Source: Prorocentrum cordatum | Taxonomy: Eukaryota | Length of the DNA stretch: 64,000 nt | Assembly: GCA_963575745.1 (NCBI GenBank) | Contig: CAUYUJ010000115.1 | Span: forward strand, 558,001-622,000 | Reading direction: 5' to 3' | Shown: in pieces, positions 1-64,000 of the stretch | Numbering within the stretch: the first letter of the stretch is position 1 | Layout: each line of letters starts with the position of its first letter | Notes under the pieces: generated by a model | What the model was told of the DNA's origin: nothing | The model's database searches: none | The model's input: only the letters and a program-made list of their open reading frames with translations | Translations under genes and position numbers: made by a program

Positions 1-642
1 CTGGCGACATTTTGGTTTCCGACATTGGTGCAGCAGCCGCCAGTTTTTTGCAGCCGGTGCGCGCTAAAATTCATTCGCCAGTGCGTCGTTACCAGGCACG
101 CCAACCGTAGCCGAGGACGCGGACGTGTCGCGTTGATCGGAGGTTGTGCGCGTCGTGCCGTGAAGGTGGTCACTTCGAATCTCGCGACATAGTGAAATGC
201 CGAACCGCCGCATCTCGCCCCGACCCTTCCATGTCGTTTCGCGCCACTCCTTCTACCCTTCTCCTTTGTCCTTCCTCACCCCCCCGCCGAACGCATTTTT
301 TTGACCCCGCGTGATGCATGATACGTCGCCTTTTCGGCAGGCTTCCGTGCTCACCCCTCTTTGTTTCCCCCCCCCTTGTCCTTCCACAATCCTGAAATGT
401 CTCCCTCGCCCTCCTCGCTCCCGCCGCCTCCCTTCAATCGCCTCCGGCTCCCGCCGCCGCTCCGCCCCCCCCCCCCCCCCCCCGCCGTATGCCCATATTT
501 CCCCCCTCCGATCCATTCCCCCCCCCCCTTCAACCCCCCCGCGTCTGTTCCCTCAATGCATCGACGGGCGAGACGTCGCCACGTCGCCAAGTTGCTATAC
601 TGATGAGTCCATGCTCAAATGATGTTTCGCTGTGCGCTTCCA

Positions 643-683
643 GTTGTTGTTGCTGTTGCTGTCGCTGTCGCTGTCGTTGTTGC

Positions 684-733
<50 letters not shown>
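643..733. repeat. (GTT)n/(GCT)n trinucleotide microsatellite
   Basis: Run of gttgttgtt; source of the poly-V/C/L/Q/T ORFs in the track. Confidence 0.95.
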
Positions 734-735
<2 letters not shown>

Positions 736-2249
736 CCTTCCGCGCGCGGTGCAATTCCATGTCGTCTGTCAGTCTCCTCGTGCTCGTATTTCGCGCGTGC
801 GTGCTTCCCTCGTTCTGCGGTTGCCGCGGGCATCTTTGAGTTGCTTCGCCAGTGTGCCGTGCAGCTGACATGCCATTCCGAGGCTCGCAGCGCCTTTCGA
901 GCGATTCGCGCGCGACCTGCGCGCGACGCACAAACGAACCGAGCGACGCACGCGCGACACACGCGCGACGCACGCGCAACGCGTGCGCGGCGCACCCCGA
1001 CCCGCGCACGAAGCACCACCGAGGACGCGCGGCGCACAAGCGACACGCGCCACGCACGCGCGACGCACGCGCCGCGACGCACGCGCCGCGACGCACTCTC
1101 GCAGTGCGCAGTGGCCGTCGGCGCGCCGTGCTTGCGCTTTGCGCTGTCTTCCTTTGCGCCGGGAGAGACGGTGCCCTACCCCTGTTCCCCTCTCTCCTTC
1201 CTCGTCCCCTTTTTGTTTCGTCCTCTCTCCTCCTCCCCATCCCTCCTCATCCCCTTCTCCTCCTCATTTTCCTCCTCCCCCTTCCTCTCGCCCAGCCTCC
1301 TCTTCCGTCTTTCCTCATTTCCCCTCGTTGTCCTCTCTCCCCCGTCATTGTCCTCGGTTCTCCTTGTCGGGCCGCGAACGAAACCCCCGCATTCAGCGAA
1401 GGGTCAGTGAGGAGGAAGAGGAGGAGGAGGAGGAGGAGGAGGAGGAGGAGGAGGAGGAGGAGGATTAATCTTACGAGGAGAAATGGAGGAGGGGCAGGGG
1501 CCCGAGGCGAATGCAGCACCAGAGGCGGCCTGGCATGGGAACAGGAGGGAAGGGTGACAGGACTGGAGGGCGGGGGCAGTTGTAGTTGTCGTGTTGGTGA
1601 TCGTGATCATTGTCGTGGTGGTCGCGCCGGTCGTGATGTTGGTTGTCGCGTTGGTGGAGGGCGGGCTGGTGGTGGTCACGTTGGTAATCGTGCTGGTGGC
1701 GGTCGTGGTGGCGGCGGCGGTTTCTGGTCGCGGTAGTTGGTGGTGGTCGTAACCGTCGCGGTGGTCGCGGTAGTGGTCGCGATCTCTGGTGATGATCGTG
1801 GCGGCGGTCGTCATGGTGCTGGCAAATATCAAGGGGTGAAAATGGGACATTGACACGATGACGCGTCCATTCGCAGGAAAGTGATGGAACATTGAGAAGT
1901 ATAGGGGAACACGTAAGTCCAGGAACTATGAACATGTATAAGGAGTCTTAGAATAACTATGTGCATACTTTTGTGAGTGCGTCTCCCTGGGCGCTTTAAA
2001 TTTTCAACATTGTGATAAATCGCAAGTTGAGCCCTACACCACGCTTTTCTGTTGGATTTTTCAAGCTTGGTCGAGCCACGGTGCGAAAACGCTCTGCGCG
2101 AGACCAGATCCTGGCAGCACAGGCCCCAGCCATATGCAGTTGAGAGCAGCAACTTGCAGACGACACGAAGGGGAGGCGAGCAAGAGGTTTGGGGCGTGGA
2201 TAGAAAGGGCGAGGGCTCATAATAGCAGAGGGGTCAGGAATGAGAAGTG

Positions 2250-2745
2250 AGGGGTGTGTCGAAGTGGGCGTGGTCACGCATGCGGCCTTTGCCACTGGGG
2301 CCCTCGGTGGAGCTTCCTACAGAGCCACGCAGCGTGTGACGTTGTGCCGAAATGGGTCGGGGCACGTATGCGGCCTTTGCCATTAGGGCTTTCGGTGGAG
2401 CTCCCAGGGCCACGAAACATGCAAGCGGTGTGCCGAAATAGGCGTTGCAATATGCGGTACCGCGCCTGGGGCCTTTCGTGGAGTTCGCCATGGAGCAGCG
2501 AAACGTGAGAGGGTTGTGCCGGAATGGGCGCGGCAGCATCCCCACGGGGCCACGAAGCGTTTGACGGGTGTGCCGGAGTGGGCGCGGACACGCATGCGGC
2601 TTATGCCATTGGGGCCTTTGGTGGTGGAGCTCGTTATATGGCCGTGACACGTGTGAGAAGTGTGCCGACACTTGTGCGGGCGCCCATGTGTCCTTTGTTA
2701 GTGATGCCTTCGGTATAGAGCTCTCTATGGGGCCGAGATGCATGG
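2250..2745 (-). repeat. Degenerate ~81-bp minisatellite, inverted relative to the copy at 11067-11650
   Basis: Recurring tgcggcctttgcc..tggggcc..cggtggagctc..ggccacgaa..gtg..gggtgtgccgaa, the reverse complement of the 11067 unit. Confidence 0.8.
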
Positions 2746-3064
2746 ACGCGCGGAGTGCAAAGGCAAGGAGGGGAGGGGGCAGCGGGAGGAGTGGACGCGG
2801 GGCGCTGCTGATGCAAAACGGGGACCTACAAGAACGTGATGGTTGGGCGATGCTTGGATCTCGGGGCCGCCATTGGGCTCCGGTGTGGCGCGAAGAGGGC
2901 GACACCAGGGGGTGGGGGGCCTTGTGCAGGGGCAACGACCGGGGGGCCTCGCCCTTTCGAGGCGGGAATTTCTAGGTGACCACCGCCCCGAGGATCGATT
3001 CCTCCGAGCCTCCACAGGCGGTGGATATATGGATACGTTTAGATCCCCCGGGGAACAATCAATG

Positions 3065-3124
3065 TATATGTATATGCATATATATATATATGTATAAATA
3101 TATATGTATGTATGTATGTGTATA

Positions 3125-3171
<47 letters not shown>
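3065..3171. repeat. (TA)n microsatellite (another at 5475-5498)
   Basis: Direct observation. Confidence 0.95.
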
Positions 3172-3174
<3 letters not shown>

Positions 3175-3189
3175 TAACAAATACGCCAG

Positions 3190-3830
3190 GCCCCCCTCCC
3201 GGGGCGTCCTCCACCTCGCTCACATCTCGAGTACGCTCCCTGTACCGCGCTTCCCGGCCTCCCAGGGAGCCCAAGACGATCCCACGAAGCCGCCAGAACG
3301 TCAAAGAAAGGCCCAAGACGTTCCCAAGCAACCCAGGATAGCTTTCCAGCGGCCTGGAGAACCTAAAATCGTTAATTTTGTGTTTTTCCATTGTTTTTGG
3401 CCTTCTCATCATTTCATGCTTCCCACGCTCCAAGACAGCCGAAGAGGCCCCCAAGACCGCCCCAAGACCGCCCAAGAGGCCCCCAAGACGGGGCCAAGAC
3501 GGCCCCAAGACTGCCGAAGTGGCGCCCCGGACAGCTCCAGACCACCCCAGCCAGAAAAGGCCCAAGATGAGCCCAAGAGCGGGAGCAGGAGGCCGCCAGA
3601 GACCTCCGAGAGGACTCCGGGACCCCCCAGAGGCCTCCAACACACCCCAGCCCCTTGAGAGGCTCCCAGAAAATCCACGACGAGGCCCCAAAAGCAGCCC
3701 AAGAGAGCTTCGAGAGCCGTCCCGAGAGAGCCCGAAGAGGGTTAAATCGTTGCTTTCCAGGGTTTTTTGTGGACGTTTCTCGCCTTCTCACGTTTTCCTG
3801 CTTCAACGCTCCAAGACCGAGGAATTCGAG
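3190..3830 (+). repeat. Dispersed CCCCAAGAGG/GGCCCAAGAC-rich repeat family, copy
   Basis: Degenerate 10-11-nt periodic ccccaagaggc/gcccaagacgg motifs with a shared block cgctccaagac; boundaries approximate. Confidence 0.75.
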
Positions 3831-4659
3831 AAAACAAAAAGGAATTCCAGTGATTCCTTTTTTTCAAGTTGGGACTCCTACTCCCAATCCTCTTCCTCAA
3901 GCCCCATCAAGAATTCGGGGTCACATGCAAAACTGGTTCGGGAATGCTGTTGAACTCTCTGACGCTGTCTTGGTACTCTCTTGGATCGTCTTCGTGTCCT
4001 CTTGGCTGCCCCTGAAACCATGGTAAACATCGAGATCCCATGATCCCATGAGTGGAAGCAATGGGATGCTATAATTCTTTTGTTCAAACACACCCCCTGC
4101 TCATTTTTGCACGAAGACCCCGAGGGGCATCCCAACAGACCGTGGCCTGCATGCAGAAAACGTCTAACCCACAGCCCAGGCACTACAAGTTGAAAAAAGG
4201 GAAATTCCACCATTCCGTTTTTTCCCCAAAGTTCGCCCCCTGTCTATTCTTGCACAACAGACCACAATTTAGGCCCCAGAAGAGAACCCAGGAAGCCTTC
4301 AAGGGCCCCAAATCTTTGAAGACCTAACGGCAATTCATGATTTGTGCGTTTCCGCAGTTCCCCTCCTGTACGATTTCGAGGCTTGCGCAGGGCATCCAAG
4401 GGAGCCCCCGGATGCGAGCAACGACAAGGATGATATTCAATGTGTTCGCCCATCAAGCCTAGCTAGATCTTGAGCGCGCAAGAAGCGCGCGATGGTTCCA
4501 TGTATATTTCTCTTACTATATTTTTACAAGCCCGGGCGGGGGGAAAACCCGTCACCCCCCCCCCCAAAACCGGACTCCCGGGATCTGGGGCTTTGGGACC
4601 CTCCAGACGGGCCTCGAACCGGTCACCGGGCCTCACACGGCGTTTTGCCAAGCTTTCCC

Positions 4660-5240
4660 AGCACACCTAGGGCGATCAGGGGGGTCATCGGAGACGTCCC
4701 AGAGACCCCCAAGACAGCACAAGAGCGCTCCAAGAGTGACCGACGTGACCTCAAGATGGCCTAAGAGGCCACCAGGACGGCCCCAAAGAGGCCTCCAAGA
4801 GCACTCCCAAGCAGGCCCCCCGAGGCAACAATTATTGATTTTCTTTGGGTTTTTGGTGAATTTTAGGGTTCTCCTCTTTTCGGCTTCCCGACGCTCCAAG
4901 ACGGCGGTCTTCTGGGCGTCCGAAGCCGCCTGGGAGGCTCCCAAATCGGCCCACAACCATCCGAAAGGGCTCCCAGGCAGTCCAAGAGAGCCCTAAAACG
5001 GCACAACACGGGTCCAAGATGGCCGTCAGAGAGCCTCATGGTGGCCCAAGATGGCCCAAAGACACCCTCCGAAGAATTCCAAATCGTGATTCGGTCGTTC
5101 AGTGAGACCGCGGTTGGAGGCAGGGTGGCCCGAGGAAGCCCCCGGAGTCTCCCAGAATACACCCAGGAGGTCTCCAGAAGGCCTTATTAAGAAAGCCTGA
5201 AACAACTTTTGTGAGGCCCCTAGAAGCTCTCCAAGGAGGA
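4660..5240 (+). repeat. Dispersed CCCCAAGAGG-rich repeat family, copy
   Basis: Same motifs, including ttttcggcttcccgacgctccaagacgg. Confidence 0.75.
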
Positions 5241-5467
5241 GCCTCCGCAGAAAAGAGCTGAGGAGGATGGGGATAATGCGCAGGGCGTGGCGAAAATAAG
5301 GAAACAGAAGCATGGAGGAAGGATAACGAATAACACTATTATAGTGGCGATGCCAGAAAAGGCAACCAGGAGTTATCGCTAAATTGTCGGCTTGACCTTC
5401 CTGCTATTCCGCCTGCGTACCAAACTTCAAGGACCAAGGTGCATGGCGCGAAGCGCCACTGCAGTCT

Positions 5468-5498
<31 letters not shown>

Positions 5499-6359
5499 TT
5501 ATCCACCGCTCACTGAGGCCCCAGGGCGTTGGTTCCCGGGCGGTGGATCTGGATACGTCCCCGCCTTGCGCTGCCCTGGGCGGCGGGCGTCGACCCCCAC
5601 AGTCATTCATATGCATCGCCCATCGGGGCCTGGGTGCCCCACCCAGCCCAGGGACGTGCGGTGCTGCTGTCGAGGGCCCGTTGCCGATCCATCCGCGATC
5701 AAACGCAAGTCTTGTGACGTTCCAACCTGCATTGGCCTTGATCACCAGAAAGAGCTTCGAGCACCACGAACGTACTGAACCTGGAGGGTTTCCACGCGTC
5801 GGGCTCTGGGAGGCGATACTCGTTCGACACGGTTTCGATCCTTCGCCTGGGTGCTCGGAACTATTTCTGGGATGTGGGCCTGGAGCATGATGGGGACAAC
5901 GTAACGCAAGTCTTTGGGTTGCCCATCACCCCGAAATGGTAGTGTTTGTGGGCGCGCGCAGCGCGGCCCGCGGGGTCAACAAACAATTGCAGTCGCCAGC
6001 ACCGGCGTCAACACTGAAATTGGGGGGCCGCGGGACGTCGCCATGTCGCGGGCAAAATTTGCGTTTGCTTTCGAGGAGGGATGTATCGCCGATTCCAGGT
6101 CGACGTTCCCCCCCCCCGAGCCTGCCCCGCCCCCCCCCCGCTTTCGGGTCCTCTTGTAGTCGCGACAGCGGCGGTCCTCACACTGGAGCAGAAGCTTTTG
6201 CACCGCGTGTCGACGCCCGTGTTGACCCCCCTCATTCGCAAGCGCATCCCCCCACCCCCCCGCAGGAGAGCGGCAGCAGCGGCCACGAGGAGGGGTGGCG
6301 GAGGCCGCGCTCGCCTTCTCGCCGCCCTCGCCGCTCGGCGTCGTCTCCGTCGTCGCCGC

Positions 6360-6399
<40 letters not shown>

Positions 6400-7224
6400 G
6401 TTGCCGCCGCCGTCGCCGCCGTCGCCGTCGCCGTCGTCGTCGCCGTCGCTGCCGTCGTCGTCGTCGGCGTCGGCGTCGGTGTTGTCGTCGTTCTCGTCGT
6501 CGTTGTCCTCATCCTGCTCCTCTCTCCCTTCCTCCGTTCCTGGCTCCACCGCTTCCTCCTCCGTCTTGTCTCCACGATTTCCTCTCCACATCCACTTCCA
6601 CTTCCTCCTCCTCCTCGCCATGCTGCTCCTCTTTCCCTCATTATTGTGCTTTCCTACTCGCTTCCTGTCGCTGCTGCTCTCCTTCCTCTCGTCCTCGTTT
6701 CTGTTGTGGCGCGCTCATACTTGTTTGTTCCTCTGTGCCCTCGCCCTTCTCTTGTTATTATGCGTCATTTCATAGTCGTCCTCCTCCGCTCCCTGTCCTC
6801 ATTCTAGTCCTCTGCATCTTCGTCTTCCTCCTTCTTACATGTTTCCTGTTGCTTATACGTAAGGCTGTCCCTGCACAACGGCTCTATGGGGGACCTCTTG
6901 ACAATGCTGAACGGGGAGGACCCCCTCAAGGTGGGTCCGTTGTTGAGGGGAGGGCATTGAGGAGCGCGAGGAGGTAGGTGGAGGGGGGAGGAGAAGCAGG
7001 TGGGGGAGGGATGAGAGAAGGGGGAGAGGAGGAGAAGGAGACGCAAGGAGGGAAGAAGGGAGGGCGAGGAGGAGGAGGAGGCCGAAGAGGAGGTGGAGGA
7101 GCAGATCGGTATCTTGGGACCTGGGGTGCGCGTAAGGAGGAGGAGGAGATGGAGGAGGTTGCCGAGGAGGGGGAGGAACGATGGGATGAACAGCAGCAGG
7201 AGGTGGACAGGCTGGTAGAAGCAG

Positions 7225-7329
7225 GAGGACCCTGCCAAGGTGTTCATCGTACGGGGGATCGATTCCCTGGGCGTCGACTCCCACGAGATCCTAGCGTCGC
7301 ACTACTGGGACTTCGGTAGCATCGAGAGG
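7225..7329 (+). CDS. Host RRM-protein exon 1 (first seen in window): EDPAKVFIVRGIDSLGVDSHEILASHYWDFGSIER
   Basis: RNP2-like VFIVRGI plus helix and FG turn; high GC3; acceptor cag|g at 7224 (or ag|g at 7227); in-frame TAG at 7216 upstream; GT donor at 7330. Confidence 0.8.
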
Positions 7330-9884
7330 GTCCGTCCTCCTCTCTCCCTCTTACGCAGTGGCCACCACAACTCCTTCTCTGTAGCCGTTGTCTGCTCAAA
7401 ATTCGCCGCCAGTGGGCCGGCAGCACGGTGCTGCCGGGCTGAGTCTTACGACCGCCATCCCTTTCCATGTTCGGTGTTAAGCGGTTCACGGCCGAACCAT
7501 GGTCGTGAGATTATGGATCAGGAGGGAACAAACACACAGACACCTAATCGCCAATCCCCAGGAAATATGGAAAATATGGGAACTGGATGGGAAGACGAGC
7601 ATCCCGAATTGATCGAACATATATGTTTTCCTGGGATGTACTACTATTGATTTCGTCCACGCGCAGAGGGGGTAGCGGGAGGGGGAGAAGGCTTCGTAGA
7701 AGTACCCTTGCTGCTTAGAAGGCGCGGGTCTTGTCAGCAGATGTAAGGCCCGCGCCTTCTGAGAAGCAGCCTTCTTCCAAGAAGCCTTGCCCCCTCCCCC
7801 TAACCCCCCGTGCGCGCCGCCAATCATTTGTGTGCCCCCGGGCCCCTTTTTAGTGGGCCAGGAGCACACGGGCCCCGTCGCCAAATGGCCCACGCCTCTC
7901 CACGGCGAAGGCCCAGAGGAGGAAAAGCACGCTCTCAGGCGGAGAGCCCAGGCAGGAGGAGCAGAAGGGCACCCCCTCGACGACCGGGGCTGCTCTTGAC
8001 CCGTCGTGTGGGCCGTGCAGCTCTCTTCGGCTTTTCCTTGCCGAGTTCAGTCCAATGGGGTGAGCAGTTTACAACACACACACGCGCCGATCGCTGGAAG
8101 TCGCCTTCCTGCTGTTTTAGCCGCCTTTCTACTTCAAGGGTCGAGTGCTTGTCCCTCCTCCCTCCTCTTCAGGGCGCGGGCGAAAGCCCAATCTGTTCCC
8201 AACGCCATCCTACTTGACGTTTCTACCGACTTCTTCCGACCGACGGGTATGGTGGGCAGTTTACGACAGCTGCATTGCCGTCTCCAAGCGCATCTCTGAG
8301 GCGGGCCTCCCTGGGTGAGCTTGCGCGCAGCGCTCCATGTTTGTCGTGTCATTCGGCGAGCTCAGATGAGGAGTGGAGTTTTCACCATATCGCTGCGCGA
8401 TCAGGCAGGGTCTACAGAGTCTCTTCCTTCCTGACCATGGGCTCCCGTGGTGCTGGGAGCTTCTGATCCCCATGCGCCTTGCGCGAGGGTAGTCTGTTGT
8501 TTGATTCACCCGTAAGCGTTCGCAACTGCCGTGGAGGCATGCTCTTGCAAAGCCCGAGCTGCTACCAGCAAAAGCCCTTGCCCTCCTCCCCCCTGCCTCG
8601 TCTCTTGCCCCGCCCCCTCCTGCAAGCACACCGTACACATCAGTGCTCCCCGCCTCCTCTCCCCCGACGACGGCCTCAGAGAGTGGCGCGTCCCCCCCCC
8701 CCGCGTATTGTGCTTGTTGCACAGGATCGGTCCGAGCTCGGTTGTCTGACTTGTGCGTGTTCGTTCCCCATCCGAACCTCCCCTCGACGGGCCCCCCCGC
8801 TGCAGCGTCGGCATCAGTTCGGGATCGGCGCTCTGCTGCCGTCGTTCCAGACGGCGCCCTCGCCCAGGCCTGGGCCTCATCTCTGGACCTAGGCGTGCCC
8901 TATCAAGTGTTCGAACGGGTGGAAAGACATGCTCTTGTTCGGATGCTCAAACACGGTTCGTCCACGGTTCGGAACCATGTGTTCGCGAGGTCCAAGGCCC
9001 CCAAGGGATTCGTCCAATGCCGCCTGGTTGAGGGGAAAAAAGATGTCCAGAATGAGCAGAGTGTAAACGGTTCGGAAGCATGTGATCGCAAGCGATGGTG
9101 GGGTCAGTCCTAGTTCCGCATCCGAGTGTTTCTTTCTTATTGTTGCCCCCTTATTTTCCCTACCCAGCCTCTACCTTGTCCTGCTGCTCCTCCCGCTCGT
9201 CCTGCTCCTGCTGCCGCGGTCCCTCCTCGTCCTCCTTCCTCCTCATCCTCATGCTCGTCCGCCACCTTTCTTCTTCTCTTTCTTCTTCTTCTTCAATGTG
9301 CACAGATCCCACCTGGCAGATCGCGGGTAATTCGAAGTGGTCCTTTCGAATTCAGGTCCGCTACGACACCCGATGGTGGATAGAGAAAAATCGACACAAT
9401 GGCAAAGCATGTGAGTGAGGGTAGGATGTCAGATGTGGCGCTAGCGCACCTACGGTAGGTTCATGCGGCGATGGCGCGCCGGCGCCATTGGCGAGGGCGT
9501 TCAAGGTTGAATTCTACGACGCGGAAGCACCGAGGGACGCGGTGACGCCCCTGGACCCGACTGGCTTCCAGCCTTGCACGATCGGGACCGCGATCGGTTC
9601 AAGGGGTGAACGATCGACGCGGCGCCAAACAAACATATACTTCTGCGCGGGCCGGCGCCGCGCGAACTTGCCGTAGCCTGTCCCCTCCACTCTCCTCCCT
9701 CTCCTCCTTCCCACCGGGTCGACCTAAACAGTGTTTTGGCGATTTCGTGGGCCGCTTTCGTTACGATCTCGTTTCGCAGCAAAGGCGGCCTGAAGGCAAA
9801 ACGAGGGACAACGAAAACAGTTCGAAAACGGAAAACACGTTTAAGGTCGATCCTTGTTCCCTCCCTCCTCCCTGGGGCCTCGAG

Positions 9885-9964
9885 GTGCTGGTCCCCCACT
9901 CGAAGGTCACGGCCAAGCTGTACCGCAGCGAGAAGACGGTGACCCGGTCGCGGGTCCGTCCCGG
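9885..9964 (+). CDS. Host RRM-protein exon 2: VLVPHSKVTAKLYRSEKTVTRSRVRPG
   Basis: ag|gtg acceptor continues exon 1 in phase 0; almost all codons end in G/C; GA donor at 9965. Confidence 0.8.
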
Positions 9965-10799
9965 GAGCGAGGGGGTGGGATGATTTTCGGAGTGGGTCGG
10001 ACGGGGCTAGGAGCTAGGACGAGGGTACATCCGTTCCAGAGCGTTCCAGAACGCTCTCAGAGCGTTCCGGAACGCAGAGAGAAGACCGCGGCGCCCGAGG
10101 CATTTTCTAGAGCCGCCACATCGCAGGGATCATCGATTTACCCTCACCCAATTTAATTTCAATCTTGGCTTCGTCTTAGGGGGGACGATTTTCGGAGGGG
10201 GGGGAAAGGTACCCATGCTTCGCCGTGCGGCGGGGGACAATGCGAACGGGGCCAGCCAGGGCGGCGCCGTCTTTTGCACGTTCCTGCAACGCCAAGGCTG
10301 CACTGACCCGGGCTTGCGTGCAGGACCTTGCAGGATCTTGCAGGATTCTGCAAAGCCTGACTGACCCAGGTTTGCATGGATCCGGGTCTGTAGAAGACCA
10401 GTGATTTGTGGGACGCCGTCAGGTGGGCAATTTCTGGTTGACTTAAAAGGGGTCCAGCTGAAAGGGGGTGGTGCAACAGATTCGGTGCAATAGATCTGTG
10501 GGGCAAAATATTTGGGGCGTGCAATACATTGCGTTGCGCAGATGTGCTGCTGGATTTTCACGCGCAATACATTTCTGAAATGCAATGTACTGTAATTCTC
10601 TTGCGCAATACATTTGCAATTATATTGCCCCACATCTCTGTTGCACCACCCCCTTGCAGCCTGATCTCCTTTTTGTTTTGATATTTCTCCCAACCATCCT
10701 GTGGTGTGGGGTCCTCGTTTGTGAACAGTCCCCGCGTCCCGCTCCTCCTCCCCCCTCCTCCCTCCTCCCTCTCCTTGCCTCTGCTGTGCTCGTCGCTAT

Positions 10800-10961
10800 C
10801 GCCATCATCGTCATCATCATCCTCATCACCATCAGCAGCTGACTCCGCATCAGCATCAGCATCAGCATAAGAATCATCAGCATCACCACCACCATCACCA
10901 CTATCATCCTCCTCACCCTCCTCATCACCACCAACGTCATCATCACCACCATCACCATCAC

Positions 10962-11005
<44 letters not shown>

Positions 11006-11052
11006 GCATCATCAGCAGCAGCAGCATCTTCAACATCATTTTCATCATCATC
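10800..11052. repeat. (CAT)n/(CAC)n microsatellite
   Basis: Direct observation. Confidence 0.9.
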
Positions 11053-11066
11053 ACGCTCCTCACACA

Positions 11067-11650
11067 CATCGTACGCTTCGTGGCTCCAAAAGGAGCTTTA
11101 CCGACGGCCCCAGCGGCAGGGTCCGCATGGCGTACCCGCGCCCGATTCGGCAGACCCCTCACAAGTTTCGAGGCCCCACGGGGAGCTCCACCGACTGCCC
11201 CAGCGGCAGGGTCCACATGGCGTACCCGCACCCGGTCCGCCACACCTCTCACACGTTTCGTGGCCACATGGGGAGCTCCTTCGACGGCCAGAGCAGGGTC
11301 CGCATGGAGCACACGCACCCGTTTCAGCACACCCCTCACGTTTCAGGGCCGCGAAGGGAACTCTACTAAAGGCCCCAGCGGCAGGGTCCGCATGGTGAGC
11401 CCGCACCCGATTCGGCACACCCCTCACACGTCTCGTGGCCCCATAGGGAGCTCCACCCAAGGCTTGCCCCCATACGGAGCTCCACCCAAGGCCCCAGCGG
11501 CGGTGTTCGCATGGCGTACCCGTGTCCAATTCGGCACACCCTTCATACGCTTCGTGGCCCCATATACGTAGGGAGCTCCACCGAAGGGCCCCAGCGGCAA
11601 GGTCCGCATGGCGCACCCGCCCCATGTTGGCACACCCCTCACTCCTCACC
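11067..11650 (+). repeat. ~81-bp tandem minisatellite (about 7 units)
   Basis: Unit cgtggccccataggGAGCTCcaccga.ggccccagcggcagggtccgcatggcgtacccgcacccgattcggcacacccctcacacg repeated. Confidence 0.9.
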
Positions 11651-11946
11651 CAGTGTTTTTTCTCACTTGCCTCGCGGTACCCACGGCGTCATACGGGTGG
11701 GCCCTTCGCTCGGATAATTATGTGTCTGGGGGACCTCGTGGGGGGTACGTTTGTACGGCTTTATTCTGGTCTGAACGCCGACCTGGATTGGACTGCGGGA
11801 GGACGAGGAAGAGGATGGAGGAGGAGGAGGGAGGATGGAGAAGGCAGATGGGAGGTGGAGAAGCAGGCGGACGAGGAGGAGGAGAGGCAGGGGAGGAGGA
11901 GGAGGGAGGGGCGGGAGGATGGAGGATGATGAGGAGGAGAATCAGC

Positions 11947-11981
<35 letters not shown>

Positions 11982-11992
11982 CGGGGTGGCAG

Positions 11993-12100
11993 GAGCATGG
12001 GGTTCGTCGTCATGTCCGACAGCAAGAGCGTCGAGCGCATCCTGCAGGCCGGCGGGCAGCAGGTGGTGGCCGGGAAGTGCATCCGCGTGGAGCCCTTCAG
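11993..12100 (+). CDS. Host RRM-protein exon 3: (G)SMGFVVMSDSKSVERILQAGGQQVVAGKCIRVEPF(R)
   Basis: RNP1-like RPGSMGFVVM once joined to exon 2, followed by the terminal RRM strand GKCIRVE; cag|g acceptor; probable GA donor at 12101 (alternatively a stop at 12105-12107). Confidence 0.8.
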
Positions 12101-12479
12101 GAATTGAGGACAACAACAAATCCCTACACAAACAAACGTTCGGAGGGTCGCGCGGATTTCTTGGGTCCGGCGCCCGGCGCCAAGCAACAGGGGTATCTTA
12201 GAACTCATTCGCGCGGCGCGTATACTTCGCGATTTCGTTCGCAAGCCCCAGCTCTTGAACGAGGTCTAAGGGCGCCGATCTGGCTCGATCCGCGGCGGCC
12301 AAATGTTTCCTGAGGCATCCCTGGAAGAGGAACGCATTCTTCCCGTCGGCGGCGAGGCGGGGCAATCCGCACCAGCGAAAGAGCGAAACAGGGACACGAC
12401 TAAGCTAATTGTCTGGCGTGCAAGAGCGGAAGGAGGACAAAGGGGCCGCGGGCAAGGGAACACAACATAAGCATTAATT

Positions 12480-12616
12480 TTCAGAGCTCCGCGCTGATCT
12501 CTCGAGTCGGCGCGGGCCCCCCCTGGCGGCGCCCCCGGCGCCGCCCTTGGCGCGCTCCGCGCGCCAGGGGAGGCGTGTCCAGCGCAGATCCAAGAAGTCC
12601 GCGCGGACCTCCGAAA
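12480..12616. mobile_element. MITE-like element with ~30-bp imperfect TIRs (ttcggaggtccgcgcggatttcttgg type); relative at 43703-43857, single ends at 12139 and 29171
   Basis: ccaagaagtccgcgcggacctccgaa is the reverse complement of the left-end motif; shared core ccctggcgcgctccgcgcgccaggg. Confidence 0.55.
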
Positions 12617-12729
12617 GCGCATGCTTCTGCAATGTCGAAGACGCCTACGGCGAGTCACCGCCGCCCCATGCTTTTTGGAATCGCCCATGTGGCCGAACGT
12701 TGTGGCCAGAGCTCTACCAAGCTATCCGA

Positions 12730-13760
12730 CTATGTGTTCCCCCAGCCGTTGTGGAAACCCTCCGGGGAACACGCAGGGGAGATTGAAGAGGCGGAGGAAA
12801 GGGAGGACAAAAAGAGAGGAGGAGGATAAAAGGGCATGTGTTTCCCACAGCCGTTGTGGAAACCCTTCTGGGAGCACGCGGGGTAGAAGAAAGAAGCGGA
12901 GGACAGGGAGGACAGATTGAGAGGAGGATGAGGAGGAGGAGGAGAAGGAGGAGGAGGAGGAGGAGGAGGCGGACGAGGCGGCGGAACAGACTGAGGAGGA
13001 GGAGGAGGAGGAGGAGGACTCTTGGGGCCTTCTGGGAGTTTCTTCTTGTGGGCCTCTCGGAGGCCTCCTGGAAGCATCTGTGCGCCCTCGTTTGGGCCTT
13101 TGGGGGCTTCTTTGGGGTCCCTTTGGCCGTCTTAGGGCGTTCCTGGCCCGTCAGACGCCGTCAGAAGCCGTCCAGGGGGCCTCTCTGGACCGACTTCGGA
13201 CCCTTTTGGGGCACTTCAGGGCCGCCTTTGAGGCCACAATGGGCGTTTTGGAGACCTCTTGGGCCGTCTTGGGGCCCTCTTGGGTCGTCTTCGAGGTTTC
13301 TTGGGCCGTCATGGGGTCATATTGGAGGCCTTTGGAGTCATCTTTGGCGATCCCGGGGTCCTCTGGGGCCGTCTTGGGGTGCCGGAAGGCCGAAAAGAAA
13401 CAAAGAGCAACATCTGCCAAACACCTACACCAAATCAATAATTTGGGCCCCTTCGGGCCCTCCTGGAGGACCTCTTGGATGACTGTTGAGCCGTCCTGGT
13501 GCCATCTTGGGCCGTCTTGGGTGCATCTTGGGGCCATGTCGGTATCGCTTGGGGCCATCCTGGCCGTCTGTCAGGCATCGTGGAGGCCATCTTGAGACAT
13601 CTTGACCGACGGAGATGCCATCTTGAGCCGTCTTGGGGGTTCTTTGTGGACGCTGATGCTGTTTGTTGTTTGCGGCCCTTTCGGGCGGCAGGCGCGCTGG
13701 GCCGAAGCCCCACGGGGAGAAGATCTCTACCTGTATAGGATTCAGCACGCCGTGCACCCC
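12730..13760 (-). repeat. Dispersed CCCCAAGAGG-rich family, reverse copy with tatgtgttcccccagccgttgtgga end
   Basis: gcctcttgggg/ccgtcttgggg periodicity; the end motif recurs at 12836 and 19724. Confidence 0.75.
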
Positions 13761-13869
13761 TGTGATGCATAACGGAAAGAGCGAGGTACGAGTGATGACG
13801 TTCTGGTGTGGGGCGAAGCCTTTAAGGGGGGGGGGGTCCAGGGGGGGGGGGGTAGGGGGAGCGGATGGG

Positions 13870-14200
13870 CTCTAATGGACGTTTTCGGGTTTTCCATATG
13901 GTTTTTGAATGTTTTTCGGGTTCCCCCCAAGACGGCCCCAGAGCGCTCCAAGAGCCCAAGAGGCCCCCAAAACGGCCCAAGAGGGCGCCAAGACGGCCCA
14001 AGAGGCGCCCAAGACGGGCCAAGAGGGCCCCAAGAGGGGGACCACGAATTGAAACGTCTGGCGTTTCGCCCCAAGAAGCTCCCAGGAGGCCCCCAGAGCC
14101 CCCCAAGAAGCCCCAAGAGGCCTCCAAAAGGGCCCGACAAGGGCCGCAATAGGACTTCCAAGGAGGCCCAGAGACGCAAAATAAAGAGCGATCGGTAACG
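13870..14200 (+). repeat. Dispersed CCCCAAGAGG-rich family, copy
   Basis: ccccaagaggcgcccaagacggcc tandem. Confidence 0.75.
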
Positions 14201-14204
14201 CAAA

Positions 14205-14430
14205 AAGCTTTTCACACCAAGGCTCCCAAGAGCGAACGGTGACGTAAACAAGCTGATAAGACCAATGCTCCCAGCAGAGAGCGATGACGTAACAAGTTCC
14301 TGACACCAAGGCCCAGCCAAGGCTCAGGAACGGGCGGCAACCCAACAATCTCTGAACACCAAGGCTCCCACGAGCGAGAGGTGACGTAACAAGCTCTCAA
14401 CGCAAAGGCTCCCAGTACGAACGGTGGTGA
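14205..14430 (+). repeat. Short tandem repeat caccaaggctccca..agcga..gtgacgtaacaag
   Basis: About 4 degenerate copies. Confidence 0.7.
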
Positions 14431-14569
14431 GAGTAATTTCGGTTTCTGTTTCTGGCGCGCGCTTTCCGTTTCTGTGCCTGGCCAGGTCATCCGGGGGCGC
14501 CGGGTTTAGTGGCCTTCTGCCCATCCCGCCTCCGTGCGTGGGTTGTGGTCAGAGTGCTCGGGAATGCTT

Positions 14570-15290
14570 CTTGAGGTCTCTTCGGAACGCTCTTGGAGCC
14601 TTCTATGAGCAGGTTTGGGGCCCCTTGGGGGCTTCCTGGGGCCTCCTCGAGGCCTCTTTGAGGCCCCTCGGGGCCGAGGACTCGAAATGTCCATTCGGGT
14701 CCCCCATCTGGGCTCTCTCTTGGGGCCGTCATTTGGGGCTCCTGGGCCGACTTGGGCGCCTCTTGGGCTGTCTTGGGGCTCTCTTGGGCCGTTGTGGGTC
14801 CCTCTTAGAGACCTCTTGGGCCCTCTTGGGGCGATCTTGGGGGCCTCCAGGGCTGCCTGGAAGCATCAGGAAGCCGAAAAGGCGGGAACGGCAAAAACGT
14901 GCAAACAACCTAATCGTAATTCATGGTTTTGGCATCTTTGGGCCATCTTGGGAGGCCTCTTGGAGGCCTCTTGGGGCGTCTTGGAGGCCTCCTGGGTCGT
15001 CTTAGGGCCATCTTGAGCGTCTTGGGGCGACCGTTCGGCGACGCTTGGCCCTCTTGGACCGTTTTGGGGGTGGGGGGCCTCTTGGGGCCCTCTAGGCCCG
15101 TCCTTGGGCCCTCTTGGAGCCGAAAAAGTTGCGCGAGAAGACGAGACAAGCCCCCGACAAGACGCGCCAAGCTCCGCCCAATCTGGCAATTTGATTTGGG
15201 CTCTGGGCCCCTTGCAGAGCCCTCAGGAGTGAGGATTGAGGCTTAGAGGACTGGGCCAAGGATCCTATAGGACACGCCCACTCCGGGCAG
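14570..15290 (-). repeat. Dispersed CCCCAAGAGG-rich family, reverse copy
   Basis: ctcttggggcc periodicity; the end aggattgaggcttagagg..ggacacgcccac also occurs at 52753. Confidence 0.75.
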
Positions 15291-17133
15291 CTGCTCTAGG
15301 AGGAGGTCCCCTGTCCCTCGTCGGTGCGCGGCTCTTCGGCCGCGGCCTTCATGAGTCCGTGACCCGTCTTTCCGTTCTCACGCGTTCCGCTCCAGGGGCA
15401 GGGCCACCTGGACGCCTGCCTCTCCTCATGCATCGACGCGCGCACTCTTTGTGCCCAGGGGCACTGCGTCGGACTTTGCTCCTCCGACCCCGCTGGCCCC
15501 GCTCCTGGCTCGGGTCGGGCGACGGGGGTCGCAGGCGATTTTGCCCCCAACCCCCCCGACTCTTCGACGAACAATGAAGCCGTTTGGCCGCGGGAGCTCG
15601 CGCCTCGGGAATGCAGCTGGTCGACCTCGTGGCATATTGCCTTCAAAACGTGGGCAGCAACTTGGGCGGCCTCGAGCTGGGCAATTCGCTCAACAGCCAT
15701 GCCAACACGTAGAGCACTGGGTCTGGGGGGGGGCTCGAACCCTGGGGTATACCCCTAGGGGGCTATTCGGACGCACCCCTATCGAGGTGATGCCCCCTCG
15801 TCGTATATCCCAGGGCTGGGCCCCACATTGCCAGTCCATCCGGAAACCTCCCAAAGCATGGGCTACGAGTCGACATAGCCCCATGAAGGGGATGGGGGCC
15901 GGGGGCAAGGGGTGGGCCACGACATTTGCTGCGTTGGCCTTCTTTTTCGGACCCGCCGCCTGACGCTCTCCTCGCTCGCTATACGTTCGCTATTTGCACC
16001 AGGAGGCGTGGGGAAGACCTCGGAGGCGACGGGGCGAATAGCCCAAGGGCGCGCATTACACGTACGTGTTTGCCCTGGAGCCTCCCCGAAGACATGGACC
16101 AGCGGCGCAACTGGATGCATGCATGGTCTCCCCTGGGCTATTCGCCCTTATCGTCGCACCCGATACTTGCGCTCTGGGCGTGGGGAAAACCGGCGGCGTG
16201 GGCCGATCCGGTCCCCCTTCAGAGTGCTGTCCCCCCAGAGTTCTGGCGTCGTGATCTGTTCACACCACGGACCCCAGTGGTCTGGACCTCTTCCCTGGGC
16301 AATTTTTTTTCATCCTGAGCGCTTTCTGACGGCCCCAGAGGCTGGCCAGAGCCCCTGGATCGGGGCTCACGCAAAGGCGGTGGGCGCTTGATGCGTTCAA
16401 ATGTTACGATTTCCAGGGCTTACAGGGTTCATAGTGTTCACACGGGCTGCAGAAATGAGGTTCCTATCGAAGACGGGTGAAAGCCAGAACCTGGAAATCT
16501 GGAGCCCAAACCCTAGGATGTCCAATTCATCCCAGAAATTTGTATCCAGAACCCAGGAACAATCCCAGCCAAAACTTGGCAAATCTGAGGCAAACTCGGC
16601 ATGTCCGCAAACTTGGAAATGCCCAACGGCCAACCCAGAAATAGCCAACGACAAGCCAGGAAATTCGATTAATTCGGGGGAGGAGTGGCAGAAGAGGAGG
16701 CGGCGGTGAGAGAGGAGGAGTGGCAGGAGAGAGAGGGAGAAGGTTGTTCTGGCTAATCGGAGGGTTTGTTTTAGCCCCTCGGGTAGTTTGTGTTCGCCTC
16801 CCTGGAGCTGTTGTGCTAGCGTGTCGGAGGATTTGTTTTAGCCCCTGGGAGGGTTTGCTTCAGCCTCTCGGAGGGTGTGTTTTAGCGCTTCGGAGGGGCC
16901 CTCGGAGTTTTGTTTTAGGCAATCTGAGGGTTTGCTTTAGCGCCTCGGAGTGTTTGTGTTTAGCCCCCTCGGAGGGTTCGTGTGAGCCCCTCGGAGGGTT
17001 TGTTTTAGCGCCTCGGAGAGTTTATTGCGCTGGCCTTACGGCTGTGCAGCCGACCCTGGAGGCATCGGCTCTCGAGGGAAACGGGGGGGAGAGGGCGGGG
17101 AGGAGGAGGAGACGGAGGAGTGAAGGAGCCCAA

Positions 17134-18055
17134 GGACAGAATTTAACACCAGAGTGGCGTGTTAAATTCTGTCATCGTGTCGTCGTCGGCGTCGGCGTCG
17201 ACGTCGACGTCGTCGACGTCGCACCCGTCGTCGTTGTCGTCGTCCTTGTCGTCGCCGTCGGCACCGGGGCCTCCAGGACAGAATTTAACACGAGAGTGGC
17301 GTGTTAAATTCTGTCCTCGTGTCGGCGTCGTCGTCGTCGTCGTCGTCGGCGTCGGCACGAGGACCCCCAGGATAGAATTTAACACGAGAGTGGCGTGTTA
17401 AATTCTGTCCTCGTGTTGTCGTCGTCGTCCGCGTCGTCGGCACAAGGACCCCGAGGACAGAATATAACCCGAGAGTGGCGTGTTAAATTCTGTCCTCGTG
17501 TCGTCGTCGTCGTCGTCGTCCGTCGTCCTCGTCGTCGTCGTCGTCGCACCCGTCGTCGCGACGACGACGCGTCGTCCTTGTCGTTGTCGTCGGCACAAGG
17601 ACCCGAAGGACAGAATTTAACATGAGAGTGGCGTGTGAATTTCGTTTCGTCGTCCGTGGTCGTCGTCGTCGTCGTCGTCGTCGACGTCGCACGCTTCGTC
17701 GTCGCCCTCGGCGTCATCGTCGTCGTCGTCGTCGTCGGCACAAGGACCAGAAGGACAGAATTTAACACGAGAGTGGCGTGTTAAATTCTGTCCTCGAGTC
17801 GTCGTTGTCGTCGTCGTCGTCGTCGACGTCGACGTCGTGGACGTCGCACTCGTCGTCGTCGTCGTCCTTGTCGTCGCGTCGGCACTAGGGCCCCAAGGAC
17901 AGAACTTACCACGAGAGTGGCGTTTTAAATTCTGTCCTCGTGTCGGCGTCGTCGTCGTCGTCGACGTCGCACGCGTCGTCGTCGTCGTCCTCGTCGTCGT
18001 CGCCGTCGGCACAAAGACCCGAAGGACAGAATTTAACACGAGAGTGGCGTGTTAA
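17134..18055. repeat. Array of eight 41-bp palindromes GGACAGAATTTAACACG-AGAGTGG-CGTGTTAAATTCTGTCC separated by variable (GTC)n spacers
   Basis: Copies start at 17134, 17276, 17370, 17455, 17608, 17753, 17897 and 18024 (last one truncated); 17-bp stem, 7-nt loop. Confidence 0.95.
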
Positions 18056-18099
18056 TTTGAGATGCCTCTTGGAACGTCTGATGGGCATCTCAGGTGCCT

Positions 18100-18630
18100 C
18101 TGTCCCTCGCTACCCCCCTGGCTACCCCGCCTCGCTACCCCCTCCCGGGACCCCCCCGCCCCCTCGCGCGGGGAAGGGAAGAAAGGGAAGGGGCTTGCCT
18201 TTGATTCAGAGGCGACATTGCGAATCCGGGACGGCGATGTATCTGACCGAGAAGCCCCAGGAGGGCGGCGTATTTGACCCAGGACCCCCCTCGCTAACCC
18301 CCCTCGCTACCCCCCCTCGCTACCCCTCTGGAACCCCCCCCCCGCGCGGGGAAGGAAAGAAAGGGAAGGGTGTTCCCTCTGACCGAGGATCCCCAGGAGG
18401 GCGGCGTATCTGACCCAGGACCCCCCTCGCTACCCCCCCCCCCCCTCGCTACCCTCCCCCGGGACCCCCCCCCCTCCCCCCGCGCGGGGAAGGGAAGAAA
18501 GGGAAGGGGTTTCCCTTTGATTCAGAGACGACGAGGAAAAGGAACGGGACCCCCCCCTTCCTCGCGCGGGGAAGGGAAGAAAGGGAAGGGGCTTCCCTTT
18601 GATTCAGAGACGACGAGGAAAAGGAAAGGG
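18100..18630 (+). repeat. Tandem repeat with ccctcgctacccc and cgcgcggggaagggaagaaagggaagggg..cctttgattcagag units
   Basis: Four copies of the purine-rich block. Confidence 0.8.
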
Positions 18631-18760
18631 CAAACAGCGACGACGCTGCAGGGAAACGGGACAAAAGAACGACGAGGAAGAAGCAGCAAACAACAAAGCC
18701 TCGTCCACACGCCGACAGGGTCGGCCCCTCGGAGGGTTTGTTTTAGCGCCCCGGAGAGTT

Positions 18761-19093
18761 TATTCCCCAATCAGAGCTTGCCTCTGTAGGGTTCCTAGCG
18801 GATTCATATGGTTAGGTGAGGTTTGTCGCCGATTTTCGCTGCACGCCCGGGTGCACGGGGTGCCTGGGGCCCGGGTGCCCAGGGGGTGCCCGGGGGTGCC
18901 CGGGGGTGCCCGGGTGCCCGGGTGCCCGGGTGCCCGGGCGTGCTTGGGGGTGCCTGGGGGTGTATATAGCCCGATAGCCCTGAGCCATATAGCCCTATAG
19001 CCCTACAACTCTATAGCCATATAGCTCTATAGCCCAACAGCCCTACAGCCCTAGCCCTATAGTCCTGATTGGGGTTTTTCTCCGGTATCATTT
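18761..19093 (+). mobile_element. Non-autonomous element with asymmetric inverted repeats (Helitron2/Helentron-like), copy 1
   Basis: 5' tattccccaatcag plus hairpin; subterminal ctgattgggg at 19066-19075; inserted in a T run of the 22-bp satellite with no obvious TSD. Confidence 0.55.
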
Positions 19094-19325
19094 CAGCCCG
19101 TCGGAGGGTTTGTTTTTGCCTCTCAGGGTTGTGTGTGTGTTTTTGTTGCGTCGAACGGTTTGCCTTTGCTCCTCGGGGGATTTGTTCTAGCCCCAAGGAG
19201 GGTTTGTTTCAGCCCCTCGTTATTGAAGTGTTGCGTTGCCGGTTTTGTGGCAGCGAGACGGCCTCTGGAGGCCGAACACGTTGCAAACGCACATGTTGTC
19301 CGTTGTGCGTCGCCCAGCTCCCGAG

Positions 19326-19427
19326 GTGAGGTTCTCGGACCTCATTTCGCTTTCCTCTCCGTCTCAAGCGCCGCCGCGCTGGGCCTCGGTGCCTCTGTCT
19401 GAAGCGCTGGAGGAGCTCGGGAGGGAG
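19326..19427 (+). CDS. Exon-like segment VRFSDLISLSSPSQAPPRWASVPLSEALEELGRE that fits upstream of exon 1
   Basis: cgag|gtg acceptor, gag|gt donor, 102 nt, phase 0-0, 27 of 34 codons end in G/C; joining to 7228 gives LSEALEELGRE-DPAKVFIVRG. Confidence 0.5.
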
Positions 19428-19724
19428 GTCCAGCGGGGGGCCAGGGAGGAGGAGGAGGAGGAGGAGGAGGAGGAGGAGGAGGAGGAGGAGGAGAAGGAGG
19501 AGGATGAGGAGAAGTAGTCTTCAATGTTTTACCGGTGTTTGCCGTAGATTGTTGTGATCTCGTTTTCGGGAATTCCTTGGTTTGTGTTGGCCCAATTCCC
19601 CATTTCCCGGTTTGCTTGCAACATTTCCCGGTACTGGATTCGAAATTACAAATTTCTGGCCCCCAGTTGTTTTGAGATTTGGCGTCGGAATTTGCAGGTT
19701 TCAGTTCCTGCAAGATATTCGGCT

Positions 19725-20400
19725 ATGTGTTTCCCCAGCCGTTGTGGACCCGTCTTGAGGCTTCTTGGGGGCTTCCTGGGAGCCTCTCGGGGATCTCTGA
19801 GGGGCCTCTCGGGGGCCTCCTGGGGCCTCTTTGGAGCCCATTGGGCGCCTCTGGGGGCCTCTACGGGACCTCTTGGCCTTTGGAGTCTTGAGGGCCTCTC
19901 TAGGCAGTCGTGGGTCCCTTTTTGAGCTCTTCAGGGCAGTTTTGGGGGCCTCTTGGGTCGTCTTGGGGCCCTTTTGGGCCGTCTTGCGAGCCCCTTTGGG
20001 GCCTTTGGGGTTTGGGCGATCTTGGGGGCATATGGAGCCTTCTAGGAGCAACGGAAGCCAGAAATGCGAAAATCGTAAAATCATCGAATCAGCTGTGCGG
20101 GTTTTGGCTTTCTGGAGGTCCTCTGGGGGAGTCTTTTTGGAGCGTCTCCGGGCCTCTTGGACCGTGTGGAGGGCATCTTGGGCCGTCTTGGGACCATCTT
20201 GGCCGTCTCGGAGGCGTCTTGGGGCAGTCTTCGAGGGCATCTTGGGGCCATCTGGGCCGTCTTCGAGGCCATCTCGGCCGTCTTGGAGAGTCGTTGCGGA
20301 CTTTTTTCGCGACTCTCCGGGTTTGGGGAACCTCTAGCGCTGACACATTCGTCATGCCAGGTACTTGTTTGGTACATCGCGAATGTGCGGCAGATCTAGT
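19725..20400 (-). repeat. Dispersed CCCCAAGAGG-rich family, reverse copy
   Basis: Same motifs as 12730-13760. Confidence 0.75.
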
Positions 20401-20686
20401 GGCCTTCTTCGGCTTGGGTTGTAGGTCGGATGGCTGCCTACTGCAAAGCTCGCCTGGCGCGCGCCGACACACCTCAGGCCCCCCCAGAGATTTTGGCAGA
20501 GGGGGGCCGAACCCATTAGAATCCTAAAACCCGAGAGGCCCTGCACGACGCGCAACCGCAGGCACCCCACGACGCTCTTCAATTGTTCAAGTCACGGTGC
20601 CGGGGCCTTACTCTGGAATTCCTGGAACGCCGTCCCACGGAAGGTCTGTGCTCGTGCGTTCTTTGTCGTTGCTGCCCCCCTCCGAG

Positions 20687-20767
20687 GATGCCCGCCCCGA
20701 GCACGACCGTCAGCACCTCCGTGGGCTCCACGTCCATCAGCGGCCCCTCCTCCTCGAACCAGTCGAG
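20687..20767 (+). CDS. Host gene exon 4: (R)MPAPSTTVSTSVGSTSISGPSSSNQS(R)
   Basis: cgag|g acceptor, ag|gt donor, phase 2-2 matching exon 3; every full codon ends in G/C. Confidence 0.7.
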
Positions 20768-20939
20768 GTCGGGCCCCGCGCTCCTCCTCCTCCTCCTCCT
20801 CCTCCTCCTCCTCCTCCTCCTCCTCCTCCTCCTCCTCCTCCTCCTCCTCCTCGTTCCTCGCCCCCTCCCCCCCCCCGAGTGATAAGGACCGGATAATCTG
20901 ATCGAGTGGCGAGCGAGGGAGGGGAAGTGAGACGGAGAA

Positions 20940-21095
20940 GGCTGTCTCAGGAGGCGGCGGGTTTTCTCAGACGCCCTCGCGCCCTTGAGAAGTGCTCGGC
21001 GTCTTCGGGGAAGGCTTTGAACACTTCTCAGAAGTCAGAAGACCTGGGGGACCTCCGAGCCTTCTGAGAAGGCCCGCCCCTTCTCACTTCCCCCC
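20940..21095. repeat. Repeat rich in the ccttctgagaagg palindrome; inverted relative at 57025-57195
   Basis: Multiple ccttct-g/c-agaagg units at both loci. Confidence 0.7.
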
Positions 21096-21359
21096 CTCGT
21101 CGGTCGCCGCCGATTCTTGGGCAAGCCACGGGCGCACGCAGGTGTGAGGCTTCAACCTGCTCGTTATCATCTTCCTCCCGCCTCCCCCCCCGCTGTGCCT
21201 CCCGCTCCCTCTCGCCCGCCCTCGCGTGTCCTGGTCGAGCAAGGTCGGAGCAGGTTGAGGATGGGGAGGTGGAGAAGCATTGCCTCTTCCTCCTCTTTCT
21301 CGTCCCCCTTCTCTTCCTCCACCGCGTCCGCCGCCTCCTCCTCCTCCTTTCCCCGGGCA

Positions 21360-24300
21360 AACTGAAATAGATGTGTCGTTCTGTTGTAGTCGCGTATGGG
21401 ATGGCTGTGCTGACTCGTAGGGTGCATCCGAGCTTGGATGAGTGTTGAGGCGCACTGAACTGCAGGAAAGTGTCTGCTGTACTATATTCGCACTTTGTTG
21501 CGGTCTCGTGTATCCCCATGAGGTGAGACTGCTGCAGAAGTGTCTGTGCTCCTAAGGGCTGTCCTCGAGTCATGTGGTACAGAGTGTATCGAGCATGAAG
21601 CTGATGTCCGTCGCTGGTAGCATCCACATTCGCTCGTTGGGCATTGTAAGGACCCAGCTTGCAGTGAACTGTCGTGGTGCTAGGGTCGTCTGTCACACTT
21701 GCTTGCCGTGGTCGCTGTTGCTGCGTGTTGTTCTGAGTCGCATTGGTGGCAAGTGCTGTTTGCTGTGCTGAAGGATGCGTTTGGTAGTGGAAGCCGTCCA
21801 TCTGTATTATAGGGTATTCCCGGTGAGTAGTTCAGTAGATTCGTCGGTAGTCTGCTCATAGTGGTCTCGCTGCGGGAACCAGGACTCCGCAGCCGTTGTA
21901 AGTCCAGTGTGTGCTGTTGTGCACGGCGACATGCGCTTTTGCAAGTGTGTCAGCTAGTTTGGTCCATGGGTGGTCGTCTTGGTTTTGATGTTGCGCATTC
22001 TAAGGCGATGTGTCCTTCGGGTATGTTGGTGTCGTGCTTGAGCTGTCCTTGTGATGGGGTCATCGCTGTTTGCGTATTTTGTCAGCACTTAGACAGGGAT
22101 AGTTGAGTCTGTGTGTGTATGTTTGTGGACGTGTGGATCCCGCTGCGTGCCGTAGATGGTGGCCCAGGCGACGGCGCCCAGCTCCACGTTGGTGCTGTCG
22201 AGGCTGTCGTAGTCAATGCCGTTATTAGTGATGTGTGAAGTGCTGCCCGTGCAATATCCGTGAAGACGCGGCATTCGCTCGCCGTAGAGTACGACAGCGA
22301 CAGTTGATGTTGAGTCAGATTTTGCCTTGTGAATTGAGACGTCAGTTTCAATCAAGAGTGAGGTGAGATTATCTCCAGGGTGGTTGTACATATGTAGCGT
22401 TGCTTGCGTAGCTGGGTACGAGTTAATGGGCGTTGCTTGCGTAGCTAGCATATGTAGCGTTGCCTGCGTAGCTGGGTCATGCTGGGGTTGTATGCGTCTG
22501 CTGGATTTGTGAAAGGCGGTGCGCAGTGTTGCGGGATGCCTTACCGTAGGTGAAGGGTAATGTTGAGGACTGGTTGCGGTAGGGGGTTCTGCGTCGCTTG
22601 TTTGGCGGTGCCATCTGTTCTAGTGATGTGTACACATCGTCTGGTCTCTTGTGGAACAAGGTGCGGGACATTCCGTAAACCAAATGGTGAAGCCGTGTTT
22701 GCCGCTTGGGTCTGATCAAGCGGAGATGTCGCGGTGAAGAGAACATTGTTTGTTCTGGTTGAGTGGGACGACGCCCCAAGCGCATCTGCATTCAATTGTG
22801 CTGCCATTGCGGCTAAGTCGTCTGCTAGTTTTGGAGCGTTAGTGCCCTTGTGTTTGGTAGTGGCGCTGCTGCTGTGGCCTCCTTGGTTTCTACCGCTGCT
22901 GATGCATGTTGTGGTGCATGCCCAGGTGGCGAGTGGGAGGCTTGCGGCCGATCGCTGGGACTCGACATGACGATGACCTTGACCTTGCGCTGTGCTGCTA
23001 GAGGTGGCACCTCGCCAAACTGTTGCAGCGCGTCGTGCTGCCTGGCTGTCGCCTTGTTGCTGTGGGGTGCTGAAGTACTGCGGTGCGTCACCTAATGGTA
23101 GTTAGTGCATGTCCGCTGTTGGACCACGTTTCGATGCCAGATGTTGTGGAGTGTGTGGCGATGTGGGTCTTCCAAGGTACATTTCAGTGAGTGTAAGTGG
23201 TATGACTTGCGATGGGTCAACTCGAACTGGTGATTCGCGTCTGTGCTCATGGTGCTGCTGATGTTCTTCTGGCGGGTCATCGAACAGTTGTAGTAGTATG
23301 CAGGTGGTGTTGTGCTGTGTAGGTGTGCCGTCATCCGCTGTTTCGCCGGTGACGACCTCCAGCTCTTGTTGTACTTAGTCGTCGACCTCCTTCTTCTGCT
23401 TGTTCTGGTTGTTCTGCTTGTTGTTGGAGTCGTAGCTGCTCTTCGCGATATTCGTCCTTTATGTGGATTGCGTCTTCGATGTCGTGGTCGAGTCTTTGTA
23501 TTGGTTGTTGCTCTCCGTGTTGAAGTGCATTTTGTTGCCGATGTGTTTGGTTGTCCGTGGTTTGTCGTAGTAGTGCCGTCAGTTCGTCTTCGCGTTCGGT
23601 ATGCCATGTCTCGGTCTGCATATGTGCCGTTTCGTAGGTGTTTGGTGTGTCATGTTGGTTGTGTGTGTTTGTGTCAGTCCCTGGTTGGTAGTGTTGTGCG
23701 GTACTGATGTGTTACTCGTAATGCTGGTTGGCTCTGTACAGTTGATCTGCTGCACTCGCCATGATGAGGTGCGCTGCTTCCTGGTTTTGGCATCTGCTTA
23801 GCAGGTCTCTATCTGCTTGTTGTAGGTGCTGCGCGGTCCTTGCTGCTTCGTGTGTTGCTGTGACCTCGCTGTCGAATGCGTCTTGTGCTTGTGTTCGCTG
23901 TTCGATGTAGAATGCATGCTGTTTGTTGTAGCTATCGGGCTGTAGTGCATGCCATTTGGCATGTTGTGCTTCCTGCTATACCCCTTGCTCTAAGTAGTGG
24001 ATTCGTTGGTGTCGTCTGTCTTGCTGTACTTGTTGTTCTTGTTGCAACCGGTAGTGTTGATGAATTTGCTGTATAGTATACTGCATGTGGTCTTCGATGG
24101 CTTATTCCGCACGCTGTATTCTAGTCGAGTGTTGGTCGCGTGTGCCTTTGTGTTGTTGGTTCTCGTAGCTCTTGGCGTAGTGATGCAATAGTAGCTGCAG
24201 TCTGCGTCCGTAGGCGGTGTTGAGAGAGATGGGTGGTGGTGTAGTAATTACGTTTGCCTTGTAGGTTTTTGAGCTCCAGGTGGCAGTGCACAGCTTGCGC

Positions 24301-26870
24301 TGAAATATACTCTAGTTGGTGGTGCACTTGTTCATTCTGCCTGACAGTCTTGTCTCTGTTGCGTAGTGCTGCATGTTCTTTTCTTAGTGCCGCTTCAGTA
24401 TGTGCATGTAGTTGTAGCTCTGTCAGTCGAAATGTTTGGTTGAGCTCCTTGGCGTCGTGGAAGTTATTGGAGAGGTGGTCATGCGCCGCTTGTAGCTGAT
24501 GTATGGTGTCTTCTGTGGTCCGTAGTCGTACTGCTCAGTTGTCTCTTGCTGTCGCCGTCTTGCTCTGCTGTGTGCCTCTGGACTCTAATGATCTTGTCGT
24601 TGTCCTTGGAACGGTCGTATGCTGACTGTAGCAGTACCTTGGAATCGGCGTGCTTCCCGATCGTCTTTTGGGTTGGGTTGGTGAGATGTGGCCGGCTGGA
24701 GTGTGTCTAGTGGAGGCCGATTCGTTGGGTATCTGCCGAGCTGTATGTTTTGTGTCCATGAGTATGGATTCGGTGTGTGCTGTCTATTGTCGGATAATTA
24801 TTGTTCCAGGTTGGTGTATGTCTTGGTCTTGAAAGTGATGGTATTATGTGCTTGTTGTGTTTTTTGAGCGATGCCTCCGACATCTTGGCTCATGCTTCAT
24901 AGTCGTCCTTGGGTCGGCGTTTAGACTGCAGTTGTTTCTGCTGGTAGCTTTTGATCTAGCAATTGTCGCTTGATGACTGCAACCTGCTGTCGTAGCTGGA
25001 GTGTATCTTGACCTGCGCTCTCGACTTCCATGGCCTGTGTGGCAAGTATGCGAAGCTCGGTTGCTTTTTGTCGTATGCCAGGCCCCAACCATGATGAGAG
25101 TAGCACCTGGTTTGTCCTTGTGCAGGGCGTCATTGTACTGCCTCGGAAAAGCTTTCTCCGAACGCCGTCACAGACGCCCATGCCGACCCACAGCGTGTTG
25201 GGAATGTCCACGCCCATGCCGCCTGCCATTATGTTGCGCAGTCGTGGCACATGTGGACCACAATGGGCATTCATGACACCGTGCCATTATTTCGGTTTGT
25301 ACACGCCTACAACGACGTGCGTTCATTCACTATTCCGTGTCGGAAAGAACGTGACAGATCCCATTGTGTGTTGACAGCGAACGGCGACCATGACGAATGT
25401 TTCCGACCGTGCAGACATTCATTTTTTGTTCCGCTCCGCGAGCCTCGTGAAGGTTTCTTGAATTACGCATTGGAAAACCCAATCAGTGGATGTTTTGAAA
25501 AGTAGTCACATGGATTTTGATATCGATTTAGATCGATAATGAGATCGATAGTGTAATCGATAGAGGACGAGTGTAAGGTCGATCGTGAGACCGAGAGTGA
25601 AATCGATTCAATGAGATCGATAGGGAGATCGATCGCGAGATCGTTCGTGCGATCTCTAGTGAGATCGTTTGTGGCATCGATAGTGAGATCGATTGTGAGA
25701 TCGATGGTGAGATCGATAGAGAGGTGGGAAATGAGATCGATGGTGAGACCGATCGATAATAAGATCGACCAGGAACCCGGGAACCCAGTAACCTTGCCGC
25801 CCACCGAAATCAGCCCAGAACCCGGAATCGGGAACCCAGAAACCCAGCGTGCGACCAAAATCAGCGGGAAATGTTCGCCAAATCCTTCAACCTCCGCTAA
25901 GACCCCGTCAGTGCAAGCACTGATTGGGAAATAACCAGGCTCCACCCACTCCTGGATAACGTTTTAACTGAAGGAATGGATCACCCCAGGCCCCCCCCCC
26001 CCTGCAGGCGGAAACCCGTTTAGCTTTTTTTGTCGGGAGGAGCCTTTTGACCGCGCGCCTGATGATGCGCCCGGGATTGGGCGCAGAAGCCTTCATTTGT
26101 CCTGCGGGTGTTGTTGGGGCCTTGGTGTGGCGTTTGGAGAAACACTTCCGAGCCTGTAGCATGCTTCCAGAAGGTAGTCGATGAGTGCCTGATGCTCTCG
26201 TGCAGTGTAGATTTTGTAGTCATCGCGTCTTGCTGTAGGTGTAGCCCGGCGGTTGTGGTTTGGGTCTTGGCGTCGGTCGTTGTGGACGTCGCGCGTGTAG
26301 TTGATGCTCCCAGGGTTATGGTGCTCTGGCTTGCTGATGGTAGGTGTCGCTGTAGTACTGCTGGTTGGGTTGTTTTGACCTCGTGTGGTCGGCTGGCTGG
26401 TCGTCGGTGCACTGGGTAGGTAAAACCGATAGGCTGCCAAGTGGGTAGTTTCCTCTTGCCGTGGTTGTGCTTCTGTTGATGTGTCCCTCTGCTTTTGCTT
26501 TTGGCGTGGGACATTGTGCTGGTCGTCGGTCTAGGTGGTTGTTGTGCGCTGTGATGTTGGTCGAGCAGTTGTCGAGCTATGTTGGGATTATGCTGGGTGT
26601 GCTGGACCAGTTGGGTGCGTGCTGAAGCAACTCGCAGTAGTGAAGGTGCTGTAGCTCGTTGTTTCGGCTTGCGTCGGTGCCGGGGACAGTTTGACGTCGA
26701 CGTTGTCGTTGCGCTACTGCTTGCCAACTCCTGCATCGGGAGTTGGTGCTAGGTGCTAGGTGGCGGTTGCTTGGCGAAAACGGAGGTGCATGTTGTGTTT
26801 GTGCTGTCGTTACCGTTGGTAGTAGTTGACGAAGTCGCGGTGGTGCTTCGTCTTGGCCAAAATGGCCGTC
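21360..26870 (-). pseudogene. Heavily decayed non-LTR retrotransposon remnant(s), interrupted near 25450-26100
   Basis: Minus-strand fragments resemble APE motifs (KVKVIV..GHAPQH; RTLFHKRPDDVYT vs NTIFHKPPEKQIT in the intact LINE) and RT motifs (PGDNLTSLL, VVLYGERM); coiled-coil-like fragments at 23331-25274; SL-like gccattttggccaag at 26852-26866; many stops and frameshifts. Confidence 0.4.
25461..25933 (-). mobile_element. Asymmetric-IR (Helitron2/Helentron-like) element, copy 2, with internal gagatcgat array
   Basis: Perfect 11-bp IR cccaatcagtg (25478-25488) / cactgattggg (25918-25928); terminal hairpin cagtgc-aa-gcactg. Confidence 0.65.
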
Positions 26871-27894
26871 CAAGTGGTGGTGGTGCTAGGGCCACCCGAG
26901 AAGTAAACGAACAATAGGGAGTATAGGTGTCTGGAGGAAACGGAACGTAAGAGGTGTCTGGTGATACGGAATGTAAGAGGTGTTCGATTATTTGATATTG
27001 GTGATGTGATGCCGATGGGTCGGCGTAGTGCGTATGACGCCTCAACCGATTTGCTGGTCGTAGTCTCCTCTTCCTCCTCATCCAGATTCCGCCTCCCCTC
27101 TGCAAATGCTCAGATGTTTAGCACTAGCAGGCCGCTTTCTGGTTGATTGGGAGTTTCTGCATATATAGAAGAAGGAGCTTGATTACGCGGGTAAGTAGGA
27201 TGCCAGGGTGGGCGGGGCCTGGTGGACGCATATTGTAAAGATATGAGGCGGAACGTAGGTGCGTCCCCAATGCCGTGTGAAACGCAAGCCATTGCAAGTT
27301 GCACTTCGCGATCAATCCTCGAGCCGCCATCCTGTTTTCGCGGCCTTTGCCCATGAATCTGAACGTTTACGCTTCCAGCCCATCTCGCTCCCGTGCTCGC
27401 ATCCTCCACCTTTTCCTCCACATCCTCCCAGGAAACCCCTGAAGTCGAACCCTCGATCCTCGATCCCGGGAGGTCCCTGGAGGTCATCCCTCCTCCTCCT
27501 CCTCCTCCTCCTCCTCCTCTTTTTCCTCCTCCTCCCCCTCAGCATCATAATCCACACATTATTGCTCTCTCCTCTTCCTCTCTCTCATCCCTCTTCCCTT
27601 CTCCCTCGTCCGTCGTTGTGCTCACAGTGCGGGTATTATGCCAGTAGTGTCATCAGATGTTTGGGGCAGGTCTGCCTCAGGTGTACGAATGCGAATCGAG
27701 CTGTTTATTTGAATCGGGTCGAGTCCGATCGTTGGCCGAAGGCGCTAAGCAAGGCCGCGAAGCTGGCTCGCAAGCGTCCGTAGGCGTCGTTTCGTCTCGC
27801 ATCGCGACTGTTCTCACTCTCACTCTCACTCACTCACTCTTTCGTCTTCCCGTGGGGCCTGGGAGGGCGTTGGCGGCCCTCGTGGCGCTTGGTG

Positions 27895-28480
27895 CGAGGA
27901 TGCTTTGAGCGAGGGCGCCAAACTGGGACACGTCCAGTGCGTCTGGTGCGTCCCTGGAAAACACGCCCAGCGCGCCCGGCGCTCCTGGTGCATCCCCTGA
28001 AATGGTCCCTCGTGTTGGGGACGATTTCGCAAGGATGTCTGAGCGAGAGCGCTGGATTAGTCCACGCCCAGTGCGTTCGACGCCCCCGTTACATTCAGAG
28101 AAATAGTCCTTGTGAGCGCGCTGGGGGCCTTTGGAGCGATTCTCGCGAGGAGGAGCTCTCGAACGAGAGCGCCAGATTGGGACACGCTTGGCGCGCCTTG
28201 CACGCCCGGTGCTTCCCTCGAACTGGTCCCTGGGAGCGCGCTAGGGGCCCCCAGGGCGATTTTTGCGAGGATCTCTCAAGCGATAGCGCCAGATTGGGAC
28301 ACGCCCGGCGCGCCCGGTGCATCACTGGAAATGGTCCCTGGGGGCGCGCTGGCGGCGCGTGGGGCGATATCTGCAAGGAGCGGCGTCTCTGGCGAGCAAT
28401 TGGGACACACCCCGTGCGCCAGGCGCGCACGGTGTATCTTCAGAAATGGTCCCTGGGAGCGCGCCGAGAGCTCAACCGTT
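27895..28480 (+). repeat. Degenerate tandem minisatellite (cgccagattgggacacgc..aaatggtccctgggagcgcgc)
   Basis: About 5 copies at roughly 110-125 bp spacing. Confidence 0.75.
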
Positions 28481-29550
28481 GCGTCGCATCTCCCGTGGAC
28501 TATTTTGCACAAAATTCAGGAGCGAAAGAAGGACGCACACGTACATGAATCCACGCTGGTTTCCAGATTTCGCATGCGCGAATGTTCGTATTACGCGGCC
28601 GGTCTCGCGGGTCAAGGGGCCATGTTCATGTACATAGTTGAGCGCGTACGTCTTCTGTGGGCTCCCTAAGAATGTCAAGTGTGATATCCAGGTTGTGTTT
28701 TCAAATCGGACGTATTCGGCCCTTCACGAGTTCGTTTCCCGATACAGTGATGGCAACATTTCAGGACCAGTGATGTCGTCAGTCCGACTGGCGCTCTTGC
28801 CCTATCGTGAGCCACAGTTGTCGATTCGAGTCCTTCCTCGTCGTTGCCGTCTTCCTTATTCCAGTTCGCCTTCCCCTGGTTTTCCTGCTCCTCCTTTTTC
28901 TATTGCCCAGCCCGTGCTCCACCTCATTCCTGCCGCTTCGCTTCCTCCAATGTAGCAAGGGCTTTCTATTCCGATTTCGCAGCGAGCGATGTATTAAATC
29001 CGGCAACGGCCAGTGGGGGATCAACGTCGTCTAGGATTCCCTCAGCCGGCGGATAGAAGAGGTCTCAGCGCAATGGTAAGGGACAGGCGTGGGGTGGTCT
29101 GGCCGTCAGATGTGGCGCGAGCTCACCTGATCAATTTGCTTTTCTAAAGAGCACGATATAAATATACCTGTTCAGAGTTCCGCGCGGATTCCTCGGGTCC
29201 ACGTGGTCCCCCTTCCCTGACGCGCGGAGCGCGACAGGGGCAGCGCCGGAGGCGTCACAAGGAGGGTCCAGCGCCTTTTGTTCCTTTGCTCTCTCCTCCT
29301 TCCGTCCTCCATCCCTCAGGCGTCCTCCTCCCCTGCTCGGAGCCTGCGGGGCGGAGGCGCCACGCAAGAGAGGTGGCATAGCAGGAGAGCCAGATGCAGG
29401 GGAAGACGGAGGAGGGGAGGAGGAGCCTTCCTCCCCTCCATCCTCCCCTCCTTCCGTCCTCCCCTCCTCCCCTCCTCCCTCCTCCCTCCTCCGCCCTCCC
29501 TCCGCCTTGCGCCCAGGGACTCCCCCCCTCGGCCCCCGGGCCCGACCGAG

Positions 29551-29619
29551 GTCGGACACGAGCTCCTCCCACGGCTCGCACGCGGTGTCGCAGGGGTCCT
29601 GCCCGAAGTCCGACTCGAG
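29551..29619 (+). CDS. Host gene exon 5: (R)SDTSSSHGSHAVSQGSCPKSDS(R)
   Basis: cgag|g acceptor, ag|gc donor, phase 2-2, all codons end in G/C. Confidence 0.65.
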
Positions 29620-30007
29620 GCCCACCGGCAGCGTGCGGCCTCTCTCCTGCGCTCCCGCCGCCGCCTCTGACCCCCACCTTCCCGGGTGGGGAGGGCGCGA
29701 ACAGATCATCCTCTTCCTCCTCCTCCTCCTCCTCCTCCTCCTCCTCCTCCTCCTCCTCCTCCTCCTCTTCCTCCTCCTCCTCCTCCTCCTCCTCCTCCTC
29801 CTCCTCCTCCTCCTCCTCCTCTCTTCCTCCTCCTCCTCCTCCTCCTCCTCCTCCTCCTCCTCCACCTCCTCCCCCCTCTCCTTAACCTCCTCCTCCTCCT
29901 CCTCTTCCTCCTCGTCCTCCTCCCCGTCCTCGTCCTCCTCCTCTTTTTCCTCCTCCTGCTCCTCCATTCCATTTCCTTATGAATCATTTCTCCCTGTCGA
30001 ACCCCGA

Positions 30008-30623
30008 GGCCAGTTTTTAGGGCGGGCCAGGCGTTTTGCCTGAGACTTCCTCACCATTTCTGATTCTGAAGCTTGAAAAATAGACACCAGCTTCACAGTT
30101 GGAGGGCGGCTGGTTTTCAAAATGTGGCTCTCGTCTCAGGGCCGCGCACACATTTGTTTTGAAACATGGCAAGAGTTTCACGGATTGAGGGCGGCTGGTT
30201 TTCAAAATGTGGGTCTCGCCTTAGCTCCGCGCACATTTGTTTTCAACAGTTGCAGGAGTTGCACGGATTGTGGGCGGGTGGTTTTGAAAATGTGGTTCTC
30301 GTTCTAGCGCCGCGCGCATTCGTTTTCCGAATGTGCAAGAGTTTCACGGATTGAGGACGGCTCCTTTTCAAAATGTGGTTCTCGCTTTAGCGCCGCGCGC
30401 ATATGTTTTAAACATGTGCAAGAGTTACACGGATTGAAGGCGGGTGATTTTCAATATGTGGTTCTCGCCTGAGCACCGCGCACTTTTTTCATACAAAATT
30501 CAAGAGCTTCACGGATTGAGGGCGGCTGTTTTCGCTTTAGGGCCGCACACATTCGTTTTCAACATTTGCAAGAGTGTCACTGGTTCCAGTGATCAACAAA
30601 CATACCAGTAATGGCGTTTTGGA
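30008..30623 (+). repeat. Composite repeat copy 1, left part (head plus ~78-bp minisatellite); right part at 35311-35610
   Basis: Head ggccagtttttaggg..gaagcttgaaaaa and unit caagagtttcacggattgagggcgg..ttttcaaaatgtgg align to copy 2; split by the minus-strand LINE. Confidence 0.85.
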
Positions 30624-32667
30624 TCAAATCAAAACGTTGTACATGCCGCGGCCGACGAACAGCAGCACGACATAAAAAATAGAAAAAGATCAGCAACTTT
30701 CGGGGGTGACACCCTCCTCCGCCGCCTCCTCCTCCTCCACCTCCGCAGATTTCTCTGCGCCCTCCTCGCCCTCCCCGTCCTCCTCCCTGCTCTCGCCCTC
30801 TACCTCCTCCGTTTCTCCATCCCGGGCATCTGCGCGCTGCCCTCTGCCCTCGCCTGGCGGGGTCCGCCTGTGCGGATGCCTCCCCGCCCCCTCCTCGACC
30901 TCCTCTCGCCGGGTGGGATCCGCCTGTGCGGGTGCCCCCACCCCGGCGGGGCCCGCCTGTGCGGGTGCCCCCACCCCTGCCTCTACCTCCTCCTCCTCCT
31001 CCTCCTCCTCCTCCTCCTCCTCCTCTGCCTCTCCCTCTGCCTCTCCCCCTGCCTCCTCGCCCTTCGTTGCGAGCCCGCTCCTCCTCTTCCTCCTCCTCTG
31101 CCTCCTCGGCTCCCTCGCCCTGCTGGCGCTGCTGCAGTTCCGCCTCTTCCTCGAGGAAGTCGTCCGCCTCCCTGCCCCCCTGCGGGGCCGTCTGCGCCGC
31201 CTCCTCAGGCGCTCGCCACTGACGGGCTGGATACCTGACGTCCCAGGTGCGTTCCGCCACCTCTTCCATCCAGCGCAGGACCAACCGATCCTCGTCCCGG
31301 CTGCGTCCCGCTGGCCAGCCCCAGCGCGCCTGCAGGGCGTCCCCTGGCCGGGCCGGGGCCCAGCGTGGTCGGTGTGTGCACCCCCACATGATGTGGTCCT
31401 GGTCTGGCAAGTCTGTGTCGCAGCTAGGCCACACGCAGTGGCATGCTTCGTCAAACTTCCCTCCTCCCGCTGCTTTCGCCGCCAGCGGCGACAGGAAGGA
31501 CCCGCACATTATGTGCATCCTCGTCCCCGCTCCGTCCTTTGCTGCCTCTCGGGCTAGCTTCACGCGGGCCTCATCGTATTCGACGCCCTGCAGCGGGGCC
31601 ACATCCCTCCTCCTCTGGCGCTTGAACTGCTGCCAGTTCCACCAGCGCCAGCCCTCGCACACCTGGTGCATCTGCCTGGCGTGCACCTCTTTCTCCACCT
31701 CGTCACAAGCTGGACGCTCCTGCAGGTCCAGCTCCATCCCCGTGCCCGGGTGGTACCAGTTCCAGGCGCTCGCGTCCCCTGCCAGCCCATTTTCCGCAGC
31801 CAGCAGCGCACCTCCGCCACTAAGGTGCCTCGCTTGCGGTACCAACTCGTGTACCAGCGGGAATCGTCTCGCCTCCGCAGCCGTCGCCGCATCGTGGCCA
31901 CCTGCCGGCACCCGATCACCACATCCGCCGCAAGGGTGCCGCCCTCGAGGATGTTCATGATGTGCTTGGACCCCATGGGGCATCCGCCTGCGCTCCTCCT
32001 GATCGCTGCCGTCACCTGGTCGGCCTTGACCCGGGGCGGGGTCTTCGCCATCCAGCCATAGGTGCTCTTGGACAACCCAAAGGCCCTGCAGTATTCCTGC
32101 TTCTTGCGTCGCCCAACCGGCAAGCATTGCAGGCGGCGGATCTCTCTCAGCGCGCTCTGTACCCGCGCTTCTTCCTTCACATGCATGCCTCTGCCCTGCA
32201 CCCCCACCGTGACGACTCCGAGGGCCTCCATCGCCGGGACCACCTTGTCCCCCAGCCCCTGCCTGTCTGCCTCCGCCCGCAGCGCCGCCTCCTCCGCGCG
32301 CCCGCGAGCAACGAGCTGGATCTTCCGTGGGTTCTCGCGGAGTCCCACTCGCGCGCTCCAGCGGTGCCAGATGGCCACCCGTCCCACCACCTCCACGGCG
32401 GTCGTCGCGGACCACGTCCTGTCGTCCATATAGATGGTGGACCTCGGTGTCCGGCCTGCCCGCCTCCCTAGCGCTCTCCTCCTCAGTCGTCCAGGCCCGG
32501 CGGCCTGTGAGCGCCCCTCGCCCGCTGCTGCCTCCTCCTGCCTCGGTTCCTCGGCCTCCTCCGCTTGGGCGTCCGCCGGGCCCTCTGTGCCCGGTGCTGC
32601 CCCTGTCTCCTCCGCCTGCGCCTCGTCGCAGTGCTCCTCCTCCGCCTCCGCCGCTGCTGCTGCTGCC

Positions 32668-32701
<34 letters not shown>

Positions 32702-35310
32702 CTGCTGCTGCTGCAGCTGCTGCTGCTGCCTCCTCTGCCCGTCGTGGTTCGGGCGTCGGCCCTCCTCCCGCCAGTGCTCCAGCGTGCTGCGGCGTCGCCT
32801 GCCTGGCCTCTCCTGCCTCCGCTGTCTACTCAGCGTGCTCTGCCTCTGCCTCTGCCTCCTCCTCCTCCTCCTCCTCCTCTTCCTCCTCGGCCTCCGCGCC
32901 TTGCGCTCTCGCCGCGGCAGCCTCCTCTTCCTGCCGCCTCACCCAGCGGGTTCCTGCGCCCATCCACACGTTGAGGGCCATCGGTCCGAAAGGATCCCCT
33001 TGTGGGAGGGCATCGCTTGCCACCAGGGCTTGGGGGCTCACGTGGCCATTCCAGATGACCCATCTGCGCTGGCCAGTCCACAGTTCCTTGCATTGGCGAG
33101 CGATCCTCCTGGGCCACCCCGCTCGCTCCAGCAGTTCACAAGTCACTTGGGGGTGCATGTGATCATAACACAACGAAAAATCCAGCGTGCCAGCATACCC
33201 CTGCTGTGCGAGGTTGTCCGCGATGTCCGCTGCTGCTTCCTCCGCGCCTTTGGAGCCGGCGCCACCCAGCACATCTTCGGGGATGTTGTGTCTCCTCCAT
33301 TCTGCGGCTGGGGCTGACTTGACCCATGCCGAAGCCCAGACGCGCCACCACACGCACTCCACGTTGATCGGCCGCGTGTCGCCAGCCTCCAGCCGGCCAG
33401 CCTGCACCTTGCCCGGCTTCGGGAGGTTCGCCTGCCGCGTCTCCTTCAGCACTTCTGGCACCTTCCCTGCTGTTTGCCAGCGGATGGCAATCATCCGAAA
33501 CAGGTCTGCCACTGCAGCCGGCATGTAGCGGACCTCTGGCCCAGACCAGCCGTCGACGCTGGCGCTGCCCTTTGCCTGCCCCAGCGCTCGCCGCACCTCC
33601 TGCTGCGTAGGGTCGCGCCACTCCACCGCATGGGGGTCCCTCTCATACTCCGCCGCCATGAGGTCGATCGCCTCACGCCTCCGCTGTTCAGCTCCTGATG
33701 CGGCCTGCGGTGCCCACACCTCCTGCCAGTGCTGGCGAATCGCCTCTGTAGCCTCTTCCAGAGTCTCCCTTGGCGCCCCTCGCCATGTGATTGTGGGCGT
33801 CGTCGCCATATCCTTCTGGCCGCGGAGCCACGCCGACACCTCCCGGATGCCGCCGCGCATGCGGTCCCGCCATTCCTGAAGCCGTTCCTGCCGCTGGGCC
33901 TCCTCGACCGCCTGCAGGGCCGCCTCCGCCTTGCGAATGCGGTTCTCCAGCTCCCTCAGGCTGCCTGCTTCCTCCTCTTCCTCCTCTGCCTCCTCTCCTC
34001 CGCCACTCGTTGCCTCCTAAGCCCTCCTCCTGGTCGGCCTCCTCGATGGCCTCCGCCTCTCTCCGCTCCTTTGCCCGGCCCGCGCTGCACCCTCCGCCAG
34101 AGCTGGCGCTGCTCCTCTGTGCTGCCCCAGGCGTCGCCGACCGCGGCGCGTTGCCTGAGAGCCTCCTTCGCCCTGGCGAGCCACCTCCTCGCCTTCCTTA
34201 CCTGGAAGGTGTCCTGGTTCTCCTCTCCGGAGCCTCGGAGCTGCTCCCAGCGGTGCTCCCCGCATCCTCCTTTGCCGCCCTTTGCGGCAGCGGCCTCCTG
34301 GCAGTCTGCGGCCGTGTCCTCCCTGCCCGCTGCGGCCTCCTCCTCCGCAAGCTTCCGAAAGGCGCGGCGCATCATGTCCCCCAGCGCCGTGTTGAAGTCG
34401 CCCCATTCCTCCTCGACCTGGATCCCCTCCTCCACAAGATCCGTCCTCCCCAGCCTCCTCCTAGTTTCTGCAAGCGTGAGCGTTGTCTCGAATCTCATCC
34501 GTGCCTCGGACGCTGCCGTGGCCGCCCAAGCCTCCTCTAGAGCCTGCCTCCATCTGTCGGCATCCACCCCCTTTGGTTTCTTCCAAGAGGGCGTCACCCG
34601 CAACTTGCCGATGCGCCTGTCCACCCGGATCTGTGTCCGGAGGGCCGTGCTCAGCACCTTGTGATCTGACGTCACCAGCGGCAGCGCTCGCATGTCGCCA
34701 ACGCACTCCCGCGCATTGGTGGCGAACCAATCCACCTTTCGTCGTCCACGCCACCGCGCGCCGTCTTCGCACCCTGGCAACACCACCCCGCCGTTGTGCA
34801 CGACCACCGCCTCACAGGCAGACTCGGCAGGTTCATCGTTGAAGTCGCCGCCCCAGAACCACGGCAGCCTGCGCCCGCCGCACTGCACAAACACCGCGTT
34901 GGCCGTGTCCAAGAGCGCCCTCCTCCCAGCAGCGGTGGGCGGCCCGTACGTGTTGAGGCACTGCCACCCCCCCACGCGCACCACCAGTGCCTGTGCTGGA
35001 CCCTCCGTCTTCCCCGTCACCAGGCTGTGGGGCATGGTCTTGCCCACCAGCGTAGCCACGCCTCCTAGAGCCGTCTCCTCGCCCCAGCGTCCGCGTCCTC
35101 GAGGCCCCTCCTGGCGATAAGCCTCATAGCCCCTCCTTTTGGCAGCGCGTGCGAAGCTCTGCCAGTCCTCGTGCCTCATGCGGAGCTCCTGGATCAGGAC
35201 CACGTCCGCATGCAACGCGCCTCCTGCCTGCCCCTCCTCCTCCTCCTCTGCCAGCTGGTACGGCCGGACCTCCTCCAGCAATCGCCATGCCCCTGGTGCC
35301 CCACCAGTGG
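30624..35310 (-). mobile_element. 5'-truncated non-LTR retrotransposon (LINE) with TTTGA-TTTGA 3' tail
   Basis: APE, RT and Cys/His domains on the minus strand; tcaaatcaaa at 30624-30633; both ends abut contiguous parts of the host composite repeat. Confidence 0.9.
30690..35310 (-). pseudogene. Disabled LINE ORF2 (APE endonuclease - reverse transcriptase - Cys/His domain)
   Basis: ADVVLIQE, GGVATLV, WGGDFND, KVDWF, SDHKVL; then VDGW, LPKPGK..TRPINV, LDFSLCYD, LPQGDPFGP, IYMDD (Y at 32430-32432); C-terminal CVWPSC..DHIMWGC. Frameshifts near 34020-34090 and 31780; in-frame TAG at 32826-32828. Confidence 0.9.
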
Positions 35311-35690
35311 CATGTTGATTCGGGATGACACGGGTGCAGCAGTTATGTTGATTCGCGGCGTTGAAGTCCCGCAAAATGGTGTTTTGGCACGATTCCGGGT
35401 CGTCAAGACGCAGCAGTCGGGTTGATCCGTTGTGGTGAAATCCCGAGAACAATGTTTCGGCATGTTGCAGGGTCTTCAAACGGTCGTCTTCCAACGAGGC
35501 AGTTCCCTCAATGGGAATGAACAGTTGTAGGGGCCTGTGAAGCGGGAGTTTGGAGGGAGGGTTAATTCCAACATCATTGATGATTCTTGGGTTTACATTG
35601 GTCCACCTGCTCCTCCTCCTCCTGCTCCTGCTCCCCCCTCCTCCTTCTCCTCCTCCTCCTGCTATTCCTCCTCCTCCTCCTCCTCCTCCA

Positions 35691-36690
35691 GGCCAGTTTT
35701 TAGGGTGGGCTGGGCGTTTCGCCTGAGACTCCCTCACCTTTCATGGCCCTGAAGCTTGAAAAAGTGGCACGGCACCAGTTTCACACTTAGAGGGCGGCTA
35801 GTTTTCAAAATGTGCCTTTCGCCTTAGCCCAGCGCACATTCGTTTTCAACATTTGTAAGGGTTTCTCGGATTGTGGGCGGGTGTTTTTCAACATGCTGTT
35901 TTCGCTTTAGCTCCGCGCACATTTGTTTTCAACATGTGCAAGAGTTTCTCGGATTGAAGACGGTTCTGTTTCAACATGTTTTCTCGCCTTAGCGCCGCGC
36001 ACATTCGCTTTAAACATTTGCAAGAGTTTCACGGGTTGCAGGCGGGTGATTTCCAACATCTGGTTCTCGCCTTAGCACCGCGCACATTCGTGTTAAACAT
36101 TCGCAACAGCTTTTGGGATTGAGGGCGGTTTTTCCAACATGTGGCTCTCACTTCAGCGCCATGCACATTAGTTTTCAAAATGTGCAAGAGTTTCACGGAT
36201 TGAGTGCGGTTCCTTTTCAAACTGTGTTTCTCGCATTAGCGCCGCTCACATTCGTTTTCAAATTATGCGAAAGTTTCGCGGATTGAGGGCGGGTGGTTTT
36301 AAACATGCGGTTCTCGCCGTAGCGTTGCGCACACTCTTGTGAAACAATTGTAAGAGTTTCGCGGGTTCCCATGATAGGCGTACCAGAAATGGTGTGTTGG
36401 AAGGATTCGCGAGTATGAGGGCGCAACAGTTACGATGATTCGCGGAGTTGAAGTCCCAGGAACGGCGTTCTGGTACGGTTCAGGATCGTCAAGACGCAAC
36501 AGTCAAATTTATCCGTGGCGTTGGAATACCGAGAATAATGTTTTGGCATGCTTCAGGGTCTTCAAACGGTCGTCTTCCAACGAGGCAGTTCCTTCAATGG
36601 AAATGAACAGTTGTAGGAGCCTGTGAAGAGGGAGCTTGGGGGAGGGTTTATTCCAACAGTGTTGGTGACTCTTGGGTTTGCGCTGGTCCT
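35691..36690 (+). repeat. Composite repeat copy 2, uninterrupted (head, ~78-bp minisatellite, tail)
   Basis: Tail ttcaaacggtcgtcttccaacgaggcagttcc matches 35475-35510. Confidence 0.85.
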
Positions 36691-36789
36691 CCTCCTCCTC
36701 CTCGTCCTCCTCCCCCTCCCTTCTCTTCGTCCTCCTCCTCCTCCTCGCCCCCTTCGACCGTCCGGTCCCATCGGGTCAGGCATATCAGG

Positions 36790-36990
36790 CGGGGTCGGAG
36801 CAGACGGTGTCGAGGGATCGCGGCGCGTCGCCGATGCATCGGCGATGCGGCTCGATGCGGGGCCCGAAATTCTCCACTCCGCCGTCGCCGATGCATCGCC
36901 GATGTCGCCAGTGCATCGCCGATCGGCGATGCATCAGCGATGCGGCACCATCCTCCGACCCCATTCACTCCGACCTCATCTGGGAGGCCT
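36790..36990. mobile_element. MITE-like element with long imperfect TIRs and internal gcatcgccgatgcatcggcgatgc palindromes; second copy 62578-62780
   Basis: ggggtcggag..ggatcgcggcgc and its complement at the ends; interiors of the two copies align. Confidence 0.7.
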
Positions 36991-37141
36991 CTAGAGAGGG
37001 AGAGAAGTCCAATCAGTCAATTAGTGGGTCTCGTTCCCTCTTTGTTTGTTTCTGTTGCCCTCATCCCCTGACTCGGGTTCGGGGGGTAAGCTGAGCCCGC
37101 AATGCCGGCGAAATGTGCTGTGGTGCTATTTTCAGTGCTGC

Positions 37142-37158
37142 TGTACCCCTCCGGCTGT
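37142..37158 (+). other. Left target-site duplication tgtacccctccggctgt
   Basis: Identical 17-mer at 41665-41681. Confidence 0.95.
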
Positions 37159-37161
37159 ACC

Positions 37162-37211
37162 CCATTTTGGCTCGAGCCATTTTGGCTCAAGTGTTTGGCT
37201 CAAGGCTCAAG
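37162..37211 (+). other. Tandem relics of the dinoflagellate spliced leader
   Basis: ccattttggctcgag (37162-37176), ccattttggctcaag (37177-37191, exact), tgtttggctcaag (37192-37204) and gctcaag (37205-37211), compared with SL DCCGTAGCCATTTTGGCTCAAG. Confidence 0.92.
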
Positions 37212-37311
37212 GGCTTGAGGCTCAGAAGCTATCATTGCCTGTCGCCGGGGCGGTCAAGCTTTCTCCATACTCAAGCTTTCTCCATACTCAATCTTCCAGC
37301 TAGCTTTTGCC

Positions 37312-38508
37312 ATGGCGAGTGCAGCACCGACGTCGCCAGCAGCCCGTGGCTCCACCCGCGCTCCAGGCACCCCGGTTGGGCACCTCGTCCAGGACCCCTG
37401 GGAGAGCATGGCCAAAAAGCAGCGCTCTGGACATGGCCCTGACTCCCCAGCGACCCCGCTCCTCGGCGAGATGCGCGCGGAGGATCAGGGGTACGTGCAG
37501 ATGCCTGGAGGCGACATGGACGGCCCAGCCGAGAGGGACGCTCCACCATTTCGCCAGCCGGATTTCGGCGCTGCCGCGGCCTCCTCGGAGAAGGACGATG
37601 AGCCTGTCACGATGGCTGGAATCGCTGCTCTCCTTCAGCAGCAGCTGGGCCCCGTGACTTCGGTGGTGGCAGATCTTAAGAAACGGTTCATGAAGCTCGA
37701 CAGCAAAGTTACCGACTTGGGCACTTCCCTTGTGGGCCGTTTGGACGACGTGGATGCGAAGCTGATCGATGCAGACCTGCGCATAGAGAAGCTTGAGAGC
37801 ATGTACGCGGCCATGCAGGCACCCCCCAGTGCCGCGGATATTGACGAGAAGATCCAGGCGAGCATCCAGCAGGCCTTCGCGAGCCAGGCCTCGCAGCAGG
37901 CGCCTCTCACCAAGAACGTCCCGCTGGTCGACAGGAAGGCGGTCACCATGGTGATCGGCAATCTGGACTACTTCGGGGACTTTTCGAAGGCCGCCGATTG
38001 GTTGCAGGGCAAGCTCACTTCCTTGAAGGGGCCTGCGCCGACGAACATGTACGTCAAGGGCGACTTTAAGGGCATCGTCTTCGCCGAGTTCTCTGACACC
38101 GCAGTGCGGGACCAGGCGGTGGCACTCCTTCGTGGTGCGGCCCTCGCCAGCGGAGGCAAAAAGGTCTGGGCAACGGAAGACCGAGCTGCCAGCGAACGTG
38201 CTGCGAGGAACTTCTGCCTGGGCTTGAAGCGGGTTCTGAAAGAGGAGTGGCAGGTCCCGTATACCATCTCGTTTAACAACGCGGCGCCGTACGTGCTCAA
38301 GGTGGGGGGCGAGCACGCGCTTACCGTGAACGTCTCCGGCAGCACCGTGGACTACGAGTGGCATGGGGACTGGGCAACTTGGTCCGAGCTCCACAACCAC
38401 TCCTCGATCAAGGACCTCAGGAAGAAGTCGGACGACCTGCTCTCGCGGGCCACGCAGGGGCTCAAAGGAGGCGCGAAGGGCTGCTCCAAGGGGCAACGGC
38501 CCCAGTAG
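37312..38508 (+). CDS. LINE ORF1 protein (398 aa; coiled coil plus RRM-like and C-terminal domains)
   Basis: Intact ORF with high GC3; heptad region VADLKKRFMKLDSKV..LRIEKLESM; VTMVIGNL, GIVFAEFSDTAVRDQAV and KVWATED..ER resemble the L1-type ORF1p layout. Confidence 0.85.
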   Translation: MASAAPTSPAARGSTRAPGTPVGHLVQDPWESMAKKQRSGHGPDSPATPLLGEMRAEDQGYVQMPGGDMDGPAERDAPPFRQPDFGAAAASSEKDDEPVTMAGIAALLQQQLGPVTSVVADLKKRFMKLDSKVTDLGTSLVGRLDDVDAKLIDADLRIEKLESMYAAMQAPPSAADIDEKIQASIQQAFASQASQQAPLTKNVPLVDRKAVTMVIGNLDYFGDFSKAADWLQGKLTSLKGPAPTNMYVKGDFKGIVFAEFSDTAVRDQAVALLRGAALASGGKKVWATEDRAASERAARNFCLGLKRVLKEEWQVPYTISFNNAAPYVLKVGGEHALTVNVSGSTVDYEWHGDWATWSELHNHSSIKDLRKKSDDLLSRATQGLKGGAKGCSKGQRPQ

Positions 38509-38520
38509 GAAACACGGCAC

Positions 38521-41500
38521 ATGAGCGATGTTTCACCCGAATTCGCAGTCGGCCCTACTGCGGCTATTAACCATGATCGAATTCACTCTTCCGATTCTTG
38601 CCAGGCATGTTTACCAGCAGTCGGCACTACTGCAATCATCCCCCCTCCTCTCTCCCGGGCTTCCGAAGCACTGCACTTCCGAGGCGGCGCCCTGCGGCCG
38701 TGCACCCGGAAGCTCCGGACAGCATCTTGGAACGTTGAGGGCCTCACCGAGGCCAAGCAAGCAGAATTTGAATGGCACATGACATCCATGAACATCGACG
38801 TCATGTGCATCCAGGAGACACACAAGACCGGGGCAGAGTTTTCCGTCTCTGATGCCGGATTTCTCCTCGTTCTCTCCGGCGCGTCGGACCCAGACGATAA
38901 TGAGACGGCGGGGGTCGGTTTCATCGTCGCGCCGCGCATCCGAACGTCCGTCGTGGGGTTCAGGCAACAGGACTCCCGGATGGCGTCCCTGAAGCTGCGA
39001 GTCAAAGGCGGCAAGATCATGATCTACACCACGTACGCTCCCCATAGCGGCAAGAGTTTCCAAGACAGACGGCAGTTTAATTCTAACCTAAGTACCTTCA
39101 TCGACAGCGGCTCCCGGCACGGCCCTGCCTTGGTCTTGGGGGACTTCAACGCTCGGCTTCATCGCCGGTATCCGGGCGAAGAGCACATTATCGGGCCCTA
39201 CATATTCGGAGTCCCGGACGCGATCTACAACCCCTCGTCCAATCGGAGCCTCCTCGCCGAGCTATGCGTCAACCAGAAGCTGTTTATTGGGAACACTATT
39301 TTCCACAAGCCGCCGGAGAAGCAGATCACGTGCTACAACGTGGGCAAGCGGCCGTGCGACCACCCTTCCCCAGACAATTTTGGACAGATCGACGTCGCCC
39401 TAATATCACAGGGTTGGACCCAGCACCTCACGGACGTGCACAGTGACCGTGGCCGGGCGCTGGCCTCGCACCATTTCTTGGTTTGCGCCGACCTCGACAT
39501 AGAAGTGCCGCTCGACAAGAAAACTCGCACTCCGCAGCCAGATTTTCGAGCTCTCCGGAGCCCGATACGGGCGGCTGCTTTCGCAGAGGCCTTCGGAGAG
39601 GCGGCGGGGAGGGCGACCGCGGGCCTGACGGCGAACGAAATAGAGGCGACTATGCGGCCAGCTTTCCGCTCTGCGGCTGCCGCAACTATTCCGGAGAACA
39701 CGGCCTCGCCGAAGAGGCCTTGGATCTCGCCCCACTCCCTCTCGCTGATCGAGCAGAGAACCGACGCCCGCCGCTCTGGGCGGACAGAAGAGGAGCATCG
39801 TCTGCATGTGGAGGTGAAGCGGTCGGTGAAGAACGACAGGTCGATCTGGCTCAACAACTTGCTTGAGACGGGCGACTGGGACCAGGTCCGCAAACTCAGA
39901 AGAGGCTTCGCTCCTGCGCGGCATGGGCGCCTACGCGGGATGGACGGCGAAGTGGTGCAATCAGATAGGAGAGCCGACGCGTTGGCCGACTACCTGTGCG
40001 ATGTTCAATGGGCCCCACGTGCTACGACGCCGATGGCACCTGCCCCGATTGGCCCGGAGCTGGAAGTCCAGACCGGTGACATCACAGAGGAGGAGATCAT
40101 CGATGCAGCGCGACGCATGCGATGGGGCAAGGCTTGTGGCCATGACGGCGTCCCCGGGGAACTGTGGAAGGCTATCTGCATGCACGCGGGGCCGGGGAGG
40201 GAATGGGCGCTAGCCCTGTGTCAGAAGTGCTGGAGAGACGGCTGCGTCCCGGACGCCTGGCACGAAGCCCTCGTAACTGCAATCTTCAAAAAGGGGGACG
40301 TGTCTCAATGTTCAAACTACCGGCCTATCTGTCTGTTGCAAGCCGGATATAAGATGTACGCCATGATCATCATGCGCCGGTTGAAGGACGCCGGCGCGGA
40401 GGCCAGGATCTGGCAGACTCAGTTCGGCTTCAAGTCTGGGCACGGGACGGCAGATGCCATATTCTTAGCGCGGCGCCTCTTGGAGGAATCCTGCGCGTTG
40501 CAGGGGTCCCCGCTGGTGCTGCTCGCGCTGGACTGGGCCAAGGCGTTCGACAGCGTGATGCCAGATGCTCTCCTCGAAGCGCTGCGCCGGTTTGGCCTGC
40601 CGCGGGAGGTGCTGGCCGCCGTGAGCGCCATCTATTCTGCCAGGAGCTTCGCGGTGAAAGAGTGCGGGCAGATTTCGGCGTCGCGAGAACAAGGAGCGGG
40701 CATTTGCCAGGGATGCCCGTTATCGCCTTTCCTCTTCGGGATGGTCATGACGGTGCTCCTGCACGACGCAAAGAACAGCCTCGGTGACCTGGCAGGACTG
40801 GTGGACGAGTTGGTGTACGCGGACGACACGCTCATCGTCGCGAGCGCATCCGGACACGCTGAGCAGTACATGAAGGCAGTGGAGAAGGCGGGCGCGAACT
40901 ACGGCCTCACCTTCAATTGGGGGAAGCTCGAAATCTTGGCCGTGGGATGCAACGCTGTTATTCGCAGGCCGGACGGGGCTGTCATTCCCCAGAAGGCAAG
41001 CGTCGTGTACCTCGGGTCCGTGCTTTCCGCAGACGGGACGATGCAGGCTGAGCTGGGCCGCCGCCTTGGGCAAGCGCGGGCAGAGTTCGAACTTTTACAC
41101 CGTGTCTGGAACCGCAGCAGCATCCCGATGCATAGAAAGATACAGATATACGAGGCGTGCGTGCAGACGAAATTACTGTACAGCTTGCACACGGCATGGT
41201 TGAAGCAGGACGAGCTGACCCGCATCGACGCCTTCCAAACAAGGTGCCTGCGGAGAATCCTCGGGATCCGCATTCGTACGTCAGCCGAGTGTCTAATGCG
41301 GACGTGCTGGCACGAGCGCGCAGGATGAAGCTTAGCAGTACTCTCTTGCAGCGGCAACTCACATACTTTTTCCATATTGCTTGTAAGGGTGATGACCACC
41401 CCTTGCGTTCAGCTATTTTTAGACCTTCCTCCCTCGACCTCCGCCCCCCCTCCGGCAAGCGGAAGAGAGGCCGACCGCGACAGACGTGGCCTGCCGAGGT

Positions 41501-41615
41501 GTACAAACTTGCAAGAGATGTTTGTGGCAGTCTTCAAGTTCCAATCGAACATTTATGCGCAATCCCAGTTCGAGACTGGAAGCGCGCAGTGCGGTCATTT
41601 TGCTTGGCACGGTAA
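38521..41615 (+). CDS. LINE ORF2: APE endonuclease and reverse transcriptase, with one frameshift near 41268
   Basis: SWNVEG, IQETH, YAPHS, LGDFNA, IDVAL, SHH; IFKKGD..NYRPI, QFGF, LDWAKAFD, QGCPLSP, YADD (40816), YLGS. The C-terminus PHSYVSRVSNADVL..GKRKRGRPRQTW continues in the 41157-41615 frame. Confidence 0.95.
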
Positions 41616-41664
41616 GTGTGCCATATTGCTCATGTGCCTTCTGACACACGGCTTTGACTTGACT

Positions 41665-41681
41665 TGTACCCCTCCGGCTGT
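41665..41681 (+). other. Right target-site duplication tgtacccctccggctgt
   Basis: Identical to 37142-37158. Confidence 0.95.
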
Positions 41682-42049
41682 CCAGGTCGTGCATTTTTTG
41701 TTTTCGTGGATGGCCGACCCTATCCGATCCTCCCCCTCCTCCTCCTCCTATGCAGGGGGAGGGGGGCCCCTGAGATCCAGGGCTCGACCTAAACGGTGTT
41801 TTGACGATGTTGACGACTGTTTTCTTTTTGATTTCGACGGCAAGGCGGAATGAAGACAGAACAACGCAAAACGAACACATAACGAGAAGGGGAAACAGTG
41901 CTCAGGTTGAGCCCTGCTGAGATGCTGGCGTGGCATTTTTGTTCACACTGGGCGACTCTGCCTTGGTTCGGGCCTTGGAACCCTCACGGATCGGGCTGGC
42001 TCGGAACACGCAGCAGAAATATTGGGTATTGGGTTCAGTCGGGCATGTC

Positions 42050-42500
42050 CCTCTACAGGAGGAGTGTTAAAAATAGTAAAAAAATAGTCTGGGGACGATT
42101 TTCGATAATTGTTGAAGATTGTTGATCATTTGTTGCGCCCTCTATTTCCAAAATCCGCTTGTAGGTGGACATGCCCGACCTTAGTGTTGGGCCCTGGTCG
42201 CGATTATTCACGATGCTGCACTTCTGGTTCCGCAGCGCCGGATCCCATGGGAGTGGGGCGCTCGGCGGAGGAGCAGGTACCTCTGCCGCTGCCCATCCCT
42301 CGTCTCCACGGCTGGATTCGCTTCGACATGCTGGTCTTAGATCGGGCGTGTCCCCTTATTGGAGGAATACTCGAAAGTAGTCAAGACATAGTATGGGATC
42401 CATTGTTTCATATTTTTTCGATTCGATTTGAGCATGTTCTGACTATTTTTTAGCGTTCGTCCAAAATCCGCCTGTAGATGGACACGCCCGACCTACTGCT
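42050..42500 (+). repeat. Direct repeats ending aaatccgc.tgtag.tggaca.gcccgacct; third copy near 43530-43645
   Basis: Motif at about 42150, 42463 and 43610. Confidence 0.65.
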
Positions 42501-42705
42501 GGTCTGATCGAACCCCGGGAGAGAGGTCCAGGGAAGGGCGGTGCCCCCTGGACCCGCGATCTTACTGCTGAGGAACGCCGCAGCCGACGACAAAACATCA
42601 TTAGATCGTGCGTCGCCCCTGCGAGAGTACGGGTACGGGGAGGCAGGCCACGCGCGAGAGTTTCACTAATTTCCATGGTATTGTAGGTTCGAGGGTCGGT
42701 GCTCG

Positions 42706-43340
42706 GTGGTTCAAGATGGGGTCCTGAGGGATGGGGTCCTGAGGACGAGGTTCCTCAAGCGATGTAAGTCAACCCTTGGATCCCTTCCTATCCTTGGGAT
42801 GCAACTCTTGGGAGGTCAAAGCCTGAATTTGCCCTGGTCCGAAACCCGGCTTCATCCGGTTTTATCCCGCTCAATTTGGCTCAATCTGGTTGGTTGAGTC
42901 CGGCCTCAGCCCCCGCTCAATCCCGGGCCTGATCCGGCGTCGCAGCCCCCCAATGTGGACCAATCCTCCCTGATCCATCTGACGAAGACCTCGCAGCAGT
43001 TGCCTCCTAACTTTGTTTAGGACCCCAGCCCTCAGGACCCCATGTTTGAACCACAGGTGTGCGAGCCCTCGGAGCACACAGCACGACATGAACATACGCT
43101 TCCAGTGGCCAGCACCGAAAGAAGACATTATCGAGCCCCGGAAGGCAAGGCAAGGCCCAGTCGAATCGAATCGGTCCGCAGGCGGACGCGGGCAGAAAGC
43201 TACGAATTCACCTGGGCGACGGAAATGCATGCATCATTGGACTCAGAAGTCTTGCGGCGCACAGTCCCCATCAGGACCCCATCCCTCGGGACCCCATCTT
43301 TGAACCACCGAGGTGCGAGCCCTCGGAGCACACAGAGCGG
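42706..43340. mobile_element. Nested inverted-repeat (MITE-like) cluster
   Basis: Outer IR ggttcaagatggggtcctgaggg / ccctcaggaccccatgtttgaacc around inner IR gcaactcttgggaggtc / gacctcgcagcagttgc; relative of the inner element at 43940-44180. Confidence 0.55.
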
Positions 43341-44229
43341 CATGCACGTACACTCCCGGTAGCCCGTGCGAGTCTCCTGGGGTCGGAGACTGACCAGCCC
43401 CCCTTCGGGCGGTGCGATCCGCGCGCCGCAGGAGGGGGGCCAGCACCGACCGAAGAGATCCCTTTCGAGCCTCGGAAGGTAGGGGGTTTGGTCGGGCGTG
43501 TCGCTCTAAAGAGGCGTTTTCAAAAATTGTGAAAACATAGTCTTGGGACGATGTTGTACTTCTCTTGATTTGTTTGAACATGTTTTGACTATTTTTTACT
43601 TTTCTTCGAAAAACGCCTGTATTAGGACATGCTCGACCTAAGTGTAGGTGAAATTTGCGAGTCGACGCTTCGCTAGGGAAACAAACAAAGACATACAACA
43701 CCTTGGAGGTCCGCGCGGATTCCTCGGATCGGCGCTGGGGCCCCCCTGCCGCCGCCCCTGGCGCCGCCGCCCCTGGCGCCGCCGCCCCTGGCGCGCTCCG
43801 CGCGCCAGGGAAGGGGGTCCAGCGCCGATTCAAGAAATCTGCGCTGAGGTCCGAAAGGTTATGTTTATTTTCTACCTTATGCAGGTCGTTGCTATTTTAG
43901 TGCTTGCAGACGATTCGCGTAACTATTCCCACCAGGCCACTGGGATGCAACTCCTGGAATGTTCAATTCTGTATCGGCGCGGGGATTGCCGCAGTCGTTA
44001 ACCGGCTTACTCTGAGCAAATCGGGTTTAGTCCGGTTTGCGCCCGCTTTATTCCTGATCATTCCCGCTTCGTCCGGCTCAGTCCCCGGCATCGTCGGCCC
44101 AGATCCGGCGAAGTGGCCTTCGAATCGGGCTTAATCGCCCTTGCTCGTTCCAACGACGACCTCCCAGGAGTTGCCCCGTAAAGCCCATTCAGACGCAATG
44201 CCCAGACAGAAGACAGCCCTTATACGAAA

Positions 44230-44910
44230 ACTCGAGAGCAGGCGGAGCAGCTACTCTCTTGGGGCCCTGGGGCTGTGCTGAGGAGTCTTGGACTCCTCTG
44301 TCGGGGCTTTCTTGGGGCTTTCTTGGGGCCGATTGGATGCCCTGAAGGCCTCTTGCGGCCATCTCGGAGGGCGTCGATCCAAAGCAGGAGGGGCTCCTTG
44401 ATTCAGGTCCCCCCATCAAGAGCCCTCAAGCTCCCCTTGGGGGTGGCCTTCTTGGGGCCCTCTTGGGGCGCTCTGGGGCGGTCTTGGGGCCGTGGGGGGG
44501 GGGGGGGGCCTCGGGCTCCTCTTGGGGCCCTGTTGGGTCACACAGGGGCCGTCTTGAGGCCTCAAAAACCCATCGGAAGCGAAAAGGCGAGAAGACACAA
44601 GCCATTGATTTTTTGTCGGCTGTTGAAAGACATTGGCGTCTTGGGAGGGTCCGCGGAAGGCTTCGAGAGCACTTGGTGGAACTGTCTGGTGGCTCTCTTG
44701 GGTCCTCTAGGAAGCATGTTAGAAGGTATTTTGAACCATTATCGAATCCTGGAGACTATCTTGGAGCAGTTGGGGGCCTCTTGGAACAATTTTCTTTGCG
44801 AAAATGGACTCCCTGACACAAGACGCCCCCCGAGGAGCGGGATGGTACCCCTCCCCGAAGAGAGGAAAGACGATGTATCGTCAGACCACCTACGCCCAGC
44901 TGGCCGGTGG
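44230..44910 (-). repeat. Dispersed CCCCAAGAGG-rich family, reverse copy
   Basis: ctcttggggcc periodicity and catcggaagcgaaaaggcgaga block. Confidence 0.7.
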
Positions 44911-45480
44911 AGTTCTGTTTTTCAACATCAGAGTTTCGTTTGCATTGTTTCAGTCACTTCGGAGGTTGGAGCTTCGGTGCCCCTTGTTTTGGTGTCTCTC
45001 CCACCCCGCCCGGTTTTTGGGGGGCGCTGAAGGCTTCTGGAGGCCTTGTCCCCCCTCGTTCTCATCCTCCTCGCCTTCCTGCATCCCTCCCTCTTTTGCC
45101 ACTATCGAACGCCAGGCTGGGAGGGGCCTGTCGCTGGGATGTCCGCCCTCCCCATTCCCCCCTACCAGTTGGACAAGTGTCCTCCTCCTCCTCCTCCTCC
45201 TCCGTTCCTCTCCTCCACTCTTGTCCTTCAGCATCCTCCATCATCCTCCTCCACCTTCTCCTTCTCCTCCTCCTGCTCCTCCTCCTCTTCCTCATCCTCA
45301 TCCTCTTCCCCATCCTCTCCTTTTCCTCTTCCTCCTTCTCCTCCTCCTCCTCCTCCTCATCCTCTTCTCCTTCTCCCTCCTTCACCCGCCTCCTCCTCCT
45401 CCTCCTCCTTATCCTCCTTATCCTCCTTATCCTGCTCCTGCTCCTCCTCCTCCTCCTCCTCCTCCTCCTCTCCCCCCGAG

Positions 45481-45561
45481 GTCTGGTGACTCTGGCAGCT
45501 CGGACTCCAAGGGCGGCCCAGAGAAGTACTCCAACTGCTCCGAGAAGGACGACGGCTCGAG
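45481..45561 (+). CDS. Host gene exon 6: (R)SGDSGSSDSKGGPEKYSNCSEKDDGS(R)
   Basis: cgag|g acceptor after a (CCT)n tract, ag|gt donor, phase 2-2, high GC3; a TGA closes the phase-0 frame. Confidence 0.65.
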
Positions 45562-46399
45562 GTCTGTCGCGGGGGGCGGGAGTGGAGACCAGAACGAACA
45601 AACGACCCTGAGATTCGAGCGTCGCATCGTCGAAGGATAAAAACGGCATAATCATAAACTTTCGAGGATTTCCAAGGACCGCCGAATATGGTTTGTTGGT
45701 GCGTGTTTTTGTTATTCTGAAAGAACGACCTTGCATGAGATCCGACCGCGTTGTCGCCCAGTCTCGGGCTGGGTCCCCGCTGGTCGATATCCAGCCCGAG
45801 AAGTGCCGCGGAAAGATTCCCAGGCGTGTGGCGCGGCGCCCCGAAGAAGTGGAGGCGGCCGGCTCGTCGCCCTTTCTGGCCTCGGGGCCGTCAACCAAGT
45901 TACGTATTCGGGGTGCAAAGCCGGCTCTGGCGAACGGGTCGGGGTATTGAATAATGGAGGTATCTGATCTCGGGGCCAAAGAAGGACGACAGGCGCGCCA
46001 GACGCGCTGGTCTCTAGAAATGCTGGGTGGCTGGAAGCAGGTTTGAAACAACGAACATTGGCAACGAATTTGCGCCACGTGTGGTTAACATGCCGATCTC
46101 TGCAGCTTGGCAAACTCGCTCCACACCATCTGAATTGGGGACATCGTGTCTGAGGACCCTGGACTTCGGGCAGATTGTTTTTATCCAGTCCAGACGTTGT
46201 TCCTCTACTTCGGCCGATGGCCGTTGTCGGACCCTGGGGCCGTCAAGCATGGATCGGCGGAACTGACAGCATTGCACCGGCAGTTGCCGGAGAGCGGCAT
46301 GATTCGTGACGATCTTGGCAAGGTCCTTTCAATCCGATCGATCCGATTCGATATCGCACGGTTTTCGGCCCATCCGTCCACCGTGCCTGGGTTGTGGGT

Positions 46400-47100
46400 A
46401 TGAAACCTATTGGATGTTCGTTGGGATCTCGTGGTGGGCCTCTCGGAGGCAGTTCGGACACCTCTTGGGGGCCTTGTTGGAGCCTCTTGGGGCCTCTTTT
46501 GAGCCTCTTGGGGCCTCCCAGGGGCCTCGTGGGGGCCCCCTGGGCGCCTCTTGGGGCCTCCTGGGGGCCTCATGGGGCAGAAGGCTCGGATTTTCGGTTC
46601 GTGTTCCCTCTTTTGGGCACCTTTGGGGGCCGTCTGGGCGCCCTCTCAGGCCGATGTTGGTGTTTCTTGGGCCGTCGTGGGGCCTTCTTGAGCCTCTTGG
46701 AGGCATCTTGGAGGCCTTTTGGAGGCCTCTTTGGTGGTCTTGGGGGCCTCAAGGGCCGCCTGGGCGCATCGGGAAGCCGAAACGCCAGAATCCGCCAAAA
46801 GCCAAAGGAAAATCAATGATGTTGGCCTGGGGGCCCTCTTTGGCGGCCTCCTAGGTCGTCTGGGAAGCCTCTTGGGCCGTCTTGAGACCATCTTGGGCGT
46901 CTTGGGTCGATCTATCGGCGGCTTGGAGCCCGCTTGGGGCGCCTGCGGGGCCTCTTGGGGCCCTGCTGGCCCAACTGGAGCCCTCTTCGGCCCGATAAGT
47001 TCACGCGCCACGACTTTCAAGAGCCCATGGGGGCACGCGGCAAGCCCCGCCAAGTCTCGCAATGTCGGGCCCCGGCCCCTGAACCTCTAAGAGTTGATTG
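46400..47100 (-). repeat. Dispersed CCCCAAGAGG-rich family, reverse copy
   Basis: Same motifs as 14570-15290. Confidence 0.75.
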
Positions 47101-47219
47101 TTTTTGGTCCCTCCGTTTTCACTCGGCGGTGCATAGGACTGGCCCTGAAACTCTCCCCTCCTCCTCCCTCCTCTCCCCCTCCACCTTCTCGTCCTCCTCC
47201 TCTTTCGTCTCCGTATCAC

Positions 47220-51950
<4,731 letters not shown>

Positions 51951-53254
51951 TCGTCGTCGCGCCGCAGACCATTTTCCTCTATTGGGCGTGCTGAAAAATG
52001 TCCCACCAGTGAACAATATATTGTGGGCTAACCACACGCGAGATGATTTGTGAGCATCCTCTGAGACGCGGGTTGCAACATGAGTCAAGGTTTGTGGTTG
52101 TACTCGTGAGCGGTTTCGTGCTTAGTGACTGTAGTCGTGGTTGTAGTCGTGATTGTAAGCGTAATCGTCGTCGTCGTGGTTGTCGTCGTTGTCGTGCTCG
52201 TAAGCGTCGTAGTCGTCGCGGCGGGTGTGATTTTCCCTCTATTGTTGTGCGGGTTGGACAATGTTGGGTTTTCTTTTCACAGGGATCAATGCCCCCTGGG
52301 CTGCCCTGCGCGACCGAGGAAGAATTGTTACGGCGTTTATGCGAGGATTGCAATTTAAATCGAGCCACCATGTGCCGAAGGCGTTTCTCACAATCTCTCT
52401 TGGGATGGAGCTTTTCAGGATGGAGTTTCTGAGGGCTCTTGAGGGGCCTGAGCTTCAACAGTCGTTCTGAGGATGGAGCTTCCGAGTATAAATCTTCTGA
52501 GAGCCAAGTTCTTTGAGCTAGGATGTTCTGTGAAAGCGATCCTGAGACATCCGTAGAAGTAGTCGCCGTAGTCGTAGTCGCAATCTTAGTCGTAGCTGCC
52601 GACGTTATTGCGTCGCGGATGCCGCGCAACAGGTCATTAGTTACTCCCTACTGTTGGGACCCCGGTCCATGAATAAGGCTGCCGAAAAATGATTTGTTAC
52701 GCCCTATTGGGGGTTATAAAGACCCTTCAAGTTTACAGAGTCCTCATGCGTCAGGATTGAGGCTTAGAGGGTTGGGCAAAGGACCTGAGGACACGCCCAC
52801 CTCGTGCCACTAGGCACGGTGGCGGATCAATGATGGTCGGCCTGATCCGATCTGATACGGAAGATTCTGGCGTCCCTATGCGGCATTGTTGTGCGCAGCC
52901 CGATCCGACCCACATTCCGATTTGATTCGGATCCCCGATTCGATGCTGGAAGATCATGCGCTCATCCCCGAGAAGTGGCGATTCAAGATTTGCATGGCGA
53001 GGTCCGTTGTAGATATTGCGCCCCCCGCCTAATACAGGCGTAGCATTTAGGACTTCAACCACTAAGAGGTCGCCTCCACTGGGAGCGGTTATGGGACGCA
53101 CCACTGTTTGGACACGGAGCGCACCATTCTCGAACGGTCACGGTCCAGCTTGAAATGTTCAGTTCACGATTGGAGCCTCCGTGGATCGTCCAAGACGGGG
53201 CCAGCTTTCCCTCCAAACAAGATGCGAATGTGTCGTAGTTGTTTTAACGCGTGG

Positions 53255-54150
53255 TTCAGAGGAGAAAAACGTACCGCTACCGCTTCCCGTTCCTCATGGT
53301 TGCTTTTTTGAGCCTCATTGGAGGTCCTCGTCGCCACCGCTGGATTCGCCTTGGGATCCGAGTCAAAACACCCAGAAATAGGTCCGGGGAGTAGCGGTAT
53401 TGGTAATTACGGCAACTGCCCATTGGATATAGGAAGCGCTCGTACGCATGCCCGTCACACGTTCAGGATCTGACAGAGATGGGTTGGTGATAACTACTCT
53501 CTGGGCCCCGCTTGAGGTTAGGGAATTCAGAAGACTGGAGTCGTCAGAACCTTGTATTCCTACGTACTTCACACAGGAGATGCCTGAACCAGCGAAACCA
53601 GCGATCGCAATTGCAAGAGGCAACGTAAGGTGCAACGTGACTTCAGGAGGGGCTCGCCAGGTACTGAGGGCGGCGCTGGACTGCCCCACCCCGCTCGTCA
53701 GGGTCCCGCCCGCCCGGTCCTCCCGACAGGGTCCCGCCGATCCGAGTCCCCCGCGGTATTTGGTCGTGGCCGTCATTCGGTGGTCATCAGTCGTCGATCG
53801 TCGCTGTCGTCATCGCAGCCGCCGCCGTCGTCGTCAAAGTCTTCGCTATGGTCGTATTCGTCGTCGTGTTCGTCGTCGTTTGCTGGCGCGCAAGCGGGGA
53901 TGGGGGGATGTTCAAGTCAGGGCGGGGGGTACCAGTTACGGAGGAGGGGGCATTTTTTGGGTGGAGGGGGAGGGGTCCCTGTTTAAGCTTCTGCGAGTCA
54001 CGTTCCCGTAACAGGCATTCGCGTAATTTGCGAGGCAGTCCAAGCGGCAGTTCTATGTGCAAAGCCACCCGCCCTCCATGTGGGAAGTGTTGAATGTGCA
54101 CCAGCGTTGAGGACCGAGAGCACGGTGCCTGCGGCGGAGCGTCTGCCCCA
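53255..54150 (-). pseudogene. Possible decayed C5 DNA-cytosine methyltransferase fragment
   Basis: Ordered, degenerate matches to motifs IV (IAIAGFAGSGIS), VI (RVVITNPSLSDPERVTGM) and VIII (KR*RYVFLL) with plausible spacing; catalytic residues altered. Confidence 0.3.
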
Positions 54151-54333
54151 CCTTGCAGACTTTATCTGGTGGTGTGAGGTGGAAGATCTGTTCATATCGG
54201 AGGGCCCTCCTCCTCCTCCTCCTCCTCCCACTCCTCCCCCTCCTCCTCCTCCTCCTCCTCCTCCTCCTCCTCCTCCTCCTCCTCCTCCTCCTCCTCCTCC
54301 TCCTCCTCCTCCTCCTCCTACTCCCCCGCCCGC

Positions 54334-54491
54334 CACCAACTATACACCAACACCGATCCTGGCCCAGGATCACCCTGGGCCCAGGATCGGTGTATAAGTA
54401 TATGCCTTCTTGCGCAAGGCAGGAGGGCGTATACACCGATCCTGGGCCCAGGCTGATCCTGGCCAGGATCGGTGTTGGTGTATAGTTGGTG
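54334..54491. mobile_element. 158-bp near-perfect foldback (MITE-like) with self-complementary arms
   Basis: Arms 54334-54396 and 54430-54491 are reverse complements with one indel and one mismatch; the loop motif recurs at 58443-58474. Confidence 0.8.
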
Positions 54492-54823
54492 CCTTCCTAT
54501 CATAAGCAACATGCTTGGAGGAAGCGGGGAGGCAGTCAGGAAGAGGAAGCCGGAGATGGAGGATGACGAGGGCGAGGAAGAATCGCCATGACATCCAGCG
54601 AGTTTGAAGGGAATGGGTCCTAGAACATGGCGCTTGTCTCAAGGCCAGATCATCATTCTGAGCCGTTTTGTCGATGGTCCCGCAGCCCTGCGGAAGGCCC
54701 CAGTGGCCCCAGAGAGACGGTGTTTTAGAGCCCCATTCCGCCAGGAACCTCTTCCTCCGTGTCGACAGACGGGAGAGGGGAAGACGGGCTAGAGGAAGAC
54801 GACGTCGGCGACGACGGACTAAG

Positions 54824-54867
54824 GTCCAACGACTCGGAGACGGGGTCCGGCTCCAACGGCGGCACAG
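54824..54867 (+). CDS. Host gene exon 7 (probable): (R)SNDSETGSGSNGGT
   Basis: taag|g acceptor in phase 2, high GC3, Ser/Gly-rich like exons 4-6; donor position uncertain (GA at 54868 or GC at 54870). Confidence 0.5.
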
Positions 54868-55989
54868 GAGCGCGGGGAAAGCGCCACCCCTGACGAACGA
54901 ACAGCACACACACACACACGCACACACACACGCACACACACACACACCCATACCCATAGGGGGGACGGAGGGCACATTGGGTGCGTGTTGTCGGATGGGG
55001 GTCCCCGCTCGAAATGAAGCCTCCCTGATGAGTCCGACAACACGATCAGATACCCATAGCCCATGGCCAATTCTCTTCCCTCCGACCCCCTATGGGTATG
55101 GCGTTGCATGGCACGGTGGAGCCTGTTCATTCTGATGGTGTTCGAGAAGGAGGAGGAGGACGAGGAGGAGGAGGAGGAGGAGGAGGAGGAGGAGGAGGAG
55201 GAGGAGGAGGAGGAGAGAGGAGGGAGTAGTGGAGGAGGATGGAGGAGGAGGGCTGTTGTGCAGTTGGTAGGGGTGGGATGAGGGAGAGGAGGAGGAGAAG
55301 GAGGAGGAGAGAAGGAGGAGCAGGCGGAGGAGGAGGAGGAGGAGGAGGAGTAGGAGAAGGAGGAGGAGGAGGAGGAGGAGGAAGATGAGGGAGTAGTAGG
55401 AGGAGGAGGAGGAGGGAGGAGGAGGAGGAGGAGGAGGAAGATGAGGGGGGAGTAGGAGGGGGAGTAAGAGTAAGAGTCCCAGGACAGTGTCCACAACTTC
55501 CAACCAACATAGGGATAGCCCCTCTGTGCTCGATTTACCGGATGAGCCGGAGGAGGAGGAGGAGGAGGAGGAGGAGGAGCGATCAAGTGGAGAAGGACGA
55601 TCTGGAGGAGCGATCCAGTTGAGGATGCCTCCCCCCCGCCAGGAGCGGCGCCGCGGAGCGCCGGCTCCGGCTCGGGGCCCGCCGACCGGAGCTCCGCGGG
55701 GCAGGGGAGCGGCGGCGAGGAGGCGGCGTGCGCGTGAGGGCGGCCGCCGCGGCCTTGCGTATAGCCCGGGTCAGCGCTGACGGGGGTCAGTCGGAGCTGA
55801 AGCGACGGGGTTCACTGCAAGTGATGGGCCTTTCTTGCACCACCACCTCCACGATAAGTTGGAGGGAGGAAGGAGGTGGAGGAGGAGGAGGAGGAGGAGG
55901 AGGAGGAGGAGGAGGAAGACCCCCTCCCCCTCCAACTCATGGTGGTGGTGGTGGTGGAAAACAGGCCCATCAGCAAACGGGGGTCAGCC

Positions 55990-56130
55990 AGAGCGCCACA
56001 CCTTGCGGGATCTTGCAGGGCCAGGGGTGCATTGGACCCGGGTCAGCGCGCAGGATCCCGCAGGGCCCTGCAGGATTTTGCAGGAGTTTGCAAGGCCCAG
56101 CTGGCCCGGGTTTGCCATGGACGCAGGTCA
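55990..56130 (+). repeat. tgcaggat-rich dispersed repeat; relative at 10270-10395
   Basis: gacccggg..gcagga..tgcaggat..tgcaa..cc.ggtttgc.atgga shared by both. Confidence 0.65.
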
Positions 56131-57459
56131 GTAAGTTACGTTCCCGAGTCAGGCAATCCATTCCTCGGTGCGATCATCGAAATCGATACAGAAAGAATGG
56201 GTACGAAGACCGACAGCAGTTCTCCTCCATCTCGAACAGGGCTCACCGTCGGCCCCGCCGCGGACGCGGCCCATTTGAGACAGAAGGCCGCCCGACAGCG
56301 GCAGCTGTCGGTTTGGGAAGACATGTTTTGCTGGGCATCGTAACCATGTTTTCCGTACCCCCTGCGGGCGTCCAAATTTCCGATCGTTTCGTGGTTGACC
56401 CGTGTTTGTCATGGTGTCCGGCCCTTAGCAGCCCCAAAAAGGTGGGCGGCCGAGAAGACAGGTGTGACCGAGCAGGTGCCCAGAGCCGTGACCGAAAGCG
56501 TAGTGTGACTGAGATTGGGACCGAAGTTAAGAATGGCATTGGCTTCAAATCAAACATTTTGGTCACACCAGGGCGCGGTCGAAAAAAATCCACCGCCATT
56601 TTCGGTCACATTTGGGCACAGTTTCGGTCACTACATCGCTCTGACAGAGAGTAACAGAGACGCGGACCCGCGAGGTGTGGGAGACACGTGGAGCCGACCC
56701 CGCCACCCCTCCCTCCAGTAATCCGGGTTTGGGAGCCACCTTGCGGCTTGCCGGGGCTCACGACGTGGCCTCGGTTGACCTGCGTTAGCCTTGACCTGGG
56801 TCAGTGCGTCCACGAGTGTGGAGCTGAGCGGCCGGTTAAGGGCGGTGCCAGCCCCTGGAGTAGTCACGTTTGCCCCGAGATCCGAGCGTCGCGATTTTTG
56901 TCACGACAGGCGTCTTCGCTGGGCTTCGGGCCCGGGGGCCCCCACATATCGGTCTGGCACGAAGGAAGGTCACAGAAAGATGGGGTCCAGGACTCCTGTC
57001 GTTGCTCGGCGGCGAGCGATGAGGGGGAAGTGAGAAGGTGCGGGCCTCAGAAGGCTTGGAAGTCCCCCGGCCTTCTGAGGAGTGTCCTAAGCCTTCCCCG
57101 AAGACAAAAACAAACCTCTCAGAAGGTCGGAAGCCTTCTGAGAAGCCCCGCCACCTTCTGAGAAGGTATTCTCCTTCTCATTTCCCCCCCTCGCGAGCCG
57201 CCGAGTCGCGTTGTTGTATTTTTTTTCTCGCGGCGTCGGATCGCAGGGCGGGGGGCCGGCTGGGGGGCTGAGGTGGCCCGGCACGGGGTCTCGGCCACAG
57301 CAGAAGAGGGGGGAGAAGGGGGATTTAGCTGGGCGCGGCTCGAGAAGCTGGTCGTGTTCGACCTTGGCGGGGGTCCAGGGGCCGATTTTGAGCGGATTTG
57401 CTCTCGTCTCCCCTTATTGGCCGATTATTTCTGCGCTTCTCTTGTGGGCAAGACTTTTG

Positions 57460-57615
57460 TCCATATCCACAGCGTCTTGGAGTGTCGGGAGGCGCCGTGG
57501 ATATGGATAAAACAACTTCGCCCCTAGAAGTCATATGTTTATACATATCCACTGCGCCGCGGCCTGTCTGCGCCCCTTCCCAGAAAGTCCAAGACGCAGT
57601 GGATATGGATACACA
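57460..57615. repeat. Two tandem hairpin units catatccac..gtggatatggata
   Basis: Stems at 57461-57506 and 57545-57607. Confidence 0.65.
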
Positions 57616-60264
57616 TCGTGCCCGCATATCTGGCTCAGCCCCCCGGCAGCCTCCAGCTCGCATATGGTTTTGTGCAAGCTAACATTCTTAATTCTATTCG
57701 GAGCTTGTGCTCCAAGTAACCGATGCAGCTTTTAGCGCTGAAGGGTCACATGCTATGGTGAAGGGTCCGTTGAGCTGGCTGAGGGCTTGGGCCCCAGTCT
57801 GTTGAGCCGCCAGATGGGGTTGAGGACCAGTGTGCCCGGCACCATTTGAGCCTCCCCACGCAGCCATTGTGACTGCAGTTGGACATTAGCTCATGCGCTG
57901 CTCTGGGCCTCCTCCCGACTGGCATGCCTGGTACCAACTTTAGCCTCCACACTAAGGTGTAGGAGGCCACGGTAGAATATTAACTTTTTGCAGAAGGCCC
58001 TTCACTTTTTGGAAGAGGGGACGAGTGAGGCGGGATAAATGACATGGGGTGCAGAGTTTTGGCCTATGTCGACCAGTGGATTGTCGACTGACTCCTTTTC
58101 ACATATTTTCTACACATGCAGCCCTCAGACTCTTGATCCGTATATAACTTTTTAATCGGATCGGCGTCAGCTGGTCCGTGGGCTGCGTGCACATCTTCGA
58201 GCTCTTTTCTAGCAGGTATTCTCTGTCTCTTTCGTCAGGTTGGCCGAGATCAAGTGGCCCAGTGTGGTGTCAGCCGCACTTTCTGGACGTCAGAGAGAGC
58301 CTCGTCATCGCTCGGACGTCCACTCCCCGCGTATGTTTCGGCATCGTGCGCGTATGTTTTCGCAAGATGACCGACATAGGGCTGCGAGATCTCTACATAT
58401 CCACTGCTTCCTGGGCAGGCCCATCCTGAACTCAGCAGCTGCGTATACGCCCTTCTTGCCAAGCCAGGAGGGCGTCGCGCACACACCGCTGCCCGGTTCT
58501 GGATGGGCGTGGTCAGGGAGCAGTGACTTGTTTGTACAGATCTCGTCGCCCTACAAAATGCTCGTCAGTGGTCCTTGCCGAGGAAACGGAGGCACACGTC
58601 CAAGCGATGCCGAGGAGCGCGCCCGAGCCTTTCTGTGTCAAGCGCCTGCCTCCGTCGAGAGAGGATGGGGCGGGCGCAGGCAGCGCATTTTCGAAGCGGA
58701 AAATGCCGTCGGGGATGTTCGGCCCCCATTGAGGAGAGGGATGAGGAGGAGGAAAAAGAAGAAGAACAGGAGGAGGGGGAGGAGGAGAAGCAGGAGGAGG
58801 AAGAGGAGGAGGAGGAGGTCGAGGAGGAAGAGGAGGAGGAGGAGGAGGAGGAGGAGGAGGAGAGGAAGGAGGAGGAGGAGGCGGAGGAGGAGGAGGAGGA
58901 GAGGGAGTTCGGTTCCCGTGGGCGAAGGCGGGATATAGGGCAAGGGCGAGTTACGACTGCTGCTGCGTGCAGCTGATCTAGCCAGCAAGACAGTATGGGC
59001 GGCCCCATGAGTTGCCACAGGAATGAGAGGGTTACGACAACTGCTGCGTGCTGCTGCGTGCAGCTGATTTCGTCCCCGCCGCTGGCCGCGTGCCTCGGCG
59101 CATGGTCGCACTCGGCGCCACGAGGTGCTGGGAAATTCAGCCACGTGAGCTGTTTCGCGAGCCCCAATTCGCTATCCACCCCTTTGCGTCCGCGTCTGAC
59201 CCGACCTTCACCCCGTCCTCCCTCTAACAAGAACGTAATACATGAACGTTAACCTGCGGAGGTCTGCTCAGATGTCTTGGGCTGGCGCAGGAGCGCCCTG
59301 GGGTATCAGACCCGATCGAATGTATCCTCCCAAACATTGATGTCTCTATGTTAGTTCCTTCTTCCATCTTCCCTCCCCATACCCCCCTTCCCCGAGAGGG
59401 AGTGGACGTTCGCCCTCTCCGTGGTCATGGGTGTGCCCACGAGATTCTCAGGGCCATGCCAGCTGTCCCTCCAGCGCCCGCGAACGCGATCTATTTGGCC
59501 GGTGTTCTGGGCCGCCCTCGGGGGAGAAGATGGGGAGGAAGAGGAGGAGGAGGAGGAGGAGGAGGAGGAGGAGGAGGAGGAGGAGGAGGAGGAAGAAGAC
59601 GAGGATCAGAACGAGGACCAGGAGTGGCAGTGGCAGTGGGGAGGACAAGGCGGAGTAGGCCGATGAGGGCGGGGAGTACGGGAGGGGGAGGACGAGGGGG
59701 ATGGGGAGGAGTAGGAGGAGGAGGAGGAGGAGGAGGAGAGGACAAGGAGGAGAAGGAGGAGGAGGCGGAGTGGGAGCGGGAGCGGGAGCGGGAGCGGGAG
59801 GGGGAGCGGGAGCGGATGTGGGAGGAGGAATAGAGGAGCAAACGAGGACGAAGTCGCAGTTATGCGTTCCCGCAGTTGGCCAAGCCTCCATTCCTACCGT
59901 CTGATCCATCTGCCTTCAATCAACCACCCCCTCCACTTGGTGCTTCCCCTCCCCCTCCACATGCTCATTCTCATCCGCATCCCTACTCGTTGCCCGTCTC
60001 GGTCCCGCGGGAGTCCCGCCACTTCTGCCGCCTCGTCCCGATCCTTCGCCGCCGTCCGATCCACCAATGGCCCTTCTTCTACGAAATGAGGCGCGCCCTA
60101 GTACGCTGTAGGTTCGTTTTGCGTCGACCGGCGGCAATCCCGCCAGTCGCGTTCAACGTTGAACGCCGCGTGCGACCCAGAATCGTTCGATGTGGAACGA
60201 TTTTGGACGTTTGGGAAACGGCCGATCGTTCAAGGTTGAACGAGTGCCTAGCAGGAAGAGGGCG

Positions 60265-61170
60265 AGGTGGCGCGAGGAGGAGGTGGCACGAGGAGGAGGA
60301 GGAGGGAGAGGAGGAGGGAGAGGAGGAGGGAGAGGAGGAGGAGGAGGAGCAGGAGGAGGAGGAGGAGGTGGCACGAGGAGGAGGAGGAGGAGGAGGAGGA
60401 GGAGGAAGAGGAGGGACCAGGAGGGAGGGAGCAGGGTGGAGAGAGCAGATATGCTGGAGGATGGGGGCGGCGCAGGGAGGAGGGAGGGAGTGGAGAGAGG
60501 GAGGAGGAAAGAGGGAGGGAGGGAGGGACAGGGAGGAAGGGGAGGGAGAGGAGGGAGGGAGGGACAGAGGGAGGGGGGAGGGGAGGGGGAGGAGGAGGAG
60601 GAGGAGGAGGAGGAGGAGGAGGAGGAGGAGAAGGAGGAGGAAAGAGGAGGAACGAGGAGGGCAGTGAAAGAGGGAGTGAAGAGGAGGAGGAAAGAGGAGG
60701 AAGAGGGGGTGAAAGGGGGGAGGGAGGGAGGGGGGAGGGGAGAGGAGGAGAGGAGGAGGAGGAGGAGGAGGAGGAGGAGGAGGAGGAGGAGGAGGAAAGA
60801 GGAGGGCAGAAGCGGAGGGAGAATCGGGAGTAGGGCCGCCGCGCGACCATGGGGACGTGGCCGCTGGCCCTCTCCGAGGACGCCGCCTCGCCACGCCTCG
60901 GAGCTGGGGCGGGGCCCAGGGAGCGCGAGCACGCTGGAAGCCCCGGCCTCAAAGCCTGGCGAGGCGTGGCACGACGGGGGGGGAGGGAGGGCAGGGAGGG
61001 AGGGAGGGAGGCAAGGGGGGGAGGGAGGGAAGGGAAGGGAGGGAGGGAGGGAGGGAGGGAGGGAGGGGAGGGAGGGGGGAGAGGGAAGGAAGGAGGGAAG
61101 GGGGGGAGGGAGGGGGAGGGAGGGGGAGGGAGGGCGGGGGAGGGGGGGAGTAAGGGAGGGAGGGAGGGAG
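60265..61170. repeat. Long (GAG)n/(GGGA)n polypurine tract
   Basis: Direct observation; many shorter GAG/CCT tracts occur throughout the window. Confidence 0.95.
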
Positions 61171-63359
61171 GATCGGGGACACGTGAGACCCGAGGAAAGT
61201 AGGGATGGCGGGGAGGGGATGGGGGGGAGGGAGCGCGAGCACGCCGAACGCCTGGGCCTCGAAGCCCGGCGAGGTGTGGCACGAGTGGGGGATGTGGGGG
61301 ATGATCGAAACGGGTACGGTAATCATGGGTGCGATGCCCAACAGCAGTTCCTGTCAGAGGCGTTATTTTTTCCACTACTACTTTAAAGAAATTGTGGGAG
61401 GAAAAAGAAGCACGATGTCCGCCTGGGCCCCCGTCGAAGGAGCGGAAATGCGAGCGCAATGGCGCGCGCGGACACGCGCGACCCGCCGCTGGTAACAACG
61501 TGAATGCGCGGGCGTCGCAGCGACGACGGCGACGGCGACGGCGACGGCGGCGTCGGCGCCGACGGCGATGACGACGGCGGCAACGGCGACGGCGGCGACG
61601 ACGAACGTCGCGGCGACGGTGGCGACAGGTCCCGGGTCCACGGGCGAACTTGCGCCCCGCCCTCGTTCTTGGAGTCCCGCGCCAGATTTTATGGGAGGAG
61701 CCAAATGTATGCGCGCAGTTTTGCCCCAGCCGTCTCTCCGCTTTACTAAAGCTCTCTTTTTGCTTTAGTGCGCCGTCGTTTGTTCGGAATGGATTAGATC
61801 GCCTTTATTAAAGCCGTTTTCTCGCTTTGGTCAAGTAGTTTCCCTGCTTTTGTGAAGCCACTTCCTCGCTTTAATGAAGCCGCTTCTTCGCTTGAGTAAA
61901 GGCCGCGGTCTGCCTTAGTAGAGCCCTGGGGGGGCGGGGCCAGGGCCCGGTCGGGGGGCGAGGGGGTCCTGTCTTCCCTGCCAGTTCACCCTGCGATGAA
62001 TTTGCTCGAGTAACCAGGGTCGCGTTGCATCGGTTCGCGGCGATCCTTGGGCATTTTTTCAGCGAGTCGTAGGTGCTCCTTGACAGGAGATTCAGGGCGC
62101 GAGCGCAGGACGTGGCTCGGCAATTCGGACGCGCCGCCGCGGTTGTCACGCAAGAGAGCAACAACACTTTACTGAAAGGCTCGTTTCCTTCTGAGCCAAT
62201 AGCTCCTTAAACGTAATAGTGTGAATTTTCCGCTTCCAATATTGTTCATTTTGAACCGGACCCGCTGCCCGCGCCGCCGCGGACGTTGTTCAGTGAAATC
62301 AAAAAACAACCTGCCCAGCAGCGGCAGCTGTCGGCTTTGGACAACGTGTGTAGTTGAGCATTGTGCCCCTTGTTTTTCTACCTGTATCGGGCGTCCAAAC
62401 GGGGGGGGCGGTGAGGAGGGATGATCCGGGAAACGTGACACCCGAGGAAGGAAGTAGGGCGGGGTGGGGAGGGGGGGAGGGGATGGGGAGGGAGGGAAGG
62501 GGACCGGGGCAACGTCAGACCCGAGTTCGCCTGAACTCGGGTTTTCCGAGGCGCGGCGCGAGGGGGTGGGGAACCTGGGCCTCCCATGTGGGGTCCGAGT
62601 AGATGGGGTCAGAGGATCGCGCCGCATCGCCGATGCATCGGCGATGCGGTTCGATTTGGAGCACGGTTTTCTCCACGCTGGCGTCGCCGATGCATCGCCG
62701 ACGTCGCCAGGTCATTGCCGATGCATCGGTGATGCATCGACGATGCGCCGCGATCCTCCGACCCATTCTGCTCCGAGCCTTTTTTGATTGCCTCTAGTGG
62801 GAAGGGGGTGAGGGCAGGAGGATCGGGGAAACTTAAGACCCGACCGAGTTTGGCGATATCAGGAGTGCCGACGCGTTTTGATGTTTCCGTCTTGGGGAGT
62901 AACGGTCCAGGTTTCGTCGGAAGTTCGCAGTGGGGGTTCCCGTCAAAGTGCGCTGATTGTTTATTTATCCGCGGACGCCTACCGTAGTGGACCTGTACCT
63001 TCCCAAAAGACTCATCGCACCGTGCTTCGTACATAGGAGGAGGGGGGAGGAGGAGGAGGAGGACGAGGAGGAGGAGGAGGAGGAGGAGGATCATAAGGTG
63101 GCGCATGAGCGGGAGGAAGAGCAGGAGGAAAGGAGGAGGAGGAGGAAGGAGGAGGACGGCGAGGATGAACAGCAGCAGCGGGAATTGGAGCGGAAAGAGT
63201 CGGAGGAACAGGAGGACCAGTGGAAGGCGGATGAGGGCAAATGAGGGGCACGACAACGATGAGGAAGGTTTCGGATACACAACAGTGACCCGCGCTCGGG
63301 CGAGAACGCCATTCTGAATAAAGGGAGCAAAGCGCCGATCCGACATGAGGGTAACGCTG

Positions 63360-64000
63360 AGGCTGGGGGTGTCAGACGTGGTGGAGGTCAGGGAGGGGGG
63401 GGTCCAAGTCGGATTTCTGCGAGTCGAGTGGCCCCTAAGGAGACACCCGCCCTGCACAACTCCGACCTGGACCTCCCTCCCCGACCCCCTCCCCGACCAC
63501 GCCCGACACCCCAAGACTCTTGCAGCCTCTGGGCATAGGTTTTGTTGGGGCCACTCGTCCTGCACAGATCCGACCTGGACCCCCTGCCCCAAGGTCTAGC
63601 CCTTTCCCGGGACCTCCACCACGCCCGACACCCCCAGCCCCCTGCAGCCTCCGCGCGTGGCCGTGTAGGGGCCGCGCTCACCCTGCTAACATCTGACCTG
63701 GCCCCCCCTGCCCCGACCTCTTCCCTGGCCTCCACCAAGCCCGACACCCCCAGACTCCGACAGCCTCTGGGCATAGGTTTTTATGGGCCACCCACCCTGC
63801 AAACATTCAACCTGGCCCCCCCCACCCCGAACCCCTCCCTGACCTCCACCACGCCCAACACCCCTAGCCTCCTGCAGCCTCTGGCCATAGGTGCTAAGGG
63901 GCCATCCCCTAAGGAGAGGCCCACCCTGCACAAGTCCGACCTGGACCTCCCATCCCGACCCCCTCCTTGACCTCCACCACTCCCGGCACACCCAGCTCCC
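63360..64000 (+). repeat. ~120-bp degenerate tandem repeat (gacctccaccacgcccgacacccc..gcagcctctgggcatagg) with an inverted first unit
   Basis: About 5 units running off the window end; 63364-63420 is complementary to the later units. Confidence 0.75.

What the first reader, a model, noticed from the sequence alone, without database searches (positions are those of the whole stretch)
37142..41681. Full-length LINE whose 5' end is a stack of spliced-leader relics, in sense orientation inside a host intron: a retroelement that may use trans-splicing instead of an internal promoter
Seen: directly after the left 17-bp TSD the element reads ACC-CCATTTTGGCTCGAG-CCATTTTGGCTCAAG-TGTTTGGCTCAAG-GCTCAAG, with ORF1 about 100 nt later. 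It lies on the same strand as the host RRM gene, inside intron 5. Established: dinoflagellate mRNAs receive the 22-nt SL, and retrocopies that are trans-spliced again at the SL's internal AG leave 15-nt CCATTTTGGCTCAAG relics. Inference: the lineage has gone through at least 3-4 rounds of trans-splicing and reinsertion. With only about 150 nt of 5' UTR, it could be cut out of host read-through transcripts and capped by SL addition, each relic supplying the next AG acceptor. Caveats: the outermost relic has one mismatch while the second is exact, and the leading ACC could be SL lacking GTAG or a re-copy of target sequence (gctgtacccc occurs twice).
Basis: partly seen in the sequence, partly recalled or inferred. 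Interest (0 to 1): 0.9.

Follow-up and report, generated by a model that had tools for sequence, protein, structure and literature searches.

The report
LINE retrotransposon capped by spliced-leader relics
A young jumping gene (LINE) in a dinoflagellate genome begins with a stack of leftover spliced-leader tags, which shows that it copies itself from processed, leader-capped messenger RNA just as the host's recycled genes do.

Summary
An exact 17-bp target-site duplication (37142-37158 and 41665-41681) brackets a 4.5-kb LINE. Its first 67 bases are ACC, then two 15-nt spliced-leader (SL) relics (one exact, one with a mismatch), then shorter SL pieces. ORF1 starts 100 nt after the last clear piece.

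ORF1 folds like L1 ORF1p. ORF2 carries an AP-endonuclease and a reverse transcriptase. ORF2 has a one-base frameshift, which contigs from three sequencing runs do not share.

A diverged relative on a metagenome contig (L001) starts with a complete 22-nt SL plus truncated relics. Two further ORF1 relatives (P0073, P0152) have N-termini that read exactly as translated relic stacks. SL-capped RNA is therefore the family's transposition intermediate.

Not supported:
- No RRM gene or host intron was detectable.
- No read shows SL joined to LINE RNA.
- The claim "trans-splicing instead of a promoter" stays an inference. A 15-nt relic does require transcription that began upstream of the element.

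No ribozyme was found. My literature searches found no explicit description of SL relics inside a LINE's target-site duplication.

Verdict: a new variant of two known things, SL-relic retrocopies and L1-like LINEs. Interest is moderate to high.

The parts
37142..37158 (+). left target-site duplication (17 bp)
   Evidence: It is an exact repeat of 41665-41681. No match is expected by chance.
37159..37161 (+). ACC at the 5' junction. It may be SL nt 1-3 with GTAG lost. Alternatively the A may be SL nt 6, joined to the target's ...GCTGT by microhomology, with G7 replaced by CC.
   Evidence: Sequence. Both readings are my inference.
37162..37176 (+). SL unit 1, CCATTTTGGCTCGAG (1 mismatch). It is probably the 3' 15 nt of the parent mRNA's own SL.
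37177..37191 (+). SL unit 2, an exact 15-nt relic CCATTTTGGCTCAAG
37192..37204 (+). SL unit 3, a 13-nt degenerate relic TGTTTGGCTCAAG
37205..37211 (+). SL unit 4, a 7-nt truncated relic GCTCAAG
   Evidence: The same 7-nt unit occurs in L001. Truncated relics of this kind are described in transcripts (PMC12014239 passages).
37212..37225 (+). GGCTTGAGGCTCAG, possible further decayed SL debris
   Evidence: Sequence. The reading is inference.
37226..37311 (+). Rest of the 5' UTR. It has no upstream ATG. It holds a 17-nt tandem duplication (37259-37275 and 37276-37292) whose first copy ends in CTCAAG.
   Evidence: It is not conserved with L001. No Rfam family matches. The fold z-score is 0.24.
37312..38508 (+). 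ORF1 (398 aa): disordered N-terminus, long helix, RRM-like domain, C-terminal domain
   Evidence: No Pfam family matches. The AF2 model has pLDDT 61.6. The best Foldseek matches are human L1 ORF1p trimer chains, E 1.4e-4. The family has 925 representatives at E<=1e-3.
38521..41328 (+). ORF2 (935 aa as read): AP endonuclease and reverse transcriptase
   Evidence: Exo_endo_phos at 7.6e-8 and RVT_1 at 7.8e-34. A profile of the family matches human L1 ORF2p at E 6.8e-58.
41268..41615 (+). C-terminal part of ORF2, in a shifted frame (one base missing near 41267)
   Evidence: It aligns to P0004 residues 910-1023 at E 5e-21. An extra C sits behind 41267 in contigs of X1, X7 and X10.
41616..41664 (+). 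3' UTR ending in ...GGCTT plus a TGACT x2 tail (41655-41664). There is no poly(A).
   Evidence: Relatives end in GCTT plus (GACC)4, (TACC)3 or TGACT x2. Other copies end at 41659 next to a different flank (table 7).
41665..41681 (+). right target-site duplication

Best explanation
This is a recently inserted, full-length, L1-like non-LTR retrotransposon of a GC-rich dinoflagellate. It was integrated by target-primed reverse transcription, which left the 17-bp duplication.

Its RNA template was a mature mRNA that already carried the dinoflagellate spliced leader at its 5' end, so the SL was copied into DNA as the first bases of the element. Earlier rounds left what lies behind it. When a copy was transcribed from upstream and a new SL was spliced onto the AG inside the old SL, a 15-nt relic remained. 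Splicing at other points left shorter pieces.

The lineage therefore cycles DNA -> pre-mRNA -> SL-capped mRNA -> cDNA, exactly as host 'recycled' retrogenes do. The element's heritable 5' end is set by trans-splicing, not by a transcription start.

Shown: the anatomy, the duplication, the domains, the same arrangement in diverged relatives, and the absence of a ribozyme.
Inferred: the number of cycles (at least 2-4); that unit 1 is the parent's own SL; and that in each cycle that made a 15-nt relic, transcription started in flanking DNA.
Not settled: where transcription normally starts.
For: - The exact 17-bp duplication encloses the SL stack and the whole LINE.
- The only two matches to the 15-mer in 64 kb sit in tandem at the 5' junction. 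CTCAAG is enriched in the UTR, 4 observed against 0.03 expected.
- ORF2 has APE and RT domains. ORF1 has an L1 ORF1p-like fold.
- L001 encodes an ORF1 relative (35% identity to the window's ORF1; 96.5% to P0002). Upstream of its ATG it carries the full SL TCCGTAGCCATTTTGGCTCAAG, then GCTCAAG, TTGGCTCAAG and TTGGCTCAAA. The two 5' UTRs share only the SL-derived parts.
- P0073 begins MAQAILAQGSRLK and P0152 has PFWLKGSS. Both peptides lie upstream of the profile match and are what the standard code gives for stacked SL units.
- Relic formation by re-splicing at the internal AG is the published mechanism (passages in PMC3229502, and PMC7245778). Truncated relics are described in PMC12014239.
- DNA contigs of run X1 cover 37259-41659 at about 99.8% identity (1451 nt with 2 differences; 1896 nt with 3 differences and 1 gap). 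PolyA RNA-Seq contigs of X10 lie on 41215-41659.
- No Rfam ribozyme was found, and the 5' UTR folds no better than shuffles.
Against: - No contig shown bridges 37192-37259. A full SL joined to this LINE's RNA was therefore not seen.
- The outermost unit has a mismatch and lacks GTAG, which needs an extra event to explain.
- The 13-, 10- and 7-nt pieces need non-AG acceptors, truncation or slippage.
- Only one copy lies in the window, and no second 5' end from the same species was recovered.
- L001 lacks its 3' end, so no duplication could be checked there.
- The protein-level evidence is thin as a count. 2 of 152 ORF1 relatives carry an SL 4-mer, and 2 of 152 carry a reversed control 4-mer. 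The case rests on the length and position of the two matches. Their DNA was not seen.
- Among 119 genomic sites with an exact 21-nt SL in IMG/VR, none sits in front of this LINE family.
Confidence: 0.8

Rival explanations
1. The family has no promoter of its own. It is transcribed only as part of host read-through or gene-block transcripts, and it is cut out and capped by SL addition. The relics supply the next acceptors.
For: - A 15-nt relic requires splicing at SL nt 6-7 of the previous copy. The outron must then have begun in flanking DNA (inference from the mechanism).
- The non-SL part of the 5' UTR is short (86 nt) and is not conserved with L001.
- There is no ribozyme.
- Each relic ends in T-rich sequence plus AG, which resembles an acceptor.
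Against: - No host gene or intron was found around the element.
- The nearest neighbour upstream is a LINE on the opposite strand, and in L001 the upstream neighbour is also an opposite-strand LINE.
- No read-through RNA was seen, and no orientation statistics were possible.
Confidence: 0.3
2. The element has its own promoter, either internal (starting at or near +1) or carried by the SL relics themselves. Song et al. proposed that the TTTT/TTTG motif acts as a TATA substitute. In this model the relic stack serves as a disposable outron: some units are lost and one is gained in each cycle.
For: - Song et al. 2017 report that relict TTT(T/G) motifs are retained upstream of retrogenes and propose promoter function (PMC5585692 abstract and passages).
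- Several tandem units with mixed lengths fit a loss-and-gain equilibrium.
- Internal promoters are the rule in LINEs (own knowledge). L1Tc has one in another trans-splicing organism (PMC1874656 abstract).
Against: - A start at +1 leaves only a 7-nt outron before the internal AG, so it cannot make a 15-nt relic out of the outermost SL.
- Apart from SL pieces, no sequence is conserved between the two 5' UTRs.
- Promoter function was not tested here.
Confidence: 0.3
3. Only one SL capture occurred. The further units arose later in DNA by replication slippage or local duplication of the 15-nt unit.
For: - Units 1 and 2 are adjacent near-identical 15-mers.
- A separate 17-nt tandem duplication exists in the same UTR (37259-37292). 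Slippage therefore does occur here.
Against: - The units have different lengths (15, 15, 13, 7).
- The same mixed stacks recur in diverged relatives with other unit orders and in host transcripts.
- Decay increases towards the 3' side, as published for serial relics.
Confidence: 0.1
4. The stack is a chimera made during integration. The reverse transcriptase switched template from the LINE RNA's 5' end onto SL RNA or onto other SL-bearing mRNAs, as in U6/L1 chimeras.
For: LINE-1 forms such chimeras with small RNAs (bioRxiv 10.1101/2025.02.02.635956, abstract seen in the listing).
Against: - Every unit ends exactly at the SL exon's last base, with no SL-RNA intron sequence behind it.
- The units are in sense order with their 3' parts kept. 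That is what re-splicing gives, not a 3'-end template switch.
- The same layout is present in relatives.
Confidence: 0.04

Closest known systems
Dinoflagellate 'recycled' retrogenes with relic spliced leaders (Slamovits & Keeling 2008, as described in PMC3229502, PMC7245778, PMC5585692 and PMC12014239)
   Same: - Tandem 15-nt CCATTTTGGCTCAAG relics directly 5' of the coding region.
- Truncated units such as (G)CTCAAG.
- More decay towards the 3' side.
- Origin by reverse transcription of SL-capped mRNA.
   Different: Here the recycled unit is the retrotransposon itself, with its own endonuclease and reverse transcriptase. The stack is bounded by a clean 17-bp target-site duplication, so the integration mechanism is visible. 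The passages I read treat retrotransposons only as the presumed enzyme source. Song et al. 2018 favour LTR elements for that role.
L1-type LINEs (human LINE-1)
   Same: - Two ORFs.
- ORF1 with a long helix, an RRM-like domain and a C-terminal domain. The best structural matches are L1 ORF1p.
- ORF2 with AP endonuclease and reverse transcriptase, matching L1 ORF2p at E 6.8e-58.
- A target-site duplication.
   Different: - There is no poly(A) tail. Instead there is a 4-5-nt microsatellite tail.
- The 5' UTR is 153 nt and largely SL debris, not a long promoter-bearing 5' UTR.
- ORF1 matches no Pfam family.
L1Tc/ingi of trypanosomes and R2: LINEs whose 5' end is released from co-transcripts by an HDV-like ribozyme
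   Same: The concept is the same. The element's RNA 5' end is made by RNA processing of a longer transcript, and L1Tc does this in an organism that trans-splices its mRNAs (abstracts of PMC3185411, PMC3383444 and PMC3774820).
   Different: Processing here would be done by the host trans-splicing machinery, which also adds a cap-bearing leader. No ribozyme was detected. L1Tc transcripts are reported as unspliced (PMC1874656 abstract).
SL-gene-specific LINEs (SLACS, CZAR, CRE, NeSL; recalled from own knowledge, no paper read here)
   Same: These are LINEs found next to spliced-leader sequence.
   Different: Those elements insert into SL RNA genes, so the SL sequence is flanking target DNA. They also use a restriction-like endonuclease. 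Here the SL units lie inside a non-SL target duplication, and the endonuclease is of the AP type.

Membership tests
APE-type non-LTR retrotransposon (LINE), L1-like | Reverse transcriptase domain of the non-LTR type | tested here: met
   RVT_1 at 7.8e-34. The family profile matches L1 ORF2p at 6.8e-58 and R2 at about 1e-26 to 1e-33.
APE-type non-LTR retrotransposon (LINE), L1-like | N-terminal AP-endonuclease domain in ORF2 | tested here: met
   Exo_endo_phos at 7.6e-8, residues 68-309. APE1 and the L1 endonuclease are matched in the PDB.
APE-type non-LTR retrotransposon (LINE), L1-like | Target-site duplication flanking the insertion | tested here: met
   17 bp exact, with 0 of 100 shuffles matching.
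APE-type non-LTR retrotransposon (LINE), L1-like | ORF1p with coiled coil, RRM and C-terminal domain | tested here: inconclusive
   The AF2 model has only moderate confidence (pLDDT 61.6; helix 101-168, beta-alpha-beta fold 211-289). The top Foldseek matches are L1 ORF1p chains, but with E 1.4e-4 and TM 0.24-0.45. No Pfam family matches.
APE-type non-LTR retrotransposon (LINE), L1-like | 3' poly(A) tail | tested here: not met
   The element ends in GGCTT plus TGACT x2. Relatives end in (GACC)4, (TACC)3 or TGACT x2.
DinoSL-relic retrocopy | 15-nt relic CCATTTTGGCTCAAG encoded in DNA directly 5' of the transcribed unit | tested here: met
   Exact at 37177-37191, with a 1-mismatch copy at 37162-37176.
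DinoSL-relic retrocopy | Several units in tandem, more decayed towards the 3' side | tested here: met
   The units are 15, 15, 13 and 7 nt, followed by debris. The exception is that the outermost unit has 1 mismatch.
DinoSL-relic retrocopy | Mature transcript carries a full 22-nt SL in front of the relics | not testable with these tools
   No contig bridging the 5' UTR was shown.
LINEs with a 5' HDV-like ribozyme (R2, L1Tc, RTE) | Self-cleaving ribozyme at the element's 5' end | tested here: not met
   Rfam with permissive filters on 36500-42000 gave no ribozyme family. The 5' UTR fold z-score is 0.24.
SL-gene-specific LINEs | Insertion into an SL RNA gene, with SL sequence as the flanking target | tested here: not met
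   The SL units lie inside the duplication. The duplicated target and the right flank are not SL.

The most novel reading that the evidence does not exclude
A widespread dinoflagellate LINE family has given up a conventional 5' promoter. It rides on transcription that starts in host DNA, and it lets the host's SL trans-splicing machinery define, cap and make translatable its 5' end. The inherited stack of SL relics acts as a self-renewing acceptor cassette. The same family, with its 17-bp duplications and microsatellite tails, is the long-sought enzyme source for the mass retroposition of SL-tagged host genes.
Probability: 0.3. Interest if true: 0.8.

Novelty: new variant of a known kind. Interest (0 to 1): 0.6.

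Why it matters
About a fifth or more of dinoflagellate genes carry SL relicts (PMC5585692 and PMC6050394). The same papers state that the enzyme behind this retroposition is unknown, and Song et al. 2018 lean towards LTR elements.

Here a near-intact AP-endonuclease LINE shows, within its own target-site duplication, that its machinery copies SL-capped RNA end to end. That makes the question testable. One can compare the duplication length and 3' tails of SL-tagged retrogenes with this family's signature.

The element is also a natural example of a retrotransposon whose 5' end is set by trans-splicing rather than by a transcription start or a ribozyme. This bears on how mobile elements survive in genomes where promoters are poorly defined.

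Tried and rejected
- Whole-genome survey of copies: no genome is held for this window.
- Earlier notes of this scan: none relevant.
- Self-BLAST: no second copy in the window.
- Read laying:
  - The tables are cut (8214 pieces not shown), and no piece bridging 37192-37259 was listed.
  - The 13 loose ends behind 37192 in X7 differ from each other. They belong to other SL-bearing sequences, not to this LINE.
  - The joints at 36844->41780 and 36849->41728 have 21-23-nt sides in low-complexity sequence, so they are not an empty site.
  - Element pieces in X1 have word depth 12-16, against 2.4 for the one exact flank contig. The tool warns that this is not a copy number.
- IMG/VR:
  - No ORF1 relative was found.
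  - None of the 119 exact-SL loci encodes the family.
  - The ORF2 profile found only 4 distant LINE-like hits at 22-29% identity.
- GTDB genomes:
  - The family occurs on contigs of a mis-binned 'actinobacterium' MAG at 38-59% identity.
  - None of these contigs reaches a 5' end.
  - SL hits in those three MAGs sit in front of other sequences.
- Host RRM gene: not found.
- Second LINE on the minus strand: an SL-like string near 35755-35772 did not reach the score threshold in a local-alignment scan.
- Counts of SL-coded peptides:
  - 3-mers are only 1.9-fold enriched in the first 40 residues (11 in 6080 against 32 in 33987).
  - WLK is also a conserved ORF1 body motif.
  - The weaker N-termini (P0003 MWLKP, P0067 MILWLK, P0103 MAQAQA) are therefore hints only.
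- Literature: six searches and passages of 12 papers gave no explicit report of SL relics as part of a LINE. Subscription-journal papers are outside the library, and no supplementary files were opened. The gene lists behind Song 2017's GO result and the Symbiodinium DinoSL gene tables may name RT genes with relicts.

Full report
**1. What is in the sequence**

The 17-mer TGTACCCCTCCGGCTGT occurs exactly twice in the window, at 37142-37158 and 41665-41681. No shuffle of the window gave any match. Between the two copies lies a 4506-bp insert.

The insert begins as follows:
- ACC
- CCATTTTGGCTCGAG (37162-76)
- CCATTTTGGCTCAAG (37177-91, exact)
- TGTTTGGCTCAAG (37192-204)
- GCTCAAG (37205-11)
- GGCTTGAGGCTCAG

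The two 15-mers are the only matches in 64 kb at up to 2 mismatches. The expected number is 0.12. Four of the window's 14 CTCAAG hexamers fall in the 153-nt 5' UTR, against 0.03 expected. The UTR has no upstream ATG.

ORF1 runs from 37312 to 38508 and ORF2 from 38521 to 41328. ORF2 has Exo_endo_phos and RVT_1 domains. A profile of its family matches human L1 ORF2p at E 6.8e-58.

ORF1 has no Pfam family. An AlphaFold model of moderate confidence (pLDDT 61.6) gives a disordered N-terminus, a 68-residue helix, an RRM-like beta-alpha-beta domain and a C-terminal domain. Its best structural matches are chains of the human L1 ORF1p trimer (E 1.4e-4), followed by ordinary RRMs.

The element ends in ...GGCTT TGACT TGACT with no poly(A). 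The window has 58% G+C and holds no second copy.

**2. Two corrections to the observation**

The first concerns ORF2. It is interrupted: its last 115 residues lie in another frame and align to residues 910-1023 of relative P0004 (E 5e-21). Contigs of three runs (X1 DNA, X7, X10 RNA) all carry one extra C behind 41267, in a run of Cs. The break is therefore private to this copy or is an assembly error.

The second concerns the 'host RRM gene, intron 5', which I could not find. Pfam scans gave no RRM_1 hit. They covered + strand stop-to-stop ORFs of 40-45 aa or more across the whole window (147, 128 and 150 ORFs) and 150 ORFs of 150 aa or more on both strands. Pattern scans for RNP1 gave nothing convincing.

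The surroundings are repeats:
- a different LINE on the opposite strand at about 30580-35740;
- a tandem array at about 35760-36660;
- very high-copy repeats at 36787-36973 and 42023-42200.

Short exons could have escaped these scans, so this is 'not confirmed' rather than 'disproved'. The only RRM-like domain I saw is the LINE's own ORF1.

**3. Relatives**

ORF1 has few close relatives in the word-indexed search: 3 proteins, the only named one from Prorocentrum cordatum at 36% identity. A full profile search found 925 representatives at E<=1e-3 and 90 at E<=1e-30, so the family is large and unannotated.

The single metagenome locus recovered, L001, encodes an ORF1 relative (35% identity to the window's ORF1; 96.5% to P0002). 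Upstream of its ATG it carries, in order:
- the complete SL TCCGTAGCCATTTTGGCTCAAG
- GCTCAAG
- TTGGCTCAAG
- TTGGCTCAAA

About 60 nt of UTR follow before the ATG. The 5' UTRs of the window and of L001 align only in their SL-derived parts.

I examined 152 ORF1-family proteins for N-terminal extensions.
- P0073 begins MAQAILAQGSRLK.
- P0152 has PFWLKGSS 24 residues before its profile match.
- By the standard code, these are exactly the readings of stacked SL units: the SL 3' end, a 15-nt relic and 7-8-nt pieces. This is my decoding; the DNA was not seen.
- P0003 (MWLKP), P0067 (MILWLK) and P0103 (MAQAQA) are weaker hints.

As plain counts this evidence is weak. 2 of 152 proteins carry an SL 4-mer, and 2 of 152 carry a reversed control 4-mer. 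WLK is also a conserved body motif. The weight lies in the 13- and 8-residue exact readings and in their position.

Most family members start at their true ATG and say nothing either way.

Family contigs found in a mis-binned MAG do not reach a 5' end. Three of them share the 3' architecture: a TTGCTCAYGTGCC box, then GCTT, then (GACC)4, (TACC)3 or TGACT x2.

**4. Reads**

Run X1 (DNA) covers 37259-41659 in pieces that are about 99.8% identical to the window. It also holds the right flank exactly.

X7 shows a different flank behind 41659. Other copies therefore exist, and the tail length varies.

X10, a polyA RNA-Seq library, has contigs on 41215-41659. The tool warns that DNA can be present in such libraries.

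No listed piece bridges the relics and the unique UTR. SL addition to this LINE's RNA is therefore not shown directly.

**5. How it most likely works**

Established facts:
- Dinoflagellate nuclear mRNAs receive a 22-nt SL.
- When an SL-capped mRNA is reverse-transcribed, reinserted, transcribed again and re-spliced at the AG at SL positions 6-7, a 15-nt relic remains behind the new SL.
- Serial rounds stack such relics, with older ones decaying towards the 3' side (passages in PMC3229502, and PMC7245778).
- Truncated (G)CTCAAG units are common in transcripts (PMC12014239).

Here the stack lies inside the duplication of an AP-endonuclease LINE. The template of the last insertion was therefore an SL-capped LINE mRNA.

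Unit 1 is best read as that mRNA's own SL, slightly damaged. One reading is ACC = SL nt 1-3 with GTAG lost. The other is that the SL was joined to the target's ...GCTGT through GT(A) microhomology, with G7 replaced by CC. L001 shows the undamaged state. Units 2-4 record earlier rounds.

One inference follows from the mechanism. To make a 15-nt relic, the acceptor is at nt 6-7 of the previous copy, so the outron, with its branch site, must have started in flanking DNA. At least in those rounds, transcription therefore came from outside the element.

**6. What remains open**

Three sources of transcription fit the data:
- an internal start near +1, with splicing at a downstream relic, so that the stack acts as a disposable outron;
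- the relict TTT(T/G) motif acting as a core promoter, as Song et al. proposed for retrogenes.

I found no ribozyme and no unusually stable 5' structure. The L1Tc/R2 solution to the same problem (abstracts) is therefore not used here.

Other rivals are less likely:
- Slippage alone fits poorly, given the mixed unit lengths and their recurrence in relatives.
- A template switch onto SL RNA fits poorly, because every unit ends at the exon's last base.
- Insertion into an SL gene is excluded by the duplication.

**7. Comparison with what is known, and novelty**

The element works like a dinoflagellate SL-relic retrogene and is built like an L1-type LINE, apart from its microsatellite tail.

I ran six full-text searches and read passages of 12 papers. 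None states that a LINE carries SL relics as part of its transposed unit.

The nearest statements are these:
- Song et al. 2017 report that 'RNA-dependent DNA replication' genes are enriched among DinoSL-relict genes.
- The enzyme source of retroposition is described as unknown, with LTR elements favoured.
- Symbiodiniaceae LINEs are described as ancient and inactive (PMC10235124).

Supplementary gene lists were not opened and may name such genes.

I rate this a new variant of a known kind. That LINE mRNA is trans-spliced is expected. That the SL defines the heritable 5' end of a young, widespread LINE family, with clean duplications, is new as far as I could see. It also makes the 'who drives retroposition' question testable.

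Noticed in passing
window 30580-35740 (minus strand): A second, different LINE lies on the opposite strand: Exo_endo_phos in 33959-35740 and a weak RVT_1 in 32829-34016, split over three long ORFs. No significant SL relic was found at its 5' side.
   Followed up: partly
window 35500-36760: A tandem array of roughly 60-bp units (about 35760-36660) sits between the two LINEs. It is bracketed by two similar stretches of about 150-200 bp that each contain a GGA/GAG-rich run.
   Followed up: no
window 36787-36973 and 42023-42200: These short stretches have word depths in the thousands to tens of thousands in DNA and RNA runs. They are very high-copy repeats flanking the LINE.
   Followed up: no
window about 26860-26880 (minus strand): CCATTTTGGCCAAG is an SL-relic-like string with a 1-nt deletion. 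Its local-alignment score of 27 equals the best of 5 shuffles, so it is marginal. It may mark a retrocopy on the other strand.
   Followed up: no
L127:2305-2317; window 41620-41633; L128 about 1685-1710: The family's 3' UTR, about 35-45 nt before the tail, holds a box that resembles the SL in sense orientation. L127 has an exact 13-nt match to SL nt 2-14, followed by ...GCTCACG. The window has CCATATTGCTCATG. Only the GCTCAYGTGCC part is conserved. The meaning is unknown.
   Followed up: partly
L002-L120 (IMG/VR) and G001 (contigs L125-L131, L199): 119 exact 21-nt DinoSL sites lie in 'viral' contigs, mostly in giant-virus MAG bins. An 'actinobacterium' MAG holds at least 7 contigs of this dinoflagellate LINE family. 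Both look like dinoflagellate DNA binned into the wrong genomes.
   Followed up: partly
L001:3-917 (minus strand): The SL-headed LINE on the metagenome contig lies head-to-head with another LINE fragment (Exo_endo_phos 2.5e-10) on the opposite strand. This mirrors the arrangement in the window.
   Followed up: no
window 37312-38508 (ORF1): The ORF1 family has 925 representatives at E<=1e-3 in a library clustered at 50% identity. It matches no Pfam family, although it has an L1-ORF1p-like layout.
   Followed up: partly
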